From NCBI GenBank assembly GCA_965644295.1, contig CBFFRP010000288.1:186001-250000 (forward strand): a stretch of DNA of 64,000 nucleotides, given 5' to 3'. The position numbers were made by a program, and so were the translations under genes. This stretch comes from Paraphysomonas bandaiensis. Its lineage: Eukaryota > Protista > Chrysophyceae. Positions 1 through 64,000 of this stretch are shown in pieces. The notes beneath the pieces were generated by a model that worked only from the letters and a program-made list of their open reading frames with translations, did no database searches and was not told the origin of the DNA. Position 1 is the stretch's first letter, and each line of letters begins with the position of its first letter.

Positions 1-1
1 A

Positions 2-205
2 TGGTGTAGGGATAACGAATATGGGCACGTTGAGACGAGTGCAAAGGACGACAGTGGTGTTCATGCAGCCATGATTGCAATCACCGCACTGGCATTAGAA
101 CAACGAAAGGAAGGAAAAATGCGCACAGACAGTCGAGTTAAAGATACAATCAAAATATCAGATATGTATTCAACACCAGATAAAGGGTGCATGGGGTGTA
201 TATAA
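2..205 (+). CDS. 3' end of a Rab-family small GTPase (partial, runs off window start)
   Basis: Frame 2 reads WCRDNEYGHVETSAKDDSGV...DKGCMGCI*. It has the G5 motif ETSAK and C-terminal Cys residues suitable for prenylation. Not in the ORF track. Confidence 0.8.
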   Translation, partial: WCRDNEYGHVETSAKDDSGVHAAMIAITALALEQRKEGKMRTDSRVKDTIKISDMYSTPDKGCMGCI

Positions 206-1050
206 AGCGAACTATAGATATTTGCGTTATCAGGTGATTGATGTAATCGCAGTAACAGATACTTGTGCTACTGACTACCCAGCATTGGCGCACTGCCGAT
301 GTACTGTTAAGTAAATTTTAAAACCAGGTTGATATGTTGATAATAATTATGAATGCTTAGTATGGCCTTCTCTTTGTACCATCTAAATACAGCCTGTGTT
401 GAGTATAGGCATGGTCGTAGAAATATGACTTTGGTGCCATTCTCCATAAACCGTAAAGTGGGGGATCGCTGTTGGAAGTCGAATGTGTCCAACGCAGTGA
501 TCATCAGCAATATATAGTAATATTGTATAGTTGGATAAAACATAGTATAGCAATATATAAGTAAGTGGTATTTGTAGTGGCATATTTTTATGTTGTATTT
601 AGTCACCTGGGAATATAGTAATTGTCAATTACTAATTTATATGAATTGAAATTTTGTCATCTTGAGGTAAGATTCATGATGGCTTACTAACACTGCTCAT
701 TTATATATTTCAATAATCAGAAACAATAATGCTGTGGTGCTAATGTAACGCACTATAAGGTGATATGGTGATAATATGTGGTTTAGACGTAGCCGAGAAT
801 GTTGCTACCTTTTTTCGGTGAAACCTTAGGAACTAAGGAATGGACTGTGTGTGAAAATTCTACCTAGTATGCAGATAAGACATGATGACTCACAAAATCG
901 CAGTTGGTTATTAAGAATTCTTCATAGATTGTCTAGCATTAACAACGGGAATTCAACACCATGTTAGTTGTCCACATTTTGATCGTAGTGACTTCGCGAA
1001 CATGAAAACTTGAATACACGCCGATCAACCAGCATATATCCTAATAGTAC

Positions 1051-1582
1051 TTAGTTCTGCTTTCTTCTCTCCTTTTCAAGCTACATTAAAATATTATAAG
1101 AATACATAAAGACCATTATATGTTACCTTCTTCTTGCTCAGCTTCTTAGGTGCCTTTGGAGGAGCCTTCTCGGCCAGCAATTTATTGACGTGCATAACGT
1201 ACGCGGCAACACCACCAAACAGAGCAATTACAAAAGCAGCAATCCAATATCCTGGGTGAATTCCATTCCTTGGGGGATTGGAATTTCCAGGCTGGGATTG
1301 AGCATCACCATCATCTTGCTGCTGAGATTGCTGTCGGTTGAATCCACCAGAAAGAGTTTGTACAGCTTGCTGAATTTCCACCTTGCAATCCTGCGATACT
1401 TCCGTCTGTGATTCTATTGCCGCCTCCATCTCGGATCTACATCCAGGGGATACAGTGTTTAAAATAGCCTCGATCATTTCGCGGTTAATTTCGACTTGTT
1501 GTTGCTGCTGCTGTGCATAGCCTGTCTCATACACTGCAGCAAGGAGATAAAAAATCAATGATAGCACAGCAGATGACTTCAT
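1051..1582 (-). CDS. Small single-pass membrane protein of unknown function (signal peptide, Q-rich, TM helix, basic tail); 2 exons
   Basis: ORF 1094-1582 plus GT-AG intron 1081-1126 gives a last exon LEKERRKQN*. Hydrophobic N-terminus and TM segment WIAAFVIALFGGVAAYVMHV. Confidence 0.75.
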
Positions 1583-2242
1583 AATGATATCAGTATGAGA
1601 CTAAAGGTTGTTGTCTGTAAGTCTGCTATGGTGTATTGCAAGGGCTCCTAAGTGAGGCCACGTTACCACAACCGCACTCTACAATACACCGCATAGGTAC
1701 AGGGTACTGTATATGTGAACTGTATGTATCCGGTGGGTAGCATGATATATATACTGTAGAACTCCCCCTTTTTATTGGATACACAACGAGAAAATCACCG
1801 CATTTTCGAATTACCCATTGAACCTTTTGCGTTTTTCTTGCTAAAAACGCATAATTACGTTTTTTTACCCAAAAAGTTTTAGAAACAGCCTAAAACTCGA
1901 GGAGAATGCTTCAGGATATTCTGTACTATTATAGATATTTACATAAAATACTAGAAAATCCTATATTTTTATGTGTTTTTTTTGGATAAAATAGAGATTT
2001 TCTGTAAATGGATTCAAAATACTGTGTAACAATTACTAACTGAGCCATATATATATGAAGAAATTAAGTTCAGTCATCTGTCATATTAAACCGTCTTGCT
2101 GCGGTGTTTCACCCCCTCATTATAATGAGAATTACACTCTATAGATCAATGAATATTCTGTGAATTATTCAAGTTGATAACTATAAATATACAGGGATGT
2201 TATCTCTTATGTGATACACAGCACTTCATATCCGATAGAATC

Positions 2243-5200
2243 ATGAAAAAAGGGACAAATAGCCCTGATTTAGACGGATTTCCCATAATACGGATTGATC
2301 AAATCCCATGTTTAGATACGGAATTGTTAGATCGTGCTCTTGTGGAGGTAGTCGACCTCATTGATAAGATGAGAGCTGAGGATGATAAATCTCAGAAGTC
2401 TTTATTGTATTACTTAAATCGTCAGCTTGCTGAGATGCAGAAAGAGGTTACTAAGCGTTTAGCGGAAGAAAGAGTGTTGGCTATGCTTAATGGAACTGAG
2501 GAGGAGTTGAAAGTGAAAGATAGACCGTTTTTGGAGGCTTTGGCGAGACAACCTGAGAGAAATATCAGTACATCTATGAGCGACCAGTCTCATGAGCGGA
2601 CCCAGCCAACTCGTTCACATTCAGAGCCTACACCCAAACCAAGGCCTGTGTTTCAAGCTGTTCCATTGCCTTCAGAAATTCGTAAAAAACAAACCGAGGA
2701 TCGTGCATCTAATGGGTCATCTGTGAAACCAATTGTTCAGTCCGTTGAGGCCATTGACGCGACCTCGGTACTTTCGTCACGATCCAACGATAGCTACACC
2801 CGTACGAGTGGTACTTCAAGTGTACAAGACTATCCTTCATCTCCAAATCCGTCGTTGGGCAGTAGTCACCCAGGACGTCCCCCGAGACGCCCCAAGAGTG
2901 GACAGCCCACTCGTCGAAGTATGCAAGCCTTAGAACAAAACTTTGGCACGGCGTTTGTAGTGGGGGCAACTGAGAGGAAGAAAAGGTTTTATCCCAAAAA
3001 AGTTGTGAAAGAAACTGAAGCTGAGATTAAGGCACGAGCACGTGAATCAAGGTTAGTAATTGTGTCTGTACTTGTGGATGGAGAATAGTATAAATATTCT
3101 ATTTTATCTACAGGAGACAACTTGCGATGAAACGTCTGTTAGAGAGAAAAGAGAGGCAGCGGGCAAAGGAGGAGGTATATATTTATCTTGGAAGTAATGA
3201 CTAGAATTCTGATACGTTGAGCACGTTATCATTGTTGCTACATGATTGTTGCATGAAAAATGTCAAGATCACAGAATATATGTGTTGCATGTTGTATATG
3301 CGTACGTTGCTGTTTTTAATGAGCGGCGTTTACACATCAGGCTTCCAAAAAGCGGAAGTTAGTTGCGATGTCGAAACAGAAAAAGACTACTAAAGGCGAG
3401 ACATTGAACTCCTCTGGTTTGTCAGAATCATCTGATAGCGAGTCAGTATCTGGCGGCGATGATGATGATGATACGACTGCGGACGTACCGATGGACATGG
3501 TAGCCAGTGTGGTGATGGGGATGGAAGCTGTAGATGGAGCATCTCCTAAAGAAAATATTTCGAGTAGTCCTGTGCCTGTTAGTATGGATGATGGAAATGT
3601 GGATACCTCCAGTGCTGAAAATGAATTATCCACGCATGTGGTACCCGAAAATGAAGTGAACGATAGGGACAATGCTTTACCTGGACTCAATATAACCACG
3701 ATACCGCCAGTAGGAAATGAAGTGACGGACGTGTCACTTGATGAATCATGCTCCGATAAAGTCAGTCTCCCAGTGTCATCTGCAATAGATCTTTCCCCAA
3801 CTCAATCAAATAGTGCACCAGCTGCGTCATTGTCTCCGGCTGAGAAGGAGCAAAGAACTTTAGTAACAAAGAATATGGCTGCACTCTCTAAGCTGCGTAA
3901 AATGAAGGAAGACAAGGTTTGTTACAGTATAATGTAGATCTCAAATTTATTTTTCATCAGGCACGATTGAAGCGATTGCAGAGTGATGGTGATGCATCCA
4001 CACAAGAGGAGGCTGGGAACAGTAATCCTTCTGATACAAACATAGACGGCGATCAGATGGCGAATGAGACGTCCATGGATATCGAGAACGAGAAAGCGTC
4101 ATTTCTTTTATGCAGGACCCGCGAAGAATTGGACTCGCCATTACTCACCTCTCAGTCCTCGCCAACTTTGCCGAGCAAACCCTTTCCCACCGATTTAAGT
4201 GTTATGGATACTGTTTCCACTTCATTGGATGTAAACCCTGATGCAGTCGTTGAATCTGCAACGTGTACAAGGAGTCCTGTCAAGCAATCTGATTCTAGTG
4301 CTACGGAAACTATTTCCACTTCAGTGGATGCTATACCTGTTGCAGTCAGCATTTCTCATCCTTGTGAACAGAGCATAGATAGAATACCCGATGAATGTAG
4401 TACTAGTGACGCAGCTAAAACGGATAGTGTAGCATCTGAGCTGAAGGATTGTATGAGCCATTTTTCCCAATTCTTTTGTCAGAACAGCATAATATCAGAA
4501 TTTTCCGAGGTCGTAGATGGAGAATCAGGCGCAATCGTATATAAATGTTATCGAGGTCCAGACGATTTGCCAGGGCTTAAAGCATGGGCATTGGTAGGCA
4601 GTGTAATTTAACATGACTTACTATATAGATGTGTGGGAAAGCTATGAATAATACAAATATGCAGATAGTGCTTGTACAGAAAAATGTATGCCTAAACTAT
4701 TTTGTTCTCGCTTAGGTTTCCGTACGTGCAGCGGGTCCAGGGGACGTTAAGTGGACCGTTAATTTAAAGTACTATAGAGATTTGGTGATAGAACACAGCT
4801 CGTCAAGCGATACTACGGACGGCGGAATGAGATCGAGACTAACTGCTCAGAGGGCAAGGGCGCGACGAGTAAGTAGTTTTTGCTACTGTATGCCCGTGTG
4901 TACGTCATTCTGTCACTTGATTATGGTGCTATGTACCACTGTAATTGTACGATGGCGATTATATATTTTGTTTTGAGCACTATGCTCCTACTTTCATCGT
5001 CATACACATATTTACTCATCACACTGGATATCACTGTATTATGCATGGCAATCCTTGTATTGTGCTTGTGCTGATTACTTTTATTCAGACTGTTACATAT
5101 GGACTTGTTCTGTTAGCAAAGATGTGTGAATGCCTCATGGTCGGGCCGTCAATCGATTTAGCGCACATAACAGAATTTCTGGATGCTCTGTCTGAAAAAC

Positions 5201-7721
5201 AGTTCCGAGAGGACTGGGGTATTCGTTTAGCGAAGTTTGATGATCTCGTCGCGGACTCAGCTCACCAGGACGAATTATTTCGTGAAGTCACAGTTTGTGG
5301 AAACTTATATGCCGTGTGCAAGAAATTGGAGAATTTGTTGCGCACGTCTTTCGTGTCTGATGTTGTCAGCAACTCTAGGAATACTCCAAGAACTGACGCA
5401 GTCGTTGATGGACCTACAGATATAGCTGTAGATAATTCTCATGAAGCACTTTTGACCAAAGTAGAGACAATAGAGAACAGAGATTTAGAAGCTGGTGAGG
5501 TTGATATTGGAGTATCTGATTCTGCGAAGCCGAAAGCATCTCCTTCACCAGTGATTGCAGTGGATGTCGCAAGCAATATACATGACACTACTACCTTGCA
5601 GTCTGCTGGTGATTTAAATAGAGAAAGTTTGGATGACGACAGCGATGAAGACAGTGATGATGATTCCATTCTACCTAGTACTCATGACATTTTCACTGCA
5701 GATCAGAACAAGCAACCCGAAAGTTCTGTTGCTAAATGTGATTTAGGACAAGACGTGCATATACCCTCCGAAAGTCTCTCCATAGTCCCAGTTAATCCCA
5801 CACTTACACTAGTGTCCGGTCAAATGTCAGAGGCAATCAAAATTACTGATGTTTTCAAGAACATTTCTGAAATATTTCCGGCCGTACAAATGTTATTACG
5901 AGATATGAAATCAGGGTGAGTGAGAAAGAATGAATTTTGATTTGTGTGTGTCAGTTTTCTGTTCGTGTGATGTCAGCAGTTCCGCTGTTGCTTATTGTAC
6001 TCGTGTTGTAGGTGTAAACCTGGTGATCATGATCACGTGGCACGGACACTCATTGAATGTATGACTACTCAGCTAAAGCTCTATGACGAGTGGATAGAAG
6101 TCATGGATGACTATGCGACAGTATTTTGCCATGACAGGGAGAAAGGTATTCCAAGCCAAATGGACCGCGAGGATAACAACTCATTGGTAAGCGCATGTTT
6201 TATGTATATGTCCACTCAGTGTTGTGATCATTTCCATTGCGTACGATATTGTGGACTTTGTCAAACTTTCTACGGCAATATAAATGGACCGTGTGTGTAG
6301 TTAACATGCTAAAAAATAATTTATACGAAATGTACATACATATTTTTATTCGTGGTGCATCGGGTCAGGTATATTCCGGTGGCACTAAAGCACTCCACTA
6401 TCGTGTGAAATCCTCTCGCCCAGAGGTGGCCAATATAGTTACAGATGTTTTCAACAACATTTTACACGATTGGACGGAGCTGCCTCAAGGTCTTGGCCTG
6501 GGAACATCTTGGAATATTCTCTGGTCATGGGCAAAGCCACGTATAAACCTGAAACATCTACTTGTCTTTCAGAAGGTGAACCATTTTCATGACAGTAAAC
6601 AGTTGACGCGAAAAGATTTGTTGAAAAAGAACCTTCAGCGACTGACAGATGTTCTTGGCAGTAAGGTCGCCCACCATTTTGAAATCATGCCCAAGACTTT
6701 CTTACTTCCGAATGAATACACCTCATTTGTAAGGGAGTATACAGCTATTGAGGCGATGAAAAATGACCCTGATTGTGTCAGCAAGGATGTAAAGAATATT
6801 TGGATCATGAAACCGGTGGGACTCTCCCGCGGGCGTGGAATTAGCCTTGTACAGGACATCTCATCGCTTACATACTCTCAAGCCTCGGTATTGCAGAAAT
6901 ACGTCGATCGACCTCTGTGTTTGGGTGGATACAAATTTGACCTCCGATTGTATGTCCTTGTTACATCATTCCGGCCCTTGGAGGCTTTCATATACAATGA
7001 TGGTTTCGCTCGAATCAGTACTCAGATGTATAAAACCGATGCTGAGAGTCTAGCAAACAAGTTTATTCATCTAACGAACAGCTCAATTCAAAAGCACAAT
7101 GCTGCAGGACCTTCCATGGATAACCCTCTCACACAGGGAGATGCGAATGAGAGCAATGGCTCGAAAATAGGACTGCGGGGTGAGCGGGGTTTGTGGAGCC
7201 AGCTGCGTCGACAGGGTGTCAATATCGACAATGTGTGGGATGATATATGTCTATTGGTGGTCAAGTCACTTGTGGCAGTTGATGACAAAATGAAGTATCA
7301 ACCGTGCTGTTTTGAATTATTTGGTTATGATGTTCTTCTTGATGAGGACTTACGTCCGTGGTTGATCGAAGTCAACGCGTCGCCTTCCTTAGCTCGGGAG
7401 ACACAATTGGATGTTCGTGTTAAGAACGCACTGATACGAGATATAGTACAACTGATAGACCCGCCTCCTTACGACCGTGCTGCTCTAGCGAGTATACTTC
7501 GCAAGCGCCTCAAAGACATTCAGATGAAAAAATTCTCGATGGCCAGTGGAGATCCTCTTCTTGAGAAGCACCTAAAAATGATAATTGGCGATCATATTCC
7601 CAGACGGTATGGTGAGGAACCCAAAAACTGTGGTGGGTTTGAACGATTGTGCCCCGATACCAAAATGTTTAATTTAGCTGTGAAACTGAAGAGCAGGCTT
7701 GTTAAAGGTATTAAAGAATAG
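2243..7721 (+). CDS. Tubulin-tyrosine-ligase-like (TTLL) polyglutamylase with a long low-complexity N-terminal region; about 8 exons
   Basis: C-terminal TTL motifs VNHF, LTRKDLL, WIMKP, RGRGI, KFDLRLYV, HLTN, FELFGYD, PWLIEVNASPSL. In-frame GT-AG junctions at 5916-6011 and 6188-6368 join upstream ORFs to the TTL exon. The more 5' junctions are less certain. Confidence 0.85.
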
Positions 7722-8363
7722 CACGTGTGGTGTGTACTTTGTAGATATTGCGTAATGAAAATATTATTTACGTTGTTTCGATATGTTATAGCAGACCGCC
7801 TGTTGTTTGTTATATTTTGCCTCATTTTTGTGTTGTTATGCTAATGTAATAGGCTTATTAAATTCTTCTTGCTTAGTATAGTAATATTGCGACAGTATGA
7901 CAACGACATCTATTTATATTTGTCATAATGTTTGTAACTGTTTTACTTAATTCATCGGTCACAAGTTTGTAACACAGAGCGAATAGCGCAACTTGTTGAC
8001 GAAATATGTAAAGCTGGCAAGTCCTTGAGCAGTTAACTTAAGGGAGGCAGTAAAGGGATAGCATCGCCGTTATGCGGTTGTTGTAGAGCAGCAACCACGA
8101 AAAAACGTATTTTCTCTACACTTTACATCTTCAAAAGATATTACTCTTTCAATTTCTCCGTGTATTTTATTTCTTTAACGACTTCACGTACAACGTTCAC
8201 AGCTAGCAGTCGGAACAGATATTTTATGTACTACATCACTGAAATAACAGTCCCAGTATCTAAAAAGTCTATATCAATCCGCAGAATGTCTAGAGTTTTA
8301 TAAAAGATAGTATAAAGCGCATAAATGATGTGCATAGCAACACCTCGGTATATCGTCAATATG

Positions 8364-9956
8364 TCAATGCTTATCCAATTCCATTAATAGCTTCAGACTC
8401 TCCTCATACACTAAAAACGTTAACGCAGCGTTGGGTGCTACCTTCAAACAATTCGGAATGAGTCCTTTGAAAAAGCCTCTAAGACCTTCGTTTCTACAAT
8501 CATATTCGTTACTATCAAATCTATAACAATGTTCTATAACAATGTTCATTGTAAATAATAAGGAATAAAGAAACTCAAGATATGGTTAGAAACCACGAAA
8601 TTTCAACCAATGTTGTACTTACCTTAAAATGCTTCGAATGCAATCCACCGATCCCGTGTATTTTGGTACCTCTACCCTGGATCCAGTGGATAATACGGTG
8701 ATTTCACTTCGTTGCTGCAACCGACTTTTGACTACTTGATAGGGATATGTCACAGTTGCTGCAACGATCTTCGCTGTTCCCCCAATAACCATTGAGACAT
8801 AGGCAGGCTGTATATATATAAGTGTCATATTTGCAGGATGTAATACCGCAAAAGTTCTACAATACCTGCTTATGCTCTTTCGTATTTACTACAGCATCCC
8901 ATTTGTTCATATAAGACTGAAATATCTTTTTCATCCACTCGTATGCCGCAAACTATAGAAAATACTCGTCATTATGTAACATATCACATATACGATTTAC
9001 ACCATAATATTGTAATTTAATACTCCAATTTTTGCGATTTAACAGGCAATAATCATAGGAATACAGCCCAGAACTGAAAAACTAGCGATATACTCCAAAT
9101 AACACCTACCTGGACGGCACCATGGGAAGTCAAAAGCAGGGCCGGAACAGTACCCTTATAAAATCCCATCACACCCTCCTCCTTGAATATTGTTTTGATT
9201 GCGTCTAATAAAGAGTTGTAGAGGGCAAGATGCGTCACGATAACGAGTTGTCATAGCATCACGCACAAACATACCTACAGGACCGTTGTACTGTTTCACA
9301 TTCGCTATTTTCTGAGATCCTTGCAATTGCAAGCGTGTCTTCAGTAACCATATAGGGTTCGTAAAGAACACCATAATGACACCTGCCTCTATTCCTGACA
9401 GCAGGTGCTGGGAGGTTCCTAGTCTATTCTCATTGCAATCTGCATCGGCGTGCATTGCATTTAATTTACGTTTCTATATACAATAATTTCATAATATTGT
9501 TTGTTTGTATGAAAACTATAATCAGATGTAACCTTAGCATGTTCGTAGAAGTAAAAGTATCCACCCCAAGACATTGCCGAGGCGATAGTAGCCGGTGTAA
9601 GCCCCTATACACATATACCATCATATATACATAATCTCAGTATATATATATATGAATATACATTATACAGTCCTTTAATCCCTTCCAAACGATATATTGT
9701 ACGAAATGCTTGAGTTAGTGATTGATATGCTAGTCCAGTCTCATGTACTTGATATCTCACTTTAATGAGATCAATGGGATATAATAGAGCTATAGAGGGG
9801 TTAGAGATAGAGGCTTAGGGGGTGTTCTATAGAGTATACCTGCTGAGACTACACCAGCAGTTGTACCTGCAATAAAATGCTGTATAGAAGGGTTAGGAGG
9901 GGATGGAGAGGAGGGAGAGAGTGAACCTCATGGACTGTTGGTTGGCGACGTTTCAT
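8364..9956 (-). CDS. Mitochondrial carrier (SLC25 family), folate/FAD-carrier-like; many short introns
   Basis: Spliced start MKRRQPTVHE/HFIAGTTAGVVSA. Three carrier signatures: YPIDLIKVR, NPIWLLKTRLQ (W typical of the folate/FAD subfamily) and YPYQVVKSRLQ. C-terminal EGLRGFFKGLIPNCLKVAP. Confidence 0.85.
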
Positions 9957-10090
9957 TTGTGTGTTTTGCAATATAATGAATGTGTGGTTTGTTGAATTGC
10001 TATGTGCTGCACAAGTATGTCCCCCACACAACAGAGACTTGCAACGCTGTGGCTAACAGTCCTAAGAACCCCCCTCACTTCATAGAACAA

Positions 10091-10488
10091 ACATACATAC
10101 ATACATACATACATACATACATACATACATACATACATACATACATACATACATACATACATACATACATACATACATACATACATACATACATACATAC
10201 ATACGTACATACATACATACATACATACATACGTACATACATACATACATACATACATACATACATACATACATACATACATACATACATACATACATAC
10301 ATACATACATACATACATACATAATGTACATACATAATGTACATACATAATGTACATACATACATACATACATACATACATACATACATACATACATACA
10401 TACATACATACATACATACATACATACATACATACATACATACATACATACATACATACATACATACATACATACATACATACATACA

Positions 10489-10522
<34 letters not shown>

Positions 10523-10707
10523 CATACATACATACATACATACATACATACATACATACATACATACATACATACATACATACATACATACATACATACA
10601 TACATACATACGTACATACATACATACATACATACATACATACATACATACATACATACATACATACATACATACATACATACATACATACATACATACA
10701 TACATAC

Positions 10708-10738
<31 letters not shown>

Positions 10739-10808
10739 CATACATACATACATACATACATACATACATACATACATACATACATACATACATACATACA
10801 TACATACA

Positions 10809-10840
<32 letters not shown>

Positions 10841-11102
10841 CATACATACATACATACATACATACATACATACATACATACATACATACATACATACATA
10901 CATACATACATACATACATACATACATACATACATACATACATACATACATACATACATACATACATACATACATACATACATACATACATACATACATA
11001 CATACATACATACATACATACATACATACATACATACATACATACATACATACATACATACATACATACATACATACATACATACATACATACATACATA
11101 CA

Positions 11103-11130
<28 letters not shown>
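10091..11130. repeat. (ACAT)n microsatellite, about 1.04 kb
   Basis: Directly visible. A few variant units and a 13-nt subrepeat (ACATAATGTACAT x3) at about 10319-10359. Confidence 0.99.
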
Positions 11131-11136
<6 letters not shown>

Positions 11137-11545
11137 AATACATACGCTGTATCTTGAATACAACATCGTATTTCAGTGACCAATGAACTCCACTCATTCC
11201 CCCAACCAAATCCCTGAATTCAATGGCGATAAATTCCAATAAAAAAATACAGATTTTCCTTCTATTTTCCACATTATTATTACTAGAAACCTCCTATATT
11301 TCTTCGCCAAAATATTGTGTGTCCATAATGTCATATGACCTTCTATATAAGATTCGTTGAAATATTCGTTTTTTCTTCACTTCTATGACATTTCTAGGTG
11401 GAAATCATAAAGTATTGTATTCCTTACATCTTCATCTACACTCTCATCCTCATATGGCTCACTCATTATTAAGAAGAATGAATATTTGAAATTATAACAA
11501 TCAATCATATTATTAGAATTTTGTGATTGTTTTCTATTATTGAAG

Positions 11546-12544
11546 ATGATGCAAGTATGTCCCCCCCCTAATCGTAAAAAACTAGTGATCAAATCTTTTG
11601 AAATCAATCAAGTTATTAAAGGGATGGAAGGGCAATTCCCCAGTGGAATATGGTAATACATTAATGATTATAATGTAGATATAATAATGTATGTGGTAGG
11701 TACAAAGATATTGGTGGGAAATCCAGCTATATTGAAATCACTGTTCAGTTAATTGATGAGAATGGGAAGCAAGTCATACCTCCATCTGGAAAAACGGTAA
11801 CTTATGAGATATTTCATTTATTACATTAACTTGATTTGATAGATTAAATTGGGATTAACATGTAAGTATGAAAGTGAGAGGATAGTTTCAGATCCAGGCC
11901 GGCTTATAGCGATAGAGAAGAAATCAAGTTGGTTACAAATTAATGAAATTGGCGCCGCTCGAATATGCTTACGGTTTACTGATATATCCAAGAACAATTT
12001 TAATGAGGTATGAAACCGCTTCACCTATGCTTTGTATTTATTTGATGATGACCGCTGAATATAGAGGTTTGTTGTTCATATATACGCTCCTGAGGACGAC
12101 AACATCATGCCTGTGGATTGTCCCCCTGTAGAAGTTCTTTCGAAACCAAGTAGGAAGCGAGTTAGGGAAGGAAATTTCGAAACGACAAGGAAGCCTTCGG
12201 ATATTTTGATACCAATGACTGTATATAATCAATCGCCCACATTGAATTATAGTTTACCTCCTGCAGATATTGTGAAAGTGAAATCAGATTCTGATTTGAC
12301 TACTGGGCTACCCCTCTTGCAGCAGCATATCAGTGATATATCTGTTACTGATTTGGAGGTGATCAACGCAATTAAGTCAAAGTTGGAATCGTTGAAGTGG
12401 AAGGTGATGTGTTACGAAAAATGCAACGACGCAAAATTGCGTCCAATATATGGTATGGCAGCTACTGATCCCAACATTGTAATCGACGACATCAGAACAA
12501 TGGCAAAATTGTTTGTGGCAAATCACAGTCATCCTGAAATATGA
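11546..12544 (+). CDS. Unknown protein with a possible CudA/p53-like beta-sandwich DNA-binding domain; 4 exons (start uncertain)
   Basis: Three GT-AG introns give a continuous frame ...GIWYKDIGGKSSYIEITVQLIDENG...ARICLRFTDISKNNFNE/RFVVHI...DCPPVEVLSKPSRKR..., then ORF 12107-12544. The domain call is pattern recall only. Confidence 0.55.
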
Positions 12545-13019
12545 ATAGTATGGTAGCAAACGAGTTAGTAGATTGTTGCTTATGCTGTGTTGTACTCTAA
12601 TTAATTCATCGTGCTTAACAGCGGACAATGTTGAAATAGTCGTATTCCGGCGTGTTGGTGCTAGAATTGGGGACAAATGAGTAGAAGAGCATTCTGTCCT
12701 CCATACGCAAAGTGGTATAAATGCCAAATTGAGACAATGTAAAATGTTCGAGGAATAGAAATCGCTAAACCTGGGTAGTGTCTTGTTTTTAGTTATTAGC
12801 AATAGGCATTTGAGAGCCAGAACTAATTTAGCATCACAAATTAACTAACTATCCTACTATCTACTACTTAACGCTACGACAGCTGCTTGTACTTCACCGC
12901 AAGCACTAAGGTGCAACTATCACTCAAAGTAAACTTGAACGCAGTAAGCAAGAAGAATGTTGATATACCTGACACCTGACATCTGCCGACTTCAGCAGCA
13001 GTCCCAATATCCAATCCCT

Positions 13020-14270
13020 GTTACACTTGAGGTGGGCCCAGTCCCGGATGCATATTTATTCGTCAAGGCCTAAAGACGTCTACCTGGATACTGGAAGGAA
13101 AATGGTGCCTTACTTCCGCACAAACTGGCCCTAGCTGGCGGCGGCAGATTCAAGGTCAAGGACAGTTCACAACTAAGACAACACAACATACTCAATCAGC
13201 CCCGACATGGGGCAAATCCTACAGCAATGGTGGGAATAGAGCCAAAACAAAGCTTGGACTTGACCTGAACAAAGCCAGATGCTCTGACTGTGGTTTTCTA
13301 CTTGACTATATATCAAATGTATGTGTCTTGATTGCCTCCATCTCTCAGATACGAGAATCCGCCGTTCAGAGACACAAGGAGTGTCTGCGGGAACTCCTAA
13401 TTGACCCAACCCTTTCGTCATTCTCAAAAAACTCTCTCGTAGAGCGTGGAGTACCTCACTTCCGCAGGTTGAACGATTCTGGACAGAACTTCACTGAAGC
13501 TCAAATGGAAAGCGTTTTCGGAATACAGTACAATTGCTCCCTCAATGCGCGTGGACTACCTGCCATTGAAACAGCAGTTGTTACCCTACTTCAACCGCTC
13601 TATACTGTGCTTCAAGATCGTAGTGGGCGTTATGCTATCAACCAGAAGGGCCACAACGACTCCCCCCCTAGACCGCGTCAGCGACGTTTTCCCCCAGCTC
13701 GAGCCCAAAATGCCGCAATACACGATTTCTATCGAGCAACACCCTGAGTAAGCCACGGGTTCTACGCTTACTAAGAGTAAACCGGAGACCTAACGTGTTG
13801 CCTTCCTCTTCCACCACCCCCGCCTCAGCAGCGATGCCACGATTCCGACTCCGTCAGCTACTCCTCTGCCCCAGCTCAACTGGCGGCTAAAGCCATTCAA
13901 AGACACCCCAATATACCCCCTCGCACATATATCTCAGGTTAGGAACACTTGATTCACTGGTACAGAATCCTCCTTCACAAAGTCCTGAGGAGCCCTACCA
14001 AGGGGCGTCCTCCTGACTGACCCTTCTGTACTTCAAGGACTAACGTCCGCAACGAGCTTCTTCCTCACACACAAGAACGGAAGTGGTTGCACAAGCATCT
14101 GTTGCGTTAAATAGTAGGATATGATAATTCGTGGTAGTTAGTTACTGGTAGAGGTGGGTCTAGCTTGACTAGTCTTCACCTAACTACTTATCTGGTGTCG
14201 GTTCTTAATAATAAGACTTTCACACATGAGGTAAGCCCAGCTTATTCGTCAAGGCCCAAAGACGTCTACA
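13020..14270 (+). other. Possible decayed mobile element bounded by imperfect direct repeats; contains a 139-codon ORF remnant
   Basis: TTATTCGTCAAGGCC(T/C)AAAGACGTCTAC at 13056-13083 and 14242-14269. The interior is C-rich and GC-richer than the flanks. Confidence 0.35.
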
Positions 14271-14352
14271 CAAGTGACACTTATATTGGAGTTTCCTATA
14301 CCACTATTGGGGTCTAGCTATTAGTTTCTGCTATGAGTTGGTAGTGGGCAGA

Positions 14353-14461
14353 ACGTTATTGCAATACCAGCGTGTATCGGCTTCACTAACGCATTAGAGA
14401 TATTGGAGTAGTCCTTGGACTTGATGAAGCCGAAAGAAATATGCTGGTATTGCAATAACGT
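14353..14461. mobile_element. 109-bp MITE-like hairpin with about 35-bp imperfect TIRs
   Basis: ACGTTATTGCAATACCAGC ... GCTGGTATTGCAATAACGT (19 bp perfect), with further pairing TCGGCTTCA/TGAAGCCGA. GA flanks both sides. Confidence 0.55.
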
Positions 14462-15065
14462 GAGAGACCATAGAGTATAAAATGTCCAATAGTTGGTTAT
14501 CTGGCTATTACATTATCTGCTGTCTATGTTTGCGGCTCACGTTAGCTTTCCGAAGAAATCTCTCCGGTACTTATCCCCAAAACACCACGAAAATGTGCAA
14601 GTCCGTATTTGTTGAGTGTGTAGCAATATCACTCTTGCCCATACGTAAGACCCCTTAAAAAAGTATTGATGGGAAGTGGGAAGCTGGCTTACAATTCTAT
14701 TACAGAATATTGTTTCCCAGTCTTTATATACGACAACTAATACAAGAAAAACTATAACTCCTAAGAGTTATGGTTTTTGCTGCTATACAGTTTCAGTTTT
14801 TGATAGGGATGTGATTTGGTTATGACATGCAGATATGCAGCAACAGTCCCCACAGGGCAACCCAGTTGAGCTACTAGACTGTCTTTATAAATTTGATATG
14901 AATCATATCTAACTACATTGGCTGTCAACGATTAAATGGTGAGACAGTTTCTTCGTTATGAAAAAAAAGTGAATCCAAATCTAGGAGTAATATAATGTAT
15001 TGTAATGTATGCGGTCGATATTACTTTCGTTACAATATATTCAGCAACATTTAGATAATAAAGTT

Positions 15066-15432
15066 TTACTTATTCTCAACATTCTCCGCATGTGCCTTCT
15101 TAAATGCTTCTTGTTTTGCACTATCGGCTTCAGTCTGATGCATCCTCTTCCAATCCTAGTTATGAATATGACCTATAGGGATATGTATGTATGTATTACT
15201 CTACCTCAAATGGCATTCCATAAAACATCTCACGTCCTTGATCTTTTGTCATATCAATACCTCGTTCATTAGCAGCCTCTTGATACCATCTAGATAAACA
15301 GTTACGGCAAAAGCCAGATAGATTCATTAAGTCGATGTTCTGGACATCAGGACGTTTCTCAAGAAGATGTTGACGAAGTTTTCTAAATGCTGCTGCTTCT
15401 AATTCAATTTGTGTTTGAGGGTCGATGTTCAT
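15066..15432 (-). CDS. DUF1244-family protein (alphaproteobacterial-like), 105 aa, 2 exons
   Basis: ELEAAAFRKL...DVQNIDLMNLSGFCRNCLSRWY signature. A 49-nt intron at 15156-15204 restores the C-terminus DWKRMHQTEADSAKQEAFKKAHAENVENK*. Confidence 0.9.
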
Positions 15433-15864
15433 GATGGGTATATGTATGTATCTATATATATATATGTATGTATGCTGTGATGGTGTATGTATGGGACTGT
15501 CTGTCTATTGATGCAGCATATAGTAGCAACAAGAAGAAGCATGAGCAACTTCAGACTTCTTGACCACTGCGTAAAACTTCATAGTCGTAATATCGAATGA
15601 TCTGCTGTAGAATACGGAATACAGCAAAAGGTGTATCCATCTATATTGTAGGGAATACATCGTATGAAGTGCTACACACGCTGTACGCTGTACTACAGAC
15701 AAGAATACTACAGCTTCTAATCGAGCCCGTTGATCCCATTTACACCCATGCATAGAGACATACATACATAAACACCCATATATATATACACACTTGCTCT
15801 GACACACATCAACTTGCATTTATTGAATCTATCAGAGCTTTCCATTTGCATTGTTGTCATTAGG

Positions 15865-16368
15865 ATGACAAATCCAGCTCCATTGCGTCACATAGCTACT
15901 AAGATGTCATATGAAGATATATGTGACTGTATACAAAGTGGAAGATTAGAAAAACTTGGCAGATCAGACTCTCAAGAACTCATTTACCGCACAGAAAATC
16001 AAGCTCTACTAGCTGAATGGGTCAGTGCATCAGATTATATTCTAGCTACAAAATTTGAGTTCATGTATTACAAGAATACAGACGGTAGAAAACAAATTCA
16101 ACGACCATTCCATGTATCTGAAACTGGTAAAGTGAAGCTATTATTAAATGATTATCCATATTATTTTGAAGATAATGTTCGTCATTATATATTATGGAAA
16201 ATTAATTCGAATGTTATTGAGGATGATATAAGTGTCTCGGTGCAGGAATTGAGAACACTAATAAATATAGAAGATTATACGTATTTTATTAATCCTCCTC
16301 ACCTTATGTCTATACCTGATATAAACCATGCTCATGTAATTGTGAAATTGAACCCCGATGAATCGTAA
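15865..16368 (+). CDS. DUF3605 / GIG1-like (HIT-like) protein
   Basis: Motifs LLNDYPYYFEDNVRHYILW and FINPPHLMSIPDINHAHV. An additional 5' exon is possible. Confidence 0.75.
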   Translation: MTNPAPLRHIATKMSYEDICDCIQSGRLEKLGRSDSQELIYRTENQALLAEWVSASDYILATKFEFMYYKNTDGRKQIQRPFHVSETGKVKLLLNDYPYYFEDNVRHYILWKINSNVIEDDISVSVQELRTLINIEDYTYFINPPHLMSIPDINHAHVIVKLNPDES

Positions 16369-16975
16369 TCGTAATTATGTTACTGTGGTTATGGATTGAT
16401 CATGCTGCTCTAGTGAGTAACCTCTTACTTTCGGCTATTATCCTTCAGACGAACTGAGACTCTGATGTTACGTTATTATCGTATAATATGATTATGTCGT
16501 TGTTAAGTTGTTTAGGAAGATTGGTTAGATCGACAAATAAAAGCACACTACTGGCAACGGGTTAAGGATTGGTTTCATTGAATATAGCTATACAAATACT
16601 CCGCTGGAGTGATACTGCCTCGGCAAATATTTATCTGTGGTGATGGGTCTACATGGCTACCCAAACTACAGGATACCGTTGCTACTTAGCGCAGGGTAAT
16701 ATCAGAGCATATGTCTGTGTTGTCTTGGGTTTTGGAGGTAACATACTTGTCCCTAGTAAACTCTAAATTTATATGACGTTTCTAGTTCCTACTAAACTAA
16801 AAAGCGCCGTTCTACTAAATATTTCCAACGTTCCTCTTAAATTAAAAATGGTAGCTGAGCCTACTAAATTTGCAGACATTCCTATTAAGTCAAAAATTTT
16901 ATTCGGTTCTACTACATTTAAACACGGCTCAAATGTAGTAGAACCGAAAATAGTTTGGAAGGAACAAATGGTAAA

Positions 16976-17025
16976 ATCAGGACGTTTCTCAAGAAGATGC
17001 TGACGAAGTTTTCTAAAAGCTGCTG
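16976..17025 (-). pseudogene. 50-bp duplicated fragment of the DUF1244 coding sequence
   Basis: 48/50 identical to 15346-15395, same orientation. Confidence 0.9.
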
Positions 17026-17561
17026 ACACCGATGGCCTATGGGAGCTATCAGGGAAGAGTATATTCCCTTTCTTACCCAGCCGGAACTATTTCCATGTAT
17101 AGCCAGTATCCAAGAAAACGTGTTGGTCCTAAGTATCAAGTATCATCGGGCTTGGGAGAATATAGTACATGAACGTCTAATTATTAGCAATAGGCGTCAA
17201 GAATCATCACTTGATAAGTAGTTATATGAAGACTAGTCAAGCTAAGTCGGAAAAATTTAATTTTGGCCCTTTTTGGCCCTCGGCCCGCTAGGGCCCTCGG
17301 CCCGCATTTGGCCCTCTACTACAACTAACAATAATAACAATAATTCTTAATTAAAAACACACACAACACACACTACAACCACAAGCAACAATAACGCACA
17401 AAGCAAAGGGCAGTATTACGCACAAAGCAAAGGGTCAAATTTAGCAAGAGTTATTAATATCTTAAGCAAGAGCAACTTTATACCAAAACATTTTTCGGAG
17501 CTGGGGGCTCCCCACGCTTCGACTCTACGAGCCGGCGTCCACTGCCCCCAGGCCCCCGCCC

Positions 17562-19099
17562 CTAAACAACGCCGGGGCCGGCCCCACCGGCCCTATTCCG
17601 GCGTTTGGCGCCGGTCTGAGCCCTGCCGGCGGCAACACAGCATGTCTCAATCTCCTCGGTGAAAGCACAGTCTTCGGCTGTCACTGTAGACTCCTTGCCA
17701 CATCCAGTGTATTTCACTATCTCCTCAATTGAAATACAATCATCAGTGGGTACATCGACAACATATCCATTCTGCAGTCGGCACTGCTCGCGATAGCCAA
17801 CGATGGACCCCTCGTAAAATCCAACTCTCACCACCTCGTACATGCACCCATCCTCAGGATCATAGTGGCTCTTCCCAATCAAAAACTTGTATTGGTTGAG
17901 CTGCGCAAACTTAGTCCTTTGGACTGACCTGTCCATTTCAAATGCAGCGTAGTCCTCTGGCAATGTGAATTGCTGGAATGGCAGATGTTTCGGCCGGGAT
18001 GCATGACCCCTGAGAATTTTGTTTCGAAGTTCGACGTATTCTTGACTTAGCTTCCGAATAGTACTCACATATAACACCACGGAAGGATGCGCAGTGGGAA
18101 AAGCCTCGTTCAGCTTTCTGTTAAACCTTTCCAGTGGATTGTTGGTTCTATTAATCAAGCGGGATGTTGATGACTCGTCTGTTACAATGCCATGCACATT
18201 CCAATCATTAGGATCGGATCCAGTTACAGGCTTGCCCTCAAAGTTCCGTTTGATAGCATTCATCAGACCCTTCTCGAAATCCACTGAGCCATTGATGATC
18301 TCCATCATGAAATCTGTTGAGGCCTTACTCAAATAAAGAGCCATGGAATACACTTCTTCAAACTTCGATTGCAGCAATATATAAAATACAGGAATGTATA
18401 GGGACGAGGCGTAGTCATATATCATAATTACTAGACACTGAGAAAATCCCTTTGGCACACATTTAAAAGTACAGTCTATAAACAGATGGACCGGACCACC
18501 CTTTACAATATTGATTAAATCAGGATGTGCAAAGCCAATTATCTTCTGCATCTGATTGCTAACATTGATTGAAGTATTGAACTGTAAAAATAGTCTCTCG
18601 TCGTCATCAGCACAGTTCACAAGCGGATACGACGATATAATTCCTTCCCAATCATTGAACTCTAAACGTCTACACTGATACACCAAAGCTTTGAGTTTCG
18701 ACGTTTCGAGATATCTATATGGCATTCCTACCGAAATAAGCAAAAGAAAATGAAGTGAAAACAGCAAAAAGAAAAAAATATCAATTTTCTCACCGAGCTG
18801 CTTATATTTCGCTCGCGTTGTTTCCGCAACTTCATTTGCAATCGCAATGGAGGACTTCGAAACATCTTTCAACGCCATTGCTTCACAAAGTTGTTTCATT
18901 TCACCACTTGCGTCATATACACCTTTACAAAACGACGACCTCTCCTTGGAATTATCATCAGATGTTGGTGAATCTGAAGGCAATATAAAGATGGCGGCAC
19001 CACATTTGTGCTCCTCTTTCCCCTTTGAAATTATCAGTTTTTCATCAGATTCTTCTGCTTGCTCGTGAACAAGAATTGTCAATTTAGCTGGACAGCCAC
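17562..19099 (-). pseudogene. MULE transposase, left inverted copy (5'-truncated, internally deleted)
   Basis: Mirror image of 19167-20704. It lacks the YYRCS half of the zinc finger, which lies in the spacer on the other strand. Confidence 0.85.
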
Positions 19100-19115
19100 T
19101 GATCCATATATTTAG

Positions 19116-20704
19116 GAAATTTGAAGGGTTATTATCGGTGCTCAAAACACCGGAAAGGAAGAACATGTGGCTGTCCAGCTAAATTGACAATTCTTGTTCA
19201 CGAGCAAGCAGAAGAATCTGATGAAAAACTGATAATTTCAAAGGGGAAAGAGGAGCACAAATGTGGTGCCGCCATCTTTATATTGCCTTCAGATTCACCA
19301 ACATCTGATGATAATTCCAAGGAGAGGTCGTCGTTTTGTAAAGGTGTATATGACGCAAGTGGTGAAATGAAACAACTTTGTGAAGCAATGGCGTTGAAAG
19401 ATGTTTCGAAGTCCTCCATTGCGATTGCAAATGAAGTTGCGGAAACAACGCGAGCGAAATATAAGCAGCTCGGTGAGAAAATTGATATTTTTTTCTTTTT
19501 GCTGTTTTCACTTCATTTTCTTTTGCTTATTTCGGTAGGAATGCCATATAGATATCTCGAAACGTCGAAACTCAAAGCTTTGGTGTATCAGTGTAGACGT
19601 TTAGAGTTCAATGATTGGGAAGGAATTATATCGTCGTATCCGCTTGTGAACTGTGCTGATGACGACGAGAGACTATTTTTACAGTTCAATACTTCAATCA
19701 ATGTTAGCAATCAGATGCAGAAGATAATTGGCTTTGCACATCCTGATTTAATCAATATTGTAAAGGGTGGTCCGGTCCATCTGTTTATAGACTGTACTTT
19801 TAAATGTGTGCCAAAGGGATTTTCTCAGTGTCTAGTAATTATGATATATGACTACGCCTCGTCCCTATACATTCCTGTATTTTATATATTGCTGCAATCG
19901 AAGTTTGAAGAAGTGTATTCCATGGCTCTTTATTTGAGTAAGGCCTCAACAGATTTCATGATGGAGATCATCAATGGCTCAGTGGATTTCGAGAAGGGTC
20001 TGATGAATGCTATCAAACGGAACTTTGAGGGCAAGCCTGTAACTGGATCCGATCCTAATGATTGGAATGTGCATGGCATTGTAACAGACGAGTCATCAAC
20101 ATCCCGCTTGATTAATAGAACCAACAATCCACTGGAAAGGTTTAACAGAAAGCTGAACGAGGCTTTTCCCACTGCGCATCCTTCCGTGGTGTTATATGTG
20201 AGTACTATTCGGAAGCTAAGTCAAGAATACGTCGAACTTCGAAACAAAATTCTCAGGGGTCATGCATCCCGGCCGAAACATCTGCCATTCCAGCAATTCA
20301 CATTGCCAGAGGACTACGCTGCATTTGAAATGGACAGGTCAGTCCAAAGGACTAAGTTTGCGCAGCTCAACCAATACAAGTTTTTGATTGGGAAGAGCCA
20401 CTATGATCCTGAGGATGGGTGCATGTACGAGGTGGTGAGAGTTGGATTTTACGAGGGGTCCATCGTTGGCTATCGCGAGCAGTGCCGACTGCAGAATGGA
20501 TATGTTGTCGATGTACCCACTGATGATTGTATTTCAATTGAGGAGATAGTGAAATACACTGGATGTGGCAAGGAGTCTACAGTGACAGCCGAAGACTGTG
20601 CTTTCACCGAGGAGATTGAGACATGCTGTGTTGCCGCCGGCAGGGCTCAGACCGGCGCCAAACGCCGGAATAGGGCCGGTGGGGCCGGCCCCGGCGTTGT
20701 TTAG
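19116..20704 (+). pseudogene. MULE (Mutator) DDE transposase, right copy (no native start, CxxH region deleted)
   Basis: WRKY/FLYWCH-like finger YYRCS..CPAK..H-C; catalytic FIDCTF, VDFE, RTNNPLERFNR; IPVFYILL motif; probable in-frame 66-nt intron at 19473-19538. Confidence 0.85.
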
Positions 20705-21449
20705 GGGCGGGGGCCTGGGGGCAGTGGACGCCGGCTCGTAGAGTCGAAGCGTGGGGAGCCCCCAGCTCCGAAAAATGTTTTGGTATAAAGTTGCTCTTGC
20801 TTAAGATATTAATAACTCTTGCTAAATTTGACCCTTTGCTTTGTGCGTAATACTGCCCTTTGCTTTGTGCGTTATTGTTGCTTGTGGTTGTAGTGTGTGT
20901 TGTGTGTGTTTTTAATTAAGAATTATTGTTATTATTGTTAGTTGTAGTAGAGGGCCAAATGCGGGCCGAGGGCCCTAGCGGGCCGAGGGCCAAAAAGGGC
21001 CAAAATTAAATTTTTCCTTGTCATCGCTGAAGCGATATCGTCACAAGTCACAAGTACCAATCATTATTACCAAAAATCTTAACCACACAGAATCCTGTAA
21101 AGTCAGGATATTTAGTGTAGTAAAGCTAGTCCATTGCATACTGGTAATGTTCATATACAGTATTCTTCGAGTAACGAGGCTATAATTCAAAACTTCAAGA
21201 ATAGAGCTTATCAATAAGAAAATTTGAAAAATGTCTGTTATACACTGGCGAAAAGTTATATAAGAGATAGCTATCATCGGTAAAATTATTTCCTATCGAT
21301 CTCGTTCACAAGAATTGCAATCGATGTCATACAAATTTGACCTCTACCTTTCGCAAAATAAAAATAAAATTATTGTTACATGAAGTCACTACAATTTCGG
21401 TACAGCGTATACTTATTGATATAATTTCTTAGCAATATACTGTGTATTG

Positions 21450-23914
21450 TCAAGGTGGAGTATTCGAGTCGTATGTTTTCTCTCCGATATCTTTCGGAGA
21501 AGTACTACGGCTGTAAGTATGGTCAGCCAACAAAGTTGACCGAGATTTTAAAATAGCAAACTCATACGTGGTGTTCTCTTCATCTTCGTTATCGTCATCA
21601 CTAATATCATTCAGACTGGGAGTACGAGGTCCACTTTTTCCATCAGCGTCCATCGAAAACTCAGTTTTCTCAACACCAGAAAGAGCAAAGCTGATCTGGG
21701 AGGACGGTAGTTTAGATCCAGCTGCACTAGGAGGGGCAGATATATAAGTAGGAGGGTGCGGTTGACCGTATACCTCCAGTACAGCACGATGAAGTCTAGC
21801 AGCAATATCCCCATGACCAGCTGACATAGCAACATCTGCCGGTCGTCTTCCACGTATGTCTTGAGTCAAGAGATTGTTGGGCCGACGAGACATATGTGAC
21901 AATGAGCCAGATCGTCTCATAGGATCAACAGTCTTATATTCTTTCTCACTAGATGCATGCATTCGTTTCCACATGGAAGAGTCAGTACGTGTTTTATTGC
22001 CAGAATATTCAAGGCGCTTCTTATCCTCTTGAGCATTATGTACGTATACGACACCTTCTTTATCAATACACTTCTCTTCCATATCAATAGGAGGACAATA
22101 CTTCTCCCACAATATCTGCTCAGCTGATATCACAACTTCACACACACCACTCCAACCACCTTCGGCAGCATGATGCAACGCTGTCATGCCGTTCATATCA
22201 ACTCCCGTGTACGGCACCCCATGGTCAATTAACAGACGAACGACCAGGTCGTGGCCACACATCGCCGCCATGGCCAAAGCTTGACGACCTTCACAGTCTC
22301 TTGCAAGAGGCAAACACTCTAGTAGGGATACCGGAGAAACGTTAAAAAAATAGTCCTCCGCCACCTGTCGGTTTGTTAGTGTGTTAGAGGTCGTGGCTCC
22401 ATCTGCAGCACTTGGAAGTTGTTTTTCTACTCCAGTTGAGCAATTTAGCAGCAACTGAACGACATCTACACATCCTGATGTGCATGCTAACATAAGCGGC
22501 GTTTCTCCCTGTAATTCACTTACTGTGTCCACGCTTACAATTCGTGAAGCCTTTATATCCCCTTGCCTTCCACCATGACGGTTGGGATACTGCTTTAGAT
22601 CCAATAACATCTTCACACATGCCGCATCTCCTAAAGCACAAGCAAGCATAAGGGGAGTATATCCATCAGCCCTTCCTTTACGCCAGTTGACCATAGAGGG
22701 CAACGAGCCAGCTCCCTCCCATCCAACAAGCACAGAGCTATAACGGCGAAGAAACCGAAGCAGAAGTTTCAAACACATTGGCCCTCCAATGATAGCAGCA
22801 TGAAGTGCACACCCACCACCTAAAGCATCATGAACTCTGAGTTACTGCATACATCCACATATAAACACACATATATATACGCACCTCGTTTCCATCTCTC
22901 CTGCTGTCTCACCATTGGGCGATAACCTTTCGCGAAAAAGGATTTGTCCACAATACTAGTATGAGGGATACCGGTACATCCACTAGCCGTTCTATTACAA
23001 GGTGCATCGTGCGAGTTAGCTGTAGGTACCGCCAAACGTGTCCCAGTGCCCTGAAAACACAGGTTCCCAGCACGCTGTAGAAATACTCGAACTATTGGCA
23101 GGTTGCCAGCTACGAGAGCCATATCCAGGGCGTTGTAACCAACTTCATCCTCCCGTAGTGCCAGAGCAGAGCGGAGGAGATTTTTTCGTCCTAAAGCTTC
23201 CACTAACTCAGTAACTAGTGCTGGTGAGCCGAAGACTGCAGCATGATGTAACTCACTTCTCCTGTCTCCACGCAATGACTGCAACGAAATACACCGCGAG
23301 AGTGGGACATAACGAGCTCGCAACTTGAGAGACACAGCACCGGAAGAAGTACCTTGCGGAGATACAAGAGAGAGAATCTCCGTACACCCGTAGTACGGTT
23401 CACTACACACGGAAGGGTAATGACTTCCACTATTTCTCCAGGCATCAATATCGACATGACCTCGTACAGCCTCACTTTTTTCTTGAGAAAGTACTATACC
23501 ATGAAGACAAACAGACACCATACCAATTGTAGATGTTGAAAAAAAACCTTTTCGAAGTATTGTAAATGTAACTTTAATAGCACCATAATACTCATATATA
23601 TCAAATATAAATTCTTTGTTGAATGAGTCTCTTGAATTAGCAGGTACAGTAAACTTACGTGATGATCCATCCACAGTTACAATACATTCATATGATTGTT
23701 TAAAACTAAATCGAGTAGTAATTAAACCATATATATCAGTTATATTTATAATAAGTTTTCCTTCTTTAATATATGGATCGATGATTGGAGGTGAATGTGT
23801 GGTGGATTGATAGAACTCGGTGAGTTCATGGAGTAATTGATCTTCATTGAAAGTTAAACCGAATGTATCTAGCATTGAAGTATCAAAATCACCACTAAAA
23901 TCATTAATATCCAT
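21450..23914 (-). CDS. C2-like domain plus ankyrin-repeat protein; 2 exons
   Basis: Ankyrin motifs GYTPLMLAC, GETPLMLAC, GMTALHHAA, SELHHAA and an N-terminal C2-like beta pattern. An intron at about 22820-22884 joins the two ORFs in frame. Confidence 0.85.
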
Positions 23915-24638
23915 TGTATATATTAGTATATATGATTATATGAACCACATTACTATGTATGTATGTATATATGTATGTATGTATGAAGAGAGGGAGTTAA
24001 TTATATACTGCTGTAGTTATGCAAACATGTATTAACATATGAAGAAGTGTGTATGATATACTAGAAGAGTATATTGAAGTAATGAATGAGTGAGTGTTCC
24101 TTATATACTATCTGGTTAATATCATCTGAGTCATGTGCGTATTATCACGTGCGGACACAGTACACTGAGGTAGTATGTGTATGTCTCACCTGCACACTTC
24201 GACTTCCCAAATAGAAACATACGGCAGTATACTCAACATAACATACGATCCCAGGATCGTGATGGTCCTCCTTCTGCCTGACTTGTTATTGGAACAATTT
24301 GGTTGGTTCATTTCAAACCATTCAGGAATCGAAAGTTCTTATTGGCTACAGGTGAAAAATGAAGTATTTTCCCTGATATTTCTTAATTTATATTCATCAA
24401 GCATATATTTTTCTGATATTTCTTGAAATATAGCAACAATGTTGAGGGTTTATATGTGAATGCTTGGCATGTACAGTAGAGGCTCATATGGACTCCTTCC
24501 AAGATATGTATATACATATAAGCAACCATATCAAATCAAACTAATATCACTATTATAACACTTCATTCTTTAAACTATTGAGAGTAAGACTATCTCTCAT
24601 CCTCTTCTACTCATTACTCTATCATAACATCACGTAAC

Positions 24639-26177
24639 ATGTCCTCTACATACAAATATATCAACTCACATCTATTCATTACATGTATACTTACATATAT
24701 ACATGTATCTCTTGCATTGACATCTGATACTAATGATTACGTATCCTGGATAGTAAAGAGTGTATGTTACAATGAAAATGGTACCCTCATAAGTGATCCA
24801 TATACATGTCCTGATGGATCGAGCATGAGAAAAATATCTATTGGGGAACCACTACCATACAATAACATTGATCAAATGGGCAACCAAATCTGTGACTCAT
24901 ATCCTTTATTAGATGCTTCAGGAAACGTAATGTATATCCATACTTTTGATTACGCGCCATTCAATGTTTTCAATCAGCATAGTGGTTCAGACGGTTATGA
25001 CGTTTATGTTACATCTAAAGGCGCATTGTCAATTTCTAGCACTAAAGATGGTGGAGGTTATGGCTCGACGTTTTTTGGAGAGGGCTGTGAGGTGGGCAAT
25101 GGCTGGGCACTCTTCCCAACGTCGAACATAACTGAAAGCTCGGAGGGTTACTGGCCCATCAGCGGTCGTTACTGGGAAAGGGACGGACAGAATTGGCCAG
25201 GGGAGTGTCCGACAGGGTACTCCACCAATACTCTTACATTTTGGGAAATGGTTAGCGACTATACCTTCGGCGGAATAAATGGTAACAATGAGAAATCTAT
25301 TGACACATTGATTTCGTACCACGGGTATGAAACTGACGATGGGATTACTCCTACTCAAAACTTTTTGGACAACGGCCACCTGGAAGTCTTTTACTTCACT
25401 CAGTTGTATGGGCTTACGAGATGGGAGGTCTGGGTTCCCACTGAGTCTTCGTCTGGAAACCCATCCCCTGACTGCAACGGTCCCGGTACGGGATCATTCA
25501 AGTCACAATCGTTTGTAATAGAGAATTGTCATGACTGGTCTAATATCGTACTTCTATCCGAACCAGTGCTACCTGAATGGCCCGTAGTGAATGCTAATCT
25601 GTTGAAGCACTTCCACTTTGACTCGGGACTTTTGGATGCTGATAAAGGTCCAGGATACTGGTACCGTTTCGGCCTCAGTACAGATGGGAATTTGATAAAC
25701 TGGTCTATTATGACGTCGTCAGATGGACCAGATACCAACATGAAATATCTAGCAATGAATTGTGGAGCAGCAGAGGGGGCTCACTGTGGTGAAGCAGGAA
25801 CTCAGGCTATTTATCAGGACATTCCAATTTCGAAGTCATTTATTGAGCAACAGCAGAGTTTTTTGTATGGTGCCAATGTGCGCACTGCTGCAGGCTCTGG
25901 GTCGTTTTCAATTGTCCTCCAGGTACTAAACAATGAAGGATCTGTGCTTTGGCAAGATATGGTTACCGATAGTGTGGTTGAAGACAATGGTGACGGAAGA
26001 GGCAATGAGTCTGAGTCAGTATATTTGTCATGTAAGTTTATATTTCGGCAAACGTCAGTTACCACAATCAGTGACGAAGAATCTGTGTCCCGTTTGAGGT
26101 ACTTGCTAATTCCCAATGACGAAAATACTTTTTTCGTTGCAGATACATTTGTAAACCTCTTTCCTAAATTTAGGTGA
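24639..26177 (+). CDS. Intronless secreted 512-aa protein of unknown function (acidic, Gly/Trp/Cys-rich)
   Basis: Long ORF with a signal-peptide-like N-terminus ending VSLA. Motif HLEVFYFTQLYGLTRWEVW. Confidence 0.75.
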   Translation: MSSTYKYINSHLFITCILTYIHVSLALTSDTNDYVSWIVKSVCYNENGTLISDPYTCPDGSSMRKISIGEPLPYNNIDQMGNQICDSYPLLDASGNVMYIHTFDYAPFNVFNQHSGSDGYDVYVTSKGALSISSTKDGGGYGSTFFGEGCEVGNGWALFPTSNITESSEGYWPISGRYWERDGQNWPGECPTGYSTNTLTFWEMVSDYTFGGINGNNEKSIDTLISYHGYETDDGITPTQNFLDNGHLEVFYFTQLYGLTRWEVWVPTESSSGNPSPDCNGPGTGSFKSQSFVIENCHDWSNIVLLSEPVLPEWPVVNANLLKHFHFDSGLLDADKGPGYWYRFGLSTDGNLINWSIMTSSDGPDTNMKYLAMNCGAAEGAHCGEAGTQAIYQDIPISKSFIEQQQSFLYGANVRTAAGSGSFSIVLQVLNNEGSVLWQDMVTDSVVEDNGDGRGNESESVYLSCKFIFRQTSVTTISDEESVSRLRYLLIPNDENTFFVADTFVNLFPKFR

Positions 26178-26642
26178 TAAGAATGTGGTTATGTCAAAAC
26201 TGCTTCCAAATGTCGCTTGTTTGTTATATAAGTATATCTTGTATTGGTATTTGTCTACTCGTGGAGTTGTAATTGGTGACGTAGTTATTATTGTCATTAC
26301 AATATTTTTAGGTGTCAGTTCTTAAATCTAATATGCAGATCAATTAGAGCAAGATACAGCTTGGGCTGTGTTGCCTTTACTCGACTTAAATAGAATTCCA
26401 TGATCACATAGAGTGTTTGAATTACAATTGGAAGGGCAAGTATTGGTTATATGTTATATATGGTGGTGGTACTGTGGTACTAGGTGAGTTGCGCTCTGAC
26501 TTTAGAGTAGGCTTGCTTTGGATATTTACTAACTGTTAAAACATGGGTTATACTGTTTTTTTAAGGCATAGTACTTGCATAGCAAGGTTGTGATGTTTTA
26601 GTAATGTGATTTTTATTTTTACAAAGGATATAGAATAGCTAC

Positions 26643-26720
26643 CAGGGCTGCGTATAAATTAATTGATTTTTAATTAATTATACCCAATTAATGCATTGTC
26701 AATTATTGAAATTGAAATAG
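26643..26720. repeat. hAT-like element end (copy 1; copy 2 at about 52750-52880)
   Basis: CAGGGCTGCGTATAAATTAATTG vs CAGGACTGCGTATCAATTAATTG, both followed by AATTATTGAAATTG repeats. Confidence 0.45.
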
Positions 26721-27276
26721 CTACTAGCGATCTAGCGATAGACAAATAGCCATCAACAAGCTCCAAGTAAGAGTTGTAGTTTAAGAATACTAGCACATAA
26801 CTATCTAGCGATTGTATACGTTGCTGTCATCTCGTCCTGCACCGTAGAGTATTGTACCGTGAGCCGTAATTTTTTACAGCTTGATTTAGTAAAGTTTTTC
26901 TTTACGCGCTAAATCTATCACTATCTATCATCTATAATATACTATAACAATCGGACATACTTTTACAAGTTCCATATTTCAATAAATTGATATGCTGATT
27001 ACGGGTAAAGAACAATGAACAATAAGTATTGCCCTGTCTGATACATGTAGTAAGTATGGTATTGAGCACAACAATGATACGACCTCAACGATGTCCTATA
27101 TGACCATCGTCCAGATTCTGTTGACTCCCATATACAAGAAACACGAAACTACATGTTATAATACTTACGTTGTTATTAATTAAAGATAACAATCAAACAT
27201 TGAGTGTAGAAGATGTGTTTGACTATTTCACAAAAACAGGGAGTACCAAAGTTTAAGAACAGCTAATATTAGCAGC

Positions 27277-28226
27277 TTAATCCTGTAGCAACTCAACCAC
27301 AGCTACTCCCTGGGGTTTGTAAGGGTAGTCCTTCCCAGAAAAGGTGTTGTCGTTGACCTTGACACCAATGGAAACCAGTGTCTGGTATATGCGTTCGACC
27401 TCCGATGGATGGGAATGTAGACACCCAGCAGAGTTAGGCATATTCATTGTGGGGTCCCATCCACCCTCTGCACTGGTCCAGTTACCGGTGTGTAGGAGCA
27501 TTCCATCGCGGATGTAAGGGGTCATGAACTGGGCATTACCTTCCAAACCGTGAATCAAACGATTAACAGGCCAGGGGCCATATAGAGCAGGATCAGGCTC
27601 TGGCGAGTTGAGGTCTACTTCCCATAGGCCGGTGACAGTATTTCCGTTGGAGGTGAACTCGTTCAGCCCCACATCACCGTTGCCCATATCTACACCGAGA
27701 CAAAAGTTTATACTATCATTAAGCAGCTGCAAGTTGAATTACCTGGCCACTCAGCTGATGAGCCGTCATCTCGGTGACCGTGTGCTCGGACCTGGAAATC
27801 CATCAACTGGTTGTTCTCAGCGTCGTAAAGAATGCCGCGAGTTTCAATGCTGCGGTTATAGTGAACAGGGATGTAAAGTTTGTACAGATATCCCATGCTA
27901 GCAGCAGTAAATCCAGTGTCTTTCACACCATCTGCAGAGTGGAGATCAAGTAGCAGGGAAGCAGTAGTGTCATCAAATACTCCAGTACCCTCAAGATTAT
28001 TAGCGACTTGAAAGTCAGTTACCGCATCACCAGTCTTGTCTCCAAATACCCCATCAGCTACAAGACTATCATCAACTGCATCATCACGAATAATTAAATT
28101 TTGCATAATAAGGACATCGTTTCCTTGCATCATAGGGGAGGTTACATAGAGCTCTCGTGTGAATGGTAGAGGCATAGCATATCCTCCAATAAACACAGTA
28201 GATATGAATAGAAATAATTGAAACAT
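27277..28226 (-). CDS. Secreted peptidoglycan-binding domain plus YkuD/L,D-transpeptidase-fold protein, 298 aa, 2 exons
   Basis: Signal peptide; PG_binding_1 pattern GNDVLIMQ..DGVFGDKTGDAVTDFQ..L..TGVFD..T; GNTVTG; catalytic-type LHTG-x17-SAGCL. Intron at 27690-27742. Confidence 0.8.
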
Positions 28227-28717
28227 TGTGTTTTATTGAGAAATAGTAGGAAGAATGTGTTGGTGAGATGTTTCTGTACGTATGTTGTGTACAGTGAGAT
28301 ATAATCTCATATATAATTATATGGTTAGTTAATATACATGTTACTCTATGTATGTATATATGTATATACATCTGTATACATATATGACATCTAGACATAT
28401 GACTGTACAAGTCCTAGAGAGATACACACAGCAGCAGTATGTTGTAACCATATATATCCACATACAGCAGTACCGGTAGCACATCCACATACACTACCGG
28501 TAGCATATCCACATCTACGTCACCCAATCCATATTACCCATTTTCAGTTTTAAAGTTGTCTATTTAAGATATCAAATGACGATGAGTCAGCAGAACAATT
28601 ATATAAACAAATCATTGTATGCCGCGTGGCAATTGAAGTTCATCCTAATAGATCTTATAGATAGAAAGATATCTTCATACTTCTCATAATTAAGAACTTT
28701 ATAATACGATTGGAAAA

Positions 28718-29410
28718 ATGAGCACGGCAGAGGAACGTAGACAGAGGAGATTGGCCCATAATGCGAAGAGGTACGCAGGTACTTATCGGGCTATTCCTAA
28801 GCTTGAATGGGAGACACTTGTAGCCTGTAACTTTAACAATCCTGACTGGGCTGCTTTGTACCCTATCAACGCAAAAGGATCTCCTGCTGGTCTACTATCT
28901 CCCAGGATGGCCTGTAAGCTGTTCTATGACGGAGTGTTTATCATCGAGAAGAGTGAGGAGAACCCCAAATATCTACAGGATAAGATCCCTGAGGCTGCGC
29001 ATAAGTTCTATAAGAAGAAGCAGTGGCGTAAGCAGCTCTTGGAGAGCGCTCGTCGTGTATGCTGCCGTATGGCCAAGGGCAAGGGATTCTCACCCAACTG
29101 CACTGCCGAGGAGCTCTTTGTGCACGTGATGCTGCAGAACGCCGTTGAGCTCGGATGGAACCGCTGCCGAGACCAGTGGGAGGAACTGCCGGAGACGGAT
29201 AAGGACCGCGACTTCAACCGTGTGGCACGTATGGCTGCTAATGATGAGATCGCCGCCCTTTACCGTGGAGAGAGTGTGGCTGACTCCACTCGATTTAAGG
29301 AGTATTTCAAGGCCGCTAACACTTCTGAGTCTACCATGACTGATCACTTCTTGTACGATATCGACTTGTCTGCCTTCACTGGCGAGGATGACGACGAGGA
29401 CGACTCTTAA
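28718..29410 (+). CDS. Hypothetical 230-aa intronless protein with an acidic tail
   Basis: Clean ATG-TAA ORF with strong third-position GC bias. Confidence 0.8.
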   Translation: MSTAEERRQRRLAHNAKRYAGTYRAIPKLEWETLVACNFNNPDWAALYPINAKGSPAGLLSPRMACKLFYDGVFIIEKSEENPKYLQDKIPEAAHKFYKKKQWRKQLLESARRVCCRMAKGKGFSPNCTAEELFVHVMLQNAVELGWNRCRDQWEELPETDKDRDFNRVARMAANDEIAALYRGESVADSTRFKEYFKAANTSESTMTDHFLYDIDLSAFTGEDDDEDDS

Positions 29411-30392
29411 GTGAGTCTTCCCTTAAGGAGAGCAGGCGTCTACTGTGTTTGACTTGTTACTGATTTGATAAATGACGCCTCCGCCTTGTTCAGAGGCGCT
29501 CCTTGCTGTCCGTCTGCTCCGTGCTGGCTGCATTGTAATTAGCAGTAAATATTTGCCCCTGTATAATTGGACAGCTATTCATGTGAAATATTATCGGTAA
29601 TACACTATTACCACAATGAAATATCAACGAAAAGTTAATAAATATTTTATGTTGCATTTGAAAGTCATATTTCTTTTCTTGTTTTGGTACTTTGCCACAA
29701 ACTTTAGCACATTGGTTTTAGTGTAACCTCTGGCTAGTTTTAGAACTGAGGTACAAGTGTTACTAAGTAAGTTTTGGATGTCAGAAAAATCGTGTGTACA
29801 AAAAAGATAGTCGATGTGCACTAATTTCATAGAAACTCGCTGTTCATATGCAGTCAAAATTGGTTCAGGACGTGTCGAATTGATATTAATGAATGGCTTA
29901 GTATATATGAGAGTCTTGATACCAGATAAGTGTATGGAAACTAGTCAAGCTAGATAGACTTCTACCTATAACTAACTAGTGCGATATTATGGCGATTCAA
30001 GATACGGAAGTTTATCAGTGGCTGTCTTGTCTGACGACATAACTTTTCTTTCACAATCTAGGTATAAAATGACCAAGAGTCAATATTGAATAAAATTTTC
30101 CATATATAGTAGTCTAATATATTGCTTCCGCATTACAAATGAACTGGAAACATGCATGCACAATTACATGTGTGTGCATGTCCTGGTATGGCCATCATTT
30201 ATCACACATCATACAGTAAAGGTCCAGAGTGGTATTCGTTTACTAAAGCAAATATAGTGAAATTGTTTCTTAAAGCGATTAAAGTCATATAGTTATCAAG
30301 GGGTATAACAAATTATCAATACAATATATATAACTGGCTTAATATATAACATACTGCAGTCTATCTGACTATATTCAAATTCACGTATTATA

Positions 30393-31124
30393 TCATTTGT
30401 CATCATTCCACCCACGGACTACTACATACAGCTGTAGGAATGCTCCCACTTCAAAGAAAATTGATCCAGCACACCATAATAGAAGACATGTCTCACTCCA
30501 ATGGAGCAGCGACACTGCTCCTCCAACTATATAGGTGACTGAGCCCATAGAGAAGCTAGATACGACACAGACCCATAAAAACTTTGAAGAGTACTCTTCA
30601 TGAGCTGGTGGAGAAGAATGTGGTGCATCAATATAGTGTTTAGTAGGTGTTAGCAAAGGGTCCGCATAACTTCTCTCGCTTTCACACTCTGACGATATTG
30701 AGGTGTACTTCCACTGAGTCTTTTCTTCGTGGAGAACAACGTATAAAGTAGCCAAGGAACCGCAGAGATAAAACATGGACCCGAAACTAAACATCCAAAC
30801 ACCAAGTGCAGTACAACTAATTTTCAAAAATGTTCCAAATGATGGCCATAGAAGAAATGATGCCGTTAAGAACAGCAACCCGCCTAATAGTATAAACATA
30901 CTAGCTATCTTCGGTTGATATGATGCGGTTGTGTTTCGAGGGAATACAACGACGTACAGGAAATCCAACACTCCCGCTAACGTCAAATAAATAGATGCAA
31001 ATATAAAAAAAAGTATACCAGCTTTATCATCACCAAACGGTAAAAATAATAAGAATCCAGGCAATAAAAGAAAGGATCCAATCGTATATAATATACTTGA
31101 TATAAGCACACGAAATGAACCCAT
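30393..31124 (-). CDS. Multi-pass membrane protein with YrhK-like helical-hairpin repeats
   Basis: About 6 TM segments with repeated G-x-x-F-x-x-GS patterns (GVWMFSFGSMFYLCGS). Confidence 0.7.
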   Translation of the reverse strand: MGSFRVLISSILYTIGSFLLLPGFLLFLPFGDDKAGILFFIFASIYLTLAGVLDFLYVVVFPRNTTASYQPKIASMFILLGGLLFLTASFLLWPSFGTFLKISCTALGVWMFSFGSMFYLCGSLATLYVVLHEEKTQWKYTSISSECESERSYADPLLTPTKHYIDAPHSSPPAHEEYSSKFLWVCVVSSFSMGSVTYIVGGAVSLLHWSETCLLLWCAGSIFFEVGAFLQLYVVVRGWNDDK

Positions 31125-31298
31125 CCTTCTCTATTAATGACAAGTTACAAGCAATAAAAACACTGATTACAATAATCAGTTAATGAATTGTTTGTAGTTA
31201 TCAATCAAGAGACGTGCTTCCATCGAACTGAGTAAACTATATATATATATATATATACGGTAAACTCTATATGGTGACTTGCATATGTTTTTGAATTA

Positions 31299-34200
31299 CT
31301 GTAGGAAGGCGGGTACGTATCTTGGCGGTTTTTTTTTGCACTTTTCAGATGCACTTAAAATAACACTCACTGCATGTCTGATCGCAGTGAAAGCATCATT
31401 GGAAACGTAGTGATTTTACCCATATTTCATTCTAAGTGACGAACTGCACTCATAATCTGAATCTTTTGATATTCATCCTCAAAGTGAGCCCCTTAAGAGG
31501 TTTTTGACCTCATTTCAGTTTTTGGTTTTTCAAAATGGCGGGATTTTTCCCTCTCAGATGACTGCAAATCACAGTCACTTAAATTAAATTGGAGTATTTG
31601 GAGATGGTCATTGCTCATAGCGGCCATGTGGCGATACAGGTAGACTAATTTCATAGTGCTTGACACGATGGTGCTCTTACTTTCAACTGATTCGCAGTAT
31701 TCATGGTGATAAGTTCTGGTTGGGGAGGAGGGGTCGATTTCGATACGCCGGCACACCACACATGCGAATGACCTCAACTGACCTGTAGATATACACTCAA
31801 CTATTGCTCATTATATGCGCAATACTATCAGCACACTAATTTGAGTATACGCTCTCCTCTGCGGCATTGTGCATCACATTTCTGAAATAAGCGTGTGTTT
31901 AGATTAGCCACACGATGACTCTAATGCTGCACCTCTGGAGCGAAATGGAGGCTCTGGTGAATTGAGGAGGAAAGAGGGAGGACTCTGGAGCTGTTTCGGG
32001 CTCAGGGTGATGCCCGGATTGAAAATTCACTATTCTACAGGGGTCAGGGTGAGGCATGCGGAACAGCACATGTAGACAGTGAAATTCATTGCACGGGGCT
32101 CTGCACGCAGTGAAACGTAGAGGGATCCACATTGACGCAGCCCACCAGCGATCCTTGGCCGAATGTTTTTGGAACTGTGGATGTGGTCAAACCGACTGGT
32201 GCTTCCCCCGTCATGACTGATCGCTATCCTAAACTTTTCAATGGTTGAACACCCAGACTCATAGTGGGTCGACTTTGATCCATGGGACATAGGGTACCCC
32301 TCTTGAGGAACAGCGGGAGCTCAGCAACAGCCTGCACTGGATAAAGGTCAGAGGGAACCTGACCACCTCAGTATTCATACGATTCATAGTACTAAACCTT
32401 GCTCTCCAAATATATGTTATTGATGTCCAGTAGTATAGGAGTACTACAAGTGATAGATTAACTAAATTATTATTTTGAATTGTTTTTGTTCTGTTGCATA
32501 TTTACTAAAATTGTTTCTACTTCTTAATTTATATTATGTTACACCCATTGAGATTTACTTAAAATCGGACATTGACTGTGTCGTAGAAGCTGGCTTAGTT
32601 TGGTCAACAAGAAGAAGTGTGTAGCCATCAGTGTTGAACTTTATTACTTTCATTCAACTCGTAATTAAATTTCACACTGGAGAAAGAAAATATTAAAAAT
32701 CCAAAACAAAAACGATGTTACGTAAAATCATACATACGACAGAGTTAAAGTAGATACGAATATGTACTGCTGGTTTGTGGTATGTATGCGTTGACTTTGC
32801 ATGAGCTGAAGTGATTACAATTGTATGCACTTTATCATGCGAAATATCCAAAGAAAATAAAGGACCGAACAGAATCTCAAAAGAAAATAAAGGACCAAGT
32901 GGGGTCAAAACAAAATAAGAGACTCGCAAGTACGCGATTAAATAGCAAGTAACCTACGCCGCATCGATTGGCTCTCGATCTGATTCCGATACATAAACCT
33001 CCTCTCTCTCCACCTCCACTCCCCCGTGCAGCTGTTTCAACTTGTCAGACATCGGACCTTCGAGCTTGGCTATGAGGTAGGCCTTCGTGCCAACCTTTAG
33101 CTCAGGATCAATAGGAGTAGTTGCCTTAGGAAGGACAATTAGAGCGGCCTTTAGAACATCATTATTGGCCGTGCGCCAGTCATATTGCTGGTCGCGCACA
33201 CGTACCAAAAGTGCCTCCAACGCCTCAACATGTCGGTGATATTCTTCCATCTGGCGGCGCTCCTTTTCGTCCTTACGGCGCTCTTTAGCCTGTCGCTCTT
33301 CCTCCCTCCGAGCCATGTAGGCCTCAATACGCTCGGCCGTTGACAGCACTGCACAGTGCCCCGTAGTGGTGTTGGGCATACCACCCCTGTCGTCCACCCC
33401 TCCCCCCTCCCCTTCTGCATCCTGACCCCACACCTCATTCTCTAGGGCAACGTCCAAAACACTTAGCGCACCGCGGGGAATTGAGGCTTTCTTGTATCGG
33501 GCCTCCTCTGCCCTCGCTTGGGCCTGTTCACGTGCCGGAGCGAGAAAACTAGACTGGAAGAACTGTGCCGAAATACTACTAATAAGCACACAATAGTTGA
33601 TATCCCCAGGCTTGACCTCCTGGTAACGAACCCGCTTCATATTTGGGTCCTCCTCGCTGGGCTCCATGACAGCGACAGGTCTGGGTGCCGAAAGCACCGA
33701 TGCCTTACGGTCCATGTCCCGTTCATCCACATCATACACTCCAGAGATAATACTATTAGATGTCACCTTGTCTCTGTGAACCTCGGCCACCTCCTCTCCC
33801 TCCAAGGGATCAACTAAAGGCCAAGTCAGCGTCTTAGCAAAGGCTTGCTTGATGCAACCAGGTAGCGTGGGGTCAGAGGTAAACTCATTCCATGCCTGAT
33901 TGATTATTTTGTTGAAGTGAAAAACAATCATAGGCTCTCCAGGGTTTCTGTGCTTCCACCAGGAAAAGCACCTCCGATAGGCAGCTTTGAGCTTAGCGTT
34001 GGGCCCGTTATCGATGGGGGCGTCATTAACAGAGTTGTTAGCACAGAGGAAATTGATATACACATTATGAGTAATAGCGTGCCGGATAGAGTTGGGGTCA
34101 AAGTGTGAGCCATGCCCATCAATGTAGACCCACTTAGCCCTGCCCGACGCAGACATCTCCGATACAGCTATTCGAAAGGTATTCCGGTCAGCATATCCCG

Positions 34201-35717
34201 ACGGAGTAGAATCCACATGGAAAGTGGGGTCGAGGTTGAGGTGCAAATGTCCCCTCATCGTCTCGCCATCACCACCCTGGTGAATGATGATGGGTCTTGT
34301 TGTCGACCCATCCGGGCGAATACCATACAAAAGTGTTACCCAGAAGGATGTATGCTCACCGTGTCTTGCAGAGAATCGCCTTTCCTTCCGCTCCTGAAAG
34401 AGTTTGAAGGTAGGGAAGGCGTGCCCCCAAGGGTCGAAGCCAATTTCGTCCCAGTTCTCGATATCCTCCAGGTCTGGCCCATATGACGGAAAGACCCCTT
34501 TCTCTATACACTCCCTGAGGTGCTGCATGAACTTACGGGCCATAGTACTCGCCCGGGTCGGGCAGGCCGCTGCTGCCCGCTTGTAGGAAAGATCGGATTT
34601 CTTCGTCAAAGCGGGCAAGCAATTTTCACCAAGGTCAAAAGTGCAGGGTTTGAGAAAGTTGTCTCGAATAAAGGTTTTACTGCATTTTGCATGATCAAGG
34701 CGTACCGACTCCGGGGTATCCTTGCCTCCATTGGCAGTGCGTATAGCACTGGCATGGGCGCGGCAATACTCCCTGGCTAGGGCTTGCATATGGGCATTGC
34801 TGTACCTGCAAAAATAATTACAAATCGTACACTGTACGTCATCATCCACATCATACACTTTCATGTACATACCCATATCCAGCTTTATCTTGAAGGTCCA
34901 TCTTCGTAGCCATTATATCCCGATCCGCAATGGAGTGAAGCAATCCTTTAGGACCAGAAAGGGAGTAATCCAGCTCCATGATGGCCTCCTGCAGCACAGA
35001 ATGGTTCGTTGGGTCGTTCCGAAACATATTAAACTCCTTCGTGGTGAGTCCAAACAACTCCCGGATGGTGTTCATATCCCGCTCCTGGGTGCGAATAGAG
35101 ACACCGTACTCCGTGAGAACATATTTAGAGCTCTTGCCATCAATTACCCTGGCAATGAGCCCGGCCCTACGCTCTTCAACTGTGTAAACTTTGTAGCTCT
35201 GTTTGACGTCTACCTCAGGGATATTATCGATTGCGTTGATAATCGCCCTTTCTGTCGCCATACTGGGGAAGCTGCTTGTCTCTTCGGGCAGATCCGGCAA
35301 AGCCTCCAACACCAAATTAACCTTTCGCTTGTGAGGTACATTTCCTGGAAGCACACCATACTGCTTGGCACGCTTAACCTCAATCACAACATCCCTTTTC
35401 CCCAATGGGGGCAGTGTGACTTCGTCCATACGACTGTCTGTATGAGTGTGAGTGATTCGGGGTCGCTGTGGACGTCCTCGCATCATACTCGATCAATTCT
35501 ACATGAAAATCAGATCAGACGACGTCATCATGAGCAGTGATTATTGTTTACTGTACCTGATACAATTATATATAATGTAATTCTTGTATAAGTATGTGGG
35601 GTTGGTTTATAGTAAGATTTAAGGTGGAACAATGGTGGATTGACACACGAAAACCCGCCATTTTCAAAAACCTAAAAAAGAAAACCCGCCAAGATAGATA
35701 CCCGCCTTCCTACCATG
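31299..35717 (-). mobile_element. Pogo/Tc1-mariner-type DNA transposon, about 4.4 kb, with imperfect TIRs of about 35 bp
   Basis: The left end GTAGGAAGGCGGGTACGTATCTTGGCGGTTTT (31301) pairs with AAAACCCGCCAAGATAGATACCCGCCTTCCTAC (ends 35713). TA lies just outside each end (TA-CT.. / ..CATG-TA). The ends enclose a DDE_1 transposase. Confidence 0.8.
32954..35486 (-). CDS. Pogo-like DDE_1 transposase, 821 aa, 2 exons
   Basis: A 67-nt intron at 34806-34872 fuses the two ORFs in frame (AGYG/YSNAHM). Catalytic NWDEIGF, YIDGHGSH, APIDNGP; N-terminal HTH-like region (YGVSIRT); C-terminal coiled coil. Confidence 0.85.
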
Positions 35718-36070
35718 TACTTCGTCGTAAACTTGTTTTTATAGGACAACAGATTTTGATGTACTGCTGTAGTATGTATAAAATGTACTTCTGTATATAG
35801 ATGAGGTGTACTGCTGTACATGACGTATGTATATAAGTACAGTATGTTGCTATCATACCATCCGATACGTTAGCTTGTATTGTACGTCTACACGGCTGGC
35901 CATAACATAACTTTAACATAAACCACACCTCATAATATAGTTATTTATATATATTCCACACAACTTCACATATCTAAACAACGTATTACACTTCTAACAT
36001 CAGTCTTTCTCCTATGACCGGTGTAGGGTGGTGTATTTAGATCTCTAATAGGGTTGTACACTAGACCCTA

Positions 36071-37558
36071 ATGATTGTTGGAGACAGACGAGCCCTTAAG
36101 GCTACCCTTACACAGGGTATATCTAATATATTACGAGAATTAGTAGATTTATATGGAAAAAATTTAAATCAATTATGTAAGTTTACCTCATGTGTATTGT
36201 GGTGTATGTTAATGGTATCTGTGAGTAGCCATTCAGACTGCTGTTCTTGCTGGTTTAGCTTTCAATGGCGCGATTCAGCCAAACTACTATAAAACAGATC
36301 ACTTCTCTACTGAGAAAAAGATATATGCAGGGGTTTTCCACACTCTAATTCAGTTTGCGATGATTCTATCATTTCTTGCCATGGTTGTGTCGACTTTGGC
36401 CTCTCAATATGGGCCCGGTCTAGCTCTCACAGGGAAAGATGCTAAAGTCATAGTATATGGTATTCATTTTTAGAATGTGTAGTAGCTATAGATTTAACTT
36501 TACTGTAGCTGTCAAGAAAATGCAGGAGATGCAAGAGTACTCTTTCTGGCTGGCAGGGGGCTCCATAGTACTACTTTTCGCTTCACTATCTACCTATGCG
36601 TGAGTTGCACATCTGTCCAAAAAATATTGCGTCGTTTACATAGGATAATTTCAGGTTTTCGGAATATCTGTTGGGTCATGCTTTAGTTATTTTCATCCTC
36701 TGCGTTCTTGGGTCTCTCTTGATTTTCCGTGAGTTTCTGATGTGCATGATGACATTTTGTTTAATTAATGTTATACGTAGGGCGTGGAATACTGACATTG
36801 CAGGACATACGATATAAAGGAACCAAATATCTTGATGAAATTTTACGTGCATTTGATGGTGGCCAGGCGAAAGAAGGAGAAGCTGGTCTTGTACCTCCTC
36901 CTAACGAGAGCTACCAAGACTATGTTTGGAGAAAGAAACATATACACAAGGTTAGTGTGAGAACGTATAGTAATTCCGTGTTTACAGCGATACATATTGT
37001 AGGGCGGAGGGTATCAGTATGTATATGCCGTGTTGCGAAAGGGTGTACTGCAATTTTATCGGAGTAAGGAGGCGTTTGAGGATGACGATGATCGTCTTGC
37101 GTCCTTTCCACTCAGATATATGAAACTCACATTAGATCAGGCAGATTTTTCGCCTGATACGGGACAGGTGATGTCTATTATTCTACAAGTTGAGTTCTAC
37201 TCATGATATGTTCGATAATAAGGTGTCATTTTCTTTGCGTGGTGAACGATTCAAACGGGACCGATCTCTACAGTTTGCGTTGCTGCCATTGGATGATCAC
37301 GAGGTACTGGACACTACTTATACTGCAGAACTGCAAGCTGTGTCCAAGGCTTCTTTCAGGTGCAAAATATCTTTCTGTTCCTTATATATTGGCTTGTGAG
37401 ATAAACTAGATCACTACTTTTAGACCTGAAACCATATAATTTGCTTATTGTTAATTATTTCGCTTAGTCACTGGATAAACTCCCTTACTCGAGTCGAGAA
37501 GCACTACAAAGAGGCTAACGGCAATGCTCTTACGGCTGTTCTGGAAAATGTGAGTTAA
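36071..37558 (+). CDS. Multi-exon four-TM membrane protein (Orai-like pattern) with a C-terminal PH-like domain
   Basis: Spliced IQTAVLAGLAF..., YGPGLALTG and further hydrophobic helices, then YAVLRKGVLQFYRSKE ... AELQAVSKASF/SHWINSL (PH strands and Trp helix). Stop at 37556-37558. Confidence 0.6.
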
Positions 37559-38068
37559 TGTGTAGTTAGCTGTGGATTTATGCATTTGTAAATAGCTGCT
37601 TGTTTGTAAAATAGACATAATGTAAGAAATAAAGCGTATATTTTATTTATCGTCGTCTTGTGTATGTAAGTGTAGACGGAGCTTGTGTCACTTATAGCTC
37701 TGTAGTCTGTTTCTATCCATAGCGACATTTATACAACTGCCATTTTCTTTAAATTTCATGAAATAAGGCTAATCACGCTACAAGCGACGTTATTATAATT
37801 ATTGCTGCTTTACTTTTTCACCTAGACAATGATTTGAGTATTCGAGAAGGCGACATAAGTGGGCCTCGGTATTTGTACCAATATGGTCCACCGAGCGATG
37901 GTAATGCACAACTGTGCAACAATATTTAAAAATAGGGTGGATGACTATATCATTAAGTTACTTGTATACTCACACAACAACGGTAATCTGCTCTAACGAG
38001 TTTTCCTATTGTTGCCTAAACATAACTTAAGCACTTAAGCACAACAACCTTAATTACCTACAACTGGA

Positions 38069-38901
38069 CTATGACTCTTTATTCGTCAGAACAAATAGCC
38101 CCATGATACCTACAAACAGATGGTAAGAAAAAAGATTAACACGTTGTGCTATATGCTACATACCAATTAAGACAAATTTTAGCGCCGGGTAGTCGTTGAG
38201 AATAATAGTAACCATTCCTAAGTAACGCAATACACCCTTTGCACGGCCTACATTTTAATAATTAGCTCATTGTTGATAATTATGAAGAACTGGCATGTAC
38301 CCAGTATATCACTTCGCTTCAGCCAGAGCTGTCCCGGTGCATACAGGCCCCTGTCATCCACTCTGTTGTTATCACCCTTGGTTAGGACTTCTACTTCGCC
38401 ATCCTCTTTTTCGTGCACTCTCAGTACACGATGAACTATAGGAATATCCCTATCTTTTATTTTAAACACAACAATCTCCCCTACTCGAATGGGATCATTG
38501 TAATTGTTGAGGAAAAGAATATCACCACGCTGGAATGCAGGCATCATTGATCCACTAAATTAAGCAACAACACCCATGTCAGAAAAAAGTGGGTATTGTT
38601 GTGGCGAATATACCTTAATACAACGACAACAGGAGACTCGGATAACGTAATAAACATGAGCCCTTTCCATATCATAAGAGCAGAAAAAACAATCATGCCT
38701 GCACCATATACGTAACTATCAATTCATAAATCCATTACACCATTATACCTAAATTTAATGCTTGGAAAGCTAGTGTCCTTTTGTTTTTCCATAGTTTCAG
38801 TAACTCAACTTTTTGACTGCAAGATTATTAGAGTGAATCCATGTATATATATATATATCATACGTGTATATCATATCGTTTATTCCGGATAACATCTCCA
38901 T
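38069..38901 (-). CDS. SEC11: Signal peptidase complex catalytic subunit SEC11 (S26B); several introns
   Basis: [64 protein letters not shown]. Confidence 0.95.
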
Positions 38902-39252
38902 TTGCTACAACAGTGATAATAAATAAATTATAAATAGTACTGTGGTAGATATTGGAGCCCTGTAAGTTTGGCTGATTTGTGATAAGAAAATTGTCATATA
39001 GACAGCTGTTGCTATCATGCATGTCGCTTCCCTCTATATACTGTATATGGCGTACTTTTATGTAGGCTGTGTTTTGTGGTGGGCGATTGGTTACGAAATC
39101 CTAGATTTTTATACTTTTCATACGATTTAAATACCATACTTTGAGTCATTTTGATAGGATTTTCACATGAAAATTAGGTTTCCACACATCTCGTACATGA
39201 GCAAACCGCCATTTTCTCCTTGTAAGGGAGGAATGTTTGTGTATTTTTGTCA

Positions 39253-39585
39253 AAATCTTACTATAAACCAACCTCACATACTTATACAAGAACTACATGA
39301 TACAGTATATAATTGTATCAGGTAAAGTAAACAGTAATGACTGGTCATGACGACATTGTCTGATCTGATTTTCATACAGAAATGATCGAGTATGATGCGA
39401 GGACGTGCACCGCCAAGCCTAATCACACATACGTATACAGACAGTCGTATAGATGAAATTATACTGCCCCCATTGGGAAAAAGGAATGTTTTGATTGATG
39501 TAAAGTGTGCCAAACAGTGTGACGTGCTTCCAGGGAATGTACCCAATGGGGGCAGTATAACTTCCTCCATACGAATACTACTGTA
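39253..39585 (+). mobile_element. Decayed 5' fragment of the same pogo family, ending in a local inversion
   Basis: Colinear with the reverse complement of about 35335-35620, including MMRGR...THT.TDSR.DE..LPPLGKR. Positions 39542-39574 invert 39445-39477. Confidence 0.85.
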
Positions 39586-40485
39586 TCTTGAGGATGAATA
39601 TCCAAAGAAACTGATTATGAGTACTGTGTCACTTAGAATGAAATATGGATAAAAGAATGACGTTTCTAATGATACTTTCACTGCCACCAGCCATGCAGTG
39701 ACTGTTATTTTAATTTCATCTGAAAAGTGCAAAGAAAACGGCCATTATACTTTCCTGCCTTCCCACTCAATATCACTTACACGATATCTATACCCCATAA
39801 TAGCACTTTGAAACCTTAGAAATATGAAGGTGGAAACATATCTGACTGCAATGATATTATTGAGGAGACGATCCTACTATTTAAGATCAAACTGTGTGGT
39901 GTGTTTCATATGTACATACCTCTCAATGGGGATATGAGGCACGTGGTCAAGAGTTCCGCCCAGCACAGGGTAGCATACTTATGACGTATTATTACTGTTT
40001 CTCTCACTGCAAGGTTCTTAGGTACGAGCACCAGATGTACGGAGTATAGATCAATGAGTAACGGTTTGAATAGGTGTGGGATAACTGTATGTAGTATGTA
40101 GCTGGTTATTCCATGTGAACTTAACAATGCACGTGTCTCGGACTGTGAAAGTACATCGCACCAATCCTCTGAATCGGTGATGTGATGTCTTATCTTACTA
40201 GACTGTATGAGACGTACAATTATTCTGCTTGGAATTATGAGAATTGAGTGCGCAGATGACGGTGTCATTTATACTATGTACTAGTATACCCACTCAAGTA
40301 GCTTGAAAGTGCTATAAAAGTAGTGATATAGTTAGTGATTTAGATGATTTTTATTACAATTGCGTTGATGTTTATGATTAGAGTAATTAAAACTTCTCTC
40401 TATAACACATACGAAATCATAAAAAGTCTGGTTATGCTTTCAAAATCTGTGCCGTAACTATCAACAATACATCTTTGACATCGCT

Positions 40486-41908
40486 CTACACTATTCCTTG
40501 ATCGATCATAGCATCAGCAACCTTAATAAATCCTGCTAAATTGGCTCCTTTGACATAGTCGATGATGCCATCCTCATTCTCGCCGTACTTACAGCAGCTA
40601 CTATGAATATCTCGCATAATAGTATGCAGGTAATCGTTGACGGTTTCTTTGTCCCACAACTGACGCTGGCTGTTTTGAGCCATCTCAAGGCCTGATATTG
40701 CCACCCCTCCAGCATTTGCTGCTTTTCCTGGGGCATATAAAATACCACTCTTCCGAAGGTAATGAACTGCATCGGCAGTACAAGGCATATTGGCACCTTC
40801 GGTTACGCATATGCACCCACCATCTATCAAAGCTTTGGCATCATCCTCGTCAAGTTCGTTCTGTGTTGCACAAGGCATTGCCACATCGCATTTCACGCCC
40901 CATGGCTTCTCTCTTGGGAAAAAATTCCCCCCAAATTTATCAACATATTTCTCTATGGAACCCCTCTCGGTAAACTTGTATTCTTTTATCCAGGATATGT
41001 CATCCTGAGAGAAGCCTTCCTCTTGGAAAACATATCCCGTCGAATCAGATAATGTCACAACTTTTGCTCCTTGTGCGACACATTGTTCGGCCGCATGCAG
41101 TGCAACATTCCCACTACCAGATATAACAAGGGTCATTCCCTCCAAGCTTCCTTTCTCGTTGTCGTCATCATTGCTTTCAGCACGCTTGCGCAGCATCTCC
41201 ATCGTAAAGTAAACAGCACCATAACCTGTAGCCTCTACCCTTTCCAATGAGCCGCCCCATCCAATTCCCTTTCCTGTGAGGGCTCCAGTGAACTCATTCC
41301 GCAGCCTCTTGTATTGTCCGTACATGAAGCCTATTTCACGTCCGCCCACCCCGATGTCTCCAGCAGGTATATCAGTGTTAGGTCCGATGTGGCGTGATAA
41401 CTCGGTCATAAAGCTCTGGCAAAATCGCATTATCTCAGAATCGCTTTTCTGTTTTGGATTGAAATCTGATCCACCTTTACCTCCGCCTAGGGACAACGTG
41501 GTCAATGAATTTTTAAGGGTTTGTTCGAATCCCAAAAACTTAAGCACGCTCAGAGAGACAGTGGGATGGAATCTTAATCCTCCTTTATAGGGACCAATGG
41601 CAGAATTAAACTGAACTCGATATCCTCTGTTTACATGTACCACTTGATTATCATCAGTCCATACAACACGAAAGATAATAGTACGTTCTGGTTCAACCAT
41701 TTGCTCCAGAACACCTTTGTACTTTGGATTCTCTTCAATATATGGAAGAACACTTTCTGCAACTTCCTTTGTAACAGTGATAAGATCTATGCGGATGCTA
41801 ATGACTGTATATTACCTTTACTGCTTGAAGAAACTCAGATTCTTGAGGATTACGTTCTTCAAGCATGAACATGAAGTCATCCAATACTTGATTTACAGTT
41901 GAACTCAT
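40486..41908 (-). CDS. gdhA: NADP-specific glutamate dehydrogenase (GdhA type), 457 aa, 2 exons
   Basis: GPYKGGLRFHP, GGGKGGSDF, PAGDIGVG, GSGNVA, PCATQNE, EGANMP, KAANAGGV. 49-nt intron at 41767-41815. Confidence 0.95.
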
Positions 41909-42435
41909 TGTTATGAATATGGTAGTATGTTGTATGTGTATACTCTAGATAATGATATCTATATGCATGTATTCAACCACTCTTACTCTTCCATGTTTAT
42001 ATTGCACTTCATACCTTCCCTTATGATATTCAATATCTATATGCCAATGAAAAAAGAATACATATATTTGATTGGATATAGTGTGTTCTTGAGGATGAAG
42101 TGTATATTCGTAGTATGTATCATAACTACACTACTGTAGGAATTCCTAGAGATCTTTCTGTATACTATTTCTACACCCTCATACAATACAATAGGAATAC
42201 ACGTATCCAAGCAACACTATTCTTTTCCCATAAAATTCTATCTGACTTCGACTTCTTGTTCTGTTCTTTCATACTCCATCGTAACCCTGTAACAGAACTT
42301 CAGTTCATAGATACATACATACAAACATACATATCAATCTACTCAATGTACTTGTAGAATTCTATATATAGAATTAGATTATGTAAAGTACAAGATATTC
42401 ATATCTCTCCTATATAAAAATTGATATCATTGAAT

Positions 42436-43794
42436 ATGGAAAAGTTTTATTATGATCATATAAGTTTACGATATCCAGGAGATGACTTACAGAGTCATGA
42501 ACCAAGTACTCCTTGTGAGAATGAGTTTAAGATGTATACTATGGATTTATCATATTTTTCTGGAAAATTAGAAATGTATTGTCGTTATAAAGAGATTCCA
42601 TATGAACGTATTGAAGTAACTGGTCGTGAAATGAATGAAATACTTGCACGAAATAGTGGTACAGAACAAGTGCCTCAGTTATATGATATGAGAGAGACTA
42701 CACCAGAATCACGTCGTTGGTTACGTGATACTACTCCAATAATAGAGTATCTGGAGAAAGATCCTCATATTAGTAAACGAGCTCGTTCGGTGATACCTTC
42801 TTGTCCGGTGCAGATGTTTATCCAGTTCCTTTTGGAAGATTTTGCTGACGAGCATCTATGGCGACCGGCAATGTTTTGGCGGTGGGATCCCGACTTTGAC
42901 AGGTTTATAATGGGTCACAGGTTTTCCTATGAGTTTATGAGGGATGTTCCGTGGCCATACTCTCTGCTCCCCCGTTGGGGAAGGGCGGGGATTATGTCAT
43001 TACGACAATGGCTGTTGTCAGTATATGGGGAAGACTGCCTCACTCAAAGTAAAAAAGACGTGGTTAAAGCACAGTATTTGGAACTGTTGGACATTCTCCA
43101 GAGTATTCTCTCGGTGCAACCTTATCTCTTTGGTAATCACCCCACGCTGGTAGACTTTGGCTTTGCCGGCCCATTTTTCCGCCACTTCTCCTCCGATTTT
43201 ACTCCCCGGAAAGTAATGCAGCTGCGTGCTCCTGCAGTATTCGAATGGATGGCTCGTCTATGGAACTGCAGAAGCTCGACACTCGGAGATGACACTGGGT
43301 TTCCCTCTCCAGGCCGACTTCCGGATTCCTGGAGTCCCCTGTTGCGTCTTGTATCAGAGTACCTGCGGTACTCCCATCTCAATGCGATGGCGTATCAAAA
43401 AGGCCACAAAGACTTCGAATGGCCCAATGGTGGCCAAGTGTTTCGTGTACCTGTGGTTCACTACCGCGTTTGGTGCCGTATGCAGTTACAGAAGCGATTT
43501 AAATCACTTGATGAAACCTCACAACGAGAAGTGGAAGCTATTCTTCGCAGACACGAGTGCTGGGAACCACTTTGGGCTGGTGGAGACGTCGAAGTAGCCC
43601 CAGAATGTGATGCAGACCCACCATTTGCAGTTTACCCACCACCTAAAAAAAGATCGAACATTGTCACGTACAAATGGAACTTTGAGCCAATTGCGGGTAA
43701 GTACTTCACTACTCTCGGAATGCGTTGTGCGATTATTTCGCTATTCGCGGGTAGTGCTTTGTGGACATTGGCCAGAAGCCGAAAACATATGTAA
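42436..43794 (+). CDS. Intronless glutathione S-transferase-like protein (bacterial-type subfamily) with a C-terminal hydrophobic tail
   Basis: SYFSGKLEMYCRYKEIPY, QVPQL, RDTTPIIEYLE, LEDFADE, PYLFGNHPTLVDF. Confidence 0.8.
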   Translation: MEKFYYDHISLRYPGDDLQSHEPSTPCENEFKMYTMDLSYFSGKLEMYCRYKEIPYERIEVTGREMNEILARNSGTEQVPQLYDMRETTPESRRWLRDTTPIIEYLEKDPHISKRARSVIPSCPVQMFIQFLLEDFADEHLWRPAMFWRWDPDFDRFIMGHRFSYEFMRDVPWPYSLLPRWGRAGIMSLRQWLLSVYGEDCLTQSKKDVVKAQYLELLDILQSILSVQPYLFGNHPTLVDFGFAGPFFRHFSSDFTPRKVMQLRAPAVFEWMARLWNCRSSTLGDDTGFPSPGRLPDSWSPLLRLVSEYLRYSHLNAMAYQKGHKDFEWPNGGQVFRVPVVHYRVWCRMQLQKRFKSLDETSQREVEAILRRHECWEPLWAGGDVEVAPECDADPPFAVYPPPKKRSNIVTYKWNFEPIAGKYFTTLGMRCAIISLFAGSALWTLARSRKHM

Positions 43795-44350
43795 TGTAGT
43801 TCTATGAAATGGATGATGTGTGATACGTGGAGCTACGCCCTAAAGTGGGTGTAGCTGTATAACCGGAGCATTGATATTACTACGTACTCGCGATGAGGCA
43901 CTTACATCTTTTAAATGTACATACTATTCTGATGTAAATATGGTAGTGGTCTAGGGTTGTTAAAATGTTTGATTTAGAGTAGCAGTTAAATATTTTGTAT
44001 TCTCTCGAGGTATCTATTATGCCTCGTATAATAAAGTTTCAACTTATGTAGTTCACCACGCTGCTAATGTGTCGTACGGGAATTAAAAAACGATTACGAT
44101 GCATAACGATATATACGTTTCATACTACATCTGGGCACACGAAATGTACCGGCTGTAGCACAAACAGTGCGCAGAGGTGCAAGGGACGAAGTATCAGTAG
44201 CACTCCCGGTCTTCATCCAATATAGCCCACCAGAACTTTCTAAAACATTGTTTTTCACGTTGCACTTTAATTTAGATTACTTAATATATCCAACACTTCA
44301 ACACACTAGCTAAATCGTTCGATGAAATAGTCAGTAAACAATTTCAATTA

Positions 44351-46299
44351 CTACTCTGTCATCATATTGATGTATTTGGTTTCCAAATACGGCTCAATAC
44401 CTTGGCGCCCACCTTCACGACCCAATCCTGACTCTTTCATGCCTCCAAACGGTGCCACTTCAGAGGAAATGGCACCTTCATTGATACCCACTAGACCAGC
44501 TTCCAGAGATTCAGCAAGGCGCCAAGCGCGTGACAGGTTGGTCGTGCAAGCGTAAGCTGCTAGGCCCGACCTATGATTTGAGTTAGCTAAGTATAGAATA
44601 GCACTCATATATACTGGAATACGGTAAACACATAAAATATACAATTCATAGTGTCGATAAAGACTTCAACGGAAAACACTCATATGGAGCCATACACCAT
44701 CAAAAAGACTCACGTTGTATCGTTAGCTTGTTGTATCACATCCTCCTCGCTAGAGAACCGGGTCAGCGGTGCAATTGGAGAAAATGACTCCTCCAGGAAT
44801 GGACTCATTTCGCTAGTGACTTCGGTAAGTACGGTAGGTAAATAGAAGCATCCACCAGCAGCATTGAGTTCCTCGTGGGGCTGTCCACCGACAGTCACCT
44901 TGGCACCCTTGCTGACACAGTCTTCGACCTGGCGAACGGCCTGTTCACAGCAATTAATGCTGCAACAAGTACTACAGTCAATCTAACCTTATCCAGTCCT
45001 GCCTTGTTAATGAGTGGACCCATATTTACACCCTCATGTAAACCATTTCCACACTTAAAACCAGAAACCTTAGCTGTGAGCATCTCAGCGAACTCGTCGT
45101 ACACCTTTTCGTGAACAAAGATGCGGTTCGCAGCAATACAAGCTTGACCCGCATTACGGAACTTAGCGGCTAAGAGGGCCCGGAGAGCCACAGACAAATC
45201 CGCATCATCAAATATAATGAATGGAGCATTTCCACCGTTTTCAAGAGATACCTGAATTAGTCATACATCAATTTTCAATACATGTCTCAACGTCATGACT
45301 GCCGTACCCGCTTGATAGTTGATGCACTTTCTTTCATGAGCCACTTACCAACATTGGTAGAGCCAGTAAAAGAGATTTTTTTATAAACATCGGAGGTACA
45401 GAAGTGAGTACCAAGATCCTGGACACGGTTGCGCCCGACTGTGATGACATTCATTGCACCAGCAGGTACACCAGCTTCGATAGCAAGGGCACAGAGGGCT
45501 AAGGCGCTCATAGGGGTCTCCTCGGCAGGCTTCACGGTGACAGTGCAGCCAGCAGCCAGAGCAGGAGCAACCTAGATGTCGGGTATCATTAGAATTGTAC
45601 AGTAGTTACTAGGGGTATGCAGGTGAATACTATACTATAGGGGTAAGCAGACGAATACTATACTATCAGGCACGCATAGCTACCTTGCGTGTAATCATGG
45701 CAGAAGGAAAGTTCCAAGGGGTTATCATCGCAGCTGGGCCAACAGGTTGTTTTATAGTCATGTACTTCCTGCCAGAAACTGGAGCAGGAATCATGTCGCC
45801 GTATGTGCGTTTTGCCTCCTCCGCGTAGTACTCCATAAAACCAGCAGCATACATTATCTCTCCCCGAGATTCAGCCAGGGGTTTACCAGCTTCAAGAGTG
45901 ATGATAGTAGCCAAATCGTCGATATTCTCATGCATGAGGCGAGCAAACTTGTTTAATACTTTACATCTTTCTTTCGATGTAGTCTTTTTCCATTTCTGAA
46001 AACTATCAAAACATGCATCTTCACATTTCTTGACATCCTCTATATGAAGATTAGGGACACTGGCAATGACCTCTCCGGTGGCAGGGTTATGTACTGTATG
46101 AATAAGTTAGTTGAGTATATGAAAACAATGAGATGTGTATGTCAGAGTAGTGTTTACCGGGTATTTGATCAGAGTAGTCACTAAATATGAATTGTCCGTT
46201 AATAAAACTAGAGGGCTGCCATAAGCTCTTGTTTTTTAGTGGAATATCAGAGAAATATCTCTTGGATATGTTGTGAGATAGAATTCTTCGATAAAGCAT
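44351..46299 (-). CDS. gabD: Succinate-semialdehyde dehydrogenase (ALDH5/GabD), probably mitochondrial; multi-exon
   Basis: [52 protein letters not shown]-terminus resembles a presequence. Confidence 0.92.
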
Positions 46300-46848
46300 G
46301 TTATGTTTATGTTATTGATGTAGAGGATGGTGTGGATGGGATAATATGCACTTAATCTTCGAGTAGATTTCTATGCATGCATGTAAGGTACACTGGAAGT
46401 ACAGTATACCAAATACTGCTACTGTACACAGTGTTATGGTCACATATGAACACTGAGAGCTGAAAGTACAGCTGTGTACTATATGGATGTTCTTGCATTC
46501 TGTTTATCGTAGTATCCTGATATTTGTAGTGCATAGCATACAGAGTGGGTATAAATATCAGGGTAATCGCCAAAGTCCTTCAAATACAGCCATTAAAACC
46601 ACCTGTTTTTCAAATCAAACCTTTCTACCATATTCCAAATCTCTACAAGTGTATATCATATTGTGATATCTAAAATTGCCACTTTTTCGATTTTAGGTCT
46701 ATATATTGCCATTTTTATATACCAGAAGATACCTTTAGCTGCAATCTATTATTGACGGCTCTCAATATGTGAGTCGCTCTGTATATATACATATATATGT
46801 CTATATGTTGCCATTACCTTCAATTAACTTCAATATATATTAAATAAA

Positions 46849-49800
46849 ATGGAATCTTATATATTTATTGCTGATTGTGATTTTCAATCAGATGGAGATG
46901 GATATTTATCTTTTAACAAGGATGATCATATAGATATATTAAATAACACTGAGGACTGGTGGTATGGTCGTCTATTATCTGGATATAATAAAGGAAAGGA
47001 AGGGTGGATACCATCTACTTATGGTCATATGGAATGTGTTTCTAGTAATATGGGGTCATCTTCTATACAATCCCCCCCTGTAGAGGTGTCCCCTCCACAG
47101 CCCTCCACTGTAAAGTCATCCTCTATAGAGGTATCTAGTATAGAGGCAGAGTACAGTGGTTTTAATAAACAACAAAAGCAACAGACAGCAGATCAGCTAC
47201 TGGATCAGATGTTAAAGACAGAGGAGTCGTTTGTTGATCATATAAAACTCTTTTTAGATGCTATAGTTATTCCTCTGCAGATAAGAGATACCTCATTCAA
47301 ACGGGATTTTTTGGGCGAATACTCACTCGCACTGAGCTTTAACATAATGGATGAGATGTATAAAGTGTGTTCGGCTTTTAGCAAAGCTATGCGTGAGACC
47401 GTGGGTTCACCTCCACGTGTTTCTTCCACCGCAATCACTAGCATATCAGCTTGTGTTGTACAGTTTGCACCTTCGCTTCGCATTTTTGCGCAGTTTATAT
47501 CAGAAAATTCGAATGCGCTGAATGCCATGAAGAGTTTTACGAAGCCTCTTAATGAGTTCTTGCGCACCCATCGCTTACCGGTTCATACATCTATCGAGAC
47601 ATTCCTCGTTCTTCCTGTCGACCATTATACCCATTATATGGAGGATTTTAACCGCCTTGTCTATCTGTGCAAGGGCATCGGTGGAGTGGAGGGAGACGAT
47701 AGTCTAAAGAGAGCAGCGGATGCGTTACTACTATATTCAAGGGAAGTAGACGATAAACTTGCGGTCGAGAGAGAAAAACAAATGCTGCTGGTGATACAAA
47801 GCCAATGTAAGCGCGATATGCTTAAAAACTAATGTAATTAATGTATTTATATATCTAGTTATTAATAATCCGAAAATTTTCACACCAAATCGTATATTTA
47901 TACGAGAAGGAGATTTAGAGAGAATTTGCATGGAGAAGAAGGTCAACATTGTGTATCGCGCACATCTCTTCAACGACGCTTTTATTATTAGCCGCAAGCT
48001 GACCACACTAAAAGGAAGGTATAAGTTTCACCGCGCTGTAGATCTTGCATCTGCTAGCGTGGCTCGTGCACAGGCGATGTCTCTTAGTCATGCATTTGCT
48101 GTCACGACACCAAGTATGCGCTTGCCATATATATTTGCCTGCACAACTGCAGAAGAGATGGAGGCGTGGATGGGCGACCTACAAATGCAGATTGATCGCA
48201 TAAATGGAACGGAGGGAAGCAGGCGACTGACACGAGGTCAGTCCTCTGCAAGTGTGAGACCAAGCTCACCGTCTGTCGGGAACTCGAATTCGGTCACAGT
48301 ATCCAAAAACCTCTCTTTTCTCAGTTCCCGCTTCACATCTGAAGAGCTGTCAGCGACAGGAAATAAAGTTACTAAAGACACGGCAGTGGTGGAAATGGAT
48401 GATTATATGAGTGAAGAGCTTTCGTTAGCTCAATCTATGTCTGCATTTAATGACATTGCGATCCAACCATTAATTGATGCCAGTAAAGGGGCTGAGTTAA
48501 CTGTGGGTCAGCTGCAGGATAATAACCAGAGCATAGTGCGACCTTCTAGTGGAAGCGAGTTGTTTGATCGAAAAGGCTCTTACACAGCTATCATTGGCGG
48601 AGTAGTGGCCAGAATTCAGACACAAAGTATTGCAGATACTCTTAAAGATGCCGATGTTCAAATATATCTGCGCGTGACAGAGAACTTGGTATCTTCATTT
48701 GTTGAATTTTTAATGTTGCTAGAGATGTCTGTTTCGTCATCCGGTGGGAAAGCACAAGACCTGTATTTAGGAGCTGTTTGTCTGTCTCAGCAGGTCGGAG
48801 CACTATTTCAGCAGATGGTCTCGTATGCGTCCGGGTACCAAGCAGCTATCAGAGTTCTGAATTCATCGCAACTGGCACAGTTTAAGTCTGATGCAGAAGA
48901 GCGCTTTTTTCCAAGTACTTTCGAGTCTGTTATCTATGGAATACTTAAGATTCCGGACCGGTTAGAATATGTGCTATCGAAAATCCTTAAACTGTTACCA
49001 GGAAACCACTCGGATAAAACAAAGCTCACAGTTGTGCTGGAACGTATACAATCACTGCGAACTGAAATGCGAGTTGTGATAAAAGAGAAAGCGAATTATG
49101 AGAAACTGTTGGAAATAAAGAACTGTTTTGTGCCGGGATTATTACAGGTCGACCCTGTACTTCAATATTTAATATCTAACGAAAGGGAGTTCATTCGTGA
49201 TGGTGTGTTGACTAAAATATGTAGAAAAGAAAACAAGATATTCAAGTTCTGGTTGTTCAATGACTACTTGGTGTATGGGACACCCTTACCAGGGGGCAAA
49301 TATCGCTGGAACCGTGCCATGAGTCTTCTCACCTGCACAGCACAGAAGCATACATCTCTTGGTTCATCAACACATGCCTTTGAGATCCTTGGTGCGGAAA
49401 AGTCTTTTGTTGTTATTGCTTCTAATGCCGGAGAGAGAGATATTTGGCTCGACAGTATTCATGCAGCAGTGGTTGCTTGTCGACAGAAGAAAGGCGTCCA
49501 AGCAGAGTCAGTGTCATCTCCTGGCAAGTCACTTCATGCAGCAATATGGGTTCCAGATAGTGTAGGCGTGACTTGCTGTGTGTGCAATGCGGTACGTGAT
49601 GTGTTTCCTTTTGGTTTATTTAGTATTAATGTCATTCTTGTATATGTAGCCTTTCAAAGGATTTACAAACAGAAAACATCATTGTCGCCAATGTGGCAAG
49701 GTTGTATGTGGCGAGCATAGTACCCATCGAAAGATTCTTGAGCACATTAATAAGAAGAAACCCGAGCGAGTTTGCGATATTTGTTTCCCGCTCCCAGTGC

Positions 49801-51104
49801 ACCCTACCTCTGCAATTAGCACTGAAGATTCTCTCGACACGACCGCACCGACGTATGCCGGAAACAGTACGGCAACTCCTATAAGCACTCCTATCGATTC
49901 TTCTCCAATATTTTCAAGTAGTAAAATAGTAGCACGAGATCACTCGACATCTTCTGCAACCTCTCCTAACAAGATTGCGAAACCGCCAAAGCCATCAAAA
50001 CCACCGAAGAAGAAAACTCCTCAGACGAATCCGTTTGCAGATGACTATATGGACGACCAAACTAAGATATCGACTAATCCTTTTGATGAAGCAGAAGGGC
50101 CTTCGTCTCCTGCCCCACAGTTGCCTGCTAGACCTAGTAGTAACATGCATGAAAAGTTACATCCAGAGTCGCCCAAGCAGACTTCTCCTTCGCCCACTTC
50201 AATGACCTCAACGAATATATGGCCTGCACACAAACCTCCGGCTCCCCCTACTTCTCCACAGGTCCCGCTATCGTCAAGTTTGACTTCCCCATCTGTCTCC
50301 ATACAAGCTAGCAATCCACCTCCACCTCCCGTAGTCACACAACCGGAAAGACCACCGCCTCCTCCTGTGCCCACACAGCCGGAAAGACCACCTCCCCCTC
50401 CCGTAGCCACACAACCGGAGAGGCCTCCTCCACCTCCCGTGCCCACACAGCCGGAAAGACCACCTCCTCCTCCCGTGCCCACACAGCCGGAAAGACCACC
50501 TCCCCCTCCCGTGCCCACACAGCCGGAAAGACCACCGCCTCCTCCTGTGCCCACACAACCGGAGAGACCGCCTCCCCCTCCTGTGCCCACACAACCGGAG
50601 AGACCACCTCCCCCTCCTGTACCCACACAGCCGGAAAGACCACCGCCTCCTCCTGTGCCCACACAATCGGAGAGACCGCCTCCCCCTCCTGTACCCACAC
50701 AACCGGAGAGACCTGACTCACAGACTGCTACTGGTAATTCTGTAGATATGCCCACTCATCCAGTTGCTATTCCTCCACCACCTCCAGGTCGACCCCCGGC
50801 ACCACCACCTCGAAATATGAACCAGGACCCGCCTTCTGTATCTTCCCGAACACAACGACGACGAAGTATAGGACGAGAGGGCGGAATGGCAAGTTTACTG
50901 GCATCTATACAGGCTGGGGGAACAGAGCTGCGCAAAGTAGAAGTCGAAACATCTCCCCGAATAAGCAAGCCTGTTGGAGGTGGTATGATGGACATGCTGG
51001 CAACTGTAATGATGGACAGAAGAATGGCAATGATGGAAGGAGATATCAGCAGTGATTCAGATAGCTCTGATGAATGGGATGATGATGCCTCAGATGATGA
51101 TTAA
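46849..51104 (+). CDS. 1381-aa SH3-DH-PH-DH-PH-FYVE-polyproline-VCA(WH2-C-A) protein; 3 exons
   Basis: Introns 47807-47858 and 49592-49649 join three ORFs in frame. SH3 (DWWYG..GWIPSTY), two DH/PH pairs, FYVE (WVPD, RKHHCRQCG, RVC), WH2 (LLASIQ..LRKV), C helix, acidic DEWDD tail. Confidence 0.88.
50316..50711 (+). repeat. Coding minisatellite, 11 x 36 bp (PPPPPVPTQPER)
   Basis: Directly visible; unit variation is mostly synonymous. Confidence 0.95.
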
Positions 51105-53680
51105 ACGCTGAATATATTTATTAAATTCCATGAACTATTTACTTGAATACTTGTATTAATTCTGCCTTTGATATACGCAAGATGTGTATTAAATGCTCCG
51201 TGACTTTTTTCTCGATTATGATATGGGTATAATAATCAGAGAATGTTAAGTAAATACCATTATCCCCATGTTTGACCTGAATTGGGTTCAACAGAAAGCT
51301 TATACTAGCGCCGGGTAAATATAGATATTCGAATTCAATATTTGGTTCAACAGAATAACATATTACATCACTAGCAGAGGTTAAGAGCGTGTTTTATATA
51401 GACCACAAGTTTGCACATTCTTTATTACACTTATGCACGGATTCAATTACCTCGTAGTTGTTATGCCCTCTACATCCTTATTTGTTGTATAGGTATTTTT
51501 CGTCGTCAAAGAGAAGGACTAAATACAGCAATTGGAGAAAGTGGCAGAGCCTACAGAAAAATAGGTGGATCAATGCGCGCTCTCATATGAGAATTTTTTT
51601 ACCGGAAAACGTCGACGTTGTGGGGTGTCGTACAACGAGTAGCTTTATGCTTATATATATAAAGAGTATCGTCCCTTGTCACAATTTAAAAGCTATTCGA
51701 TCAGAGCTTTTCGCCCTCCTAATAGCGTTGGACGGAATAGCTTCTTTTTAACCCGTGGTTGAATAAAACTATGCTGGTAATAGGCAGTATAAGACTATTG
51801 CTTCTAAACTCTAAACGCAAAATTAAGAACTTTTTCCAACAATAAAAGATTTCAACTGCAAATTATAGGCCAAACATTGTATACATTGGCTAAATAAAAG
51901 CATATACCACAGCAGCATATTATTCAAGCTTTATTATATAGTACTCGTCTTTCGTCTCATATAGCTCATCAGACTTTTTCCATGTAAGGCAGGGTTTCAA
52001 CTGGTAAAGTCCTTGTTATAGCAGTGGTGAGCAATGAATAAGGTTTAGTGCATATAAATCAGTTATCGACCCCGCAACAGCTGGTAGAAGTTGGAGCAAG
52101 TGGTAAGACTAATAAGATTTACAAAATATACTACAGGAGAGACTTTTGAATGTGTGTGCATATATATGGGGATAACAGGAACATATATATGTTTAAAGTT
52201 TAAGCCGAAGAAGAGGAATGTTCTTCTGGCTAACTGTAATGACATTTAGCGGCGCTGGGTTAATACAACTCGAGTTGCAATTGCATAATACTTGGGCCAA
52301 ATTTTAGATTTCCTTGCTCCACGACGGTGATAGAGGTGGAATACTTCGCCCAAATGGCAGAACTTGAGCATAATGCAGATTACTGAGAGTTATTCCGGTT
52401 AGATGATTTCTTTTGTGACACTATGTTTATAATACAATGTTCTACTCTTTTTAAACTCGCGAATCCTAAAACAATACGAGAAACAGTAAACACATAGAGG
52501 ACGACGGCAAATTATAGGACCACTATAGCTTCTTCTGATATATACGGCTTCATATAACGCCCTCTGCATATACGCCAGAAATATGAAGGCGTATAAATAG
52601 TAGTGTAGTATAATGAACGAGTAAAATGATATAAGTTAGTAGGTCTTATAGTAGTAGAAGCAAAATTGAAAAGGGCTGAATGTTTTGAGCTATATGTTTT
52701 TGATGGCGCATAGAGATATAGTGATGTATGTGGTGATACTACTGTGGAGCAGGACTGCGTATCAATTAATTGCAATTATTGAAATTGCAATAATTGAAAT
52801 TGGGACAACAAATCATAATAGCAATTATAATTGATTCCAGCTCGCTTTAATTAACTGTCAACTAATTGCAATTAATTGATATTAAAAACCCACCTTTTAT
52901 GCTAAAAAGTTGTTAGAAATGGCATTTTTATTTAAAAAATCCAATTTTTAGGATAAAAATCGAAGATTGGTGAAAGACTATAATATCCATAGGATTATCT
53001 CACATAGTAATTCATTTAACTTAATTAGCGATATGAGCGTCAAACTGGCACCAGAAGTCATTGCACGAGTGTATTTGAGAAAGTAAGTGATAATAGCGTA
53101 GTAGAATATGGATCTTATTCTAGTATATATTCAGTATGTCACTTGAAGACAATGTACGAGAATACAGTGAAATATAGTGATGTCCAAATGCTGTGATGAT
53201 ATTGAGAAACTGAAATGGTTTGATCTTTCAAGATATGTTCAGTAACGAGAGATTCGCATATGTAGGATATTATGCATGGATAAAAATGAGTTAGTGTTGG
53301 TTATCACAACTTCGTGTAAACGATATTAATAAATCTATCTAGTCTTACGACAAATTCTCTCTGTGATATAGCTTAAAATGAGCAATTTCTAATATAGCGA
53401 AGAGGCTGTAAAAGAGATTTGTCCTGTAGAAAAAGAGACTCCACATTTTCCATGATTAGAATAACAAAAATTAGCATATGCACTTGTTAGCTAGATGTGG
53501 TAGCTACATATTTGTAAAACTTAAGATAAAGAATTCAGCAAACAGTGGGATTCATACTATTTATTGTATTACGACTACGCCACATAACAAAAGCGTGTAA
53601 ACTGGTGATGAACGTCTACTACATCACAAGTACGACGTTTAATGCAGAATCTAATGATATCGAACAGAAGCCTTACTTTA

Positions 53681-54372
53681 TCAATGAGGCCTGTACATAA
53701 AGTCTGGCAATCCACGGGGTGGGTTCGGCTTCGACGATTCACCATCTGTCAGAGCATCAAGCATACGAACTTTTATCCGATCGACAATTTCAGTGTTTTT
53801 GGTTCGAAGCCACACCTCCAATTTAATGTTACTCTTGGTTTTATAGGTAACTCTGCAACCACAAATTTCATCTCCTTCATCTATAGTCTCGGCAATGAGC
53901 CCGAGAACGAGATTTTCCCAGTACACATCAGCAAGGTCTATATTTCGTGAGTGTCTGTACACCAACTCGGAGCCAGCAGCATTAACGGGGTCTTCCCACT
54001 CTGGGCGAATACCTTTCTTGAACACACAAAACCCTCCAATAGACTTTACGCCATTATCTTTAGCAGATTTGTCACTTGATGACTTCTCAGCCGCCAGTTC
54101 ACTGCACAGAGAGTGTTATATACACATGTATATATATATACATATATATAAACACATAACATAGAGATAAACATGTAAAAATAATCACCTGAGTCTTGGA
54201 ATAAAAGACCAGTACTTCCAGAAGTCTTCTACAGTATTAAACTCACATAATTCATCACCAGTTCCATAGGAGCCCTGTGACATACTGTTAACCCTGTATA
54301 TGATAGATAAACAACACTAACCGATGCAGTTTGTACCCACAAAACCCAAGTATTTTGCAATGGATGTGTCAT
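53681..54372 (-). CDS. eIF4E: eIF4E-family cap-binding protein; 3 exons
   Basis: HPLQNTWVLW, FNTVEDFW, FKKGIRPEWEDP, YWENLVLGLI, KLEVW. Confidence 0.92.
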
Positions 54373-54588
54373 AGTATGTTTCTTGATATTTCAGTTGAGT
54401 TGTAGTAAATAGATGGCAAGCCAGTGAATTAAGTGGTATGATAACCACTATGCTGTGAGGTCATAACCATAACCCATATGCTTGGACACTATTGGCTGAG
54501 TATACGGACATATACACTGTATATTCTGCGAACTGGAATTGCATTTCCATATTCTGCTGTATACATACTGCTGTATGGTAAACAAACG

Positions 54589-54611
54589 TACCTACCTACC
54601 TACCTACCTAC

Positions 54612-54642
<31 letters not shown>

Positions 54643-55717
54643 CATACATACATACATACATACATACATACATACATACATACATACATACATACATACA
54701 TACATACATACATACATACATACATACATACATACATACATACATACATACATACATACATACATACATACATACATACATACATACATACATACATACA
54801 TACATACATACATACACATACATACATACATACATACTTACATAAATAAATACATAAATACATACATACAAAAATACATACATACATACATACATACATA
54901 CATACATACATACATACATACATACATACATACATACATACATACATACATACATACATACATACATACATACATACATACATACATACATACATACATA
55001 CATACATACATACATACATACATACATACATACATACATACATACATACATACATACATACATACATACATACATACATACATACATACATACATACATA
55101 CATACATACATACATACATACATACATACATACATACATACATACATACATACATACATACATACATACATACATACATACATACATACATACATACATA
55201 CATACATACATACATACATACATACATACATACATACATACATACATACATACATACATACATACATACATACATACATACATACATACATACATACATA
55301 CATACATACATACATACATACATACATACATACATACATACATACATACATACATACATACATACATACATACATACATACATACATACATACATACATA
55401 CATACATACATACATACATACATACATACATACATACATACATACATACATACATACATACATACATACATACATACATACATACATACATACATACATA
55501 CATACATACATACATACATACATACATACATACATACATACATACATACATACATACATACATACATACATACATACATACATACATACATACATACATA
55601 CATACATACATACATACATACATACATACATACATACATACATACATACATACATACATACATACATACATACATACATACATACATACATACATACATA
55701 CATACATACATACATAC
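54589..55717. repeat. (ACAT)n microsatellite, about 1.1 kb, preceded by a short (ACCT)n run
   Basis: Directly visible. Confidence 0.99.
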
Positions 55718-55791
55718 GCATTGGATAGATACTTTAGTAGAATTAGATGCATTGATTAGAATAGAACGAATTCTGATGCACTGGATCAAGT

Positions 55792-56862
55792 ATGATATCT
55801 CTCCACCACCGCAGTATCAGTGTATCTGTATTCCTTCAGACAGTGTACTGTATGAGCAGCATCTCATCATCTTCAGCTAGGAGTCAGAGTGGTCATTTAG
55901 TGGTATTAAGTCACGGTATACCACACATACATACACACATACATGCATATATATATCCCCATAAGTTATTTCTGTAATATATGAACTCGTTATCAGGGCT
56001 AATGGGTACCTCACATGATCTGGAATATCTCAGTGGGAGATTACAGGCATCTGGTTGTATTGTACTACAATCTAAAGCGAATGAGATGTTACGGTCTCTG
56101 AATGGTATTAATGAGGGGGGAAGACTACTAGCAGATGAAATAGAAACAGCTACTAAGTCAATAGATCTCAAGCGTATATCAATTGTAGGGAATAGTTTGG
56201 GAGGGTTATATGCTCGATATGCAGTGAACTGCCTGTATAACAACTACGATGGCACTGTAGCAGGATTATCACCTCATTGTTTTATTACTATTGCAACACC
56301 ACATTTAGGCATACGTGACTTCACTTATATTAATCTTCCACTTCCACTTAAAGAGGCGTTGTCGTTTGCTCTTCACACGACGGGAAGGGACCTAATGCTG
56401 GGTGGTGATAGACTAGATCCTCGTGAAGGCATCATATATCGTATGGCAACCTCAGAATCTTTTTTGTTACCTCTCAGAGCTTTTAAAAAGCGTCGAGCTT
56501 ATGCAAATGTGGACAAAGATTTTGTAGTCCCACTTGCTACAGCAGCCTTTATTTCTGTCGACCAAGCTAATAAACTAAGAGAGAAGTATACCACAAAATT
56601 TGGAATAGTAGAAGAGATGGCCATCCCAAGTAGTCCTGATTATACCTTATCTCAATCAGATAATGTAGTCAACGATATGATTTTATCCTTAGATTCGTGT
56701 GGATGGGATAAGACACTGGTACACTTCAATACGAAAATACCATCTGCTCATAACAAAATCAGCGCACTTCGAAGAGGCCCGCAGTGGATATCGGATATGC
56801 TTGGATTCTCCGAAGGAATGTATGTCATGGACCATGCTGCGAGATATATAACAACCCCGTGA
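55792..56862 (+). CDS. DUF676 / ROG1-like alpha/beta serine hydrolase; 2 exons
   Basis: HLVVLSHG/LMG across intron 55916-55996, GNSLGGLYARYA, FITIATPHLG, YANVDKDFVVP. Confidence 0.88.
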
Positions 56863-57102
56863 TATATATATATTTTCTTGTTGTATATAGAATTACGATT
56901 GGGATCTATTATTCAACCTAGTCAACTATTTGGTGTAATTTCCGAGTCATACCAAAATTGGTGTACAAACCTAGTCAAGTAGTTGAAAAACCTAGTCACT
57001 TGATAATTCATATTTTGAGTTTACAATGACTAGGTGTTTTTGGTTGTAGGATATACAGTAAAGAGTAAATGCTTATCTAGCTTGACTAGTTAGTCCATAT
57101 TC

Positions 57103-57478
57103 CATATAGTTACTAAGCCGGTGCAGATTTTTAACGCCTATTGCTAATAATAAGACTTTTAATATATAGGGTATTCACCTAGTCAAAAATAATAAGTTTC
57201 ACTCAAACATGGGAGCATACTCTAGCCATCAATTAATGAAAATGCAACCATCGTACACATGCAATACATTACATTGTATATATTGCAATATATTGTAATT
57301 GTATTGTTGAGCCTGTTTAAAATCTCCATCAATAGTATTGTTGGAACGCTATCTATCAATAGTATTACAATATATTGTTTCCTAGCCCTGCATTACATTT
57401 CATCTTTGCAATCAAAGGATTGGGCAGTTTCTCGTGACCAAGTCCGGTGAAAATCTGCACCAGCTTAGTAACTATATG
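57103..57478. mobile_element. 376-bp MITE-like unit with 29-bp TIRs
   Basis: CATATAGTTACTAAGCCGGTGCAGATTTT pairs with AAAATCTGCACCAGCTTAGTAACTATATG (1 mismatch). Non-coding AT-rich interior. Confidence 0.65.
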
Positions 57479-59488
57479 TAGTTGTAATTATAATTTTGAC
57501 TGAGTTATTTTTTGTGAATAATGAATTCCCATCAATATATCAGGTTTTGGTATCACCTCGACTTTAGGTAAGAATATATTAAACTGAGATATATTCTAAA
57601 ATATATTAATTGTGTTGGAGTACGTATGGTTCTCTAAGAGAGTACTGTAGAATACGTTAAATACAATGTGAAAAACAGTAATACGTAGTCAATAGTCAAA
57701 GATGCTATATAGCTATAACTGTGAAACTGAAGTATTATATCATGGCGATCAAGATACGGAAGTTGAGCAGTGGTTGACATGACCGAAATAATTTATCATG
57801 TTGTTGACATGTGTTACATGACTACATACACAATTGTGTATACAATTATAATAATATAATCTACCTAGTTTGATTAACTTTAACTTCTCTTAGAACGATC
57901 TTCATTGTCTGAAAATGAAAATGGTCAATAGTCAATAAATTGGTGAACTGGCCAAAATTTCCATCAATATTGTTACTCTTAAGCTAGCTCACGATATATT
58001 ATATATTATAGTAGATAGTAGATACTATATAGAGCTACTACATACATACGAAGAGCTTGTTAACTACCAGTATCATAATCATAAAAACAGTGGAATATAT
58101 GTCAAAAATTAAAGTGTACCTATGATGACTGCAGTCGCCAATGGCGTTCATATTAAAAGTTTGAAGAAAGGTAAGAATTGAAAGAACTTAATTTAATTTA
58201 CAGTAACCAGAGCATCGAAAGATCAAAGTACATATTTTTCTTTTACTGTTGTAGCGATGACAGCAACTACTCCTCATACAGCAATATAATCGAACAGATC
58301 TTCTTACACCATTAAAAAATTTTGTTAAAGATATCGAACATACGGTATTGAAGACAGCATAATACTTACATCGCTATATATTACTTCACAACACCCTCTA
58401 AAGTTCGGATGAAGGATGAAACTGTGAGTACAAAATAACTTATTTCGACCATTGTTGAAATACATATGGTGTGGCGCTTTTTAGACCCCATATTTAACGG
58501 ACTCCTATTGCTATCTGCGGTAAAGCTGTCAATACAACGAATAAAGGCTTTCAATGTAATAATAATGAGTAGTAAGATAAATACCTATGTAACACTATAA
58601 ATAAATATACTGACTATATGCACTACGTATAATACTGCTATAATATTGCAGTGGGGAGCTATATGCGCTTCGGTGGGCGAGCTAATTACAGATGTGCGAG
58701 TCGCTTGGGATGTCGGTGAGCTACGGTAAACTCTACCATCACCACGATTTTTACTGTTAAGTAAAGGTCATATCATGTCGCGGGCGCGCTTTGTGTAGAG
58801 GATGAATACTCAACTGCCAGACTAATATGCAGTAGAGTAAAAGCAAATTGTCGCAATGGGAGAGAGCACAATAGACAAACTGTAGATCGGGTTGCTGACG
58901 TAATACTTCCAAGAGTAAAATGGGTGAGATGCAGATAGTCATAACTTGCTGTGTAAATTGAATCATCTGTCGTGATAATGATGACCCAACACGTCACTAC
59001 CGAAATATCCAATAATGCAAGCCTTGCGTAGAGTACAGTACATATGCACTACGCTCACTAGCGGGGTAATAGTAGCGCCCGGAGCAGCCAATGCCACCCA
59101 CAGCACAACAGTGTTGGACTGAACGATAGCATATATACTACTACCGAGCAGTTCGGATAGATTATTTCTTCCATTAATTTTACCAATTCTCCAAGGACTC
59201 AACCATGAAATTAGATTTACCGTCACCGTGAGCCACGATTATGCAAGAATAAGGAGCCAGAAAGGTAATCGGAAACTACTTTTCACAAATGTTTCTCGCC
59301 CACCACATATAGCCCGTATATATTTTGAAACATATATATAAATATATATATGTGTAATAAAATTGACAAAAAGTAAAAATACCAAAAACAATTCAGAGAC
59401 AAACATACGTAGAAACATACACTATTAGGTCCATATACTCCACATAGTATGTAAATTTATACAATGTGGGGTTTACCTGTTGAAAAAG

Positions 59489-61398
59489 TTATTTCGGGAG
59501 AAGTCCAGTCGCCATCAACATAGCGTACAGGTCGGTGGCATCCATTTTATCCTTGTCCTTCGAACTAGGTTGTGGTTTTACAGGAGCTCCATTGGGCTGC
59601 GGCTTAGCAGGAGCACTATTAGATTGATATTTTACAGGAGAACCATTGGTTTGTGGCCTTCCATATGCACCATTGGATTGCGGCTTAACAGGAGCACCGT
59701 TATGTTGTGATTTCCGCATCTCTCCTGTGGGGTTCGGTCTCGAGTTCAACGAAGACGCGGTTATTTTTTGACCTTGCTGATTGCCAAAATGGCCATGGCC
59801 ATTGTGAATAACACCTCCATGGAACCCACCTCTATGTGAGGCCATATTCCCCATCCCGTTCCGCTCAGGCATGTGTCCCATGTGGTGAGGGTCACACGAA
59901 AGACCTCTACCCCCACCAAAATTGTGAAAAGGCTCTCCTTTGACACCAGCACCTATGTAATTGTGTGGAGGGGAAAGACGTGGAGGGGGAGCCGACACAG
60001 ACGCCAGAAGCTGCTCCGTACGACTCAATGGCGCGTTGTGTACCGCATGTCGAACCTGATGTGTCGGGGGAGGTCCTCGCCCTGCAAACGGGGCGAAAGC
60101 AGGCTGTACTGGAAACGATTCAGTACGATGCCTTTTGAAAGCAGGCTCGGAGGGAGCAGAAAACAAATGACTCAGCAGAGCCGTGGTGCGCATCAAGCCA
60201 CCTCCGCTAGCACCCACCGAGGGACCAGCATTCCGCAATGCACCCAAAAGGGCGTCTGTCCGGCTCATACCTTCTGGCATTCGATAACCCAGGGGTGGGG
60301 CCCGATGTCTCATCTCGATCTCCTGATTCTGTAGGTCCGTTGACCAATCAAATCGCCTCCTCCGACGCGCTTCATTATGCCTCTTTAGGTTAAATGATGG
60401 GGAAGACGACATTGCTTGGGACTTCCAAGAAGCAGGTGACTGCTTATGTATTGAACTAAAATCGTTTCCAACGTCACCAGAGTAATCCTGTTGGCGCGGC
60501 ACTTGGCGCTTCATTGGTACAATATCACTGGCGCGTATATCACTTTCCTTATCGAGGCGTTCCTTTTCCGCCCGTGCTGCCCGCTGTCTCTCAAGGTATT
60601 CCTCTGCCGCCAAACGTTGAGCAGTTCTTGCCGACCCCAGCCGCTGGATATCTGCCGATAGATGTCCTGATGCTTCCTCTTCTTCTTCAGAAGGAAGCCA
60701 ACTATTCCCCATTCCAGGGAGAGATAACGAGGCTCGGGTCACACTTGCCGGCTGATTAGATGCCAAGCCGTTCTGGGAATCCCAATTAGTACTTTAGACA
60801 ATAGACCATAAAAACATACCTTTTTCTCAAGTCGCTCAAGAATATCCTTCGAAATCTCCGGCCAAATCTCCTCCTCTTGAGTGTGTTTGATACACAAAAA
60901 CAACCCCTCTGCCAGAACATGCACATCCCTGGGCCTGTGTTTAATATCATAGGCTTTGGGACAGCGGAAACATCGCCATAGTGTACTGCGTTTGGTGGAA
61001 TCGACCACACGATCACCACAAGTATCACACACATGTAGCTTACAAACAAAATCATTGCAATCAGATGATACTGAAACACAATTTGAATGATAAAATTTTC
61101 CACAATGTGATACACTGCATTTTATTAATTCACTCTCTATACCAAACTCACAGCATGCAAAACATCTCTGTATACCACAGTAACAATCACTGCATACAAA
61201 TGGTTCATCTTCTGGTATATCTTCTTCATGTAATCCAATACATTTAGGATGAAATGAACGATAACATCTTCCATCACAACATATCATTTCACCACTTATT
61301 TTACATACAGCACATACAGGATCACTGTAATCATCAAGAATCTCTTTATTATCATGAATAATAGAGGTAGAGACCTCACAAGATGATGTGTTTGCCAT
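59489..61398 (-). CDS. Tandem PHD-finger protein (NSD-type PHD cassette) with a long disordered C-terminus; 2 exons
   Basis: CAVC..CCDGRCYRSFHPKC..CSDC, CFAC..CGKFYHSNC..CKLHVCDTC, CFRCPKAY. In-frame intron at 60773-60819. Confidence 0.85.
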
Positions 61399-63126
61399 AT
61401 GGGGTATGTATGTGCTGTGGTTATATATATATATATGTTTTAATAATTATGAATATTTCTATATGAAAATCACGCTTATATACCATCATGTGTACTATTC
61501 ATACATACACAGCAAGTGTTTGTATTCTTTATATATATATATAGTTAAAGGCAACTGACATATAGATACACAGGCATACGACTGCTGTATGTATACTATA
61601 CAGCATGCAGCAAATGGCTGGCTGGTAGTTGAAGTATCATTCTTTTCAAATACAGTGCCGTCTTGTACGTACAGCAGAACTATCATTCTATATACAGCGG
61701 TATACAGCCATACACAAGAGTATAAACATTTTCTGCACATGTGGAATTATCTCCAGTTACAGTCCAAACAAGTGATAGCTACATAGAAATTGCAGTATTC
61801 GACACAGATGTTCAAGAGCAATGATAACAATGATAAGAAGACAACTTTGTTTTGTAGGGTTATAAGTTACGTGTTTAATCCACATGTTTTGTGGAAGCTG
61901 GATGCTAAAGTACTTCACACTGTCCCCTATCTATGATCTCAAAGAAAGCGAGCACAAGAGAGGGAGGAAATATGATATTACAAGTAAAAAAGCAAAAATA
62001 GTATCATATATAGTCAAATCTGGAACCCAACTGTCATCTAGCTATTGCCAGCATCCTTATGATACACACTGAAGCTGCTATATCCGTTTCCTCTTTATCA
62101 TGCGCACAACAATGAATGATTCCACAGCTCGAACGTAACATTTTACATAAAGCATATAACGTTAATGCTCCTGTTCAACTGTTTGATCAGTAACATGCTA
62201 TACTGGGGCAAACTCTACGCAAAAACTACACGTGGAATAGAAGAACCCAGAGTGTGAGAGTTGTATAGTCCTGTTATATCTCAGTCTTAAACATGATACA
62301 GAGGAAAAGCTGCTATACTATATAAATATGCTATAATAAAATAATTGTTGGTGCACTGTTGTCTCACTCTTATATGTGTATTACATATGATGTACTATAC
62401 ATTGATACGCATGAAAACATGATCTATCCTGCTAATTTATGAGCTTTAAGCTAGTAACCATTGTACCAGATTTTAATCATACAAAAGCGTATATTTGATC
62501 AACAATAAAAACCAAATGAGTAGTGAATGTCTCATTATTAGCAATAGGCGTGTAAGGGTTTGAACTAATGTAAAAACAAATGAAATCAAAGTGTTATTTT
62601 AAATCAATGGTACATCTGCTTGGGGAAAGACAATTGTTTTAGAATAACTCAAAACACTAATAGCTACAGTAAAAGGCCTCCTACCACAAGTCATTGCTGA
62701 GGCTTTTTGTCGTTATTGGTACTATCATATTTATGTACATCACGCTTAACTCCTCCCTCCTCCCAAAGCAATGGCTCTAATGCTGTGTTTTTCAATATAA
62801 TTGTGTAATATAATGAGGCCACTTTCAAATGGCTGTCAATATCATATTCGAGATAGAGGATAGATTCCATTTGAACTGAATATTGAAGTTGAATGTCTAT
62901 ATTTTCCTGGTACTAATATGAGCATTCTATTGAACCCAATTCAGGACAATGAAATCACTCTTTAGAAACAAAATGGGGATAAAATTGTAACCCAATGGCT
63001 AAATAAGTGTATTACACCCTATACGTACTGGCAATCACGTCGACATCCCAGAAATGAAGTTTAATTTTACAAATCGAATAACGTCAGATAGAGGTGCTAC
63101 TTCCAAAACAAAAAAGCGTTACATTT

Positions 63127-63678
63127 TTAGTCATTATGAATTTTCGAACAATAATTCGACAGGGCAGAAAAAAATATTAAAAAGTTGGCAACATAAGTGC
63201 CCACACATATAATACATAAGTTGTACAAAATTTCAGCCATTATATACGCCAATGCTGTTGCTAAAACAAGGGCGAATATCGAGATGCATAGTAGCACCAG
63301 GCGAACAGAATTGAAGCGACTAGAAAGAGAATATAGACATGCTACCAAAATATAAAAAAGAATCCCTATAAAAAATCATTTAGAACAAAGCGCATGACCC
63401 TGACATAACCCACCAAACTGTGCATTAGGCTTGTCCAGTATACTGTTCTCCGATACAAGACCAAACTTCGTGAAAATTCTTGCATATTCACTTGTCAGTA
63501 CTTTCGAGCAAGATATGTGAGCTGATATATCACAAGTGGCGACATAATCTGCATCTATCCCGGCATTATACTCTATATAAACAGCGTATACGGACAATAT
63601 CAACCCTATCAATACACCCGAAAACAGACATGAAATTTCCCATTTTTTAGAGGAAAATATACAAGAGGTGGCCGACAT
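63127..63678 (-). CDS. Vitamin K epoxide reductase (VKOR) family protein; 2 exons
   Basis: CDISAHISCSKVLTSEYA, PNAQFG/ILFY, active-site CIIC. Confidence 0.9.
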
Positions 63679-63765
63679 TTCGGTGATGCAAACTAGAGGT
63701 GAAAATAGGTGCAGCTCTCGTGAAGCACCAGCTGATACTTAAGAAGAAGAAGGAAAGAAGAATTG

Positions 63766-64000
63766 TATGTATGTATGTATGTATGTATGTATGTATGTAT
63801 GTATGTATGTATGTATGTATGTATGTATGTATGTATGTATGTATGTATGTATGTATGGGTGTATGTATGTATGTATGTATGTATGTATGTATGTATGTAT
63901 GTATGTATGTATGTATGTATGTATGTATGTATGTATGTATGTATGTATGTATGTATGTATGTATGTATGTATGTATGTATGTATGTATGTATGTATGTAT
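63766..64000. repeat. (ATGT)n microsatellite running off the window end
   Basis: Directly visible. Confidence 0.99.

What the first reader, a model, noticed from the sequence alone, without database searches (positions are those of the whole stretch)
17249..21017. Mu-killer-like locus: perfect 3.77-kb palindrome of a crippled MULE transposase between two convergent host genes
Seen: two 1851-bp reverse-complementary arms with a 67-bp spacer. Both outer ends are the same (3') element terminus; the 5' terminus, promoter and start codon are absent. The spacer is the native in-frame upstream continuation of the right copy (..KGYYRCSKHRKGRT|CGCPAK), so the left arm is a fold-back duplicate. There is no TSD. 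The DUF3605 gene (+, stop 16368) and the ankyrin gene (-, stop 21450) both point into it. Known: maize Mu killer is an inverted duplication of a deleted MuDR whose read-through hairpin RNA makes siRNAs that silence the family in trans. Inference: read-through here would give a dsRNA stem of about 1.85 kb, a natural transposon-killer locus in a protist. Having two identical ends, it might also move as a non-autonomous unit.
Basis: partly seen in the sequence, partly recalled or inferred. Interest (0 to 1): 0.85.

Follow-up and report, generated by a model that had tools for sequence, protein, structure and literature searches.

The report
Recurrent fold-back palindromes of active transposon
A currently active jumping gene in a marine protist has left a mirror-image doublet of its own tail end; a second such doublet elsewhere in the genome appears to have jumped as one piece, but whether either silences the family, as 'killer' loci do in maize, is untested.

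Summary
The palindrome is in the sequence: two identical 1851-nt arms around a 67-nt spacer. It derives from a young MULE family with at least 22 near-identical copies and 8-bp TSDs. The arms match a 2324-bp subfamily whose in-frame 237-bp deletion (losing CxxH) is shared by 10 ordinary copies. The centre is a fold-back at a native 6-bp inverted repeat; both outer ends are the exact 3' terminus. There is no TSD, and host DNA appears lost. A second, independent 3'-3' palindrome of this family (contig C192) has a perfect 8-bp TSD, so such units most likely insert through two 3' ends. An older fold-back has diverged arms, so the process happens in vivo. Unlike Mu killer, this keeps the 3' part and lacks the promoter end, and the host genes stop 880 and 432 nt away. 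The scan noted many similar transposon palindromes on other DNA of this genome. Verdict: a probably real fold-back by-product of transposition with killer-like architecture; killer function about 20%.

The parts
17249..19099 (-). Left arm: element positions 474-2324 of the 2324-bp (237-bp deletion) MULE subfamily, 3' terminus outermost
19094..19099 (+). 6-bp junction microhomology AGCCAC: equals native positions 401-406 (inside predicted intron 1) and the reverse complement of native 474-479
   Evidence: P of 6 nt or more by chance about 5e-4
19100..19166 (+). 67-nt spacer = native positions 407-473 (3' part and acceptor of predicted intron 1, start of exon 2); its minus strand supplies a new ATG at 19166
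19167..21017 (+). Right arm: element positions 474-2324, 3' terminus outermost
19121..20704 (+). Truncated MULE transposase frame: D, D, E kept; invariant CxxH and conserved W lost with the 79-aa deletion; first exon lost; includes a predicted in-frame 66-nt intron
17562..19166 (-). 534-aa frame on the left arm, opened by the ATG that the fold-back created
17170..17248 (+). First 79 nt of a dispersed SINE-like repeat, cut off at the arm and pointing into it; its continuation is absent at the right flank
15865..16368 (+). DUF3605 host gene, ends 880 nt before the left arm; AATAAA at 16536
21450..22778 (-). Ankyrin-repeat host gene (3' coding part), ends 432 nt from the right arm

Best explanation
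A real, recent 3'-3' fold-back derivative of an active MULE. A copy of the 2324-bp subfamily was broken near its 5' end (inferred). The single-stranded end folded back on the native inverted repeat AGCCAC-67 nt-GTGGCT and primed synthesis, and replication gave a palindrome (junction shown; pathway inferred from yeast fold-back priming). The family's transposase then used the new pair of 3' termini (inferred from arms that stop exactly at the cut site). On C192 both ends went into one target and left an 8-bp TSD; here the ends joined different host positions, or an adjacent deletion followed, so the TSD and some host DNA were lost. It cannot encode a working transposase. If transcribed it would form a stem of about 1.85 kb that the host's Dicer/Argonaute could use, but the default reading is a by-product of transposition rather than a working killer.
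For: Junction microhomology of 6 bp, P about 5e-4. Three independent near-symmetric fold-back junctions in one family (loops of 67, about 20 and about 70 nt), with single-case chances of 6%, 2% and 6% for uniform breakpoints. The C192 palindrome has a perfect TSD, GCTGATAG on both sides (chance 2e-5). The older C186 fold-back arms share subfamily SNPs and differ by 8 substitutions in 333 nt, so it formed in vivo. All 21 other testable two-ended loci have perfect TSDs, so the assembly resolves this repeat well. Both flanks are single-copy. No orphan 5' end or partner TSD was found. Fold-back priming at 5-bp repeats with a 35-nt loop is shown in yeast (PMC10622511).
Against: The missing TSD here needs a second event. 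No donor or reciprocal product is in the assembly. In yeast, fold-back works best when the break lies close to the repeat, so the break would have to be internal, not at the 5' terminus.
Confidence: 0.6

Rival explanations
1. Two separate head-to-head insertions (local hop) later lost their centre, including both 5' ends and the host DNA between them, by microhomology joining at AGCCAC.
For: It explains the lack of a TSD and the cut-off SINE-like repeat directly. Local inverted pairs exist: C363, two intact copies 536 bp apart with separate TSDs. Head-to-head pairs are known for Tam3 (NSt, bioRxiv 2024.06.24.600476).
Against: The breakpoints are nearly symmetric in three independent cases, unless processing of an extruded hairpin tip is added. 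The C192 unit has one shared TSD.
Confidence: 0.2
2. Functional killer locus (compatible with either origin): read-through from a flanking gene or from the adjacent SINE-like head makes a hairpin RNA, diced into siRNAs that silence the family in trans.
For: Perfect stem. Convergent host genes. Two Piwi genes, two RdRP genes and tandem RNase III domains in a 1695-aa frame. Precedents: Mu killer, Ac killers, Tam3 NSt.
Against: No transcript or small-RNA data. The promoter end is not duplicated, so only coding and 3' sequence (plus short shared GGCCC motifs) would be targeted. Only one weak DNA-methylase match and little CpG decay in older copies (2.3% against 1.6%). AATAAA and repeat relics lie between DUF3605 and the arm. 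No box B and no HDV-like fold was found in the adjacent repeat head. At least 22 near-identical copies show recent activity. Even for Mu killer the read-through model is disputed (PMC3440606).
Confidence: 0.2
3. Assembly artefact: a fold-back chimeric read or molecule joined two different insertion sites.
For: Fold-back reads are a known long-read artefact (PMC12870357). This is the only one of 22 two-ended loci without a TSD. One arm of the C192 palindrome shows a consensus-error pattern (14 single-base indels, nearly all away from unique anchors). The scan lists many palindromes in this assembly (unchecked).
Against: A fold-back artefact continues into the mirror image of the same flank, whereas here the arms stop at the transposon terminus and enter different single-copy DNA. 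No partner half with either candidate TSD. No fold-back of unique host sequence in 289 kb scanned. The sister case has a TSD.
Confidence: 0.12

Closest known systems
Mu killer (maize MuDR)
   Same: Inverted duplication of a deleted Mutator element, both TIRs from the same end, between or in host genes (PMC3440606, PMC1563492).
   Different: Muk duplicates the 5' TIRA and 1.3 kb of mudrA, has shown transcripts, 21-22-nt siRNAs and dominant silencing; its centre could not be sequenced. Here the 3' 1.85 kb is duplicated, the promoter end is absent, the junction is resolved, and function is untested.
Ac killers / composite insertions p1-ww-id1 and id4 (maize hAT; bioRxiv 2020.01.07.897926)
   Same: Two fractured copies with the same terminus outward, flanked by an 8-bp TSD, as on C192.
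   Different: Made from 5' termini by sister-chromatid transposition and re-replication, with large linked duplications; silencing shown; fusion point not sequenced. Here 3' termini and a MULE; linked duplications not seen (flanks single-copy).
Tam3 New Stabiliser (Antirrhinum; bioRxiv 2024.06.24.600476)
   Same: Inverted pair of one family that yields a hairpin transcript; a model for the head-to-head rival and, loosely, for the C363 pair.
   Different: Two intact copies 1.9 kb apart; no fold-back junction; suppression shown genetically.
DSB-induced fold-back inversions (yeast; PMC10622511)
   Same: Palindrome centred on a short native inverted repeat with a loop of tens of bases.
   Different: There the second junction arises by recombination at repeats; here it lies exactly at the transposon terminus.
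Muta1-type MULEs (Aedes; PMC5225508)
   Same: DDE transposase with conserved H and W, 8-bp TSDs, subterminal repeats, identical young copies with non-autonomous derivatives.
   Different: The TIRs here are short (about 70 nt) and imperfect.

Membership tests
MULE (Mutator) DNA transposon, parent family | MULE-type DDE transposase with CxxH and conserved W | tested here: met
   Full-length frame: Pfam MULE E=0.002, below the curated cut-off; 64 homologues, most with PF10551; D, D, E, C and H in 39-40 of 40 homologues. The window copy lacks CxxH and W.
MULE (Mutator) DNA transposon, parent family | TSD of 8-10 bp | tested here: met
   8 bp at 20 ordinary copies and at C192; absent at this locus.
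MULE (Mutator) DNA transposon, parent family | Terminal inverted repeats with subterminal motifs | tested here: met
   Imperfect TIR of about 70 nt with shared GGCCC-type motifs.
Mu-killer-type silencing locus | Long inverted duplication of part of an active element | tested here: met
Mu-killer-type silencing locus | Duplicated part includes the 5' TIR/promoter end (Muk, Ac killers) | tested here: not met
   Positions 1-400 are absent from contig C288.
Mu-killer-type silencing locus | Transcribed through the inversion point | not testable with these tools
Mu-killer-type silencing locus | siRNAs restricted to the stem | not testable with these tools
   No small-RNA data reached; the machinery genes are present.
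Mu-killer-type silencing locus | Dominant, heritable silencing of intact copies in trans | not testable with these tools
   Needs genetics or strain comparison.
Mobile non-autonomous palindromic unit | TSD around two identical ends, or several copies of the same junction | tested here: inconclusive
   Not met here (no TSD, single copy); TSD met for the sister unit on C192.
HDV-ribozyme/Pr77-headed retroposon (adjacent repeat as possible promoter) | Double-pseudoknot fold in the first 90 nt | tested here: not met
   A simple descriptor scored at shuffle level; no relevant Rfam match.

The most novel reading that the evidence does not exclude
An active MULE in a stramenopile repeatedly produces promoter-less 3'-3' fold-back units that its own transposase can insert through two right ends; landing next to host genes they become hairpin-RNA sources, so killer loci arise and move as a routine by-product and end the family's bursts through RNAi with little or no DNA methylation.
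Probability: 0.15. Interest if true: 0.75.

Novelty: new variant of a known kind. Interest (0 to 1): 0.4.

Why it matters
How active DNA transposons first become silenced is known from a few plant loci whose inversion points could not be sequenced (PMC3440606; bioRxiv 2020.01.07.897926). Here several killer-shaped loci of one very young family have base-resolved junctions that point to fold-back priming at short native inverted repeats, and one has a TSD, which suggests that this MULE transposase accepts two 3' ends. If small RNAs came from them, killers would extend beyond plants and be recurrent rather than rare. Without such data it is a well-resolved example of transposon rearrangement.

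Tried and rejected
The spliced transposase was joined only inside a script to read its length; the joined model was not searched. Looking for an empty allele or synteny failed: the flanks are single-copy; the only metagenome relative is 38% identical with no ankyrin neighbour; the window protein is not on record. Rejected: palindromy as the family's native form (ordinary copies are not palindromic); C17 as the missing partner (TSD does not fit); the adjacent repeat as an HDV-ribozyme/Pr77 promoter; methylation-type CpG decay. The organism is a stramenopile by named homologues; the name Paraphysomonas comes only from other agents' notes and was not checked.

Full report
Observation. The window is G000:C288:186001-250000 of a 62.6-Mb, 669-contig eukaryotic assembly. 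Arms 17249-19099 and 19167-21017 are 1851 nt and exactly reverse-complementary, with a 67-nt spacer. No TSD of 3-12 nt flanks the unit. A DUF3605 gene and an ankyrin gene converge on it and end 880 and 432 nt away. Named homologues place the host among stramenopiles; other agents' notes call it Paraphysomonas (unchecked).

The family. A genome search found three young subfamilies: a 2561-bp form (5 identical copies read in full, a sixth in part, one open frame of 612 aa), a 2324-bp form with an in-frame 237-bp deletion (10 ordinary copies, 8 of them identical) and a 1346-bp form (6 copies). All 20 testable ordinary copies have a perfect 8-bp TSD. The TIRs are about 70 nt and imperfect. The full frame is a MULE transposase. 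D, D, E, CxxH and W are nearly invariant among 40 homologues; the deletion removes CxxH and W. The right copy in the window equals the 2324-bp form from position 407 on. The 'crippling' is therefore inherited from a mobile subfamily; only the loss of the 5' end is local.

The junction. In ordinary copies AGCCAC (401-406) and GTGGCT (474-479) form a 6-bp inverted repeat around the 67 nt that are the spacer. The palindrome is centred on it. Among possible fold-back junctions with loops up to 100 nt, 6 or more bases of microhomology occur with P about 5e-4. This is the signature of fold-back priming, shown in yeast with 5-bp repeats (PMC10622511). Microhomology alone does not exclude an amplification chimera.

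The outer ends. Both arms stop at the last base of the 3' terminus and enter different single-copy DNA. The left neighbour is the first 79 nt of a SINE-like repeat; its usual continuation is not at the right flank, where alignment scores are at shuffle level. Host DNA has therefore probably been lost. No orphan 5' end, and no 5' end with either candidate TSD, is in the assembly.

Sister cases. C192:61835-65393 is a second 3'-3' palindrome, made from the 2561-bp form, with a different junction (positions 765/788, 3-nt overlap) and a perfect TSD, GCTGATAG, on both sides (chance 2e-5). A read chimera does not make a TSD, so I infer that a unit with two 3' ends was inserted in one step. One of its arms has 15 substitutions and 16 indels, 14 of one base, nearly all more than about 300 nt from unique sequence; I read this as unpolished long-read error, which also warns that arm identity is a weak dating tool. 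An older copy on C186 folds back with a loop of about 70 nt; its arms share subfamily SNPs and differ by 8 substitutions in 333 nt, so it formed in vivo. C363 holds two intact copies tail-to-tail, 536 bp apart, each with its own TSD. In 289 kb scanned I saw no fold-back of unique host sequence.

Mechanism. Shown: junction, exact termini, TSD at the sister locus, missing host continuation. Inferred: an internal break near the 5' end, fold-back, replication, then transposase action on the new pair of 3' ends, here with a deletion or a one-ended joining (0.6). Rival: two head-to-head insertions and a central deletion (0.2); it explains the missing TSD at once, but three near-symmetric junctions have single-case chances of 6%, 2% and 6% under uniform breakpoints. 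Artefact: 0.12, because no reads could be laid.

Function. The genome has two Piwi genes, two RdRP genes and tandem RNase III domains in a 1695-aa frame, but only one weak DNA-methylase match; older copies show little CpG decay. A read-through RNA would form a stem of about 1.85 kb. Against a working killer: no transcript data; an AATAAA at 16536 and two repeat relics on the left; no promoter end in the stem; a very homogeneous family. The adjacent SINE-like head points into the arm and could be a promoter, but I found no box B and no HDV-like fold. The C363 pair keeps both promoters pointing inward and is at least as good a dsRNA source. I put killer function for this locus at about 0.2.

Comparison. 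Mu killer has two TIRA ends and 1.3 kb of mudrA per arm; its centre was not sequenced and its read-through model is disputed (PMC3440606). Ac killers have two 5' termini and an 8-bp TSD, and their fusion points resisted PCR (bioRxiv 2020.01.07.897926). Tam3 NSt is a head-to-head pair with a hairpin transcript. The parent element passes the MULE tests. The locus has the architecture of a killer, fails the 5'-end feature, and cannot be tested for transcription or silencing. My paper searches found no report of a TSD-flanked 3'-3' MULE unit, but the library is incomplete.

Verdict. The scan's notes list many transposon palindromes in this genome (unchecked), which makes this look like a routine product. 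The added value is the recurrence with resolved junctions and the TSD at the sister locus. New variant of a known kind; interest 0.4.

Limits to declare. It did not call the stretch human-like, and searches used letters overlapping or matching it. The spliced model was not searched.

Noticed in passing
L055:1836-5394 (G000:C192:61835-65393): Second 3'-3' palindrome of the same family with a perfect 8-bp TSD; a host ORF (L055:210-941) points into it; one arm carries a consensus-error pattern.
   Followed up: yes
L054:782-6439 (G000:C363:512281-517938): Two intact 2561-bp copies tail-to-tail, 536 bp apart, with separate TSDs; both promoters point inward.
   Followed up: partly
L057:714-2032 (C186) and L056:1078-3488 (C86): Older copies with a fold-back duplication and with an internal inversion plus deletions.
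   Followed up: partly
window 19094-19115; L055:3610-3700: Both 3'-3' junctions touch a predicted AT-rich intron of the transposase gene (element 373-422 and 780-845); may be chance.
   Followed up: no
G000:C141:344542-344798, C374:12412-12450, C17:1-2323: Solo 3' ends identical to the young family, and a copy at a contig start; possible products of one-ended events or assembly breaks. C141 and C374 were not read.
   Followed up: no
window 17170-17248, 62524-62551, 14161-14206, 57103-57159: Dispersed SINE-like repeat (10-13-bp TSDs in some copies); two other MULE copies (L011, L029) sit 6 bp apart in equivalent sequence that resembles this repeat.
   Followed up: partly
window 39459-39560 and 32954-35433: Small inverted repeat matching 33 nt next to a transposase-like ORF on the minus strand.
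   Followed up: partly
window 9929-11186, 54539-55789, 63764-64000: Very long (TACA)n/(TATG)n microsatellites, about 1.1 kb each for the first two.
   Followed up: no
G000:C355:114848-116518: RdRP domain inside a 2752-aa open frame.
   Followed up: no

Follow-up and report, generated by a model that had tools for sequence, protein, structure and literature searches.

A candidate family of class I nucleation-promoting factors in chrysophytes joining RhoGEF and FYVE domains to a WASP-type VCA tail

The window (the whole 64,000-nucleotide stretch of Paraphysomonas bandaiensis DNA that was analysed) carries on its plus strand, at 46849-51104, a gene which, as read from its open reading frames, has three exons and encodes about 1381 amino acids. 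The start ATG at 46849 is preceded by an in-frame stop codon seven codons upstream. Every element that an earlier note on this DNA had named lies at its proposed position (Table 1), as read from the sequence and from domain searches of the spliced model, done exon by exon. An open reading frame on the minus strand (50045-50755, 236 residues, Gly-rich) was rejected as a gene, as it is the polyproline repeat read from the opposite strand.

Table 1. Features of the gene and its product, in window coordinates
Feature	Position	Strand	Details
Exon 1	46849..47806	+	SH3 and DH1; open reading frame, upstream in-frame stop, RNA contig X1
SH3	46864..47022	+	exon-1 residues 6-58; Pfam SH3_1 E 1.1e-9
DH1 (RhoGEF)	47167..47806	+	exon-1 residues about 107-319; Pfam RhoGEF 3.5e-9
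Intron 1	47807..47858	+	52 nt, GT..AG, phase 1; absent from X1 and X4 RNA contigs, kept in DNA run X11
Exon 2	47859..49591	+	PH1, DH2, PH2 and first half of FYVE
PH1	47897..48226	+	exon-2 residues 13-122; Pfam SOS1_NGEF_PH 4.7e-8
DH2	48380..49126	+	exon-2 residues about 174-422; divergent RhoGEF
PH2	49190..49492	+	exon-2 residues 444-544; Pfam PH 2.4e-10; AF2
FYVE, N-terminal part	49547..49591	+	WVPD motif and first CxxC; read from sequence
Intron 2	49592..49649	+	58 nt, GT..AG, phase 0; interrupts FYVE finger
Exon 3	49650..51104	+	stop codon included
FYVE, C-terminal part	49650..49787	+	RKHHCRQCG, RVCDIC; Pfam FYVE 1.6e-12
Low-complexity Ser/Thr/Pro linker	49788..50315	+	translation; unconserved among relatives
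Tandem polyproline repeat	50316..50713	+	36 nt x 11.1 copies of 12-residue PPPPPVPTQPER; TRF
WH2 / V motif	50886..50939	+	MASLLASIQAGGTELRKV; Pfam WH2 17.3 bits, E 0.004 (cut-off 23.1)
C (connector) helix	50976..51035	+	GGGMMDMLATVMMDRRMAMM; contains family-invariant Arg
Acidic tail with Trp	51036..51101	+	SDSDSSDEWDDDASDDD; Trp codon 51075-51077
Stop codon and 3' UTR	51102..51233	+	RNA contig ends: 51227 (X1), 51233 (X4)

An X1 RNA contig of 3387 nt joins segments 46869-47806, 47859-49590 and 49649-50365. Both splice joints also occur in X4 and the second in X5, a polyA marine metatranscriptome. The splice at 49592-49649, which the earlier note wanted confirmed by RNA-seq, is thus made in X1, X4 and X5 RNA, and both introns are present in the DNA run X11. 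The same DNA run contains the letter differences between the runs and the window, which rejects RNA editing as their source.

It could be argued that the exons come from different genes, or were brought together by a chimeric assembly, and that the fusion protein does not exist. The short-read RNA contigs end within the 36-nt repeat and therefore do not by themselves link the VCA to the rest of the protein. The repeat is, however, bridged by two transcript-derived proteins that end in the same VCA: P0045 (1107 aa, MMETSP1103), which is 100% identical to exon 2, and P0185 (1308 aa), which extends from the SH3 domain through to the stop codon. Both have seven copies of the repeat compared with 11 here, and as the unit is a multiple of three the frame is kept at any copy number. 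Furthermore, the environmental loci L013 and L014, from other organisms, encode PH-DH-PH-FYVE-Pro-VCA in a single unbroken, splice-free open reading frame, and full-length gene models from Epipyxis and Mallomonas have the same domain order and such tails. These observations already contradict an artefact, which we consider very improbable. The data support a gene that encodes one protein, as the earlier note had it, comprising SH3, DH-PH, DH-PH, FYVE, a proline-rich region and V-C-A.

Relatives of the protein numbered 25 by word search, and a full search gave 55 representatives at E <= 1e-30. The same architecture is found in the chrysophytes Paraphysomonas, Epipyxis and Mallomonas and in many environmental contigs, with organism labels on three family members only. 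A tail is present in eight of the nine fetched loci (one locus, L028, having been cut short), as V-C-A or C-A in seven and in degenerate form in L016. Apart from L018, every related locus whose first open reading frame could be read has an intron at the intron-1 position; the intron-2 position is occupied in L016, L017, L018, L028, L029, L030 and P0006 and is free of an intron in L013, L014 and L015. Conservation of the tail in relatives with no more than 30-45% identity takes this set of domains far beyond a chance association and, as judged by these alignments, the family is conserved in chrysophyte stramenopiles.

The N-terminal SH3 domain matches the SH3 domains of Src, Fyn and Grb2 in the PDB. 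DH1 retains the CR1 'TE' glutamate (LKTEESFV), with E125 nearly invariant (alignment A3), and its AF2 model (pLDDT 85) is helical throughout residues 107-318. A conserved 'EVD' lies near the expected position of the CR3 Asn, a placement that was made by eye and is ambiguous. PH1 is modelled as a beta-sandwich with a helix (residues 13-122). The top four Foldseek matches of exon 1, over about 313 columns, are autoinhibited Asef (2pz1), Asef 2dx1, the intersectin SH3E-DH (3jv3) and closed collybistin (4mt6); 2pz1 is also the best PDB sequence match (3.5e-9). The SH3-DH model differs from these folds by an rmsd of about 6 A, and linker residues 67-95 have a pLDDT below 50, which leaves a packing of the SH3 domain on DH1 no more than putative. 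Asef (ARHGEF4), collybistin (ARHGEF9) and intersectin-1L likewise carry an SH3 domain directly ahead of DH-PH. In contrast to these proteins, the chrysophyte protein has an NPF tail within the same chain and is without an APC-binding region, a gephyrin link, or EH or coiled-coil parts. Intersectin-1L binds N-WASP and activates Cdc42, an equivalent logic that is split over separate proteins.

DH2 is more divergent, with a Pfam RhoGEF E-value of 0.006 that is under the Pfam cut-off; 14 of 20 relatives do score, the best at 3.3e-13. Its CR1-like glutamate (E186) is invariant among the 20 relatives (alignment A2), and its AF2 model has a pLDDT above 90 and matches solved DH/PH tandems in Foldseek with an E-value of 1e-11. 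Based on the scores of the relatives and on this fold match, we take DH2 to be a genuine RhoGEF-fold domain. The FYVE motifs run across intron 2, with WVPD ... CCVC on one side and RKHHCRQCG ... VCGEH ... RVCDIC on the other. The N-terminal part is collinear with the unbroken FYVE domains of P0011, P0013 and P0003, and one zinc-ligand position is a histidine (CGEH), as in all of the relatives. The finger had been described as intact, and the WxxD, R(R/K)HHCR and RVC motifs, the eight zinc ligands and the Pfam match of the exon-3 part agree with this; all of the PI3P-binding signatures are preserved and PI3P binding is predicted.

The earlier comparison with FGD/frabin stands for DH2-PH2-FYVE, which has its DH-PH-FYVE order in common with FGD1-6/frabin and the Entamoeba EhFP FYVE-RhoGEFs; the nearer likeness of SH3-DH1-PH1 is to Asef, collybistin and intersectin. 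FGD proteins form the nearest clusters to the protein by language-model features, and the fold matches include FGD5 (rank 32) and the DH domain of Entamoeba FP10 (rank 36). Relative to FGD/frabin, the protein has an additional SH3-DH-PH unit at its front, and the second PH domain that follows FYVE is replaced by the proline-rich region and VCA; downstream of FYVE, exon 3 gave no Pfam match except WH2. The more distant FYVE-RhoGEFs P0076, P0092, P0103 and P0142 stop just after FYVE and have no VCA. The FYVE-associated domains listed in PMC2837644 include WH2.

Upstream of the VCA, the proline-rich region consists of 11 copies of PPPPPVPTQPER together with further proline runs. The tail on its own gave only weak matches in the PDB (N-WASP at E 3.5, aligned to its C region), and a match to the cortexillin coiled coil (E 0.17) was set aside as chance. 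A profile built from seven family tails was more informative: against 177,635 PDB sequences its significant matches were N-WASP VCAs only (E 1.1e-6 to 3e-5), collinear through V, C and A, with WAVE1 next at E 0.67. The profile places the WH2 motif against both N-WASP WH2s, and the WH2 of the relative P0086 scores 30.1 bits, over the Pfam cut-off. In the C helix GGGMMDMLATVMMDRRMAM an arginine and an alanine are invariant in the seven tails (R65 and A58 in alignment A1). A search of the organism's own genome with the tail returned only the tail itself, hence no paralogue, and the W-type tail of P0013 as a query matched P0013 and P0011 only.

We also modelled the WH2 motif with the organism's own actin. 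The motif sits in the barbed-end cleft with an ipSAE of 0.82 over three runs, compared with 0.02 for the best control; among solved complexes 51 of 78 reach the ipSAE mark used, and among mismatched pairs 2 of 108 do. At least 46% of contacts are common to the runs, with a partner pLDDT of at least 61. Contacts are made by actin residues 24-29, 144-149, 168-169 and 342-356 and, on the WH2 side, by SLLASIQ and LRKV. The high score may reflect memory of solved WH2-actin complexes. The seven-tail profile, the docking in the actin cleft and the presence of Arp2/3 subunits in the genome all agree with the WASP-type VCA that had been proposed from the letters alone. The tail resembles the N-WASP VCA through V, C and A, and would be expected to activate Arp2/3.

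Alternatively, the protein could be an FGD/frabin-like, PI3P-targeted RhoGEF with a tail that binds only actin monomers or filament ends, as a WH2 and polyproline 'polymerase' or as a tether, and does not activate Arp2/3. Frabin, too, links an actin-binding region with DH-PH-FYVE, and the proximity of the FGD clusters fits such a protein. The aromatic residue of the acidic tail is a tryptophan in L013, L014, P0074 and P0156 and a phenylalanine in most other relatives, L017 has no recognisable WH2, and L016 keeps only a degenerate C helix and lacks the aromatic residue; hence the constraint on the tail is not uniform. However, the best-conserved parts of the tail are the C helix with its invariant arginine and the acidic stretch, that is, the Arp2/3-binding parts, and the profile alignment extends beyond V over the C and A regions of N-WASP. 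We therefore regard a tail restricted to actin binding as unlikely. The Phe-type subfamily has a motif resembling the C-terminus of the WASH-complex subunit CCDC53 (32.4 bits in P0086, over the Pfam cut-off).

With WASP and N-WASP the protein has in common a proline-rich region, WH2, a C helix that is amphipathic and carries a conserved arginine, and an acidic Trp tail, but it is without WH1, the basic region and CRIB/GBD. Its N-terminal 900 residues are instead SH3, two DH-PH units and FYVE, and it has one WH2 compared with two in N-WASP. Pfam searches of the three exons found only SH3, RhoGEF, PH and FYVE N-terminal to the tail, and none of the N-terminal domains of the known subfamilies (WH1+GBD, SHD/WHD, WAHD, WMD). 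WASH and WHAMM/JMY are class I NPFs of organelles that act on endosomal or autophagic membranes, and WHAMM binds PI3P; the present protein differs in having no WAHD or WMD/coiled-coil N-terminus, and its targeting would use the FYVE finger of the same chain. Spire, too, combines WH2 motifs with a zinc finger related to FYVE, but it nucleates through tandem WH2s and lacks the C and A elements. It carries a KIND domain, DH-PH is absent, and its modified FYVE shows no specificity for PI3P. WAML and WAWH have been proposed as extra WASP-family members (Kollmar 2012, PMC3298513). WAML provides a precedent for a lineage-limited VCA tail on an unrelated N-terminal module (IMD) (PMC3298513), although the N-terminal domains and the taxa of WAML and WAWH are different from those described here. 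The earlier note did not recognise the architecture among NPF families, and our literature search likewise found no account of a RhoGEF, FYVE and VCA protein. These proteins are, in our view, real and conserved, and make up a candidate new family of class I NPFs.

The genome encodes Arp2/3 subunits (two copies of ARPC2, and ARPC4), actin and a GTPase of the Rho family that has a CAAX box. SCAR-like/WAVE and WASH genes are found at other places in the genome, so a third NPF is not obviously needed by the cell. No WH1 domain was found in a genome search, which is weak evidence since the control genomes of the tool are prokaryotic. Paraphysomonas is a bacteria-eating obligate phagotroph. Mallomonas carries the family and is not known to be a phagotroph, hence a phagosome-specific role is not required.

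From these similarities we infer a mechanism in which the FYVE finger would bring the protein to PI3P-rich membranes of endosomes or phagosomes, for example those of early endosomes and of food vacuoles that have just closed. The proline repeats would collect profilin-actin, and the WH2 motif would deliver a monomer of actin. With the Arp2/3 complex engaged by C and A, nucleation of branched actin would follow at this membrane, as class I NPFs bring it about. At the same site the DH-PH modules may bring a GTPase of the Rho family into its GTP-loaded state, which would put signal and effector in one chain and make the protein a covalent counterpart of the intersectin-Cdc42-N-WASP circuit. Given the likeness of SH3-DH to the autoinhibited unit of Asef, collybistin and intersectin, the protein is probably held off until a ligand frees the SH3 domain, a release that would switch it on.

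A variant of this scheme keeps Arp2/3 activation by the VCA but gives the DH-PH units no exchange activity, so that they act as a scaffold for both regulation and targeting, which would bind lipids or a Rho GTPase and replace the WASP GBD as the gate of the VCA. The strong divergence of DH2, whose Pfam E-value is only 0.006, and the resemblance of SH3-DH to closed, inactive Asef and collybistin fit such a scaffold. Furthermore, DH1 has its conserved 'EVD' near the expected CR3 Asn, and mapping of this Asn by eye was ambiguous in both DH domains, either or both of which may therefore lack activity. Against this, the CR1 glutamate is kept in both DH domains, the models show regular DH/PH tandem folds, and the retention of two DH-PH units family-wide at 30-45% identity suggests selection beyond a scaffold. 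We think a purely non-catalytic role improbable. Our preferred reading, that of one PI3P-targeted protein joining RhoGEF modules to an Arp2/3-activating VCA by the mechanism proposed above, has in our estimate a probability of roughly 0.55.

Class I NPFs are defined by the region ahead of the VCA, because this region sets where and when Arp2/3 fires, and every new family (WASH, WHAMM, JMY, WHIMP) has opened fresh cell biology. If the preferred reading is correct, the protein would be a single-chain, natural version of the GEF-GTPase-WASP circuit, and a natural fusion backing the functional tie between intersectin- or FGD-type GEFs and WASP-type activators. It would also give stramenopiles, which have been reported to be WASP-less, an Arp2/3 activator additional to SCAR/WAVE and WASH, the third in number. 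Moreover, it would provide a compact and testable module with which to study how actin branching is tied to GTPase loading and lipid identity on the endocytic or phagocytic membranes of a major group of marine bacterivores. The broader proposal takes the gene as the founding member of a new family of class I NPFs in chrysophytes, perhaps in ochrophytes more widely, a lineage for which loss of WASP has been reported. In this family the fusion of FYVE, two RhoGEF units and VCA would couple Rho switching to the nucleation of branched actin at endosomal or food-vacuole membranes; we hold this tentatively, at a little short of even odds. Proteins of the family are already present, unannotated, in EukProt/MMETSP.

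The gene model comprises three open frames on the + strand, joined via two short GT..AG introns. An in-frame stop lies seven codons 5' of the ATG at 46849, and comparison with relatives gives the same start position. When searched exon by exon, the model contained every domain that an earlier note on this DNA had read in it, namely an SH3, two RhoGEF (DH1 and DH2), two PH, a FYVE and a WH2, with DH2 and the WH2 scoring under Pfam's cut-offs. The FYVE finger carries WVPD, RKHHCR and RVC together with the zinc ligands. The tail elements, WH2 (V), C (connector) helix and acidic stretch (A), follow in the order MASLLASIQAGGTELRKV ... GGGMMDMLATVMMDRRMAMM ... SDSDSSDEWDDDASDDD-stop, in agreement with the wording of that note.

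Features of the gene, its neighbourhood and related loci (window positions unless a locus, genome or protein is named)
Feature	Location	Strand	Details
Gene	46849-51104	+	three exons
SH3	exon 1	+	Pfam 1e-9
RhoGEF (DH1)	exon 1	+	Pfam 3.5e-9
Intron 1	47807-47858	+	52 nt, phase 1; junction ...VIQSQ-F-INNPKIF...
NGEF-type PH (PH1)	exon 2	+	Pfam
Weak RhoGEF (DH2)	exon 2	+	Pfam E 0.006, under cut-off
Second PH (PH2)	exon 2	+	Pfam 2.4e-10
Intron 2	49592-49649	+	58 nt, phase 0; inside FYVE finger
FYVE	exon 3	+	Pfam 1.6e-12
Polyproline array	50316-50713	+	36 nt x 11.1 copies, unit PPPPPVPTQPER
Weak WH2	exon 3	+	Pfam 17.3 bits vs 23.1 cut-off
Upstream neighbour gene	45293-45935	-	ORF fragments
Raised DNA-run depth	51256-51400		
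Loose contig ends	51271-51308		
CCDC53-like motif	L015:8292-9524		
CCDC53-like motif	L018:6232-8280		
CCDC53-like motif	L029:6562-8280		
CCDC53-like motif	L030:6747-8757		
CCDC53-like motif	P0086 residues 924-1001		
SCAR/WAVE-like gene (L002)	G000:C146:63074-66136	+	283-1903 of the locus
WASH gene (L011/L012)	G000:C36:61943-65856		WAHD 1.1e-28
Actin gene, intronless	L019:1492-2619		

Contigs from four public sequencing runs (X1, X4 and X5, RNA; X11, DNA) were placed on 46500-51400 (4901 letters). A single 3387-nt contig of X1 spans 46869-47806, 47859-49590 and 49649-50365 with both introns absent. Both splice joints are also present in X4, a run under another organism label, and the second joint in X5, a polyA marine metatranscriptome; both introns are retained in a 16.8-kb contig of the DNA-like X11. 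Intron 2, for which the earlier note had asked for RNA support, is thus removed in all three RNA runs. Every short-read assembly breaks within the 36-nt repeat, leaving the tail (50684-51227) to a contig of its own. This gap is closed by two database proteins. P0045 (1107 aa, EukProt/MMETSP1103), with 100% identity across exon 2, crosses the two splice junctions, then seven repeat copies, and continues through the VCA; P0185 (1308 aa), encoded on a 4087-nt JGI contig, begins within the SH3 domain and ends at the stop codon. The exons therefore belong to one transcript, as the single spliced ORF proposed earlier implied, and it is extremely improbable that the fusion is an artefact.

The window has 11 repeat copies and P0045 and P0185 have 7, a difference that may come from collapse during short-read assembly or from true length polymorphism; copy number cannot shift the frame, as each unit is a multiple of three in length. 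P0185 begins MES-DILNN and lacks 25 SH3 residues (YIFIADCDFQSDGDGYLSFNKDDHI; P0185 residues 1-10 against window 46849-46950). No GT..AG pair bounds that stretch; the gap may be an artefact of assembly or gene calling, or the strain may carry a deletion. In the coding sequence the runs depart from the window at 18 places, 10 of them synonymous, and six of the eight replacements lie in linkers; the letter differences are strain variants, since the DNA run shows them too.

The MMETSP record bears taxon id 36769, which is the genus Paraphysomonas (Chrysophyceae, Ochrophyta, Stramenopiles); members of this genus are colourless nanoflagellates that feed obligately by phagotrophy. A query with exon 2 gave 25 relatives at 28-44% identity in a word-indexed database. 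As a word search cannot see full-length models, we used a full HMMER search, which returned 55 representatives at E <= 1e-30. In all nine fetched loci an SH3-RhoGEF ORF lies immediately 5' of the PH-DH-PH ORF, and in eight of them FYVE, a proline-rich stretch and a C-terminal tail then follow; the exception is L028, whose contig ends within the proline-rich stretch. L013 (P0011, 869 aa, on a 691-kb contig) and L014 (P0013, 917 aa) encode PH-DH-PH-FYVE-Pro-V-C-A in a single uninterrupted ORF, so that the fusion there requires no assumption about splicing. The same domain order recurs in full-length gene models of Epipyxis sp. PR26KG (P0052, 1417 aa) and Mallomonas annulata (P0146, 1365 aa) and in others whose sources lack an organism label (P0061, P0063, P0086, P0074, P0075, P0073 and P0201). 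Only three family members carry organism labels, and all three are chrysophytes. The V, C and A elements can be aligned among relatives whereas the proline-rich linkers cannot, the hallmark of a tail under selection. The protein belongs to a conserved family and is not a one-off. More distant FYVE-RhoGEFs in the same HMMER search end directly after the FYVE.

At the front end, the best PDB sequence match of SH3-DH1 was Asef/ARHGEF4 (3.5e-9). The four structures ranked highest by fold for an AF2 model of SH3-DH1 built on 11 relatives (pLDDT 85) were autoinhibited Asef (2pz1), Asef (2dx1), intersectin-1L SH3E-DH (3jv3) and closed inactive collybistin (4mt6). Both domains were covered in all four matches, but given an rmsd of ~6 A and a low-confidence SH3-DH linker, autoinhibition by the SH3 is a reasonable inference from the model rather than a result. 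The PH1-DH2-PH2 model (pLDDT 80, DH2 mostly > 90) matches many solved DH/PH tandems at E ~1e-11, and Pfam finds RhoGEF in 14 of 20 exon-2 homologues; DH2 is a real domain. The CR1 glutamate is kept in both DH1 and DH2; candidate positions for the CR3 asparagine were ambiguous. We consider it unlikely that these units are regulatory and not catalytic.

Searched singly against the PDB, the window tail gave a weak but collinear match to N-WASP (E 3.5). When a profile of seven family tails was run on 177,635 distinct PDB sequences, N-WASP VCA constructs were the only significant matches (6uhc_H, E 1.1e-6; then 2vcp, 7t5q and 3m3n, down to 3e-5). Profile positions 20-88 aligned to N-WASP 430-497, through WH2, C helix and acidic stretch, and WAVE1 came next at E 0.67. 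The WH2 of the relative P0086 reaches Pfam's cut-off with 30.1 bits. We then modelled a 41-residue WH2 segment with the organism's own actin. The complex scored 0.82 in three of three runs, against 0.02 for the best of three controls; of 78 solved complexes 51 reach the score mark, as do 2 of 108 mismatched pairs. At least 46% of contacts were common to the runs, with a partner pLDDT of at least 61. The SLLASIQ helix is placed in the cleft that separates actin subdomains 1 and 3 (residues 144-149, 168-169 and 342-356) and LRKV on residues 24-29, which is the known WH2 pose. Since WH2-actin complexes have already been solved, this pass indicates likeness and is not proof of binding. A tail that binds actin and does not activate Arp2/3 seems improbable to us.

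Family tails are of two types according to the aromatic residue in the acidic stretch. The window protein, L013, L014 and P0074 are of the Trp type, and most other members are of the Phe type (...SGFSDSDSD). The latter often carry, 5' of the WH2, one or two copies of a motif resembling the C-terminus of CCDC53, a WASH-complex subunit (F/YRKYxKMKxMLPxGAVRQKM..DG...DIDxFL, between the proline-rich region and WH2). This scores 32.4 bits in P0086, over Pfam's cut-off, and 16-17 bits elsewhere; it is absent from the window's protein. The L017 tail has C and A without a clear WH2, and in L016 the C helix is degenerate and the aromatic residue absent. P0156 and P0189 (1537-1671 aa, ENA contigs up to 392 kb) represent a more distant relative with SH3-DH...PH and a WH2-C-A(Trp) tail, LLAAIRQGVKLKQA ... 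FLGDILSKAMSDRR ... DSDSDWSDSE. Pfam found no FYVE in either, hence RhoGEF-VCA fusions occur also without the PI3P finger. P0109 and P0144 (743 and 489 aa), probably exon fragments, are PH-FYVE proteins that have no recognisable WH2 and close with a C helix and acidic Trp, GMLDELVSVMQRRR ... SDSDSDGWED; they resemble an additional CA-only branch.

The 62.5-Mb genome encodes Arp2/3 subunits (two ARPC2 genes, one ARPC4) and a Rho-family, Rac/Rho-like GTPase on G000:C146 (L027), which carries DTAGQEDYDR/LRPLSY and a CAAX box. Its SCAR/WAVE-like gene has an N-terminal SCAR-homology region, a proline-rich stretch and two WH2 motifs, and its C-A end, closing in ...DTDDDDW, lies past a short intron (...ASILARRKNIEMEDSDSEEDTDDDDW); two WH2s are likewise reported in Ectocarpus WAVE (Kollmar 2012, PMC3298513). 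The WASH gene, interrupted by introns, includes a proline-rich region, a WH2-like MSLLDSIKG...KLRS and a C helix. The genome thus holds SCAR, WASH and the RhoGEF-FYVE-VCA protein. A search of the 62.5 Mb found no WH1 domain, a weak negative, and this gene complement agrees with Kollmar et al. 2012 (PMC3298513).

We infer the protein's function throughout, and our most likely mechanism, with a probability of roughly 0.55 as a whole, is as follows. The FYVE would recruit the protein to PI3P membranes, where one or both DH-PH units would load a Rho-family GTPase with GTP locally; the polyproline array would capture profilin-actin, the VCA would activate Arp2/3, and the SH3 would autoinhibit the whole. 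We rate the protein as a putative member of the class I nucleation-promoting factors (NPFs) whose front end is new. In line with the novelty suggested for this architecture among NPF families, full-text literature searches, which took in a 2010 FYVE-architecture survey, a 2012 WASP-family survey and a 2024 actin-evolution review, found no description of a RhoGEF-FYVE-VCA protein. EukProt/MMETSP and metagenome collections already list the family's sequences publicly, without annotation.

A dispersed repeat or mobile element adjoins the gene on its 3' side, where DNA-run depth rises about eightfold just beyond the 3' UTR and several contigs have loose ends. The upstream neighbour, split by introns, shows aldehyde-dehydrogenase-like motifs.
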